A DNA stretch of 64,000 nucleotides from Lingula anatina. Its lineage: Eukaryota > Animalia > Brachiopoda. Location of the stretch: contig CM120640.1 of the NCBI GenBank assembly GCA_051362555.1, forward strand, positions 3,658,001 through 3,722,000, written 5' to 3'. The notes beneath the pieces were generated by a model. It saw nothing but the letters and a program-made list of their open reading frames with translations. It ran no database searches and was not told where the DNA came from. Shown here in pieces: positions 1 through 64,000 of the stretch (position 1 is its first letter; every line of letters begins with the position of its first letter). The translations under genes were made by a program, and so were the position numbers.

Positions 1-342
1 CTGCATAGGGTTCAAGTGGCAAAATATTTTAAAACTTGCTCACATCATTTTTTTTTTTCATGTAATAACCTTGGACATATTATGTCCAAGTACTAACTAA
101 TCTTTTGAATTGTGAATTCTAAATATTAAAAAGTTTGATATTTTAAAAACCCTTTTATTTTCATGTTACAAAGTCACTTTTGGGATTTAATTACTAAAAA
201 ACAAAAATCTCACTAAGTCCTTATAAATAAATCAATAAAAAATAAATTTGCTTGACAATTCCATTAACTAAGATGGGACTTAATTTTTGTGTGGTGTAGC
301 ACCTCCACTAATGTTCTGATACCAGTGGTGAAGAAAACTTAC

Positions 343-1046
343 TTTGAAAACTTTGTATTTGTCACTGACACTGTCAAACAGAGTGAAGGCACTATTGATC
401 ACTTGGACAGACTCCATGGCGCTGACATGTGCACATACCTCTGTGAACCCAATAAGGTAGCTGAAGCCTATGGTCACAGAGTCAAACACCTGAAATACAA
501 GGTTTTAAAATGCTCCTTTTTTACATCAGTTTAATCACTTATTCCCCATCATCCATTTAACCACGTATTGCTTCTTCTCCTTCTTTTTCATTTCTTTGAG
601 GAAAAAATAACAAAATTTAAAATTATTTCAAAAGATATTTCACAAATAACACATTTGTTTTTTCTTTTTCATTTTGAGATATGCCCATTTTCCATAAATT
701 ATATAATACTTCACCATATACCTATAGTTTCCCTCACTCACCTCACAAGTGTTGATGGGGTCCTCCCCATTCTTCAGCCGGACAGCTATAGACTTTGGGA
801 TCATAGAGTACAGCAGAGACTCCGACTTCTGTTTCCATTCATCCAATTTCTTCATGTTATCTGTTATGTGTTCCACCTCTTCAACTTGCTGAAAATATTG
901 GAACACTCACTGTCAATATCATGTTTTATTAGGATATAAAATTCATTACCTCTGCCTTTGATTTTAATAGCCTTTCTCAAAAAGTTACAGGTGGATTTTA
1001 AGAAAAATTATACCTGTAAGAGAGGCCAGAAATCAATCAAATCAAC

Positions 1047-1081
<35 letters not shown>

Positions 1082-4000
1082 TAATGAGGAAGGGTGTGCT
1101 CTCTAATTGCTTTTTTAGTTAGTTAAACATTTTCCTGTAAATATTAATGTTTCTTTTGTACATGTTGAACTGCATGATAACTGCATTGCTCAGCGAACAA
1201 AGTGTCTTTTTCATAAAGCTAATCTTTAAAACTTGGAAACAGACAGGAAATGATTTTATAGTGACAGGGAAGTGACAGAGCACACACATTATATAGCAGA
1301 TAGTAAACCACTATGGTGTCAATCAAGTTATAATTTTGTAAGGTAAACCTTCAAACTGACAGTCAATGCCAACGTAATTAAATATCAAGTTTTACTTAGT
1401 CAATAATATTGATTGATGCAGTGTTATTGTAAAATGATTAAAAATGACAATGGGGACAGAGACACAAGTTTGATATGACTTGTTTCTTTATAAATATCTG
1501 AAGGTTTTATTAGTACACATCTTGGTTTGCTATACATTACTGACAATGTGTTCTGCAACCAGAGGTCAGAAAATAAAACTTTACTTTAAAGGGTATGTGT
1601 TCGTATGTACACCCATGTGTGCATGTGTATGTGCGTGCATGTCTACATATGCGTGCATGTGCATGTGTGTGTGTGTGTGTGTGTGTAAAAGAGGGGGCTA
1701 TAATTTTTTGTTAAATTTAATGTTAAAGCCAAAAGGAGTTTTTGATTGTGTATGTTCAGTTTCAGTTAAAATGAAAACCTGTCCAAAAACAGATTACAGA
1801 CACTGTAAGAGTCACATGACATTACCTCAAACTGCATTTTGTCATTTTCAGTCTATTCTTAATGAATACATCTGATTGGTTTCACTCCCTGGCTGTCCTA
1901 GCTTTAGATTCACATGAGAAATCTTGACATACAGGCGGATATTAAGTTTACCAAGAACCACTGGCCATCAACACAACTATTAACACCTGTCAATCAAGGG
2001 TTTGTTGCCCAGGCAACACAATTTTCAGACATGGTCATCAGATGACGTTAACCATATCCACTGAGTAGTTGATACATTATTGAGGTTTAATCATAAGTGA
2101 ACTCAATACTTTTCTTTAAAGCAGCAAATGTTAAATGGCAATGCTGAGACTGAAAAAAATATTTCGAGATAAAACAAATTAGGAACATCCTGTATTTTAA
2201 AACATTTGATAACACTGCTTCATGAAAATGATCAAGTTTTTATTTTTTCTTTTCTTAATTTGCTTTATGTGGCAGCATATACATGGATATAATTTGTTCA
2301 AAATTTTTTATGAATTTTACAAACAAATCAAATTAGCAGTTTAAAGTGCATGAAAAGATCTCACTTCCCTAAATCATAGTTGTTTTGCTATAATTAGGAA
2401 GCTAGGTTACTGATTTCTTAAGAAATATAACCATATACATAAGTCCTGTCTGTTATTGGTGCCACATCTCCAGCGAGGAGGTGAAGGTCACAGCCAGCTT
2501 GATCCAGCTAACAAACAAGAATCATTTAAGTTGCTCTGAAACTTGGGGAATTGGGGAGTTAACCTTGGTCCAAATACCAAGATCAGTTGAATGGATTCCA
2601 GACTAATACAGTCCCTGGGTGCTCACACTTCAGGAACACTAGTTAGATAATTAACACCATTAGCAGTCACAGCATGAAAGAAATCGGTGGAAAATGAAAT
2701 ACAGGACTGTCTGGTGACCTTCAAGCTTTGACATGGATCCAACTTCAAAGTGGTTAAATGGACATGGTGAAGCATAACTTCTAGATCATTAAGTCTCATG
2801 TTAAGCCACAAAGGAGCAGATTGAAAACATCTCCCAGAGGTTTCTCCATTTGCCACAACTGGTCAACAAAGAGGATCAATTTTACGTCATTAAAAAAACA
2901 CTCAAAGGCTTTCAATAATTGTTAGAATCAAACGTCTTTGAGTCAATTACAACGATAATTGAGGAATAACTCCCAAGGATTTTTTCCAGTTCTGTAACAA
3001 CACCTTTCTTAACACTCAAAAATAGAAATATTACAGAGCAAGTGTTAAAGAAAATTTGATGTAAAAAACAGGTATTTTTCAGTCATGCAAAGTGAATGAA
3101 CATTTCATCTTGCAGTAGCATAATAAGCTATCAGCTTTAATTTATCAAATTACACTTCAAATCAAAGGAAGCGTAACAGACTTCATTACCTACTTATACC
3201 AACTTTTTCCACTTCCCCCTTTATGAATTTTGGCGAACCATAAAAAAGCCAGTGTTTAAACAGATTCCACTGGCAATGTATTTTTTCCCAATAAAGGTCA
3301 AAATTGGGTCCAAAAATATAAGAGCAAGATTGAAAACCTTTTGTTTAAAAAAAAAAGTAAAAAACTCTGTGAACGTGAGCTGAGAAATGATGCAAGTACA
3401 GTTAGGGCAAAAACTAATCAGAGATTTGAAGTTTCTTGTTTTATAATATCATTTTCTATTTCCATATCAAAGAGTGGTCTATCTATAATCTTATATCTTG
3501 ACTTTCATTATGTATCTCATCACAGACATCACATTTCATCTATTTGCAAAAACATCACTATATAACCAACTCATGGCTGCATGATGATGCCAACCTTAAA
3601 ATCTTATCTTGCCCAAATTTTAGTACCTAACTGCACACAAAATAAATCCCCTAACACAATACAGGTGTTATCTCACTGAGCAAACTTACTAAATACATTT
3701 TACCACATGCATCTCACCTAAAACATCATATCTCAGCTAACACAGTACACTTACTTTGTATGTCACAACCCAACACATCACTTCTACTGCATCACATCTC
3801 ACCAAACACAATGCAACCAACTCATCACATCTAACACAACTTATCCATTTCATCCTACACATTAACCTACCCTCTCTAAAGCCATTTCTATCTTAGATGC
3901 ATGTTGTGCCCCTGCTATGACCATGTCTCGACTGCTGTCAAACATGTTGAGATCATTGATAAACAGACCCAAACCTTGCATCTCAGTAAGATTGCTAAGC

Positions 4001-7000
4001 CTATGGATGAAAATGTATGCTAACATAAACATTCAATCAAGTCTCAATGCAATGTGCATCAAATAATACATAGATATATCACAAAAATATCTTTATAGCA
4101 TCTTCCTTTTACTGATCATGTGTTAAATCTTTTCAAATCTTGACCAGCTTTTAGTGTTCCATGCATTATATTATCAGTATAAATGTCTGAACTATTTGAC
4201 AACTACAGGTCTGGCAGACCAATCTTTACCATGAAATAACTGACTTTTTTGAGGTCAAAATAATGTTCTGCAGACCTAAGAAAGGTGATATCCCCTGAAG
4301 CAGAAGCACCAAGCACCTGCAGCAGTACTTACATAGGAGAGCAGAGGTAGACCACCTCCTTCCAGTCCTCGATGTACCTCATCTGGCCCTTCAGCAGGAG
4401 ATGTTGCGAGGCCGTCCTGGATGGGCACGTGCACGATGTCGTGTGCTTACAGTGCCTGTGTACAGCATCACGACTCTCCAGCTCAAACACTAACTTCTGG
4501 TCATTTAGTAAGACCTGAAAACATAAGTATTAATTAATACAAGCATTCTATATACACTGTACCTCAAATTTCATACTTTACTGATCACTGGATCAAAAAA
4601 AATGATTGAAAACACATGATGAATGCTCACCTAAATTCTATAAAATCCAAACTTCATTATTACTATAAAGGATTCCAATTCCAACACCCTATATAACATA
4701 TATATATTGTTTACATCACAACAAACACACTACATTGTGGCACTGCTCTGCATGTTATGTCAGCAAAAGACCACAAACAGCTTATTTAAGAAAAACCACA
4801 ATGTCAAAGATTGGATGCTCTGATGGAAATGCGAGAACCAATTTAATGATTTGTAGTGCAGTTACTGTTGATCAGTCATCCTGCCAGTAATATTTTGCAC
4901 TCATTTTGAGTTGTTTTAGATGAATGAGTAGATCTATTACAAATGCAGAGACATTAAAGTTATTCATATAAAAAACAAGACGCATACACAAGTACTGAAG
5001 TTGATTGACTAGTTGACACAACTGTAGTCTAACATTAAAAAGTGATTGGTATAATTTATTTAAAGATTTGATTGATTGAAAATGCTGGATGACTTTAAAG
5101 AATTGGGTTGAGGGGGAAAAAACTGCATCTTTCACACTATGAGAGTCCACTAAAAATTAGACACTTTTATGTTTAAAAACATATTTGCTCATATTGTGGT
5201 TTGTACAAGACTTGACTAAGGCTTCGTTCACATGCAATGTCTATTTTCTAAATTCTATTTTCTATTTGCGGCATGTCTTATGATCACGGTCTGTGCACTG
5301 AATATCCCGCCGCGTAATTACTGGCAGCGCGAGCCAGTTACTATAAGTTACTATAAGTAACTGGCTCGCGCTGCCAGTAATTACGCGGCGGGATATTCAG
5401 TGCACAGACCGTGATCATAAGATAGCGCGAATAGAAAACAGAATTTAGAAAATAGACATTGCATGTGAACGAAGCCTAACATACTTAAGTCTGTAACACC
5501 CAACAAAATAATAACTGTTCCACCCAATACACTCACTTGAAAGGAGATCATTAGAGGTACTTACATTTTCCCAAGAAAATGCCATGATAGGTCTCCTGAG
5601 CTTGAACACACTTGAGACAGGTTGGTCGACCAGACCATCTCCTGGAAACAATTTCTGGAGACATCGTCCTATTTTGGTAACTACCATATCACAGCCAAAC
5701 ACCAGACTAAATGGAAACACCTAAATACACACAGAGGAATGGACAGTAAAAAAAGTATATATTCGATTGACAATAACTTTTTTATTTTAACTCTAGTCCA
5801 GGGGCAGATCCAGGAATATTTGAAGAGGGAAGGGGGGGTCTGCAGATGTGAAGCCGACAATAAACACTATGGTACATTAGAACAAAGAACAGATATAAGA
5901 GCAAACTACACATACAATTTAACTTTACTTTTTTCAACACAGCAATAGCATGTTTCTTGTTCCCCCATCTTCGTATTCATATTTATTTTCTCTTCAAGCT
6001 TTTGGCATCTATAAATTATTATATATTGCCACTTAAAATTTGCCTTTAACCCAAGGGTGTTCTTGATAAGGGCACAGCAGCACATTAATACATTTACTTA
6101 TATATTAGCATCAATTGCTGACATTTTAAACTTTTTCTATTTCACGACCTCTGCTATCGCCTTGACTTTGGGTGAAACAATATGACATGTTGATTCGGCT
6201 CAATAAATCATTTGCATCTATTTGAGCTAAAAACTGCACATTATAAGCCACTTATGCCAAATTGGTGATACTGAGGATTACCCCCTCATAACAAATTGCC
6301 ATTAAGCGTAGGTTTAATGGTAGTATGATCTGGTCCCCTCTGTGTTGAATTAGTCTTATTTTACCAGAGACAACTTTAGTGCAGCACACACCATTATTAT
6401 AAAATAAAATTGCTTTAAATGTTTTGTTATACAGCATGATTGGTAAAAGGATTTGTGGACAGGAAGTAGTCTTTGTAACGAAAAGGAAAATCCTGCCAAA
6501 TTTTTAATATTTTTCATTATTGAAAAGTTTTTCATAGTCCATTAACTGCATCCTTCAGATCAAAAGTTAATTTTAATCTAGTGAGTTTAATGTTGTCCTC
6601 ACCATTTTACATGTGTTTAAGTGTAATGTATTCCAGCCATAAATTGACAATGCACCACACAACTTGCTTTATGTAAACACATAAAACACATATAAAAGCA
6701 ATTCTGATAAAAAAAAAAATAGAGAAAGACCATTCAAAAGACCGGCACCATTAACTGAACAGAACTTAACTCTGTACATTCCCCCATCTTAAACTGAATT
6801 AAGAAAAACACTTGCAGGAACCACAGTATATTGCCCAAAACAAAACAAATTTTCCAGGTATTCTCAACCATGATGATCACTCTATCAAGCTTCAAAACCT
6901 GATTATAATCATATAAATATAAGTTTATAAGACCACTCATTTCTTCACCTGGTCTAAACGAAAAGATGGATTACATGTACTGCTGGCAAATTCACAACAT

Positions 7001-7900
7001 GTTAAAATGGAGTTTTCACTCAGGTATACTGATGTTATTATATGTACAGGATAGAGGAACTACAAATATGCTTTTGGGAAGCACAGAATATAAACATGAA
7101 ATAAGAATATCTAAGGTGCCAAAAAAAACAAAAACAAAAAACCTCACACATTGTCTCTTTAAAGGCACATGTATCAATATAACTAACAGAATATACTTCT
7201 TCAAGTTTTGACACCTTGACATGACTTTTTATCAAATAACTTCCAATCAACTTACCTTGAAAAAAATATCACTCCTCACAAAGGCCAAATCTTTAGGCAA
7301 CTGCCTTATACTGCTGATTGACTTGGCTTCACAATACACGCTGTTCTCAAAATTGAGGCGATACTTTACATGTAGCCCCCTGGGAGAGGTCTTTTTTTCT
7401 GATATTACTTTAACATCAACATCCAAACCGTAAAATTTCTTTCCTATTGCTTGAAGCTGACCGACCACATAGTGAGTGAAACCAAACCTCTTGGTCACAT
7501 AGTTTAATACACACCCTTTTTTATCAATCTGTTCCACACAGAACGAAGGTGTGATGAGTTTTGGGAATCCAAACCTGAGCATCTCGTGTAAGTTATCAAT
7601 GCCATGTAAGAAATCACAGTAGTATCTTCCTGAGACACGGACAATCTTGTCGTAACCATAATGGCTGAAAAATTTTACAAAGCACTTGCCAAAGTATTGC
7701 AAATATTCATCCACTGTTCCGTCTTTCAGAACTTCTGAACATGCACTGGCAATGTTATGCATGCTGTTGTCAGGGTAAACTGTGTGCGTTGAGAAGACTT
7801 CGTTTTTCATCCCAGCATGCTCCAAGACCATCATCCATTTGTCTTCCCCATAGCTGGACTGAATGAAATACTGAATGCTTTCCAGTAGCATACCATACAT
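343..7900 (-). CDS. Atypical soluble guanylate cyclase, beta-like subunit (Gyc-88E/Gyc-89D-like): H-NOX + PAS/HNOBA + coiled coil + start of cyclase domain; 3' end lies beyond the left edge of the window
   Basis: Phase-consistent GT-AG coding exons: 7900-7256, 5720-5565, 4514-4333, 4000-3871, 888-742, 489-343. Motifs seen: N-terminal MYGMLLES, proximal His105 (IDNLH), YxTxR, FPFSLVF, LKGQM..YLCSP, LLYSMIPKSIAVRL, FDSVTIGFSY. An in-frame TAA lies just upstream of ATG 7900, and the ATG-containing exon begins at an acceptor at 7923. Confidence 0.95.
1048..1082. repeat. (TTTA)n microsatellite
   Basis: Direct reading. Confidence 0.9.
1616..1686. repeat. (TG)n / (TGCA)-interrupted microsatellite
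   Basis: Direct reading. Confidence 0.85.
5220..5476. mobile_element. Fold-back MITE, PIF/Harbinger (Tourist)-type, in cyclase intron
   Basis: Near-perfect 257-bp palindrome, GGCTTCGTTCACATGCAATGTCTATTTTCTAAATTCT... / ...AGAATTTAGAAAATAGACATTGCATGTGAACGAAGCC, flanked by TAA TSDs (5217-5219, 5477-5479). Confidence 0.85.
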
Positions 7901-10772
7901 GTCGTTGGTTTGTTAGAACCTATCTGAAACATTGAATAATGTGAGTTTAAGGACAATTATTATATGTTACAAATATCATCAAATATTTACAAGAAAACGA
8001 TGCATATTTCATTTATCTGAAATGATTAATAACATGTAATTATGTGTACTTTACAACTTTTAAGTTCAGTGGCCTTATCAAACCACTTTTTGTAATTCGC
8101 TACAAATATAAGGAAGTTAATTACAAGAAATACAGTAATGGAACTGTGATGGTGTTCATTTAAACAGATTATAAACTTTTTAATTAAGAATCCTTTATGT
8201 CTATGGATCACATTTGCTTTAATTTTTCAATTACCAAGCCCTCTGAAACTATTGCAAATTGACTTCTGCCCATTGGGATCTATGTGCAGCATATTCTGCG
8301 TGTGGCATGAACATCAATGTTATCAAAAAAAGCATTACCAGGAGTTTACAGGCACCGAGAATGAGTTTACATCCTATTATGTAACTTCATCAATTTTTTT
8401 TTCCTGGAGTGATTTTGGACACTTGGGTTGAACATACTTGATAATGGCTTATTGATGTTACGGGTTAAAGAACCTCTGGAGACAAAGTTTGTCAGTGTTA
8501 TTAACCTTGGTGTATCAATGAGAAAGAAAACACACTCCTGAGACTTCAGTTACATCTACCAACCCATTAACTTCTTGATTTCATTTTATCTTATAACATT
8601 CAGTGTGGAAGAAACTATTACCCTTCAAAATGATGTCACAATCAATCAAGTTTCAATTTTTCTGTAAAATACATCTGAGAGATAGGGGATGCCAAGTATA
8701 CTCTAGAGTAGAGTGAAAGCAATACATCTATGGCACTGGTACAAATACTCAATTTACAGTAATGAATGTATGCATTTTTGCCTCCATTATACGCATGTGT
8801 TTCATTCAAAACTTTTAGTGCAAGAAAAGAGGAAAGATCGAGTAAACTTTAATTGTTTTTCTAGATATAATTGATTGGTCCCCAAGGAGCAATTCTAAGT
8901 GGACCATACATAAGTGATGATGGATCTTGATGCTAACAAGGAGTAATATATCTGACAATTATTGCTTTTAAGCAATGAAATACAAATATCAGCTTTAAAA
9001 TGAGACCAGATCATAAATTACAAAGTCTCTAAGCCTACACACTGGAGATCAAGTCTGATGTGTTCATCTAAATTGAAGAGATATAATCAGAGGTGCAGCA
9101 TAATACCCGTTTTACACTATCCTGAAAATAACCAATTTTTAACACCATGCAATGTAATGAGTAATTAGAAACACTTGTGCAAATAGTTTCTAGAGTGTTG
9201 TGCAGGTGCTTTATTTCTTTTTTAAGTCTTAGTTTAATCAAAAAGCTTTTCCCTCCTCCTCTAGTACATTTTCATCTTTTCATGACAAATTAAAACAAAT
9301 AAACTTAACTTCATAACTCCTTTTAAACAAGATTGGTAAACAGGAAAATGACAAAATGTTTTACAAAGATGAACTGCTACTCCAGTGTTTCACTGTTGTT
9401 TGAGAAAATGAAAGGTTACATTGGAAAATAAAATCAAATAGCTACTAGACTATCAGTTACAGTTCTTGTCTATTTTTCAAGTAGTTTTCTCACTCACTCA
9501 GACATAATATTCACAAGAACACGCGTATGTGCATCATTCATACACGCATTTGTACAAGCACACATGCACAAGCATGATAATTGAAAGGAGAGTATATCCT
9601 TATTTACAAAAACAAATTATTTCTAAGTATGAAAGAGAATTAACTTCATTTTACTCAGAAAAGAAAAACTGCCTAGAAACTTACTGAATTTTAGTAGCAA
9701 ACAATTGGAAAAACTAAAACACACCTGTAATCTTATTCCTATGTAAATTACTTAGAGCACAAGCACCAATGTACTTTATCCTTTGAACAGTGCAAATGAC
9801 GCTGTCACAGTTGATCATCTGTGACAAAACTGCCATTTCAAAATGTAGTACAAAATGTAGTACATATAAACCAATCCCAGAGAATCTCCACATCTTTTAG
9901 TCTTTGCTGATTAGAGATGAAAGTTCCATCTTAGACAGAATTCCCCTTAGTTGACACACAATCAGATATAATAATAAATGAAGCCAAGAGAATTAACTAG
10001 GAGAATATTGCACTTTTCGTATATTTTTCTGATTGGGCATAAAAAGGAAAAAAATCAATGAAATAATTCTGTCAAATGAAAATAAAAGATACAAAATTGC
10101 TTTCTCTATCAATCTGAAAAGGAGATTGGCATAGGGAAATTTATACCATATGAAAAATTTCCAGCATTCCAAAGAAATCCTTGAATAATATGATCAAGGA
10201 ATAAATGTATCATAACATTTTGTTAAATTTCACATAATTCACATTTATCAAGATGTAGATATAAATGCTAAAAATAGCACATTTCTATTTCAATTCTATT
10301 TTTAATTTTTGACACATTAAAAACCTGTTTCAATATCAGAAAGGCTACAAATCCAACAAAATTTTTTTTCAGTTTTTAATACACCACGAGTATTTTTATA
10401 GTCTATGTGAACAAAGTTCAGCTTATTAACCTTAGAGAAAGAATAAGACTGGGTAATAAGCTGACTCACCTGAACTGATTGGAAGATAGCTGGTTAAGTG
10501 AATTGTAAAAATTAGCTGCTAAACACTAGTTTATGGTGAACACATTCCCCAGCAAGTCTGTCACTGTTGATAAAGAAATACCCATGTCAGGCCTGTAATC
10601 AGCAATTTTAAAAGGGGGTGTGTGCTCATTTTCTGAGAACATTGACCTTCTTACCGTTATCACCTTAGTTGATCTAACTTGTAAAATGACCTAGAACCTA
10701 GCATTAAACGAGGCTGTCGCCACTGTATAATGTCCTATGAGAACATGAAAAAGTATCGCGAATGCTGTCTAA

Positions 10773-10918
10773 GGGCTCGTTTCCAATGAAACTATCGTTC
10801 TACGAAAATCAATTCAACTCCACAGGAATGCACTGTTTTTCTGTATCCTACTCAATGCTGAAAGTCCCCATTTGGATTGATAAACATAGAATGATAGTTT
10901 TTTATTGGGTATGAGCTC
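10773..10918. mobile_element. MITE family A, internally deleted copy
   Basis: Termini GGGCTCGTTTCCAATGAAACTATCGTTCTAC ... TAGAATGATAGTTTTTTATTGGGTATGAGCTC. Confidence 0.65.
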
Positions 10919-13900
10919 TTATAAAGCAATATGAAAGTGACATGATGAATTCATAAATTAACGGTTCTGCAATGGATTGTAATTTGACAGAACTTGAGAG
11001 AAAATATCCAGAAAAATACTTCTGGATTCTTAAATTTTGTCAGCCTTCACTTGCTTTCTGACCCCACTCTCTTCCATCTCCCCCCCCCCCCTCCCAAATC
11101 TCAGAGACTTTTGGCTACCTTGGATGATTCAGTTTACTTTGGTTCTGTTTGATGAAATGGGTGCCATCTATTGTCCAACGATAATATTCTTGCTCACTAC
11201 TTTTTCTGAACTCTAAACATTGGAAATTGTCAGCAGAAATTCTTATTATTCTCCTAATATATTGACAGTTGATGAAATGTGTGATGACAGTGGCACGCTC
11301 TTTGTTGTAGTTCTAGAGGATTAAATACCTCTGAGACAAAATATCAATTGATCATTTCAGAGAAATGATATTATCAATTGTCAGCTGACAGAAATACATG
11401 TACCTTGTTCTTCATATGCCAAACTTACCATGCAAGTGTTCAGCTGGAAAATCAAAGATGTCCAAGTGATTTAATAAGAGAGTTGAGGAAATCACCATTT
11501 GTATTGCAATCAGCCAGCATAGACCAACTGTTGAAGGAGCATGAATACAGAAACAAATGGCTAAAGATATACATTACTGTACACATTAACTCATAATGAC
11601 TTCACCAGATGGACGACATTCAAGTTAAACTACTTGTTACTTCAGTGATAAATTGCCAGTATTTCAAAATCTTAGGACAGAAGACAAAGCTGGCAGTCCA
11701 CTGCCAGTTAACTTCATTAAAACAAAGCAAAAGGGTATAATACATTTTAACCAGACTGATGAATGGCAGCTCTCGTATTCACCAAGAATATTTTTATATC
11801 ACTTTGTGAAAAAACATTTCTTAGAATCCATGTGATAAATCAAACACAAAGACAGCTGTACAAACTTCAAGCAGTTGTGAAACACATTTTTAGACTTTTT
11901 TTTTTACATACCTGGAATTCAATAATTAAACGAATGTTGAAGTGATTATTTGAATTTGCCATCATGCCTGTTTTCAGAGCATTTCAGAACTTTCTACAGT
12001 TTTAGAGCTTCAATTTATTGTAACATTATATCAGCACTCTTGTCTAAATCTCAACCAGTGCCCTGAGAAATCTATTCTTATACCTTCACTGTGGTTTTGC
12101 CTTGCTCCTATAACTTCATTACCTGATACGAGTCCCAAGAAGTGACCTAAGTCATGAATCCAGTGCTTTCTTGTCCAATGTCCCACGGTGATGCTCAGTC
12201 ATGACAGCAGCCTTCCGTTTTTGTCTTAAATGGTTATAAACGCAATCTTACCGAAAAATTTTAAGCGTCCTGTCACTGAGACTTTTCTTCTTAAAAAGGG
12301 CAGTTGTGACGTGGGCATTCTGGGAAAGGTAATGGCCTGTCAAATCACATCCAAAAGCTTATCAATCCATTTTCTTTAAACCAACATCACAATCATAGAA
12401 ACAAATACACTCTGGAATTGTCTTTCTGACATTTGACTGATTTTGAGAAAAGGGTAAGTTTACATAGAAAGTACTTGCATGACAGAGGGCATACCTAAAG
12501 GTACAATCTGAGAAGAAAATACAGAAAAAAATAATCAGGGTATTTCAGGACTACCTTTTTATCAATAAGTCAAAGACTGTGTTAAGGATGGTAGACAGGG
12601 TACCGTGTTCAGTACTAATAAGAAGCTGCGAGGAGTCAACTTATCTCGTGTTCATCTATAAATACTAAGACTGACAACTTAAATAATATATGGTCTGGTT
12701 ACCAATTAGTGATGACACAGCGTGAAGTTCAACATGCCATTACTCTGATTAAAAACATCTTATCATTCTAAAAAAGCAGTTGCTAAGTTGATATCTTAAT
12801 CAAAGAATAAAACGTTTGAAGATGCAACTCAAACTCATTATTGTGACCTTTTTATTTTTGAGGTTTTAACTACAAAAATAGGCCTCTTAAAACCCAGGAA
12901 CCTATCTGCAGGAAAGTATGAACAGTCACAAAATATCTGATAAATATAATTATAAAAACCTTATTAAGTGTAACCATGTTCAACTTGTTAAATGAACAAT
13001 TTACCATCTTGTTTTAAGAGTAAATATTCATTCTACACCATAATATTATCATCCTGATGATCAAACACCAAGTCTACATAAAATACTGTACATGCTATCA
13101 AATAAATTAATGAATCAATTAATGCTGTTGCAATGGAAATGGTAAGTTTGACCAGGGAATTATGTCTACAATATATTTCCCTGGTTTGACATACCAGAAT
13201 CTGTTAAAATGTAGATGTGGCAGTTTCATCAACAGCAAATATATATATTTATATTTTTATAAAATAAACCACTGCAAATCATTCTTTGCATGTCATTTCA
13301 CGTCTGTATTGAACAGATCCTCAAAACTTGCCACACAGAGGTGAAAGGTGCAGCAATAAAAATGGGTAAAACTGGCCAATAAGTCTCAGGAAAATTCAGA
13401 ACATGGTAATCAGGCAAAGTGTCCTCAATCACGGCCAGAGACTCTTTCTTTGTGACAGGCGTACAGATGACAGACAAAAGCTTTCAGACCAATATTTGCC
13501 TGTTGATGTGATTCTGAAAGCGACAGGACTCTAGTGACACGCCAATTTCCTATTGACAGGACAAGCCACTTTGTTATTGAACCAAGGTTTAATCAGCTTC
13601 CTTTTGCAACAGTGACCCAAACCATTCCTCAGTGCAAGCTGCACGCGCTGAGGCATTCTCTTTTCATTGGATGCAATTGCTGGGTTTTAAATAATTCTAG
13701 CATGTCTAGTCAAATGTTCACTTCCAGTTTGATGACTTTCATGGTTTTCAGTTTAAGGACTAGACTTCCATCTGCACTTAAATACCTAAGTACTTAATTA
13801 CTTTTGTCATTTATCATGATCCAGGGGTTATTCTTCACCCTTTTATTCAATCTTCTATTTAATATATAAAAAGATAAAACTGTCCTCCTGAAATATTCAT

Positions 13901-16205
13901 TTTTTTAATCAAATAACTCAGTCAATTGGTTTTATCAAATGACTAAGTCGGTAATCAGTTTTTGGTAGATCAAGTCTGTTGGCTATATTTAGCTTTAAAT
14001 TTTGGCTTATTTCCCTTCATGAATGACATGAAGCTAGTTTACACCTGGCAAACCATTAGTAGAAAAACCCTAATTATATTCTAAGGATAAGAGATCGACT
14101 ATTAACAAGCTAAAATGCCAGTCTCACCTGGATTCTTCCCCAAAGCTTTCTTGGCCTTTCAATCCCTTTTCTATTATTGGAAGCTACCACAGTCAATTTT
14201 GAAGCACACTTTGGTATTAAAACCATCTGAGAGAAAATCATGAAATTTTTTGAGTAAATGGTGAGAAACATCTGGAGACCAAAAACTTTATCTCAGATTT
14301 CTGACCATACCTTCTGTTTCAAAGATATGGCCATAGGTATATACCACTAAAGAAAAGACTATTTTCCCAAAGTAACTTCAGAAAGACCATCAAGGAAAAT
14401 ACCATCTATCTATTATTAGTGTTTTCCAAATATTACTAAATGTTCTTTGAACTGTATTGACAGCTGTTCTGGTGACTGAGAAAATCTTGAAACCAAAAAT
14501 GATGATTTTACCTCCCCCCCCTCCCCCCACCAAAAAAAAAAAAAAAAGAAAAAAAGAAATTCAACCCATACACCAACCTGGAGTTTTAGGAAAAGTAAAT
14601 ATTTTAATCATGCTAGAAAATAATTTTTCAATCATTTCTATGTTGTAACATTAGTAATGCATCTCACTGTATCAAAACTGCATAAAAACAATTGCAGATT
14701 CAATCTTGATCTGCCTCACTCTAACACAACTGAAAAACCTTGTCACATTGAGAAGCCAAGTTTTCTGTACTGCTCCAGGTTGAGATTGACAACTTATTGC
14801 CCAAATATTTCATAAGAGTAACTAGCCCCTTCCCCCTCTCCCCTCCCCCCCCCCCTCCACCCAAACAACCACCACCCTTTGCTTGGCTTATACAGCCAGT
14901 TCCCCACATTAATTTTGATTAGTACATTGTGAAAGGGAGCACACACACACCCCTTACTGCAGACCCACACCCAAAGCTGGTTTAATACCAGCAGTGCTTT
15001 TCAGTCTCTCAACCAGAGTAAAAAATGCACAGCTTAATCAGGTTTAGTTTATTTCTGGAGCATTTTGACATTAAATGTCTTAACAGCTCAAATCTGTTGA
15101 CATATTCTTCTTTGCTGACAGAATTCTATAGTATTATCTATTTTCACAGACAATGATGAATGGCTGTAAGCAAACCTCCAGCTTCTCAATTGAACTGATT
15201 GTCCTTAGAGCTGCAGAATTCCGACTCCGCCAGGACACTGTGATAAGTCATTCATCTGAACAAAATCAATTTTACCAATAACAAAAACAAAGCCTTTTGC
15301 ATCAACTACAATCTAAATTATCCCGTGCTCAGACAGTGTTTAGGTCCAGAAATAACTCGCTCAAATCCTTTTCTTAATTTGCATCTTTCAAAGCTGGATC
15401 TTTTTCAAAGAATTCTATCAGTCTGAGCAATCCCAACTCAAGGAAACAGATATATTTAGAACAAAACAAAGTTCTTGATGGTCCTGTTTTTGGACTGATC
15501 ATCCTAACTACAGCGTAAACAGACTTAATGGAAGATATTTGAAAGAGTTACAACAAATAACCATTCTTTTTTTTAACCAAAGCTCACTAATGTAAGTAGA
15601 ATTCCCAGTTTGACTCCTTTCCCAGAGTAATCACAGTAATCACTGCATGTAACTGTGACAGACAATCAGTCATCACACATGTTGCATGTTGATGTAAGAC
15701 TTAAGTACCATACTGAAGATAAAACCTGCTAAAAGCAATGTGAACATCACCTCAAGGTGGGAGATACAGATCAAGCATGAGTTAAGTGTACATGGTAATT
15801 ATTTCTCATTCAAACCAAACGGGCATAAATCCTTCAATTACTGCCAGGTTATAAAACGTGTATCACCTGATGAGGCGTGATCCATTTAATGAAATGTAAC
15901 TGGAGGTCTTTTAGCAATTCATGTATGTCCCATTAAGAAGAGCTAACTTTCAGAAATAATACAGGATTAATAAATGTGCATTGCGTGACATCATTGAAAA
16001 GTTGACTATGTACCGTTTTTATATCAAAGGTTCAAGATTGATTTTCAACTCAGGACATGTGTCCATGTTTTTCATGGTCAGGAATTTTGAGGCCTACAGA
16101 TTTCATTTGGATTTGTCGAAAGAAGTCATGTGCAGGTCAAATATCAGATCACATTGACCTCCAACAGGTGAATAAAGGTTTTGGATTATTTTATGAAAGT
16201 GGATT

Positions 16206-16277
16206 GGCACTGTTTGGGATCGAACCTAGGTCATCTGGCTTCAGGGTTCTCCATGCTAGCCATAAGGTCACCAGACC
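16206..16277 (-). repeat. Degenerate tRNA-derived sequence (SINE head or tRNA pseudogene)
   Basis: Minus strand reads GGTCTGGTGACCTTATGGCTAGCATGG...CCTAGGTTCGATCCCAAACAGTGCC, with A-box-like and B-box (GGTTCGATCCC) motifs at tRNA spacing; the cloverleaf stems are broken. Confidence 0.45.
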
Positions 16278-16954
16278 TTATATCAGATGAAAGCGTAAAA
16301 AACCTATCTATACGGCAAATTTGGACAGTCAATGTATCTTGTTTTTAAATACACATCCACACACTTCTATTAAATACAATGTGATTATTCCATGGATAAA
16401 AATTGAAAATAATTGCATGTTTTATTGACATCACGACATTGTGACAGTTGGTTGTAACATTAAGTAGCAATGGGGTGTGTCTTTTTCAAAATTCGAAATC
16501 AAGTAACAAAACAGTCATTATCTTTGTGTTTTTCGGTCAATACTTCCATTTATCTTGTATTCAAAATTTGCGACCATGTAACAAAACGGCTAAAGACTTA
16601 GAGTTTCGATCATCTTGACAAATGATTGACCCTGGATAATTGACCTCTGCCTTCATTGTCGGTCAATGACACCGGCTTTGGGTCAATAATTTGTCAAGGT
16701 GATGTCACCCAAAGTCAATAATTGTACATTATCGATCTAATACAATAAATATTTTTTTACTCTTTCAAGGCTAAATAACAACAGATTTAAGGAGAGCTTA
16801 ATAACTCCATAATGAACAGCATACAGACAAGCAGAATTCTTAAATCTGTCTATTGCTCTTAAATTTTTTATATATTTTTTTAATAATATTGAGTTTTTAG
16901 TAGTGTTAATTTCTGATGAGTGTTTTAGATTTAAATATTGTAGTAATTTTGAAC

Positions 16955-17002
<48 letters not shown>
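16955..17002. repeat. (TTA)n microsatellite
   Basis: Direct reading. Confidence 0.9.
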
Positions 17003-17003
<1 letters not shown>

Positions 17004-17411
17004 GTAAGCATCTGTTAATTTGTCACATAAGCTTAACCAGCTTATAGCCTTTTTAACATTTTGTATTGCTATGGACTGCTACCTCTCCTTTCAAATAAAA
17101 TGACTCGTGCTGTTCAGTTATTTATATTCCATGGATCAAATTAATATATTACGTGATCTTCCAACAAAAAGAAAATCCGACTGAATCCTGCTCTAAGTTT
17201 AATGTCTGAGATAATTATGAGCACTCAAATGTTTACCCTGTTTGTAAACTGATACAAGTGCCAATGTTCTTGTGCCATGTTAGCAGTATACAGAGTATCT
17301 CATTAGCTGCCATGCAGGTATTCAACACATTGCATCAATCTACAAAATACATTAAAGTTTGATTTAGTACATGTAAAACTGACAGTCTCTTTAGTTCTGA
17401 GTACCTGTTTA

Positions 17412-17658
17412 GGGCTCATTCCCAGTGAAACTATCATTCTACATAGATCAATCAAAATCTGCAGGGACTCTTGCTGAATGCAATCAGATTAACACTCCTC
17501 CTCCTGGCATTGAGCATAGTACAGAAAAGCCAGTGATTACACAAGTACACTGGAAACAGAAGGGGCATGTTAATCAGTCAATCTCATTGCATTTAGTGAG
17601 AGTCCCTGTGGAAGTGGATCAATCTACGTAGAACGATGGCTTCATTGGGAATGGGCCC
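17412..17658. mobile_element. Harbinger-type MITE family A (TIR GGGCTCATTCCCAVTGAAACTATC), best-preserved copy
   Basis: Long imperfect TIRs with a TTA TSD on both sides (17409-17411, 17659-17661); homologous copies occur elsewhere in the window. Confidence 0.8.
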
Positions 17659-20600
17659 TTAAACATCTCAGTTTCAGTTCAGTGAATACCACCATAAATG
17701 ATTTAATGACTTCGTCAATCATTCATTTGGATCAATAAATGTTCACAATATCATTGTGCCAATTATGTTTTCATTGGATTCTACAAAAGAACATAAAGCA
17801 CACAACTAAGACCCCATTCCCATACCTAGATAGATCTAACAAGATCGACCCATCTCCGAGGGGTTTCTCCGAGGGAATTTGCAGGGGAGAAATGGATAAT
17901 TTGTATAAAATTATCAGAAGGGCCCTATCTTAAAGCATGATATAAAAACAATTTCTAAAACCAAAACGCAGTGTCAAGAAATCTTTTCATTCATGCATAA
18001 CAGGTTGGTCAAATTTGTCATTTCATCATTTCTGGATCATCTGGGAAATCCCATCTTTTTTCGCATGGCATCCTGCTGTCATACCGATGTTTAGGCAAGT
18101 CTGTCACTGATGCTACCATACATAATTGAATTCCTAGATTCCACTTACTCGTGAAAAATAGTGACAGTGTAAAGCCTGGAGTATTGCTAGCTGTCACATA
18201 CTAAAATGGTCAGTTGGGGGTGCAAATGGAGCTCATCAATGACACAACTAACAGAACTTATCTTCAAAACTTAAGCAGTTAGAAAAAAGATACATGTAGA
18301 TTTCATGACATGAAAATAGATATAAGATATGATGTTTTGGCTCAGACTAAGCAGGGGATGCCAACGTGCACAGGTGAGATAAATATGACTCTTCTGAATG
18401 GCATGCAGAACTCCAGCATAAATGACTAGATTACTTTCTGGTGTCACTGTAATTGGAATTCATCAAGTGTTTCACAGTCAGTAAACCACACTTCCTGGTT
18501 TCAAACTTGCTGCGTTATGCCAGGTAACAGTGGAGAGACACAATAAAGTGATACAGAGGTAACCATATGGTATCCATGTGATGAACTAGATAATATTATT
18601 ACATTCAAGTCTTCATCAGTCACCGTTCTCCTGTGAATCATATCCACACAATTCAATTCTGAAGCAAATAATTTTTCAAATGGAGGGCGGGGTCAGTGGA
18701 GAGTTGTTCCAATCATTGTCCTATTTTTACCTGTGTGCAATCAACAACCTCCATCGCAATTACAGAATGGATAATTTAGAAGTTAATGGCTGGTATTTTT
18801 GTCTGATCAATCCAAGTTAATCCCCTCCTTGTTATGAATAAGTTATAAATACACTTTAAATCAATCTTGACTGTTGTAACCAACAATATCACTGTGCACA
18901 TTAATTTATCTTGTTAAAGTTATTCAACAATTTCCCATCTTTTCAACAGCTGCAATATGGTAGACTTACTCATCAACTTTGCCTAAAATGGACACTGTAT
19001 TACTTTTTGTCAAATTCTTCAGCATAATGATGAAAAACATGTTTCCACAATAACAACTAGACTTGAGGAAATATTACAAAATTACTGTTTTTGCGAGGTA
19101 GCAAGAAATGAAAATAGAATGAAAATAGCATTCATCAATTTTAAAAAGGTACAGACAATAACTGAATGATAAAAGTCATTTTCTGTAAGTCACACAGGGT
19201 TGAAGAAACTGCAAGCCCTTGGAGGCTGGAACTAACCATTTGTTAGCCATTAACCATTTTGCAAAAAAAAAAAAAAATTGTCAGCCACATCCTTTAAATA
19301 GTCAGTAACAAATTTGTCAATGAATAATTAAATTACACGATCCCATTTCCTTTATACCACAACGGATGTTGGTTACAAAAGATCCAGCTGTGGTGCATCT
19401 TACATACACACATATCACCTATAAATGAGAGTTACGTTTTTTGCTCTATTCTTTGCTGTTGTAGAAGTCAGATACACCACTCGTTAGCAAGGTGTCCTAC
19501 ATGGCATCAACTTGTGTTAGGCACTCGTGCGTGTCATGGACACCTCACTGATTTATGTATGATAAATATATACTGTATATAATATGATATGGTCCTTTTC
19601 TAAAGAACTCATCAGATCAGGACACGAACATCACTCATCTACGGTCTACCGGTACCTATAGATCATCCTTCTGGTCTCTGAGTGCATACAACAAATGTAA
19701 TTTCCCTAATCTCTGCAGGTTATTTATCATATAATTAATATATTTGATAGTTGAGAAAATATCATTAGACCAACATTTTCAAAACTATATTTCAAAATCT
19801 TATCTTTTTGTTGTCTTATCTATGGAAGAATGCCTATTACAATGAAGAACACACATTACCAATAAATTAAGTGCATAATCAAGGCATAGTGCTGCTGGCT
19901 GAAATATAACTAGCTGGGTCAGCTATGGTAAAAGTGCTTTACTCTTTATAGTAGACTTTCCCCTAGGACACTGAAACTCACCTACTCACTCTACTAACAG
20001 CAAGCCACTGCCATTTCCAGCATCCTGTTGACAGTCGAGAGGTGAGTTTCCAATGCTCTCTGAAACTGTGAAATCAAATGATGTAATGCCAAATTAAGTG
20101 TTCCAGATCTCCACCTCTTTTTTTGGAAAGAGTTATCATCTGGTTTTCCTCATTCCTGCATGTTCTCCTTTTCCATAATACACATCCTGATCTCAACACT
20201 ACAAAAATATGGTCCTTTTACCTAAATCAATCTTTCTTGCCCATATTGTTCATGATACCTGTGTTACTTATCTTTACATTAAGTAAGTATACAACTTACC
20301 TGTCACTTATAACTACCTGAACTCTACCTGACACTGAACTCTACCTGATATACTGTTCACCTGTAACTACCTGCTATGTAAATTACCTTATACCACACGT
20401 TTATTTCTGTTTTACCCAAAACATGACTTACAACATACTTGCAAACCTTGTTTTCTTTCAAAGTGCCACACCTTTTCTGGCTTAGATGTCCGTGTACTAG
20501 AAAGTGGTGTTAACAATCCTTTAATGAGGTGAGTTGAACTTTATTGTGTGGCTAGCCAATACCCATCAATCATAGCCCAGTAGTATTGAGAAATGAACAA

Positions 20601-22494
20601 TGATTTGCTTACCATGCTGATTGATAGAGCTCCAATAAGTCCATATTCAACAGCATGTGGGCATAATTTGTGTAAAATAAAAGGGAGGTACAGTACATTT
20701 GATTACTTTGACTAAATGAATATGTCATCAATATCATTTTTGAGCTGCTCAATCCTACGAAAGGCTAAATTCACAGAGTAGCCACAGCAATAAAATCTCA
20801 TGAAGATAACATGAGAGATTAGCAAGTGCTCTTTTAATGACCAGTTAGCTGCTTGTGCTTGTTAATTATAAAATTCACTCAGACAATCTATCAAATTATA
20901 ATTATAGCTTATTCAATACTATATCTGTCATATATAAAGCTGTACTAATTGTCTGTGAATCATAACACTTTTACATCTGTTAAACAAGTCAGTCTTCATT
21001 AACTGAAGCCAATAACAAATGTGTAAATGATTACTTAGCTGAAACTCTTTATTACTAACCAGATATCACTTAATTAACGAAGGCAGAAACATGCAAAATG
21101 CTACTAGCACAGCGTTTGTTTATGAAAAGGGGAGCATTCAATCCCCTAAAGAGTGAATGATCTTATTCCTTGTGATATATCAAATAAAAGGAATTATAAT
21201 AATAAAAAAATAAATCAAAGACTGAACTGACTTATTAAATTCATTATTATAAGTAAATGCATCTTTATTGGCTTATTTCAACTACCCATTCCTAGCTGTT
21301 CTTCAAAACAATTATACACTCCACCTGTGACATTTGGTTGAAATGTTGGAGTACTTTTATCACACTACTGTTGATATCCAACCCTAACATCACTATATTC
21401 CCTTACATAGTATATATTTAAACACAGTCAAATAGTTCACTAAATATTACTTACATATACTAATACATTTCATCGGCCATAAGATCTATAGATTCCCAAA
21501 GCTGTTTATAAAAATGTTCGTTCTTCAGAATTCCTTTGTTTAAAGCTCCTTTCACCATGTAATTTATGTCCTCCTCAGGAATAGCTTTTGTTGCAATATC
21601 AGCTTTTTTATAAGTTTAACATGAGTCTACTATACATCAAATACAAAGGAAATTGAAGAAAAAAAGGACCCCTACTTGTAATACCTATATTGTTCCTCAC
21701 TTCTTAATGACACAGTCATTTGTTTCTTGGAATTAATCAACTGACATTGACGTGTAAGAAAGTGAAAGAAAATTGACCATAATGATCCTCTACAGGCATA
21801 CAGCAGACCACATAAATCACTGGTGACCATCCATCTCCAGGCTTGCCAATAAACTCAGTGAGCTCTTGGTACCATGGCACCTTTCATATGGCATCCATGC
21901 ACATAGGATCTCTGTCTCTCTCTCTCTTTCTCTCTCTCTCTTGCTGGGAAAGAAATTAAACTGACGTGCGACCACTGAAAATGTTCCAGCCACCAGGGTT
22001 CCGAAAGCATCCACTGAGAAAACACTGATCGTAGGAGCAGGAACGAAACAATGTAATTTCACATCAGGTATTACGAGATTACCTGTCAGATTTACTCAGT
22101 TACTCAGTTTGCCTGGTGCGTTAAACTAGAGGCCCTTGCTCTGCTTGTCTTCAGGGATTCCAATTCAGCCAAATTATTTACAATGCTTTTGAAAAGTTGT
22201 AATTTGCTTCACATAAATATATATGCATTAGCTGCCAATCTTAAAAAGCAAAAATCTAAGCTGAAAGTGTTGTTGAATAAATAACCAAGAAAGTGTTATT
22301 TGGACATAAGTTGAACCTGATGTTTTACATGCATGTTTTCTGTCATGTTTCAAAAATTCTTGATACAAAATGGTGATATTCATACATCTATAAACAATTG
22401 TAAGAAAAAAATAAGTCAGTGCAAAATGATGTAGATCCTCATGTTTTTCTGGACCAGTTCTTAATTACGTGTTACGACCTCAGCCTCTGAAGAC

Positions 22495-23220
22495 GCTAAA
22501 CAAAAGTAATGCAGCATGGCCACAGAGTTTCACCTGTATGTCATTTCCATTTTACCCATCAAACCTCCACATTGCTTATCACTGACAACATCTTGCTGGA
22601 TACAGAACCCAGGGGATGGGGGTGGGTGGGTGTTGAGGGGGGGGGGGGGGAGAATCAGAAAGGTGGTGACAAACATGGCCAGTATTTTGTCTCGTGTCTG
22701 TGATAATGCCAGACTCACCACCCAGATCAAAATTACTGTGTATCATGCATGCACTGTGAGCACTGTTCTGTTTAAAAGTGAATCCTTGCTGGACCATCTC
22801 CACTACGCAGGAGAAGCACCTGAATACCTTCCACTTGAGGTGCTTCTGTCCGTTCCTACCTATTTTATAAACTGACTAGGTCACCAAAACCAATTTATGT
22901 TCTTAGGATGGTAGGTATTTCATTGATGCTCACCCTTATTGAACAATGCAGCCTGGGGTGGCTGTGCCATGTTTGCCATATGGACGATGGTAAAATCCCA
23001 AAGGACCGAGCTTGAAATGGGTCTAGAACTGTTGGTCAGTCAAAGTTTCATTTCACAGTTGACAAGACAAGATTGAGCTGCCAAATTAGATGCAACAAGT
23101 GCTTGGAGGAAGGCAGCAACTGGAGCAACCCCAACAGTGATATATTTTGCGATATATATACATACATTTGAGATCTGTAGCTGAGTCTGCCTCTGGAGGA
23201 TCAACCACCAAAAGAAAGTG
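22495..23220 (+). mobile_element. Decayed LINE (RTE-like) reverse-transcriptase C-terminal fragment
   Basis: Frameshifted remnants SRVCDNARLTTQIKITVYHACTVSTVLFKSES, HLNTFHLRCF and LGWLCHVCHMDDGKIPKD match the typical RTE/L2 C-terminal pattern (LT.KTK..VY.ACV.STLLYGSE.W ... LRWLGHV.RM.D.RIPK). Confidence 0.75.
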
Positions 23221-26200
23221 CTCAGTTATGTACTAAGTTATGAACACAGTCCAATGGCTGTTTATCTACATGTAACTCTTGACACTAAATATAATGAACG
23301 GATGGAAACTTGGGTTAGATATCAGCAGATATTCCAGTGCAAAAAAAAAAGAGATTATGAAAATATGAAATATTTTGCACTCAGCTTTCTTTGACTTTTC
23401 AGAACTTATGTTAACTTATATAGTATAAGTTATGGAATTGTAAAATTTCTTTCAAACAATATCAGTGGAGCCATTCCATTTACTACATAATCAATATGGG
23501 GTTGCCCTAATACCATCAGAAAATGGTGACACATTTGAACCTCTGTAGGAAGTATTAGCCTTTAATTTCTTTTTTACATTAGACATGCTTCTTTTTGCTC
23601 TAAATGGTTCACAAAGCTTGGACTCTGGTATATAAACTGTATATCTTTTACATTTAAATTGTTTTCACTTGTAACATAACACATTCCTGCCAGTACATCA
23701 CACCCAATATTGAACTCCAGAATACAGGCGTCTCCTTTTCAATTCTTTTTGTTAATCATATATCAGAGCATTTAGGACACCTATCAACAACTGTTTTCAT
23801 TCATACATGTAGTCTCAGCTCCCATGAGGAAGTCATTTTACTTTCTGAACTCTCTGCCAAAGAGACTGGTTCAATGGTTCAATAAAAAAAAAATACTGTC
23901 TTATTATCTCTTGCATTACATTGTCATAAAAACTGCCCCATCTTGCTGAACTTTTATTCTTTCATTTGAAGAAAGAAGTTATAAAATAGTTTGGTTTCAA
24001 TACTTACTTTAAAAAACTTCTTTAAAATTCTTTAAAAAATTAAGTTGCATACCGCACTTCTTTCTTGAGCACTGCAAAATTGCAAATCATCATAAGCATT
24101 TTGACAGGAATTCCCTACTCTAAATGAGCCATTCTATAGTATGACAGTTACAACAGTTATACAGAGGTGTGGGAAAAAAAGAAATGAATACATGTTTGAA
24201 ATCAAAATGTTTGACTGAAAATGCTGTTTTGCAAACATTTTTATCTCAGTTAGCTTGCTGTGCATTCTTGAGCCTAGCTTTCCACCCTCTCCAGTGATCA
24301 AAATTCAACAAGCATTATCACTTTATGAGATTAATCTTTTTAGTACATTTAGTGGAAGGGATGAGAGAGATACAAAACTTTAAGTTTTTTTCATCAATCA
24401 TGACGTTAACCATTTATTCATATAATATGTAGATGCAGAGACTATATGTCTTTGTCTGTCTGTGTTGTCATTGCTGCCAGTTTGTCACTGGCTGACACAT
24501 CTATTGTTCACCCTATAACTGCCAAACCACATCTTTTACCTTTACCTGGCTTTGTTCAGTAAAAATGGATGCAGGTTCCTTCCAAATATACACAATTCTT
24601 TTTGTATTTTTTTTAGTGTCTGTATATTTCCCAGCTTTGCTGTCTAGTTTATCAGTGGCAGCAATAAATGTTTACTTAATTAGTAGCTACATAAACAGAA
24701 TGGTAGGGAAGATGAGAACTCTGAATTTTCCATTATAAATAGCCTGAATAGTTGTCGTGTATGAAAAAAAACAACATGAAAACCTATAATTTTAACTCGC
24801 AATTAACCAGCATCAAATTTCAGTTTCGATGATACTGAAATGGGAAAAGCACACAGATACATGAATGCGATTACCAAGCATAAAGGAAAATCGTTGCTTC
24901 CTTATTCCCCTGAAAGCTTTTTCATTGTATATTTTCCTTTTCGAAACACTGTGGTACATGAAATAAATACCCAGGTACATAAATCTATCTACAGTCAATT
25001 TTTTTTTTTATGCCGTTATACTTGTTGTCCTAGACTTGGACATAATAATGAAAGGACTAGAAACACAGCGCAAGATCAAAGGATTAGTGCGAGCTCTTGG
25101 TGAAACCATCTGCATTCAGATCACGTGACCTCCCACACAGGTAGTGAACATATCGCTTATCGGAGACAATGGGTGAATGTCTACTCAAACGCAGATGTCT
25201 TTAAAGGAAGATGCCGCATTTCTAGTCAATTTGTAATTTTGTCCATGTCCTGGATATGTTGCAGAAGAGTGCCAGAGCCCAAATTTCTGAGATTTAAAAA
25301 ATGTTCACCAAAGCCCAACTCCACCCCAATTAAAAGGGTCACTACTTTGCCTCCTTGAACTTTAAATTTAATGGTCTGTATAATGACTTATCTATACAGG
25401 CACGTGGCACCAATCAGTGTTTTCTGATACCACATTCTAACTGCCGAATTGATACAGGAGGAAGAGTTTGTCAATACTTAGAAAATCCTTATCTCTAGCC
25501 ATGTATGTGTAAAATGTATACATATTTACATACTGTACATACATATTGTTGGTAAAGTTCCAAATTGTTTCTAGTTGTGTTTCATTATACTACAGGAAAT
25601 TGCTTCCAAATGGATCTTCGCATTTCCTTTGGTTATCTAACTTTTTGACAGTCTATAAAATGAAAATGAACAAATATGCTCATCTCAATTAACAAGTCCT
25701 TAGGGGATGGCAACCTGGGACAATTTTTATCCTTGAGAAAAAACACTTTAAGGGTACAAAAAAGGGTTAATTATCATCAAAATACTGTAAATGAGGATTT
25801 TCATTCATCCAATTATTCGATAATGCATCTATCATTTTGCTTTTTATAACCAATAAAAATCCCATTCAAAATGTTAAATATTAGCATTCAAATTTCTCAT
25901 TGTTAAGCATAAGCATAAGCACATCAGTTTAACAGCATTTTATTTTGAGGTGAAATAACAATCAGTATGGGGCATAACTCCGTAGCAAGATCTAATAACA
26001 AATATTGACAAATTTATGGGCTTCAATCCTGTGCTGTCATTTTGGTTTAAATGTTTTTGTCATGGAGTTCTGAGCCCCTAATTACAATGATTCATTGAAG
26101 AAAGGCATTATTTTGCCTTTTTAACAATAAAATCTGAATGGTGATGTTTAAAAAATAGCGCTGGCAGGGTTTTTCAGTACTCCAATGGTGTCATTTATTT

Positions 26201-26984
26201 GGCATTAAATCGGTGTTTGTGGGTGCTCAAGTTAAAGAGAGTCTTGATTAACTGATTTTGCAATTTTTATCCCATAATTGCAATTATGATATCATCCATA
26301 AAATGACATTTATATAAATGCAATCTAACTTAGTCAGTGAACACTGAAGATTCTTCTATCATCCAAAACATGCATGTAAAGACAGTCATTTTGGAGATTT
26401 TGTCTAATCCTGAAAGTACCCTTAAGAAGCAGTTAACATTTTTTCTTTCAGTTTCCATACTTTTTTCTCTTGACAGAAATAAACCATTCCAACTATGTAA
26501 GCAGAAACTGACACTTTGCAGACAGCATACTTTTCAACCCGTAAGCCACCAACATTCGACCATTTCCCAGTAGACCTTCAAAGAAAATGGAGATGATTAT
26601 AAAGCGAAATTGCTTCCAAGGACATAGAGTCACACACCACTTAAATATTTGATACAGAGACTTCCGTTGCTTCTTTTTAGAGTAAACTGATACATTTTAC
26701 TCAGAAAGGTTATATGCACTTTCAGCAAGATTCAGCAGCATGAGAAGTCAATTCTTATATTTAAAAAGTTTAATTCGTTGAGCCTTTCCTTTACCTAAAT
26801 GTGTCAAAAGAATATCTATGTATCTTATTATTCTGCCAACTGTAGAGAGTCAACACTTGAAATTTCAAACAGGTTCATTTATGACAGCAGTCACTGCAGT
26901 GAATTTGAATTTAACAAATCAACTCTTTATTTTCTTTATGAATTTCCCTATGTCACATTTAATTTTTTCAGTTTATTTGGCAAA

Positions 26985-27230
26985 GGGATCACTCCCAATG
27001 GAACTATAGTTTTATGTAGATGGATCCGACTCTGTGGGGATGCTTGCAAAATGCAATTACATTAACAAATTAGCACACCTCTTGGCATTGAGTAGAATAC
27101 AGAAAAGCTGATGATATTATGAGTATGTTAGAAACAAGAGGAGGCATGTTAACCTGTTGATCCAATTGCATTCAGCAGAACTGTATATAGCTGTATATAT
27201 AGGAACAATAGTTTCATTGGGAAAGAGCCC
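26985..27230. mobile_element. MITE family A, diverged copy
   Basis: Termini GGGATCACTCCCAATGGAACTATAG ... ATAGTTTCATTGGGAAAGAGCCC; the internal CTTGGCATTGAGTAGAATACAGAAAAGC is shared with the 17412 copy. Confidence 0.7.
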
Positions 27231-29557
27231 ATAGCTTCCACTAATTATTTTAAACTGAAGAATCTATCACTGTCCATAACAGGCTCTACATGGTTGAAAT
27301 TGTAGAGCCAGGAGAGCTTAGGTTGCCTTCTACCAAAAGAAAGATATAATATTTCCAATCTTTCAAAAAATTGAGAAAATAGGACTTCCAACTCATCACG
27401 TCTATAGGAATTAAAAAACAGTAACCAGGAAGCCAACAGAAACAAGGGTGGACATAAAAAAAAAAACAAACCAACTGGTAATCTCAAATATTCTTTACTA
27501 ATAGAAATAAAATTTGACACTTTAAGACTTTGTCCCCTAACTTACATGAAACATAGCTAGGATAGTGAACAAGGGAAGTCCATTTACCCCCAGTGAGTAA
27601 TATGGGATTGCTAGGGTGTACATGCAAGTCAGCAGGCAGTTTAAAAAATGCTGCGTGACATGAAAAGACATTTTATATACAAATGATTTGAAGCCAAAAT
27701 CTCAGAAGCCTTGGCATTCCTCAAACTGCGATTGGGTTTCATTTATAAGAAAAATAATTATTCTAAAGCACTAACTTAACATGAGTTTTGATACTGTATT
27801 TCTTAGGGCTTGAAGCTGACCACTAACTGAAAGTGGGGTAAAAGTAACTGACAAGCTGGCTGTCAGTTTAAATGAGATTGAACAAAAACACTCAGAGCCT
27901 CCAGAATAAATTTGATAACAATTCTGATTATAGGGAACAGTTCAATGAACTGTTCTCTTTACGAAAATGCCAATTTTTCATGCAAGATAATCTATACCAA
28001 TTGTCCAAAGAGGGTTGAAAATGCATTTCAAACAAGGCAATTACCAACAGACCAAGAAAATCTCATACTAGTATTTACCTAAAATTGGGAAGTAAATATT
28101 TCCTCATTTAAAAAACAATGGATCACAGCTAAAACTAAAAAGGTTCTCCATGATCCAGAAATATGTACAGAAATATGTATCAGTGTCATCAGGGATATGG
28201 AAATGGATGGATGATTGCCACATTACCAGTGCACTAAGAATTTACTTTTTTTCCAATTTCATCTCCATGAGCTATTCCTTTCAGCCAAAACAACTAAGTC
28301 TCCAGGACATTAAAAAAACAGCTAATTCAGTTCTCAGTGCATTTTAATAAATCTTGCTTGATGGCAAACCAAATATTTATCTTGTGCAAAACAATTGAAG
28401 ACAAATATAATAAAGAGTACAGAAATCACTTGAAGTAATCAACTTAATTTGTGAATATAAGATGTCATTAAAACTAGCTTTATCCAACAGGACATTAATT
28501 GTTGATTCAAAGTCTTTTTTACTTTCTAAACATTCAAAGTATACATTATCAACATATCCAAACAATATGCAGTTAAACCACTTATTAAGGTAAAGAAAAG
28601 AAATAATTAACCTTTCCTTGAGATATTTAGGACATGTCTTATTTCCATTACAAAAATTAAATATAGACAAATGTAGTATAAACTGATCAATTCTATAATG
28701 CAGTGTGGCATATAGTATGTGTTCATCTATTAGCTGGTAAGAAAACAAGATTAAACACTACTTAAGCTTATGCTTTAAAGAGATTTCTCAAATTGACTGA
28801 ACCTTATGAGATAAGGTGATCAAAAATTAATAAAGCCTGGTTTATAGATAAGTATACATACTGTGATACTCAAAACATAAACTAAACTTCCCAAAGCAAA
28901 CTGAAAATAATGAGCTATTCCATCATGGAACATAATCGTATTTACCAATACTGCTTTCACTATTCATATCATCATGTATCTGTCTGCCCGTGATGAGCAT
29001 GCCTCAAATCAATTAAGACTGGTTATTATTCATTACCTAAAGCAGAAAACTGCTGACAGCTCCATTTCTCTGGAGCCTTTCAGAGTATCTGTTTCCCTTC
29101 CCAAGGCAATGACCCTCCAAGCAGACAGGACGCCAGAGAGTAAGCAGAGATATATAATTATATGAGCAAGCAAAATTGCGTCAATGAACAGAAAAAAAAA
29201 CATGAGAACAAACATTTTAGGCCCTTCACACATGGAGTGGTCTACTTAACTGAGATAGACTATACTGCTACATTTTCAGAAATTGGCAACTTAACAGACT
29301 GGGCTATTAAGTAAAGATCGCCTTAATGTAGCCTCCATGCTCTAAACGACCAATCTATCTGAAAAAATTAAACCTTTGTTCAATTTGATAACTGATCAGA
29401 GAGTGGATTGTGTGACTTCTGCGTAACAGCCAGGCTATTAAATTGTCAGTCTCTCAAAGTGTACCAGTACAGACTGTTCTGCTAAAGTATACTGCTGATA
29501 TGAATGTGTGCACCCTGAAACTATTATACTAGGTAGTCCAAACGTACTAACGAATGA

Positions 29558-29640
29558 ACATGCCTCCTCCTGGCATTGAGCAGAATACAGAAAATCTGGT
29601 GATTTTAGGAGTATGTTGGAAGCAAGAGGAGACATGACAC
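29558..29640. mobile_element. MITE family A, internal fragment
   Basis: CCTCCTCCTGGCATTGAGCAGAATACAGAAAA...GTATGTTGGAAGCAAGAGGAGACATG matches the core of the 17412 and 26985 copies. Confidence 0.55.
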
Positions 29641-30395
29641 ACACTGAGACTGGGGTTCAGGGTTCAACTGTAGTATGATCAGACATCTGGAGATGTGTGG
29701 AAGTAAATGGAGATATTTGTGAGTGAGCAAAGATATGTGTGAGTAAGCAGAAATCCCTAAGTGAGCAGAAGAGAGATTTGTCAGTGAAGCACACTCTCCT
29801 GGCTTTTCACTATGAAAATATATCATATCATTTCCAAGAAACTAAACGTGTGGCATGTTTAGACTTTTCCTCCAAAGGTCTTGATGTGACTGACTTAGGC
29901 TTGACAATGTGTTATTTTTTTTCATCATTCCACAGGAGACAATGAAAAACCTGTTTTACCGAAATAGGAGCTATAGTTTACCAAGCAAAGGGAACTCTGA
30001 ATTTCAAGATTTTGCAGTGGCTTTGCTGTAAAACCTTGATTTTTTTCTGCACTCACTTTCATCTGAACATTTTACAGAGCACTTTGGACATCTGAGCATG
30101 CCTTGGATTTGTACAACATTACAAGTACAGAACTAAGACCGATAAATATTATTCAATTTTGATATAAACAACTCTGCCTGGTCTAAATCATCATCTTTAC
30201 GATCTCTCATCTCAGTAACCAGCATAAAGATATGGTTAACAGTTATTAATCCATCTCTATTTCTAAAACATTTCTGTCACATTTGTGGATGAGAGAGGAA
30301 TTGCTTTTGCTTTGCTAATACTTTACATGTAAAGATTGCAAAACCAAAATCAATAGTGATCTATGCTCACAGAATTGGCTGAACAGCGATAAGAC

Positions 30396-30569
30396 AGGCC
30401 TGTAGCCAGCAATTTTAAAGACTTTTTTCAAAGGTGGATCTTTATACCCCTATGGCTGATTCAACTTGAGAAATGGTATAGAACTTGACTTTGAGTCAGA
30501 GTGGACCTATTTGCCAAAAGAAAGGGTGGTTCTTTCCACCCACCCCTGTACCCTCTGTCTATGAGTCTG
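30396..30569. mobile_element. Degenerate MITE with CAGGCCTGTAGCCAG terminus (hAT-like); related end at ~10588
   Basis: CAGGCCTGTAGCCAGCAATTTTAAA at ~30396 versus CAGGCCTGTAATCAGCAATTTTAAA at ~10588; degenerate right end TGTCTATGAGTCTG. Confidence 0.45.
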
Positions 30570-33500
30570 CTATATATACTCCTGTCACTGGTGCCGTGTC
30601 CTTGGACAGCAGATCATTTTTCTTATGATTCAAACTCTTATTTCAACATTAGAACAGGTTTCGATTACATAATTGCTGTTTTGACAAACGTTCATGATAA
30701 AACATTATATTCCAAAGAAAATATATACAGCATGTGGCAGATTTTTCCCAGAAATTTTGCCAATTTTGTCATTAACACCAAGGCATACCCTTAACAAAAC
30801 ATTGACAAAAAATCGAATGATAGATTATCAAGATCAATATTTGGGGGAAAAACAATTTTTTTCAGTCCTGCACAATGCATTTCAAGAGAATTATGGGACA
30901 CCCTTGTTTACACATTATTGACTATGTCATTCAAAAGCAGTCAGTTCAGAACTGAATTCATGAAACATACTTGATAAGATTTTTTTCTAATCTTTTCACT
31001 TTTAATATGTTTTATTTTGCCCGATATCGCCAAGACCCCCTTTAAAATAATGAAGATGCAGTATGTTGTGCCTTTAACATCTTCTATCTCAATGTATTAG
31101 TGCAATGCTCTTTACAATAGTTGCTCAAACAGTTCAAACAATCCAACCAAAAATAATTTTCTAAATTTTTTTCTGGGCAGAAACACATAGAACAAACTGC
31201 AAAATCATGCTTGTCTTTACTGTGAATGAATGAGTAGGTAACAGTAACTAGTTACACATACTGTTCTAGGGGTAAAAATGCTGAATTGTTTGCAGCAGAT
31301 TTCACCATTTCTTAACTACAGTATGGATTAACCAATCAATCAATCAATCAGCTCATCTATTTTAGTTTCTGCCCTTTGACATCACCAAAATTGCACTAAA
31401 TCAGGCACCAGTTTACACTTAGGTTATATATTTCTTTCTACTTGCCTGTTATCTAAACACTTCATGCAGAGTTGCCCATTGACCACAAGATAAATGCTTA
31501 TTGAAAACATACATCAAGTGAAGGCTAGATTTACACAATCAATCCGCCACTCACACTAATCTTGATGGAGAATCGGTACAAGTAAATCAATGGCACTAGC
31601 ATTAGTCCCTATGTATACGTAATAGCAATGCACTCCAGTATTCTGGGAATTTAATTTGACCTCAGCTCCAACTGGCTTAAATTCACATAAGAATTTCTTA
31701 CACCAAGTTATAAATACTGCTAGTCATACCTGAGTCGAGTTTATCGATTCACACGATATATCTTTTCAACACCTATAAACTATTCAAGAAACAACTCCAC
31801 GTACCCATCTGAACCTGTCGTCCCTAAAACTTGAAACCCTTATCCCTGTATGTCAGCACTGGCTCCCAACAAGGCAACTGACAGAAGCTTATCACTGTTC
31901 TGAAAACCTTGGCATATCACAGGATGAAAATGTCTGGTTCACTGTCATTTTGAAAATCCAGCTAATCCAGAATTTATATGCCAAGGATAAACTGTGTGCC
32001 ATATTATAACTGTGATGCTCAGCAGATAAACAGTATACTTGTAAACTTCATAATTGCAAAAATGTTGTATATTTCTTTGATGAAAAGTAGTGACAAATTA
32101 ACAATATAGAATTTCAGTGACCTATAATCTTTTTAAAAATCTTTAAGGGTATCACAACTGTTACTAGTGTTACTTAAAACAATTCTGTAAACTTACACTT
32201 GAATTAGGAAAGCTGTTAATCAAGATCAAACAGACAGACAAACAGACATAGCCCATTTTAAAATAAGTTGTGTTTGTTTAAAGGCATGATATACAATTTA
32301 CATAAATACAATTAATTTCTTACATAAGTCACTGCTTAAGTTTGAAAATCCCTAAAAACAAAACTCATTCACCTCAAAGAAGATTCCACATTTGTTTACG
32401 GTTCAGTACAGTAAAAGAGGATTTGTTCCACTGAACACCTTACATAAACACAGGGCTGCAGGAGTTTCTGTAAAAATATGAAAAGAATAACTAGCATGGA
32501 CAGCTTAAAAAATCTACAGAAAAAAAAAAACTGATAGCTTAAGGTAACATTATGTTAATATTAAAATTAATAAAATAAGTTCAATGAAATAAAATACCAA
32601 TACTTTTTAGCTGTGAAACTCATTATATTACAATAACTGCTCTCTTAAACTAAAAACAAATGATGTAGTTTTGAAAAAAAGTTTCAAATATAAAGTATTA
32701 CCAAAGTGAAAAATCTTGTATTGGCTATGGTAACTAATCTTAGTCTCTTGAACTTATGGGGCAAATTTCTCAAATTAAGAAATATTATGAAAAAAAGTCC
32801 TTCATCATAAAACCTACCTATCAAGTTGCCCTGCTGGATGGAATGAAAATCCCTTGTACTGCCGCTGTTCTTTATCTCGCTGACCAGTTCTATTAGTACT
32901 GCTACAGCAGCAATTTGGCTGTCATCAGACTGAAGCCCAATACGTCAGAAGGCGCTGTTATAGCTTCAACAAATCTAGAGCATGCAGAATGTCACACAGA
33001 TGCCCTTCTCTTCCGTTCTTAGTTCAAAAAAGAGGTAAAAAATAGAAGTAGTTGCCAATAAAAGTTCAGCAATGTTAAACCATGCATAAAGTAGGTGATC
33101 AGTGATGTACAAATCATGTTGACAGTTTTCAAGTACATGTCTGGCACCGTGCCTCCCTACCTCCTAAAATTAACCATAGTTTATCTGACTTCATACAGCC
33201 CTCACATCTATCATTTCAAAAGTGGGTATAAGTAGAAGTACTATCACGATTTTCTAATTGAAACTACCTTGCTGCACATTGCTTTTAAATATTTTTTTTC
33301 GTTTGTTAAATTATTTTCAGCCTTGACTAGTTACTTTCTTAGCACATTTATTTCCAAACATAGTAACCTCTCTTTTGAGGTGTTTACAACCTAGTTACTC
33401 AGACATAATACAGTTTAAACTTAGTTTTATAATATAATGGGGTTCAGCTCTGTCCTTGCTACTGATCCAGAACAGAAAAAAGGGTCAATGTTCAATAACT

Positions 33501-35124
33501 CAGGCATGGATAATTCAGTCCAACAGATGAATTTCATTCAATTTAGATCATTTTAAAGTAGAACGCGCTGTACAAAGCTAGACACTAAATTGAATGTAGC
33601 TAGCTGATAATTTCTATAAAATAAGTGGACACTTTAATAGTACAGTTGAATGAAAAGTTTATTCTATCTTTCTTTTTTTTTATTTGACCCTACACTTATG
33701 TTATAATATGACACATTGCGATAGAGGTGACAAGGCTATTTCTCCCCCAATACCCCAAAATATACACAGATAATGAAAATTTAAAATATCTTGATCTGTA
33801 TGAAGTCACTTGATAGAAAATTTAAGTAAACGGAAAACCCATGCACATATTATGCACAAATAATGTTTCAATTTAGTTAAAATACCCGGCAATGTGTTTA
33901 TTAATGCCTAACAACAACACTTCTTTATAACAAAGTAAATTACCCAATATGCAGAATCATGCAATTAGAAATAATAATCCAATTGTCTTGAATACAGGAC
34001 ATATCTTTTAAATCCTTTAGATCAAAGAAAAGAGGAACATTTGAATTATTTTCATTGTGAATGTTACTGTTCAAGGAATTCTCTTAGTCTATTAACTTTT
34101 GAATCTGAGCATTTCTACTGGGGCTTACCTTCCTGCCTGTAGTCTATTACTTTAAAAGCAATTTCATGTTCTCTGGAAAACTCAGGTTTCTCACTTCAAG
34201 TTGTGGAAGTGAAATACCAAATGGCACGAGGAGTCGCCTGTCAGCTGGAAACTCATGGACATAACATCAGTAAAATAAACACGGCTGGACTTCTTTCCAT
34301 CAAAATGTCAATCATCATCCAAAACTGAAAATATCAAAATTCAGTGTAGACTTATCTCAATCACCTTTCTTTAGAAGTGGCCACTGATTACATTAACAAT
34401 AGGAAGTTTTGATTTAATTTTTACATCAACAATCTTAGTTTAAATGGTTAACATGTTTTTAACAGCAACCATGTTAAGCCAATCCCATTTTCATTTCTTC
34501 ATATGTAATAATAATATAATCTGAGGACCATCAAATAAACAGGATTTAATAGTCTTGGTTATAACAAATTGAAATAATGCAAAAGTTTTTTTTTAGAATA
34601 AAATGTATTGTTATGAAGACACTACTATAGTAACAAGTCTTTTTCAAGGGGTGTTTTCTGTGACGTTTATAAAGGATAACTTCAAACAAAACATTTAGTT
34701 GTTGCAAATCATTGCCAAAACTGTTTTAAAATATGTACAACACTGTTGAGACCTCATCTCCATTTACAAATTCCTAAAATCTTGGTAGAATGGTTGCTTC
34801 AAGGTAGATGACACATGTTCATCACTTTCAAAAACAAATTGCAGTGTTTGTTTTCAGGTGGTATCCAGTGCCTATGGTGACAGTCATTTTTGCCAATTCC
34901 TATAAGGGCATGCACTATTCAGTAGTTACAAAAGAGGTAGCAGTGCATTCTAAACCATGTCATTAATGCAGTTCTTAGAAGTTAACGAACAATTCTCTTG
35001 CCCTATACATGTGTTAAAAGTCTCAAATGTTCTAGAAGGAAGTTTTCCAGAGCAACATTATTCTCTCAATACACGAAAACAACTTACAATCTACAAGCAA
35101 TACAAATAATTGATAGTACATGTA

Positions 35125-35292
35125 CAGGGGTGGATCCAGAGATATTTTCTGACAGTCTTCCAAATAATCTTTGTTGATCCATCCTCCAATTTTGACCGTC
35201 TTCTGACAGAAGAAATTAAATACCCATTAATGTAAACCTGAAAATCTGACCATCTTCCGGAAGACCCAGAAGACGGCGTAAATCCGCCCCTG
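35125..35292. mobile_element. hAT-like MITE family B (TIR CAGGGGCGGAT), 6-bp TSD
   Basis: CAGGGGTGGATCCAG ... AAATCCGCCCCTG; flanks CATGTA/CATATA; reverse-complement homolog at 40214-40380. Confidence 0.75.
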
Positions 35293-36486
35293 CATATAAA
35301 CACAGACTGACATAAATATCATAGCAAGAACTTAAGCTTATTGCAAAATAAACTTTTTCTACTGAATTTCTAAAAATAATTTGAACACCATAGAAATAAA
35401 ATGCAATTTACTTACGTCAACCTTGCATTCTTTGATCTTGCATCCCTTGAAAGTTTTCTGAGAATACTGCACTTAAATGCAAAATATAGATTGACAGCTT
35501 CTGTTTTTTCTGGTAAGACTTATCTTCCACACTAACATGCCAAAAAGAGTTTTGGCTTGTAGTCATTGTGCAGCACATCAGTTCCTTTTATTATATTTAC
35601 CTCAACATCCACGAGGCCTACAAGATGATTCAGCACCTTTGATCCATAGTAATTGTTGCTTTTCTGTCTTAACATAAGATGCAATTTGCAAGATTTCGCT
35701 TAAACATTTGCTAAAATTCAAATAATTCATGTTTTTCTTATTATTATTTATTAATTTATTTGTGTGTGTGTGTGTGTCAATGTTCATATTTCAATAAGAA
35801 AACAGCAATACAATGGAAATCAAGTAAAACTGTTAGTAAGACTGTAATGAGAAATAAAAACCACATTCTCATGGATCTGCCACAGATGCCACTGCAGACA
35901 ACTATCTACTTTGATCAATTTTTTACAAAATTGAGTTCCTTCTGCATTTTGTCTGCTTCAGTAGAAAAATACACATTCTGTAAGATTTGAAAAGAATTTT
36001 TCCTTAAATAAATCTCTCTGCTTAACACTTACACAGGGATTATGATTGATAAGCGTGAAGTCTGCATATTCCATACCAGAATTCAGTAGCTATAATTTGT
36101 AAAAAATTTTCTTTTAAGACCCTCTAGATGTAGTAGAATGGAAACAATACAAAAATATATTGACAAAGTTCAAATATAATGGTTTATTCATATGTTTGTA
36201 TGTTTACTTTATTGTCCATATATCAACATTTTTCTAAAAAGTACTTCTCAAAGTTATATATATTGTTTCAAACTCACATTTTGTTGATAGGTGCATAAAT
36301 AACTGATAAAGCTTCCATAAATATCTACTGTATAATCATTCTTCATGATAAATATACAAATGAAAAGCCACAAAAAAATCAAACATTACTCCCCCCCCCC
36401 CCAAAAAAAAAATATATATATATCCCTCACAGAAATAAGTTAGTGCTTTGTGAAATGACAGTCCCATTTTTCTTCTTTTTGTCAAG

Positions 36487-39400
36487 TTAATCTTTGTCCA
36501 GCATTTCTTCTAAGGCCTGTAAATACAATATCTCAGTATAAATTCTATGACATTTAAACCTGCTAATTCACTCGGAAAAATCATGAAATGAGATCAACTT
36601 TGCTTTTTAATTTCAAGTGCTAACATTTTTCTTATTGTACAAAATACTTGTGAACAAATATAGTGCTAACCTGCAGTGTGTCTTGCCTATCTGCAGTGAC
36701 CGAGATATTGGGTGGATTGCTCTGTCTTATTATTTCACAAAACCTGCATGACAAAATAGTAAATCCTTTATCTCAAATATTAATAACAGTGTCTATATCT
36801 CTAAAACTTTCTTCATCATAATCATACAAAGGTACTATTGAAATCTACATTATGCTTTGCAATAAAAACATTATATTAAGTCAATTACAATTTAGTTTTT
36901 AAAATGTTCTCGTTCAACAGCACCAAGCTCATCAAAGTGTATTAATGGTAGCAGCAACAGATTTATTTCAAACAATTTTCCGGACTGTAAATTGGCTGTG
37001 AAACAGGTGGATAAAATTCTCCTGTACTGTAAAGCTAACAATGAGAATTTGACATAAAATAAGCTGCCAGTATTCTTTTTATTTTACTTTATTTAAAATG
37101 TTCAGAAGAAATGAGACAAAAAAACTTCGCACCAAAAACAGTGTTTTTCATTTAACTTAAACTTTTTTCATCTATATGTTCCCCAAAAACAAAAAATTGA
37201 TTAAAATGAGCAAAAAGTCTACACAGCATGCAATTTTTATTGATATCCTTCATTTTTGTCAGATCAATAGGTTTCACCCAGTCTCTGTCTCAATTAGTGT
37301 AAAAGCATTCACCTGTTTGATCTTACAAATGAAGCTTCTTACATCATATCTCTCTTGGGAAAACAAAGTGAAAAGAAAGAAGATAGAGAATGATAAAATA
37401 TTAATTGTTATGCTCATGACATCAAGGGACTTACTTTTCAATTTGTTCATCTGTCTTGTGAATATCTTTGTTCACTTGAGAAAGCTCCTACAAATTGACA
37501 AAAAATTTCAAAGACTTGATAATAAAAAAGAAAATCATATCTGATGCATAAAAAATACTATGGCACTGCATTTGTGAACTCTGTCATTTATTCTAAAGCT
37601 TTTGAGTGAAAATAATAACAAATTCCAGAAGTATCATTTTAATAATACTTCAGGCCTTAGACATAAAAGTGAAATCCCAATGAAACTTTATATTTTTATG
37701 TACAGACACAGATGTGTCTGTACATATAGCCATCACCTGCGTCTGTCGTCGCCGTTGCCGTTGCCGTTGCCGTTGCCGTGCACTTTTACCGTAAACACGA
37801 TAAGTGGAAAACAGTTTTACGTTTTGACTTGAAACTTACAGAACTGATGAATATTCATAATATTCAGGTCAAGTTCGAAAATCAGCATGATCGGGCCATT
37901 TTCAGGGAAGTTATGCTGTTTTTTCACTTTTTTCAGCATATATGCAACACCGTAAACACGATAAGTGGAAAACCGTTTTACCTTTTGGTTTGAAACTTAC
38001 AGAACTGATGAATTTGTATAATACGCAGGTCAAGTTTGAAAATCAGCATGATCGGGTCATTTTTAGGGAAGTTTTGCTTTTTTTTCACTTTTTTCAGCAT
38101 ATATGCAACACCGTAAACACAATAAGTGGAAAACCGTTTTACCTTTTGGTTTGAAACTTACAGAACTGATGAATTTGTATAATACGCAGGTCAAGTTCGA
38201 AAATCAGCATGATCGGGTCATTTTTAGGGAAGTTTTGCTTTTTTTTCACTTTTTTCAGCATATATGCAACACCGTAAACACGATAAGTGGAAAACCGTTT
38301 TACCTTTTGGTTTTAAACTTACAGAACTGATGAATTTGTATAATACGCAGGTCAAGTTCGAAAATCAGCATGATCGAGTCATTTTTAGGGAAGTTTTGCT
38401 TTTTTTTCACTTTTTTCAGCATATATGCAACACCGTAAACACGATAAGTGGAAAACCGTTTTACCTTTTGGTTTGAAACTTACAGAACTGATGAATATTT
38501 ATAATACGCAGGTCAAGTTCGAAAATCAGCATGATTGGGTCATTTTTAGGGAAGTTATGCTTTTTTTTCACATTTTCTCTGATTCAATTCTTAGGCATGT
38601 TAATAGTCTCATTATTGAACTAATAAGATATGTAAAAGTGTTTTTTTGACATTTCCTACATCTTTACAACATTGTTAGTTGATTATGTAAAAATGATGGT
38701 AAACTTGTTATCGTGTATTGTGTAATGAAGTGTCAAAAATGGAAATAAACACATATCATTGCAGTTTGTCAGATTCGATCATCCACTATGTTCAGAATCT
38801 CATAATGGAGGAAATTGGACATTTAATACTGTTCTGTTGATATTTTTCCCATCTCATCAATTTTATTAGTTGGTCATATAAAAATGGCAGTAAACTGTTA
38901 ATTTTGTTTTATGTTAAAAAAGTGTTAAAAATGGAAATAAACCCATTTCAGAAAAGTGCTGTCTTGTTTACATTTTGGCATTTTCAAGATGTGACTTTGA
39001 AGTTCCATGGGCCTGAAGACCTTTGCTAGTCACATTTTCTGAATATCCATGATACTAATATTTTATTATTAAAAATTGATGGTGATTATGCTGTTAAACA
39101 TTATGTAATATTGCATCAAAATTTGAAGAAACCCCTAATTTGGGCACTGCTCCCATGATGACCATTTAAGGAAAATCATGTCACTTACTGTTCTCAAACT
39201 TACAGGAAAGAAACATGGGACTAAAATACAGCTTCAGTAGGCAATGCAGTCTGTTTGGTAATTTTTTCTGGCAGTTAAACAGTTTTTTGTGAAAATTTAA
39301 TTTTTCACATATTGGCATTTTCAAGGTGTGACTTTGAAGTTCTATGATCCTGAAGACCTTTGCTTGTAACATTTTCTGAATGTCCATGTTACTAATATTC

Positions 39401-42400
39401 TATTATTAAAAATTGATGGTCATTATGCTGTTAAACATTATGTAATGTTACATTAAAATTTGAAGAAACCCCTATTTTGGGCACTGCTCCCATGATGAGC
39501 ACTTAAGGAAAATCATGTCACTTACTGTTCTCAAACTTACAGGAAAGAAACATGGGACTAAAATACAGCTTCAGTAGGAAATGTAGTCTGTTTGGTAAAT
39601 TTTTCTGGCAGTTAAACAGTTTTTTGTGAAAATTTAATTTTTCACATATTGGCATTTTCAAGGTGTGACTTAGAACCTGAAGACCCATATATATATATAT
39701 ATATATATATATATCAAAAAAGATTAAAAGTTTGAATGGCAGCATCATTGGAATTATATTTACCTCTGCCAAGGAGGTTATGTTTTCACCCCTGTTTGTC
39801 TGTCATCAACATAACTCAAAAAGTTACGGACCGATTTTGATGAAATTTTCAGGAACTGTCAGAAGTGGGCAAGGAGGACAATGATTAGTTTTTGGTGGTG
39901 GTCCGGATCAATAATCAATCAATAATAATCAACAATTGCTGTCTTGGCAGAGGTCTGCGCTCTTGGAGTGCTTTTCTAGTTTTGTTATGTTTTCCTTTTT
40001 AATTTTTTCTCAAACACTGGCATTTGTGACTTTTAACTCTCATCTGCCTGAGGCTCTGCACATTTTCTATATTTCCACGTAAGCAGTTGTATTGTTTTTT
40101 ATGTCTTTATACATTATGTAATATTATTTTATGCACTGTCATCATTTTTCAAATATTGAGACTTTCATCATGAGAATTTGAACTCTCATGGTCCTGAAAC
40201 TGTAATCTTATTGAAGGGGTGGATTGAGACCATCTTCTGGGTCTTCCGGAAGACGGTCAGGTTATTAAGTTTATATTGACTGGTATCTATTTTTTTCTGT
40301 TGGAAGACCATCAAAATGGAGGATGGATCAACACAGATACTTTGGAATACTGTCAGAAAATATCTCAGGGTCCGCTCCTGTTATTGACCATGTTACCTGT
40401 TGTGCATGATTAAAATTCAGTGTTGACTGACAGTGCTATTATGAGCATTATTTATTATTGCATCAAAATTGACAAAATGACCTTTTTTATATCTTTATTT
40501 TCTGTTTTTTGTCTGTACATTTGACAGCTTTGCTGCCTTGTTTTTAGATATTTGTAACTTTGATACTTTTATTGGCTCTATATATTTAGTTACTTTCGCT
40601 GACATACTTACAAAAGTGTAATATTTTACTAAATGAGACAAAAGCAATAACAGCAAGTTGGAAAAATTAAAGGAAAAAACCTTTACCAGCTGGAGGTCTA
40701 GTTTAACAGTATCTAGGTTTATTAGAGTTGCTTCAATTTCCTTCAACCTCGTATCTTCCCCGTTTACAGGAGTCTATAAAAAAAAATAATCAGAAAAGCA
40801 ATGGTAAATCACATCTTTGTATCCTGGGTTTCAATTTTTCTAAGGAAGACAACTTCCACAAATTAATGTCCATGGGCTCATTCCCAGTGAACTATCATTC
40901 TACACACCTTGATCCAAATCTGTGGGGACTCTTGCTGAATGCAATCAGATAAGCACGCCTCTTCTTTTTTCCAACAGACTTGTAAAATTACCAGCTTTTC
41001 TGCATTCTACTCGGTGCCAAGAGGCAGCATTTTAATCTGAAAATTTTACATTCAGCGAGACTCTTTGCAGAGTTGGATCAATCTATGGAAAAGGATAGTT
41101 TCATCAGGAATGAGCCCTTACATACCTGAAATGTTCTCAATGACAATATAGTGCTTCACTGCTGATAGGATAAGAATATCTTTAACTTCTCAAAATTGCA
41201 GTCAAAATATTTGCAGTCTAAATGAAACAGAAGGAACAGGTTCAAATAAAACTTGACAGCATGATGGGACTGTATGGGGTTTTCATTAGTTCCTGATTGA
41301 GGGTCACAGTGTCATTTTCATGTCATGATCCCCCGTAACATAGGCATCTTCAGTACTGATTATAAAATGTTGTTCCCAGATAAATGTTCTGGAAAATCTC
41401 AGTTAAGTTAAAATGTTAGGTTAAAAAAGTGATGGAAGTTAATTATATATGTGGTGGCAAAAAGTATAAGTTCCAAACATTTCTGTGCACATTCCATTTT
41501 GAAATCTATTGAATGAATTTCTTAAGTTTCAAATCTGGTCTAACGTTTCTATTGTAGCATAATTTTGCTTCTGGCAAAACAGCTGGGTCATTTTATTCAA
41601 ATCCAGATCTTTTGCAAAAGCAATGAAAACTACAAAAATATTGAAACATTTAGATCATCTTATCCCTAGTTATTGTATTTCTTCATTTGCCAAAAACTGT
41701 ACTACTGTAAGTCTATCAAGTTGGGGATAAATGGAAACAGTTTAACCATGGAAAAATACCTTTTATAACTGATGTTAATATATATTCTGTAAATGACACT
41801 ATTAATAATACCTCATCTTCTCCATACTGTTGGTAGATGTTTTTCTTTGTTATACTGTGCAATTTCTTGTGGTGTCGACGAAAGGCTTTGTAAAACTGCC
41901 TTAAACTGTCATCATGTCTAAAATGTGAAGCACTATAGTAAGCAACCCAGTCAAAAAAAGAGTACAAGCTTATCAAGCACTATATTTCTATGATATTTCA
42001 TATCGTTAATCATATATTACTATGACATTTCTAATCAATTCATAATACAAGCCTCTGGTTACAAAACTTATCATTTATCATATGTAATTCACATACAGTA
42101 CTTAAATAAATAAGTCATGGATAAAACACATGTGCAAAGAAGCTGTATCTGCATAAGGGCATTTTTACAATCCTGGGCACTTTTCAGATTTTCCCACATA
42201 TTGCTAATTAACAAATTACATACATATGATCAAAGAATTCTTTTATCACTATGTTAGAGAATGGTGTAAGTGAAGATAAACACTGAAAATAAAAACCAAA
42301 TATCACCACCGAGTCCAAAGTTATGCTAAAGCAAAGCCCGAAAAATGACCAAAAATTTTTCCCGTTTTAGTCATATGAAATAAAAAGCAATCTGAAATAA

Positions 42401-45400
42401 ATTAAAACAGTGTTTGACATTGCATTTTTTTGGATTATAAAACACTCAGTAGTATGGTGGAAGCAAAAAAGCTTAAATATTAACAGGAGAGAGGTGTATC
42501 CTAGAAAAAAGGTCTTTTAATGGCATGCTGGTATTTCCGTTAAACGAAATGTCCATTCCGAAACAAAAATAAATTACTTTCAGAAAATATGTCATAAAAC
42601 ATACAGTATAATTAACCATCCTAATCATTATTTGGATGTATTGGTATTGTTTGTATCAAATAATGAAATCTGTGTGATGATTCTGGAGCTTGTCATGGAG
42701 TGCAAAATAACCCTACCATATTTTTCCGTTAAATTTGTCCATTCCGAAACATTGGGTTTCTCTTACATAAAAAGAACATGTTGACACCTAGCCTGTAACA
42801 ATATGTATTTCTCTAAAGCCCAGGACATGTGATATTTATTTTTATATAAGAAAACCCCAGTGCACAGAAACCCATTTAACTGTGGCCTTTTTTGAGATGC
42901 TTGTTAAAAATTGTCCATTCCGAAACAAAGTACCTTTACATTGCCAATGTTATAAATAGAGAAAATTCTGTCTTTAATGCTGTATGTTTCACTTGACATG
43001 AGCAAATTACTGTAAAAGCATCATGCATATGACATAAAAATAATAGAAAAACATTTCTTCAATGGCAACTTTTAAAATTTCTATATATATCCTCAACAAA
43101 AAAATTCATTTTTGCGAGACAGCATCTTTTCTTTGGATCTACTAGAACTTCCATTGCATATTTTCCCCAAGTTCATGTATTTCAAAGTTAAATTAACAAT
43201 TAATTGAAGAGATTATATCAGTATAAATAGAAATATAGGCAATTTGGATGCTTTGTATCGGAAAGGACATTTTTTAACACATTGTCTAAAACACTTGTTT
43301 ACTCTTTGGTCTGCTCATCTATTTATTATTCATGAGGAAGAGGATGATGGGAAGCACATCAAATTTATGTAGAATATAATTTTGAATAATACAGCTTACC
43401 TTACTTTAAATATTGCTTACTTATGATGTACATAAAAGTATACGAAAATAGTTATGAGGCTACAAATGTTAAAGTTGCGAGAGTCAATTCACTGGCACAG
43501 TTTACAGAGGCGCTTGCAGGCAGACACAGGTTATAATTAACTTCCTGTGATTATTTATCATGATGTATATATATATATACATGATGTATATATATCATGA
43601 TGTATGTATATATATATGTATATATACCATTTAAGCAATTTCGTAAATGTTAAATAAATGTCCATTCCGAAACACAGGACATGCCTAAAAGGACATATTA
43701 AAAAATTTAATTACTAAATTTAAACCTGACCTTGTCAAATAATATTTTATACAGCTATGAGCTGTAACAAAAGGAAGTAGAATAGGGTATAATGGAGTGT
43801 AGAAGACTCTATTTTATGTCATGATCAAATACTAATGGAGTAACATTTCAAAAAAGAATCAAAAACTATCCAAAATGACCAATTAATGTAATAAAAACAG
43901 TTCAGTTTTAATATAGTTAACTCATATTTTGTCCAATGATTGCTTCATCTGTACCTTGTAAACCAACATACTATGAGATCTTAAGGCAATTTCATAAATG
44001 TTAAATAAATGTCCATTCCGAAACAAGGACATGTCTAAAAGGACATATTTTTAAACATGTCTTTACTGTTGGTAAATCTGACATTGTCAAATAATATTTT
44101 ATACAGCTATGAACTGTAACAAAAGAAACTGGAATAAGGTATAATGGTGTAAAGAATAACTGGAATATATCTCAGAATCAATATTTAATAAAATAAAATT
44201 CCAGTAATGAATTGCTAGTACAGAATAGACAAAACAAGCACAAAATGTAATAAAAAGACTTCAATTTTAGTTCAGCTTCCACCTATTTTGCCCAGTTATT
44301 CATAGACTTTACCTAAAACTTATAAACTCAAATACTACAATATATTAAAATAATATCATAAATGTTTTAAAAAATGTCCTTTCCGAAACAGGGATGTTTC
44401 GGAAAGGACATTTATTTTAACATGACACTGCAATTAGCACACATGTCCGTGCAAAATAACATTTTACACAATCATGAAGCATAACATAAAGAACTAATGC
44501 AAGGTAAAGTGAAGTACAGAAGTCCTCAGAATATCTCAGAATCAAAAAATGGAGATCAATACCTTAAATTATCATAAAAGTCGCACACTTCAAGGTTTAG
44601 CTTATGAAAATTAAAAAAATGATTTTCAAAATTCAAATAATCATATCTTTATACATACACAAGGTTTTATCTCGGGATTGTCATTTCTTATACCCTTCAG
44701 GTCTATACTTTCAAGAAAAGTACAAATTTCAACACAATAATGACTTCTATTTTTGACCCTTGGTGGGAAAAAAAGGAGCCCAGGATTGTAAAAATGCCCA
44801 TAATATCATTAACTCTTTGCTCTTAAAGAAAAAAAGGAAAAATTATAATTTTGAAAGATAATTATAAGAAACATTAAAATTATATAAAATAATTTACAAC
44901 TTTATGCCTTAAAAAATTGGCAAACAAAATGTCACTGAAACATGAATGGTTTATTCAAACTCAGATACATGGCTTTCTGTGTACCATATTTCAAGTTCTG
45001 AGCCTTTTAGGTGTGGAACCTACTAGTTAGTTACTCAGTAAAATTGTGTCTTGCTCTTTTAAGAATGCATTAGCATGAAATTTCATGTTTTGGCAATGCT
45101 ATATGATTTCTGATATGTCCAATTTGGTGGTTGCTCTAGCCGACTGTCATTTTACAGTTATGTGCAAATCTATCTTTCATCCATGATGTGATACCAGATA
45201 ACAAATTACAAAATAGGGGTCTTCGTGATATTAACCTGTGAAACTGTGTAAAAAATAAAGATTATAGGACAAAATTTGTTTGAAAAACTAAACATATACA
45301 ATTAATTTCACCTCAGCTTTTCTGTAAAATAACTTTGGAATTCTTGAAACGTCATATCCTTGCCCATGTTATCAGCTAACAGAAATTCCTCCAAAATTGT

Positions 45401-45409
45401 TGCCGCCAT
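36487..45409 (-). CDS. Small helical/coiled-coil protein (148 aa) resembling kinetochore CCAN subunit Nkp2/Cnl2
   Basis: Six GT-AG exons: 45409-45312, 41917-41812, 40773-40687, 37487-37435, 36743-36671, 36516-36487 (98+106+87+53+73+30=447 nt, all phases match). Start context AACATGGCGG. Protein: MAATILEEFLLADNMGKDMTFQEFQSYFTEKLRHDDSLRQFYKAFRRHHKKLHSITKKNIYQQYGEDETPVNGEDTRLKEIEATLINLDTVKLDLQLELSQVNKDIHKTDEQIEKFCEIIRQSNPPNISVTADRQDTLQALEEMLDKD*. AATAAA signals on the minus strand at 36208-36213 and 36183-36188. The gene model is well supported; the family call rests on recalled sequence patterns. Confidence 0.8.
37788..38575 (+). repeat. 161-bp tandem repeat array, ~4.9 near-identical copies
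   Basis: Unit start ACCGTAAACACGATAAGTGGAAAAC recurs at 37788, 37949, 38110, 38271 and 38432. Confidence 0.95.
38975..39685 (+). repeat. 337-bp tandem repeat, ~2.1 copies
   Basis: TGGCATTTTCAAG.TGTGACTT recurs at ~38976, ~39313 and ~39650; TCACTTACTGTTCTCAAAC occurs at 39181 and 39518. Confidence 0.9.
39757..39982 (+). mobile_element. Short HINE/DINE-like element nested in the larger element
   Basis: TTTACCTCTGCCAAGGAGGTTATGTTTTCA...(TGTC)... CTTGGCAGAGGTCTGCGCTCTTGGAGTGCTTTTCTAGTTT: 5' subTIR plus internal IR, 3' subTIR, terminal hairpin and TT flanks. Confidence 0.8.
40214..40380. mobile_element. MITE family B copy nested in the HINE-like element
   Basis: Inverted homolog of 35125-35292, with a perfect TTATTG duplication on both flanks (40208-40213, 40381-40386). 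Confidence 0.75.
40874..41117. mobile_element. MITE family A copy in intron 2 of the Nkp2-like gene
   Basis: GGGCTCATTCCCAGTGAACTATCATTCTAC ... GATAGTTTCATCAGGAATGAGCCC; the core is reverse-oriented relative to the 17412 copy. Confidence 0.75.
42157..44799. mobile_element. 2.64-kb non-autonomous DNA transposon, Sola2-like, in intron 1 of the Nkp2-like gene
   Basis: 22-bp perfect TIR GGGCATTTTTACAATCCTGGGC and a 4-bp TSD ATAA (42153-42156, 44800-44803). No transposase ORF. The motif TGTCCATTCCGAAAC recurs internally, and there are ~350-bp internal tandem units. Confidence 0.8.
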
Positions 45410-45651
45410 GTTGAGCTTTCTGTACATTTTCAACAAAAGAGCTCCAATGTTTACAAAATTGCAAGACGGATCGATAAAGATTGACATTAAGAAAGAAGGA
45501 GTAGAAGTTCCTACATCAAAGTTTCAAAGCTCCAGTAGTTTGGAAACATAGACTGTTGCGTATAGACTGTCATATATTTTTACTTGTTGCAAAGAGAAAA
45601 ACTAACGATTTTTTAAATATTTTTTTCTTGGTTGACCCATTTAGTGAAAAA
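45410..45651. promoter_or_regulatory. Compact bidirectional promoter shared by the Nkp2-like gene and PGM3
   Basis: Two divergent ATGs (45409 minus, 45652 plus) are separated by only 242 bp. A YY1-like GCCGCCATGTTG motif overlaps the minus-strand start. Confidence 0.7.
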
Positions 45652-48600
45652 ATGGCAGGAACCGGCTATTTTGCTGCAGTGAAAATTGCTGCTGAAAAGC
45701 ACCCTCGTCTCCGCGAAAAGGTCATTCAATATGGTACAGCAGGATTCCGAACCAAGTAAGAAACAGCAAGATTATTGTTGATGTACTTGTATTGTTTTTC
45801 CATAAAAAAATTAGTAGATTGTGCACACCGTTACCTGTGGATTTCACCTACGATAAGTTTTATTGCACCGACATTGCTGACCATGCGCATGTCACATCTT
45901 GCAAATTGCATGATGCCAGTCATAAATATCCCATGCTTGTTTGGTGGGCGGTTTCAAGTGTTTAAGAGACTGTTTTATTACATTTACCATTTTGAACTTT
46001 GATTGTAATCCGTGGATTAAAGAATTAAATATATCTCTCCGTTGGGTCTGGGTGGGGTGTGGGGGACGCTAATTAATAATTTAATGTGTTCGATCTCACA
46101 GCTCACCCAGTGGTGATTTATAAGTAACACATCATGATCGACCAGGGCTGTCACCATCATTTAATATGATGAGTTAAAATAAGAATGTCTTCAGTATTTA
46201 TATCTGTTAGTTAAAATGAAAACAGCGCTTCTCAATATGATATAAAAATACATGTGTATGGTGTCATTGCAGAGGTGAAGAACTTGACCATGTCATGTTC
46301 AGAATGGGAGTGTTGGCTGCACTTCGGTCACAACTTAAAAGAGGTAATGATGCATGTCACATATATGTTTTCTAATGAAACAGAAAACTTCTTTGCCTAA
46401 GTTCAGGCATGATAAAAGCACCAGTTTCTTATTTTCATAGCTGTGAAAAATTTTTTACTCATATTAGCATGATGTAACTTATAATTTAATAAGCTTCATG
46501 TCTTTTTTTTTTATTTTCTGATGGACAGAAAACTAGAGAAATAAGTGATTATCTTATGATCAAATTCTTCCTGTGAGCCTGCTGGAGTGTAGTCACCTAG
46601 AGTCAATTAACAATGACACGTCTTATTTTGTTGTTTTAATGAAATATGATTGATCTGTTTTTGATAAATTATTGCAGCTGTAATTGGAGCTATGATCACA
46701 GCATCACATAACCCTGAGGAGGACAATGGAGTCAAGCTGGTGGATCCTCTTGGAGAGATGCTGGAAGCTGCCTGGGAGAAACTGGCCACCAAACTGGCTA
46801 ATGTCAGGTTAGGAATATCCCTTTTTCTGTATCCCTTTTTTTTTCATAATCACTGGACCTGTTAGACCGGTGCGACACTTCTTCATTCTATTTCTGACTT
46901 GATACTTACTTTTAAATCTGATTCATTTATTTTCAGAATGAAAAATGCATCCTGTGACATCAGAATTATTTTAATAATCTTAAAAAAGATATAAGTCAGC
47001 ATATCATCAAAAATTCTTTAATGATATTAAATAAAACTGAATTTTAATACAAGATTATTGTGCATCATTCTATGCATATTTTAGTGATTCTGACCTCCCA
47101 GCTGTTCTGTCAGACATTGTCTCCAGTTGTGGCATAGACACAGCTGTCCCTGCACAGGTGTTCCTAGCCAGGGATACCAGGTCAGTGATATATGGCCCAT
47201 TACTGAGATAAAATGTTACAAAAAACTGCTACAAAGTATCAAAGGCTGCTCAAAGACACATATAAAAGAATGACAAATAACATAACTCGAGCTATTTTGG
47301 CCACTGTTATAACAGTTTTATTAGAAAGAAGATTTTATTTTATTAGATAAGCTTATCCTATGAAATTAGATCTTATCTTTCAAGTGTGTTCTTTAATAAT
47401 TTCCATTGTATCTCAGGCCCAGTAGTCCATCCCTTGCACAAGCCATAATTGATGGAGTCCAAGCAATAAAAGGAGAGGTCAAGGACTATGGTCAGTTTTG
47501 TCTACTAGTGTCCAACTACCTTGTTACTCAAATTGTCATTTTGATATTTTATGGCCAGAGTTTTGGATACTTAAAGATAAGATTGTGTCTGCTAGTACTT
47601 GTAAGCAGTCCTAATTTCCTTTGCTCAACCATGATGTTTTAATAGAATAGTATGTAAAGTCCAAAAATTTGTACGGGTCATTATGTTGTTTAAGGGTGAC
47701 AGTTGGAGACGATCATTTTGTTTTATTGTTTTGAATACATTTCCAGGTATATTAACCACTCCGCAGCTTCACTTCATGGTTAGATGTGAAAATTCCCAAG
47801 GTCAATATGGGAGCCAAACTGAAAATGGCTACTACACAAAACTATCTAATGCTTTTTTGAAACTCAGGGGTCATGTAAGTAACTAATTAGTGATTTTTTA
47901 AATTAAAGACTTTCATAATGATAAATAGTCATAATTTCAACATTTGAAAAACATTTGATAATATGCATGCAATATATTTTTAAAATATCATTTGTGTGAT
48001 AATTAAGTGGGTGGAAAAATCAATATTGGTTTATTTGTAGGAACACCAAAATGAGCGTTATCACCCACAACTCAGGTTAGATGGAGCTAATGGAGTAGGT
48101 GCCTTAAAGATAAAAGAAATGCAGAAGCATTTGAACAACTCTTTGCAAATAGAATTGTTCAATGATGGGAGTAGCGGCAAGTTGAATTATATGGTAAATT
48201 TGTGTGTTGTTGAGAAACTGATCAAAACTTACTAGGTAGAAGAACATGAAGCATTATCTTAAAAAGTTAGGTCAGGATGCTGTCATATAAGCTGGTTTAT
48301 TTACTCACAGTTATGATGTCATCATGTTTTCATTTTCAAGTGAATTATGCTAAAATTTTCATTATTTTAATTTTTCCAGTGTGGCGCAGATTACGTCAAA
48401 GTCCAGCAGACAGCTCCTAATGGTGAGTGGGGTACAGGATTATCAAACAATCAAAATTATTAAAATATAACCATCTGAATTGCTGTATATTTAGTAAAAG
48501 CTGAAAAAATTGATGGATACAGCATGGTGATATTTGTGTCTTTACCTGTAGTTTGTATATCCAGGTATGCCCAAGGAAGCCAGGGTCAGGTGTGCATCCT

Positions 48601-51600
48601 TTGATGGTGATGCTGACAGGATAGTTTACTTTTACCAGGAGAAAAGTACGCATCAGCCATGTGGTATTGTATGGATCTCTTGGTAGTGGTTATGTGAAAG
48701 ATTGGAAATCCCTCAAATGAAGTTAATTTTTTTTTTCATTTCTGATAGTGCCATTATATGGAATACTTGAAAGTTTACATTGTTTACTAATAAATCATTT
48801 AAGGGTACCCGGTACCTATAATCGTGTGTGTGTCTGTGTGTGTGTGTGTTTTTTGAGTAAACTTTGCATAGCTTCTATCTATTTTCAGATGGAACATTTA
48901 AGCTATTAGATGGTGATAAAATAGCAACTCTAGTAAGTATTTCTGCAAATTTATGTTGACACCTAAAAGATAATCCTAATCTTATTGTTTGGGTTTTGAT
49001 CTTAGACAGAATACTATCACATTGATAACTGAATCCTATCACTAACAACAGAACTATATTTTCAAAAGGTATTAGTTACATATTTCCTGTGGCTGTCATG
49101 TTGAATTAAATATGTGGACTTTATTTTTTATGATGTATGTTTTTCCTCTTTAAGGTTGCTGGTTATTTGAAGGAACTTGTGAACAGCAGTGGACTGAATA
49201 TCAACCTGGGCTTAGTTCAGACTGCCTATGCCAATGGCAGCTCCACAAGCTACATAACTAATGAACTGGTGAGTTTATACATGCTTTGGGTTGAGTAAAA
49301 TGAGAAAATAACTACAAAAAAAGAATAAACGTAAGCATTATCCTTGCCTGCTGATAAATTGCTCATGTGATTTTCCTGAATGTGTTTCTCTATAAAATGC
49401 GAGCAGTTTCAACATGTATCCTGTGTGAGTGAAGTACCAGTCACAGCAAGGCATTCACACCTAACACATTAAACACATTTACAAATCATTGCTATGGTGG
49501 TTATATAGCCTACTCGGGGCACATTTTATTAAGTGCACAATCACAACTAACACAATCTGTTACATCCAATACACTTACCTGTACATACCTGACTGTCATT
49601 TCAGCAAGTCCCAGTGGCTTGTGTGCCCACTGGTGTGAAACATCTCCATCATAAAGCCCTGGAGTATGACATAGGTGTGTACTTTGAAGCAAATGGACAT
49701 GGGACCGTGGTCTTCAGTGAAAAAATACAAGATATGGTACTCATGGCAGCTAATGATTCCAGGTAAGGCTTTAAGTGTTAAACATTTTTGCATGTTAAAT
49801 AGTTGTTTGTATATCTTGACTTGGCAGTGAAGTGGGGGGGGGGGGGGGGTCGGCTTTAACAATTTATAAACATTATGGATTTTCAATGACCAAATTGATG
49901 CATTTCTGATAAGATGCACAATTGGAAAAGATATTGTCTGTTTGAAGACATATGAAAGATCATATTCTTTTTCAGTCTTTCAAAGGACCAAGAACATGCT
50001 GCAAGAAGACTGTTATGGATAATTGGACTAATAAATCAGGTATGTCAAAATAACAGTTGAAGATCCTTAAAAAACTACGTATTTATGTCTTTCAGTTTTT
50101 CCTATTTGGCCATTATATTCATGTATATATTTAAGATTTTACTTTACGTAAATATAAGAACTTATACATCACTGCATTGCACACATGAAACCTGACCATT
50201 TTAGCAGCCATTGTATCCAATTATTATTAATAATTGGTTAAACTTTTGCCCTTTCTTCATTGATACCATATTGTCCACAAGTTTTATAACAGTTTTTAAA
50301 GGTATTATTTTCTTGTTGGCTCAAAGCATTATTTTGGTACACAGGAAAACTTCATCATCTGTATGTATGACTTTTGCTCTCCTCATCTTCAGACTGTAGG
50401 TGATGCCATCTCTGATCTCCTGTTAGTAGAAACAATCTTACATTCCAAGGGGTGGAGCATAGAGGACTGGAATGATGCCTACACTGATCTTCCAAACAGA
50501 CAACTGAAAGTCAAGGTGAATTTTTTCATGATACACAGAAAGATGTATTAGGGGCCCACTTCAAAAGCGATGCTGTTAATTCCATGATGGTATCCCCACT
50601 TCCACACGCACTGTTGCTGCAGGGGCCTTGCAATTAAGCCTTGGATTTAATCCATTTTATGGCACGTGTGGAGGCGGGGAATCAGCGGCATAACTTTTGA
50701 AGTGAGGTCGGCCATATTTAGTCAGCGGATCATTTAGTACTTGGATCATCTACTCTGAGTGGCCCCTTTGAAGTATCTTGATTTTGATGGACTTGACAAG
50801 ATTGTCCATGGCCGTGTGTCATAACCTTGTGAATATCTTGAGAAATGGCTTGGCTAGGACCATCATATTTGGAACATAAGGGGGCTTTGATGAGTTTATA
50901 CTTTATTCTAAGGTTGACCTACATTTCAAGGTCAAGGTCAAAGCATGCTCCATTTTCATTGGCATTGATTGTCTGTTCATTAGCGGACTTGATATCTCAA
51001 AGAAGTTCTTCCTAAAAAATCTTACTAAATTATTCAGACAGTTGTTCTGGGGGTAAGAAGCGTTTACAATTTCAACAAAATCAGGGTTTCCTAATAGATT
51101 TTTTAGAATTGTAATTTGATTATAATTTACATTTTGCCTTTGAAGATGTCTGCTAACTAGAAATATTCTCCATTTAATTATTGGTGCAATACGCATACAG
51201 ATACTACTACATATAAAAGTACATTAAAAGTACTGGGCTGGAATATTCAAAATATGTGTAAGCTAAGCAAAGTGAGCTAAAATAAAATGTATAACTGACA
51301 ACCCTTAAGGTAGCAAAAATAACATGCTTAATGTTTTTAATTTATTTAGAAAACTCATACTCCAGGTTTTGAAATCTGTTACCTAGTTTATATTATCAGA
51401 TAACTGCAAGAAGAGAAGAAAAGCTGTCATATTCTCATTTATTTTCAAACTGTTTGTAGGTGAAAGATAGAACTGTGATTCAGACCACAGATGCTGAGAG
51501 GAAAACTACCTCGCCTAAAGGGTTGCAGGAGGCCATTGATGCTTTGGTGGAAAAGTATCCAGATGGCAGGGCCTTTGTCAGGTCAGTTCACACCTGTGCA

Positions 51601-53406
51601 CATGTCCAGCAGGCATGTCCAGAAGACATATGGCTGTACTGTCCAACCCAATGTCAAACTTTGTTTACTCTTTTTTTTCTGAGTGTTCAAAGCAAAGAAC
51701 AAACAAGTGCAATCATGAGTCATTGTTGCACAATGTGATTTATGTCGAACTTTGTTCTATGAACACTTATCGTACAGTATGTGAGGTCAAGTGGTCATGA
51801 TATTTGGTTCACTTTTCAATATTAACATTTTGAAAAGTGAACCAAATATCATGACTACTTGACCTCACATACTCTGAATTTTTTAGGCAAATCAGTTACA
51901 AATTAATACAGTAGAAGATTACTTATTAGATTCACTATGGATCCCAAGTGTTTGATGAGCTTAAAATTCTAAACTGATGAATCAACACTCATTGATCATC
52001 TGGGTGACAATGACCATTTCACATTGGTAACAAATAAGAAAATAAGCCAGCAACTTGGCTATTAAAAATTCCAAAATAAGAGTAGTTCTTTATTTTTAAC
52101 AGTTATTTAATTGAAAATAAATACAGCCTGTAATTTTATTTAATTCAGGCCTTCTGGAACTGAAGACATTGTTAGAGTTTATGCCGAGGCAGAAACTCAG
52201 GTATGTATTTAAAGTTAGTCTTTGATATGTGTGCTGTGCTTAAAGAGGTATGTCTGCCAAAAAAGGTATGTCTGGCAGTGTCAGGGGGGTCCTGACACCC
52301 CCCCCCCCCCTTAGATTTCTGAAAAAAAATCACACCAATGGTCCTCTCTTGAAATTATAATTTTGACTAGCAGAATCATAGTTATAAACCATACCAAATG
52401 GCACCGTTTGCCCTCTAAAATACTATTTTTCACACCAAGAGGGGGTTGGGAAGGTAGGCTTCACATCCACGGACCCCCCTTCAAATAATCCTGGATCTGC
52501 CCCTGTCTGGTGATTTTATAGACTGAAAAGCTCCAAATTTGGAGTTAGTCTAGCAAAGTTTTATTTTAAAAGTTATTTGAATCATTTAAATGAATCTAGA
52601 ATTTATTAAAATGGGGAAGTAAAGATGAGTGGGTGGCATGAGAATGATTTAAATGTTATGCTCGACAAAAATGTAGTAAAAAAGCTGGTCCCATACTTGA
52701 AAACTATATCTCGTCAATGGTCTTGTCTCTCAACTATGTGTTTAGAGCTTCAGATAAGTTTTTATTTTGGCAACATACATATTTTGTTATCTGTATGTGC
52801 ATGTATTTAAATACTTGTAAGTAGATAACACCTTCAGGATATACTAAATAACTTGCCTTAACAAGAGTTTGTACTAGTAACAGACATTGGCTTCTTAGCA
52901 TTGAGATTACATATGCCATTGGAATTATTTTCATTTATAGTTAATGATGTTTATCTTTGTCAGTTGAAATTGTGTACACAGCCAGCATCATTGGTGTGCT
53001 AGGGAAAACACCTTGTCCCCTGACTTTGTTGTGCAGTTGAAAGATTTTAACAGACCCCCCCCCTCTCCAATCTGCCAAACATTCACACATGTACACTCAC
53101 TGGTACCAGGCTTCCCTGTACTTTGCTCTCCTACTTCTGGAGTATTTTACCACCTGGAGCTTCTTAACTACAAAGAAAATTTGTGATAACATTGACATTG
53201 ATCTTATAGTGTAAAGTTGATTAAAACCCCTCAAGTCAGCCACAAGGACTGTTTTCAGTGCTTGGCCCTAAATAAATAAGTTTGAAAATATTACGTGTAC
53301 ACTTTTTTTTTTGCAGAAAAATGCTGACATGCTTGCTCATGAAGTATCAGTGGAGGTGTATAACCTTGCTGGTGGCGTAGGAGAGAAGCCGACCCCTCCT
53401 CAGTGA
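45652..53406 (+). CDS. PGM3: Phosphoacetylglucosamine mutase (phosphoglucomutase 3 / AGM1)
   Basis: 17 exons: 45652-45755, 46273-46343, 46678-46807, 47085-47180, 47417-47490, 47747-47874, 48041-48193, 48380-48422, 48565-48645, 48889-48932, 49155-49268, 49605-49762, 49976-50039, 50393-50515, 51460-51581, 52149-52200, 53317-53406. Motifs: YGTAGFR, catalytic ITASHNP, TTPQLH, metal loop SFDGDADR, sugar-binding YFEANGHG, phosphate-binding [16 protein letters not shown]. Confidence 0.96.
50551..50709. mobile_element. Small MITE in PGM3 intron 14, followed by a HINE-like remnant (~50710-51200)
   Basis: Inverted termini GGCCCACTTCAAAAG ... CTTTTGAAGTGAGGTC. The downstream TTGACCTACATTTCAAGGTCAAGGTCA motif is typical of HINE core repeats. 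Confidence 0.5.
51776..51873. repeat. ~44-bp-stem hairpin (mini fold-back element) in PGM3 intron 15
   Basis: AGTATGTGAGGTCAAGTGGTCATGATATTTGGTTCACTTTTCAA / TTGAAAAGTGAACCAAATATCATGACTACTTTGACCTCACATACT with a ~9-nt loop. Confidence 0.8.
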
Positions 53407-55172
53407 ACTGCCTGTCTGATCTGTTACCATACAGCAGGACCAGTGTCATCAGTCATGCAGTATTCTAGTCTTATATTATATTATATTATTTTATAGAAGC
53501 TTTTGTAACAAACTAATAACAAGGGGTGCAACATGTTGGAAAAGGTGTATTAACACAAGCCAAGAGACTTACAGGTCAGAAATTGGCAGCTTTACCTCTA
53601 ATGAACAATGACAGTGTTGTTTCTTTATTCTATTTATTTATTCCTTAATTTTAGTCTTATTTGTGATATATAAGGATCTCTTTGTAATTTAGATTCATTT
53701 CACACTTGTATTACAGCTGATAATGTATACATGTTTGTCACTATTTTGCTAGCTGTAATGCTTTCATTTTGAATTTGAAAGTTCATTTACAGTAAGTTTG
53801 TTTTCCCATCCGCTTACTATGTTGTTAATCGTGGAATGAAGCAAGCTGCAGGAGAATTGCAAGTTTCTTCAGTCATTATAATTCTGCCTGACTATATACA
53901 TGTATTACATACCGTGCCCTGATTTCTACCCTCTCCATGCAGGGGGGTGGGGGAGCTGGGAGAGGGGGAAGTTCCAAAAATAAAAAGTGAAAGTACAGTT
54001 GTGATAATTTGGTATAATTAAATGAGACGAAAAATATAAAGATTTTCTTTTGAAGTTGTACACAACAATGGATTCCATAGTCAGTGTTTATTGTTTAGTC
54101 TTTTGGTAGACCCACAGTGGATATTACTGCACATTTAGCCTTCTGTTGATGCCTATCTGTCTGTTGCAGAGTGTAGAGGGCATAACACCTTGTAAATGAA
54201 ACTGTTAGCTCAGTAAAAGGGGAAGTGGTGATTGCTATCTTTTCCTGAAAGCTAAATAGTAATAGATACAGTGTAATTGGTGGCATTGAATGGCTTGCCT
54301 TCCTTATCATATGTCTAGATAATAGACAGCAGCCATACTGTAACAAGACCTGATCTCTCTTTCTGAATGATGCTGAGGTGGATGTCCAGAACAAAAGATT
54401 GTGCTATGTATCTCACACAGGTGCATCTGTCATGCAGGAATGCAAGTTCCACCATGCTTGTGCCTTTTTACTCCACATTCAAAGTAGTATACATAAGTCA
54501 GATACACCATGAGTCCCCAAAGTGCATGTGACTCACACTTCCCACTGTCACATGCACCTTGATGACTCGTGATTTCACTATGACATATTTCTCATTATAT
54601 AATAATTATTAAGTATGAAGAGTATTCATATACTTTTTTCTGTTGTGTTAAACCTTTAGGATGAGAGGTTATTTAGGCATTGGCAAGGTATCTTATCACT
54701 TTCATTTGGGTTAAATTTATAAGAAATTAAACGATCCTGAACAACAGATGTACCCATTTTGATGGTTTCTTGGATCCACATGTATTTTACGCTGCTCAGT
54801 TTCCTTTGTAATTATGAGTTAAAATGTTAATGGGGTGAACAGGAAGCAGTAATATGTATGCAACATTTAACTGCCAACCCCATCAATACTTGCTTTTAGT
54901 CTAAAAAAATCCAGTTGTTAAAGATAATTTGGTGCCATTAATTTTTTTTCTCTTTTGAGTCCCAGGCTGTCACATCAGTGCTTTTCTAGTTGTAGGATGA
55001 TGTCAGAGTCATAAAGCAGTCCATGCCCATGGTGTTCATTGTCCAGTAGTGTGTCCTGATGTCAGAAAAATTCTGCAACAGTTTGAGAAAACACAAGGAC
55101 CAGCTGTGAGACTGGTCTCCTTGTTTTAATATTTAACAATTCAGTGATATGGGATTGAAACTTTGTATTCAA

Positions 55173-55487
55173 AGGGATAATAACTCTTTGTATGAGATCT
55201 ATATTTCACAATGAAAACATTGTGAATAACTCATAGAAATATAATATATTCTGTTTTACCGCAAAAACGGCAGTTATAGCTATTATTCTGATATCTGAGC
55301 TTGTCTTTAGACCATGTGACCTCTTTTTATGGCTATACTCTTAACAAAAAACCAAACTTTTTAGAAAAAAACCAGGGACTAACTTTGAATGTAAAAATGG
55401 ATTCATTAACCATTGGTAAGTATGGAAAAATTGTTGTTTACTCTAGGAAAATTCATTTTTTGGCCGAAACGAAGAGTTATTATCCCT
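55173..55487. mobile_element. Kolobok-like non-autonomous element
   Basis: TIR AGGGATAATAACTCTT / AAGAGTTATTATCCCT, flanked by TCAA and TTAA (TTAA target with one mismatch); AGG terminus. Confidence 0.6.
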
Positions 55488-57329
55488 TTAAATTACCATA
55501 ACTTGTAATAATCATGGGAAATATTTGTCAAAATTATTACTCATGTATTGATTTAAAAAAAGGAAATCCATATTATTTAAAAAGTGATAACCTGAATAAG
55601 AATTTGTGCTCATATTTTGAATAGAAAGTAAAACAGAATGTGTACAACTTTAATGTAATAGTGTTCTTTACTTTGTACTACATGTTTTGTTATATATTCA
55701 TTGAAAGAATGCACATTAACTGAAACAATTGTACAAACTATAGTATGTATGAAACTGTGATTACCAGGGACCTTCAGTGTGTATAAAAAAATTTAAAAAA
55801 AAAAAAAAAAACGCTGTGTTATTTAGCTCCTAAATTGTTAGTGAGCCTGTGTAAAAGCTTGAAAATCATGATGATGCTTTTAGTCTTTATGTTGTTGGTG
55901 AAAAAGAATATTATAATTTAAAGAATGATAAAACTGTTTATTTTCTTCCAGTAGTACAACATTATTGAGGTTTAATATGCCAGGCAAGATTATAATACAT
56001 CAAATGTTGGTCACTTCAAGTAGCGCAATTATTTGATAAGGTTATGATAAAATTAATATAAGTATGAATGTATTGGTTGACATATTAAGTGGTAAAGTAT
56101 CACAGATAGATAGATAATATATATCTCTGAGGGTTTAAAAGTGTGATAAATATTAAGCTGTTAGAGATAATGGCAGTAAAGGCAAAAAATAAAATATTTA
56201 TAAGTAAATCATTTTCTCTCTTGTTTTGCCAAGCTAACTAAAAGGAAAAACTAAAAACACTGATTCAATAATTATGAAATACATCTCTGCCAGCACTTTT
56301 CCTTTGGCTGTATCAACAACCAATTAAGATATTGAAGTGGTGGTCAACACTTGCTCAGATATATCTATAATAGCAAATTACTGAAAATGTTAATTTTTAC
56401 TGTAAAAAGTCTGCCCATACTGGTTACACTCCAAATGTGTTGCATGTAGCATCGTTTTTGCTTATTTGTAAATATGTATCATCACTCTGTCATGGGGATT
56501 TTTATCACTAGCCTAAAATCGGTGATTGAGAAATGACCTCGCCATAAGGACATGTACATGTATATCTACCTACCCCTACCAAAGTATATTTTTCCTCTTT
56601 TATTTAAGGCAAAAATAGTTTTGCCCGTTTCTCTGAAAATCAATGTTATAGAGCCTACCCTTTTCACAGAAAATAAAAAAGTAACTACTTTATTGCTTAT
56701 AATATAATGCATTGTTATTTAAAAAAAAGAAAAACTTTAATTGCAACACTGACAGAATTTTACTGCAGAGTGGGGAAATTTCGTACATCAGTTGATTATC
56801 AAAAACTTGGCGAGTTTGAGCGCCAACTCGCGCTCACTATAAACCGACATGAACCGACTTGACTGGTACTAAAAATAGGATATTTGCTTCGTGATGTCAG
56901 GTGAGAACTTACGTCATCGTTCTTCTGACCGGTTATTTGGATGTAATAAAAATATGCAATTTAAATAGATAAAGTCGTGGATTTTTTTCTCCTTCGAAAT
57001 TCTAATAAGATGTATGATATCTCCACTGCTAAAAGTGACTTTGCACACCACGACGACATTGCTGTGCCTGGGGCTCATAACTTTACCTCTGCATTGACCT
57101 AATTTCCTTGTAAACAAACGTTTGAACCAACAGCTGTGTTATCAACACTAAATTTTTCGACGTGCAACTTACAGATCGATAGGAACGATGTTACTAAACC
57201 CATTACCTTGTACTAATGTCTTTTTACACAAATAAGTAAAAAAATATCATCTTTTTGAACTAGAATGTGAAAACAAGAGTTTTGTTGTGTTGCATTCTCG
57301 GGGTGTGGTAGCAACATATGATCAGGCAT

Positions 57330-57595
57330 GACTTTCACGTGGTCTCTTGAATTAACTTCTGATTGGCCAATTTCATATGTATTAGCATATGAAATAGCTA
57401 AACGTCAAACTTGGCCAATCAGAATTGCAGAAAGACCGCTTCATTATAATATTCAATTTTGTGTAAACAAACCATTGCGGTTCGTTCAACGTGCCGATTT
57501 GCGCGAGCCACAACAACGTCAGCCATTTTGACAGGAGGCAGGTCCCAATTTACTTCAACTAAAAAATTCCAGAAAAAGCGAAGCTTTCATCCATC
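57330..57595 (+). promoter_or_regulatory. MXI1-like proximal promoter with E-box, paired CCAAT boxes and a forkhead site
   Basis: CACGTG at 57336-57341; TGATTGGCCAAT (~57360-57371) and TTGGCCAATCAG (~57411-57422) in inverted arrangement; GTAAACA at ~57463; locally more CpGs; lies directly upstream of ATG 57596. Confidence 0.55.
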
Positions 57596-60500
57596 ATGAG
57601 CATAGCTCAGCTTCTACAGGCAGCAGAATATCTGGAGAGAAGGGAAAGAGGTGAGATACTCTAATCAGAGTTAGAAATAGTGTAATTTTTGCAAACGTTG
57701 CCACGTTGACAAGCTGTCAAAAATTCCCCCTATAGACGCTGAATAGGGTTATCAAGAAATTTTTATTTTGGAATTCCAGAGGCAGAACATGGCTATGCCA
57801 CGACGATGCCAATGCCAGATGACTATATGAAAAGGAAATCCAAACCGAAGAAATCTCAGGGAAATAGGTAAATAAGAAATGATGAGGTTACGAATATAAA
57901 CAACAATCAGCTGACAGCGCCCGCCATTTTATTTTGGCGGATTCCGGTCACGATCAACTGCCTTAGAGCATTCTCATGCATCCTGGATGGAACAAAATTT
58001 TCAAGGACATACACATTTGATATACTGAACTTTGTGTTAATGAAGTAAATAGCTTTAGTAATGGACTTTTGTTGCAGTATTTTGCAAGTGATATGCCAGG
58101 ATATGCGAAATCGATTGCCGCCATCTTGAAGTTTTATTATGGAATGCTTTTCCATTTTTGACATCTAAATTTCAGTTAATGCTGGAAGATCTATCTTAAA
58201 ATTTTAAGAAATTATTGGATTAGTCTTCTTTTGTTCACAACTAAAACATCGTGAGAATATCATCAGTTTGGGTTAATAACCACCTAATCAATATTAAAAG
58301 CCATATCGGAACTGGATTAACTGTTGTTATCGTTTTGTTATGATGTAGTGTGGATTTTTTGTGCCGCCCTAACACCATGTCACGTAAATATCTCTCTCTT
58401 TAAATTTTTGATATTGAAATAAGTCATAACTATGGGTTGATTAAGATTTGCAGTCTGTTTTTATTTCACCTAATATTTACAAGTTTAATATAATGTCACT
58501 CTTACTTCTTTTATTCTTTTATCAAATCAAATTTTGTTTCATAAATTGATTAAAATTAACTATTTTTCTTTAACCAATGAAACATAAGTATTCCACAAAA
58601 TGTGTTAGGAATTTTTACAGGTTGGAAAATAATGAGAATGTTTTTAAAAAACTCTTATAGTTTCTATCTTTATTAACTTAATTGAAGTTTGAAGACATCG
58701 TTTGAGGGATAAAATTTTATTACTCATTAACTTCTGTAACCCAAACTTATTGGTCATTTCGGTGAACTATCAAGTAAATTAGTTTTATTTAAGGTACTGC
58801 ACATAAATTTTTAATGACATGATGTGTTTCATTGAAATAATGATACCAGTTCTATTAATATTCAGGTATTTTCTATTTGTCACAGAGGCAGTGCTGGTGA
58901 CACATAAAAGCATGCTTTCAGTGTAACTGAACAGCTATAGGAAATTGACAGCTTATTGGACTGTTGCCTGAAAATAGGGTGCATATCCTAGATTAAGTAA
59001 ACAACAAATCCTTAGCTTTAAGTTGAGTCACCCAACATTGCCTCGGAGTGTTAAGTAAATAGGTAGTGTTTATATTTGTTATACATATTTTTTATACCTA
59101 TATATATGTATGCTTGTTAAGATTATTGAGATTTTACTTTCAGGTCTACGCATAATGAGCTGGAAAAGAACAGGTGAGAGAGTTTTCTAATATTGATTCT
59201 TCTAATAATATGTTATGCATTATTGATGTGACAGTTCCAGCAAGTTACAATATTTCAGAAAAAATTTTTTTTACTGCCTTAGTTAACCCTACTTAAAAAA
59301 TGGCTTTAAACCTGGATCAAGTTATGATTCAGAATGGATTATTTCATAACAAAAGTCTTTTTTTACCCCCCCTCCCCCCTCTTTGCCATTTGATTGTGTT
59401 ATTTTGAAACGTGGGATACATTTACTAAATTGTAAGTTATAGTTAGGCCATCATTGTGTATCAGTGGCGGGTTTCTGGTTCCCACATTGAAAATGGCATT
59501 ATTACGTAGGATGTGGTGGAGAAAGAGGTGATTCAAAGGTATTACAAGGACATGGGTGTTCTGCATAATGCATGTACCATGTAAGGTCAAATTGAGGTCA
59601 TAAAGACTGGGCATTTTAGTGTGCACAACATAAAAGGTACTAGAAGAAATGTACTGAGGGGTTGAATTTTTACTTGAATTTTTTTTTTCTGCCTTAATAA
59701 GAATGTTTATGTATCTTTATATATCTATTATATACAGAAATATTTAAAGAAAAAATTGAAATGCATAATTTTTAAGTAAAATGAACTTTACAGAGATAGT
59801 CTAGAAATGGTTACAATATTTTTGTGGTTGAATAGTTAAAAATTTTCAAAATGGAAACTGATCTATGTGATTGAAAAAGAGACCATATTGGTAATTACAA
59901 ACTATAACTTATTATGATTTGATGTCTTGTCCTAATTTGCTCATTGAAGAAAATTTTTTTTGAAGGCGGGCACACTTGCGTCAGAGCCTGGAATTGTTAA
60001 AAGAAATAGTCCCGGTGGGACCAGAAGCTACTAGACACACAACACTAGGACTGTTGACCAAATCCAAAGCCTTTATCAAGGTATGCTGCTTTGTTGGTGC
60101 AGAGAAGCCTTTAATAGTGTACACAACGTGAAATAAGTAAACATCTGTGTTTGTTTCATTGATTTATCTGATTGTTTACAATGGAAGAAAGTGGCACCAT
60201 TTGGAGATATGCATTAGAGACAGGTGTATAAGCAAGTTGCAAATTTTTGCTTTATTCTTGGCTCAGGCACTGGAAGAAAAGGAGAGGAAGTATAACATAC
60301 AAAAGGAAAATATGCTCAGGGAACAGCGTCACCTAAAAAGGAGACTAGAACTTTTAACTAAAGGGTCCTGGAGGACACGAAAAAATTCAGAAAGAAGTAT
60401 CAGTGAAAGTAGTACTTCAACAGTCTCCAATGTGTCAAATGCCTCAGACTCTTGTGAATCAGGTAAGCCAAATGTGCTCATCACAAAAAATTGTTTTTTA

Positions 60501-61826
60501 GTTGTGTTAATTTTTTTACCAAAACAGGTAGAGAAAATGTCAGTTTTACATTTTTAGTCACAGTGTTGTTCAATAAGGCTGTAGAAGTTCTGACAGTGTA
60601 GCTTAGTTTATTGGGACTTACCAGTACAAGATTAATAGCTTATTCTTTGGCCTTCTTTTTGTAATGAAGTTTGAGTAGTTGACTGACCTCTTTTCTATTA
60701 CTGTTGAAGTCTAAAATTAGAATTGGGTATCACATTACCGCTGTTCCTTTTGTGCTTGTGTGTTTAAGTTGACTGCAAGTAGTGCATAGTTCAGTAGTTT
60801 ATCAAAACCCTCAGGGGGGCTTTTGAGTACAATCATGAAATATGGACAAAGCAGGAGACAAATAATTCCATGTCATTGCTTATCTGACCATTTGCACCTG
60901 GAGGCTCTCCAATATTATAGAGCTGTTAGATTGACAAACCTGTCAAAGGTCAGGCCACCTGTAATTAACTGAAGTCTTGAGGTGATAATTATACTTACCT
61001 GAGGACATTTGGCCTGGTGACAATTAAAAGCATGGGTCAGGAAATGAATATTAATCTATAAAGGCTTGGAGCCAGGTGATGTGCACATCAAGTATGGAAT
61101 ACTAATAACTTTGTTTGGAGTGAAGCCCTGTTCCTTTTTATCATGGCAAATAGAAAAAATTTAAGCTTTTAGAGGGGACTGTAGCTCGAGAAATCTGTAA
61201 TCTTGGTCTCAGTCATTGAATGACCATTCACTTCCAAAATTACGGGGGGAGGGGGGGGGAATACGTGTGGAAGGGGTTGCAGTCTTTAGTGTAGTCTTAA
61301 GTACTAGTTGCAACACGAGTCATCCACTGTATGTGACAAACAAGAGCCTTATTATATCAAGGTGCAGCCCTTGCGTATTGCATACAGTGGACGACGAGTA
61401 TTTGTAACTGAGTTATCCCACGGCTGGCACTTCGAACAATAGGATGAACACACCTAAGCCTGTGAAAATACAGTTGAGTGTGCAAGTAAAATACAAGTGC
61501 AATTATCCTTTTGTTCAGAGTGCTGGGTGTAGGATAATTGTTTTTTATTCGAACTTTTGTGGTTTCAGTATGTGGAGCTGAGGTTTCCTGCAATAAGAGT
61601 ACATACCTGTTACCATGGGAGTTTTGCGCCAAAAAATATCTTATTAAGATTATGAAATGCACACTTCATTACTAGCATTGAATGTTTGTTACATTTATTC
61701 TTTTCAGATGAGGTCGACATCCTGGGCTATAATAGTTCTAATAGTGACACAGATGACCACAGCAGCATTGGGAGTGGCAGTGATGGCTGTACTGTGAACT
61801 CTAGCATCCACAACCTGGCTGTATGA
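57596..61826 (+). CDS. MXI1: MAX dimerization protein / MXI1-like (Mad/Mxd family) bHLH-ZIP transcriptional repressor
   Basis: Exons 57596-57650, 57780-57867, 59144-59173, 59966-60080, 60267-60462, 61708-61826. Contains the Sin3-interaction domain [25 protein letters not shown], basic region [19 protein letters not shown] segment [10 protein letters not shown], leucine zipper [12 protein letters not shown] and the C-terminal DEVDI motif. Probably the single invertebrate co-ortholog of MXD1/MXI1/MXD3/MXD4. Confidence 0.93.
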
Positions 61827-64000
61827 TGCTCACATACAGTGATGTACAGCGTAAACTTGGATGCATAAGAAAATGGGGAAAATGTGAAGAAAAAAAAGAA
61901 AGAAAAAAAAGTGGAAGTATTCTCATCTTGAGGTATCTCAGCATTTCATTCTAGTCCTACTATGGTCATCACAGCTTGCCAATAAGATGAAATCGGAATT
62001 CAAGATAAAAGATGATGCATTGGCTAAATGTGCAGTATCAGTCGACTCCATCCTTCAATATGTGTTGACTTGGGGCCAAAGATTTGAGTCAATCTAGTGA
62101 AATTACATCTCTCACTGCCAGGTGTTCATCGCCCATCTGATTACTGATCGCCTCTTCCAGTGTCATGCACTCTTCTGTTACCTCGCTTTATTTCCTGTGA
62201 AGGAAATCAGAAGAGTGTGTGCAGTGTGATATTGAAAAGCTGAATGCACTGTTGGATACGTAATGTCAACAAAAATGGAAGAAAGCTCCAGCCATCATGA
62301 TCTCAGAGCACTTGAACCAACTCCTGAATGCCATTAAGTGCTCAAACTCTTGCATTGCTAGGAGGCTAAGCTAAGCCATGGTAGAACCAGATGGAGGGAA
62401 TGCCATATCACAATATTATTATGTTATCATTATTACTGCTATTATCTGGTATCATTATTATACTGGTAGACCTAGTATTTGGTACTTCAACTGATAGTTA
62501 TTATTTCATGTTGAATGAATATGCTAAGTTTATTGAGATTTATGTTGAATTACATAATATTGTATGAAAGATTAAAACTTTATTATTACTACCTGTTAAT
62601 TCTTGATTATTTCAGGAAGATGAGTTACAACTTGCAAAGTCAGCTAATTGACTTGCCTTTTCATTAACGTGTTAAACCCACAAATGTATCTATTTGAATC
62701 TGTGTTATGTTGATAGGCAGCTTTTACCATGGTCCTTCAGATTGAGAGACCAAGCTTTTTCGTGGGTTGAATTCAAGCACTGAAACTCTACATGAACCAC
62801 TTTTTATTTTGTGTGAATGTTTATTTTACCTGAAAGGTGTGGAAATGTGACTGATAGGCAAAGTGTATGCCAAAAGGACTATCTGCAAAATTATGAAGGC
62901 GAGAGTTTTTCAATGTCATGTTTGGATTTACCCTGCTGTTGGGCTAGATCATCTTAACATTTTGTACAGAGAATTGTCTCCCAAGGTGTAATCAGTTTAG
63001 TCCCTGGCATGTAGATTGTGTAATAAGCTGTTGTTTCTGAATCAAATTAATCCTGCACTTCTTGTGTTAATTCACCTTAAAATGCCTATTTATATATGAA
63101 TGTATAGTTGTTTTGTTTGCATTGAGCAGGGCTACAAATAATTTATTGCATGTTGGGGTTTCATTGAATGTGAAAACCCTCTGATGATGTTGTGCATGGT
63201 TCCATTAACTTCTGAGAAGCAGGGTCATGTAAGACTATAACATCTATGCCAGCTATTCTGAACAAAGTAATTCTAAGCTTTGCTTCTAGTTATTTAAGTT
63301 ACTGGTGCTAATCATAAAATGTCCCAGCAGAACATACACCAGACATTTGCAGGGACTTGTGCTGAACTGGTTGGAACAAGTGAATGTTTTTAGTTTTACA
63401 GCATGAATGGCTTTTAGTATGTATTAGTGCAATCTTTGTCCAACTAGCTGTATTGTAGACGAGTGAAATGTAAAATTTTTAAATGATTTTGACTGAAAGA
63501 ATGGGACTCTGAAGATTTTTAGACATTTTAAAACTTACCAGGTAATGGACTGGAACCAGCCACATCTCCTCATGATATTTACAATGTCCATGCACATTGA
63601 GGAGATACTGGTACCCCAAAGTGAAATTTACCTTACATTTTTATGCTAAAGATGTGTATATAGATAACAATGTTGTTCTCATTCTCATCTTGAATAGAAT
63701 AAAGTTTTATTTCAGTATATGTTTTTTTTTCTTCCCTGGGAGATGTTTAGATCTGCACTTTTGAAAAGCAACTGCCATCAAACTTGCCATGGGCTTCTTG
63801 CTCAAAACTTTCTTGGAAAGAAACTGATTTTACAATGACCTTTGAATGACTGCAGGAGGATTTTGAATCTTGCCTAAAGGTTTTTAGTGTCTTGGATAAA
63901 ATGGCCAAATTATCTGAATACATTATGAAAAAGGAATTTTGACTGCATAATATTAAATTAAACTAACAGGATGTAATTCAAATAACACTAGATGAAATCT

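Follow-up and report, generated by a model that had tools for sequence, protein, structure and literature searches.

The brachiopod Lingula anatina possesses a six-exon gene, real, spliced, and transcribed, whose protein is soundly assigned by sequence comparison to the Nkp2/Cnl2 family of kinetochore proteins. By analogy with yeast, we put at roughly three in four the probability that Lingula Nkp2 braces the inner kinetochore as one of its subunits, with a head that would pair with Nkp1 and a long C-terminal helix that would enter the coiled coil of CENP-Q and CENP-U. Animal Nkp2 is not new in itself; a known but experimentally unexplored family is extended to one more animal branch. The additions made here are an Nkp2 from a protostome, one from an echinoderm (Amphiura), and the read support for the gene model.

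Gene organization and expression

The gene lies on the minus strand at 36487-45409 of the window, which is the whole analysed stretch of 64,000 nucleotides (Table 1). As had been read from the sequence alone, its six exons splice in phase into 447 nt, that is, 148 codons and a stop, and all five introns (3394, 1038, 3199, 691, and 154 nt for introns 1 to 5) have GT..AG ends. The intron phases are 2, 0, 0, 2, and 0 at codons 39, 75, 104, 121, and 146 of the 154-aa protein of the NCBI model. The downstream AATAAA signals that had been noticed are present, at distances of 273 and 298 nt from the stop codon.

Table 1. Features of the Lingula Nkp2 gene in window coordinates.
Feature	Position	Strand	Remarks
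Upstream in-frame ATG, six codons	45410..45427	-	start in NCBI model (154 aa)
Exon 1, coding part, 98 nt	45312..45409	-	ATG at 45409; first half of Nkp2 head; same as LOC106166310
Intron 1, 3394 nt, phase 2	41918..45311	-	GT-AG; junction matches LOC106166310 model
Exon 2, 106 nt	41812..41917	-	second half of Nkp2 head; RNA junction 40773/41812
Exon 3, 87 nt	40687..40773	-	linker and beginning of long predicted helix; RNA junctions
Exon 4, 53 nt	37435..37487	-	long predicted helix; RNA junctions
Exon 5, 73 nt	36671..36743	-	last part of long helix, then loop and first part of terminal helix; RNA junctions
Exon 6, coding part, 30 nt	36487..36516	-	terminal helix, stop codon; RNA junction 5
3′ untranslated region (approximate end)	36183..36486	-	AATAAA at 36213 and 36188; RNA depth

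The exons are absent from the 16 open reading frames of at least 100 aa in the window, and the sequence-only reading had called the gene hidden. That description has to be withdrawn, as the same protein is already annotated at NCBI as LOC106166310, an "uncharacterized protein" of 154 aa with a precomputed PF09447 (Cnl2_NKP2) label, and is also found in UniRef and EukProt. It was the one protein returned when exon 1, extended by eight codons upstream, was used as the query. The window splice and LOC106166310 agree at all five junctions and are identical at 145 of 148 residues. Where the two differ (codons 108, 119, and 129), the LOC106166310 residues occur as alleles in RNA reads, and the two other read differences in exons are silent, among the differences listed (there are 471 further ones). 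The window accordingly represents either a haplotype that differs slightly from the annotated one or an animal very closely related, as a sibling would be, to the annotated individual.

Translation could start at either the ATG at 45409 (148 aa) or the ATG at 45427 (154 aa). The good start context ascribed to the former is borne out by A at −3 and G at +4, which is a better context than that of the upstream ATG, and three relatives of similar length, starting with M-A-A, align with it; however, the NCBI model uses the ATG six codons upstream.

Four of nine RNA runs from the same species (X1, X4, X7, and X2) were mapped on 35400-43500, which contains junctions 2-5, and all four junctions were found in the reads at the exact predicted bases, so that the proposed introns are confirmed throughout the mapped stretch. 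The numbers of junction reads in X1/X4/X7/X2 were 26/3/0/43 at junction 2, 63/3/0/85 at junction 3, 58/1/0/44 at junction 4, and 75/0/1/76 at junction 5. The range per junction is thus 26-85 in X1 and X2 versus 0-3 in X4 and X7, the four runs having contributed comparable record counts (9.5-12.4 million). The junction reads show CT..AC ends on the plus strand and first mates on the plus strand only, which points to minus-strand RNA under the usual stranded protocol. Junction 1 is the same in the NCBI model, and the Pfam match (residues 10-69) crosses it at codon 39. At the other end of the gene, RNA depth is present in the bin 36213-36483 and is zero in the next bin down, 35942-36212.

Relationship to the Nkp2/Cnl2 family

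In a Pfam search, LOC106166310 matched PF09447 at 28.4 bits against a cut-off of 27 (E 1.8e-6; residues 10-69 on profile positions 3-63 of 65), a narrow pass by 1.4 bits; the next family, at E 0.003, was under its own cut-off. Across the matching part, LOC106166310 and the window splice are identical. When exons were searched singly, Cnl2_NKP2 was the sole match of exon 1 among 24,736 Pfam models (E 0.023, 15.2 bits, profile 2-30 of 65), and exons 2, 3, and 5 gave no Cnl2_NKP2 match.

An exhaustive phmmer search among 1.84 billion representatives returned four relatives at E ≤0.001, namely proteins of Saccoglossus kowalevskii, Amphiura filiformis, and Balamuthia mandrillaris and the sequence P0005, whose identity is 37% with the Saccoglossus protein and 33% with that of Amphiura. 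All four pass PF09447 with 41-55 bits, the Lingula protein being more diverged from the Pfam model (28 bits). The best relative, Saccoglossus LOC102801487 (phmmer E 3e-8; PF09447 54 bits), has the same length (154 aa) and 27% identity, and is presumably the protein scored as Nkp2 in that species by PMC6823300. Saccoglossus is a deuterostome whereas Lingula is a protostome. The three named relatives include no mollusc, annelid, or other protostome, from which a real absence does not follow, as the searches are insensitive.

The link to yeast was provided by a profile of the five sequences (Lingula and its four relatives), which contains no named fungal sequence. Among 177,635 PDB sequences, this profile found S. 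cerevisiae Nkp2 first and second (E 3.8e-6 and 7.1e-6), and the next protein followed at E 0.012. The alignment is colinear, with profile positions 4-130 on residues 4-133 of the 153-residue chain, and the colinear match to yeast Nkp2 pointed out in the sequence-only reading is visible in it. S. cerevisiae Nkp2 (PDB 10dq_Z, 6nuw, and 6qld_Z; 153 aa) and S. pombe Cnl2 share with the Lingula protein the size and the predicted arrangement of a head and a long helix. However, the distance to yeast is too large for a single-sequence match, and a phmmer search of the PDB with the Lingula protein did not find yeast Nkp2. The best matches of that search, EF-hand proteins at E 0.08, are unrelated and were dismissed as chance. 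In the ESM Atlas, the three best feature matches are Cnl2_NKP2 clusters (0.92, 0.91, and 0.87). Together with the Pfam pass, the scores of the relatives, and the top PDB matches, these results uphold the homology that had been proposed from the letters. CENP-R, of which Pfam presumably includes a model, gave no Pfam row for any of the five proteins and was not among the best 60 PDB matches, which would still leave room for a very remote kinship.

Two further searches were limited by method. A word-based homolog search with LOC106166310 returned only the protein itself among 16 candidates, the method being blind at such divergence, and a word-based search with the alignment returned only four of its own five members among 1433 candidates.

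The AlphaFold2 model obtained with five sequences is of moderate confidence (mean pLDDT 69.5, pTM 0.36) and predicts helices at 3-16, 27-31, 36-39, 42-70, 80-128, and 139-153, that is, a short helical head (3-70) followed by a single long helix (80-128) and another at the C-terminus (139-153); the single-sequence model was poor (pLDDT 54.6, pTM 0.26). At this moderate confidence, the model shows the plan of Mis12-type proteins: about 150 aa, a head of helices that leads into one long coiled-coil helix, and no long disordered N-terminal tail. Fold comparison added little. Foldseek with the moderate model gave zero matches at E ≤0.001, Nkp2 not being listed, and the lists of the VIA fold search, which likewise did not include Nkp2, were full of generic long helices with a best Z of 6.0. 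The first structure row in the Atlas is a Cnl2_NKP2 cluster with a TM of 0.40, which is below the naming bar.

Occurrence in animals and earlier knowledge

The sequence-only reading had cautioned that surveys might already list animal homologs, and the caution was justified. Of the 20 animals in Table S1 of Plowman et al. 2019 (PMC6823300), two, Saccoglossus and Nematostella, are scored as having both Nkp1 and Nkp2, as is the choanoflagellate Salpingoeca. In the same table, Nkp1 and Nkp2 are scored absent in five vertebrates, Ciona, Branchiostoma, and Strongylocentrotus, and all seven protostomes (four insects, two nematodes, and Schistosoma) are negative, in a set without a brachiopod, mollusc, or annelid. 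According to Tromer et al. 2019 (PMC6601020), Nkp2 occurs in opisthokonts and Amoebozoa and is a paralog of Nnf1. A 2022 review describes Nkp1/2 as a yeast addition (PMC9252888), and PMC12606422 adds Nkp data from Candida only. Searches of open-access main texts listed neither a report of Nkp2 from any protostome, brachiopods included, nor an experimental study of an animal Nkp2. Within that scope, and given the seven negative protostomes, the Lingula gene is the first protostome Nkp2 found. Later kinetochore surveys using EukProt, which includes the Lingula protein, may already list it.

Plausible role in the inner kinetochore

In yeast, the N-terminal head built by Nkp1 and Nkp2 consists of four helices, and the C-terminal parts of both proteins form a four-chain coil with Okp1 (CENP-Q) and Ame1 (CENP-U); they stabilise the complex, are dispensable for viability, and have been lost in several yeasts, as described in PMC6407923 and PMC5709738. 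The same bracing role is suggested for Lingula Nkp2, since it retains, at the yeast length, a predicted head, a long helix, and a terminal one. In this arrangement, Nkp2 would bind an Nkp1 partner through the helices of its N-terminal head, and the heterodimer would form a yeast-like four-helix head. Nkp1, Nkp2, CENP-Q, and CENP-U would assemble through their C-terminal parts into the four-chain coil known as the NANO tetramer, and the contribution of Nkp2 would be stabilising rather than essential. The partners, the location, and the non-essential stabilising role are experimental for yeast Nkp2, whereas those of the Lingula protein are transferred from it. The dispensability of Nkp1/2 and their loss in several yeasts also imply that the role in Lingula may be minor or changed.

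The co-occurrence of the subunits in other species makes it plausible that the whole Nkp1-Nkp2-CENP-U/Q module is kept in Lingula. In 102 of the 109 rows of the table in PMC6823300, CENP-Q and CENP-U are present in all 16 Nkp2-positive species, and Nkp1 is present in 13 of them, including both animals and the choanoflagellate. An Nkp1 partner is nevertheless not to be assumed, as the other three species (Thecamonas, Physarum, and Acanthamoeba) have Nkp2 with no Nkp1 detected.

Competing explanations

These three species lend some weight to the most serious alternative, in which the Lingula protein is a true Nkp2 ortholog that lacks an Nkp1 partner, is restricted to certain cell types such as the germ line, or has taken on a different function over time. 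The strong contrast among the RNA libraries, whose tissues are coded, would suit a restricted role, although the same contrast is to be expected of any cell-division gene; the greater distance of Lingula from the Pfam model than that of its relatives would suit a changed one, although the protein retains head, long helix, and terminal helix and, at about 150 aa, its ancestral length. With Nkp1 also present in the two animals and the one choanoflagellate that are Nkp2-positive (PMC6823300, Table S1), we regard such a departure from the yeast arrangement as unlikely. Confusion with the paralog Nnf1/PMF1, a subunit of the outer-kinetochore Mis12 complex that is present in nearly all animals, deserves attention since the two share ancestry and the same head-and-coil plan and their profiles are reciprocal best hits, as stated in PMC6601020 and its SI. 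An Nnf1 cluster also appears at rank 9 of the Atlas matches (0.78), but well below the Nkp2 clusters. Pfam Nnf1 (PF03980) gave no row for LOC106166310 (E up to 10) or the four relatives (E up to 1), and no Nnf1/PMF1 chain is among the best 60 of the 277 PDB matches of the five-sequence profile, in which Nkp2 is first. The ranking of matches, rather than a tree, thus places the protein closer to the inner-kinetochore Nkp2 than to Nnf1/PMF1, and an Nnf1/PMF1 identity appears very improbable.

Transfer from a fungus or protist, or a contaminating stretch, could be suspected from the patchy presence in animals, two of 20 in PMC6823300 Table S1, and from an amoeba, Balamuthia, among the four relatives. 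We give this origin almost no credence: the gene carries five spliceosomal introns with repeats abundant in Lingula's own RNA, a hemichordate and an echinoderm are among the sources of the best, full-length relatives, and Nkp2 in a cnidarian and a choanoflagellate (same table) fits vertical descent with loss. Chance resemblance of a generic coiled-coil protein, the tail of which does weakly match many unrelated coiled coils, is largely refuted and similarly far-fetched, as it is the non-coiled head that carries the match. The score by part is 65.8 bits for the head versus 17.3 bits for the coiled tail, with a maximum of 12.6 bits in shuffles (n = 4000, none of which came near); as the relatives had been picked as matches of the Lingula protein, this control locates the signal and says nothing on independence. 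The match of exon 1 to Cnl2_NKP2 alone among all Pfam models points the same way. Membership in the Nkp2/Cnl2 family, with a bracing role like that in yeast, accordingly remains the preferred reading.

Evolutionary meaning

The Lingula copy places Nkp2 in protostomes, and that of Amphiura places it in echinoderms, where the sea urchin was scored absent in Table S1 of PMC6823300; on these two cases, retention from the bilaterian ancestor with repeated loss is the simple reading. The distribution would fit vertical descent of the gene from the animal ancestor, with repeated losses (in vertebrates, insects, and nematodes) and with CENP-R filling part of the site in tetrapods. In van Hooff et al. 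2017 (PMC5579357), CENP-R is listed only for human, mouse, and Xenopus. As described in PMC9235857, two helices of CENP-R in the human CCAN lie roughly at the place of the yeast Nkp1/Nkp2 helices, and PMC9252888 terms CENP-R a functional analogue of Nkp1/Nkp2, although, unlike them, it covers the pillar head only.

We lean, with some reserve, towards a bilaterian ancestor that had a yeast-like NANO pillar (Nkp1-CENP-U-Nkp2-CENP-Q), which brachiopods, hemichordates, brittle stars, and sea anemones would still build. The human design with CENP-R would then be derived, CENP-R either replacing the C-terminal helices of Nkp1/Nkp2 or descending from them. If this holds, such animals permit the first test of a NANO pillar on an animal centromere. 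Nkp1/Nkp2 are still reviewed as a yeast feature and CENP-R as a vertebrate stand-in (PMC9252888), and the animal orthologs figure only as cells in a 2019 supplementary table (PMC6823300). The Lingula gene leaves the known picture of the Nkp2 family unchanged, and its mechanism would be as in yeast. The animal Nkp2 sequences are now usable for the question of where CENP-R originated.

Surroundings of the gene

A tblastn search within the window found no second copy of the gene. Its introns had been described as filled with transposons, which holds for introns 1 and 3 but not for introns 4 and 5, where no repeats of the transposon kind were found. Intron 1 has inverted arms at 42154-42184 and 44772-44802 and probably carries a non-autonomous DNA transposon of about 2.65 kb. 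The neighbouring genes are what we take to be a PGM3-like and a Mad/Mxi-like gene.

Sequence differences across the Nkp2 gene

RNA reads of the same species (runs X1 and X2), aligned to window positions 35400-43500, differ from the window sequence in nearly all cases at six exon positions of the Nkp2 gene (36459-41851; exons 2-5 and the 3′ UTR), and nearly all of them also carry several small UTR deletions. Three of the differences are amino-acid changes, all located within the C-terminal half of the Nkp2 protein, and in each the reads carry the residue of the NCBI protein (LOC106166310). The animal behind the window sequence is a distinct haplotype or a close sibling.

Intronic repeats and neighbouring genes

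Features in and around the Nkp2 gene and elsewhere in the window
Feature	Position	Strand	Remarks
Exon of haem-NO-binding (HNOB) protein	7247-7912	-	large; Pfam E 7e-49
Tandem array, 161 nt x 4.9	37788-38576		intron 3
Tandem array, 337 nt x 2.1	38970-39675		intron 3
Probable non-autonomous DNA transposon	42157-44799		intron 1; ~2.65 kb
Neighbour gene	45652 onwards	+	exons 45652-45755, 46273-46343, read by eye
ORF, leucine-zipper-like stretch and serine-rich tail	60141-60557	+	

The array-bearing part of intron 3 is covered by many RNA reads that originate at other loci and whose loose ends fall sharply at positions 37692 and 40542; it is therefore assigned to abundant transcribed repeat families. 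The intron 1 element is probably a non-autonomous DNA transposon that duplicated 4 bp of its target site, because it is bounded by inverted arms of 31 nt each (90% complementary), has ATAA at both flanks, contains degenerate copies spaced ~355 nt apart and holds no ORF of at least 100 aa.

The start codons of the Nkp2 gene and its plus-strand neighbour lie head-to-head, 242 nt apart, which suggests a common two-way promoter. By resemblance, the neighbour may be a phosphoacetylglucosamine mutase (PGM3) gene; its two short exons gave no database matches.

An Nkp2-family relative of the Lingula protein from the brittle star Amphiura filiformis (P0007) scores 41.3 bits against PF09447, whereas Strongylocentrotus, the sole echinoderm in the available part of the table of Plowman et al., is scored there as lacking Nkp2 (PMC6823300).

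Other coding stretches

The leucine-zipper-like ORF has no Pfam match and may resemble the Mad/Mxi Max-binding proteins. The HNOB-bearing exon is probably part of a soluble guanylate cyclase subunit.
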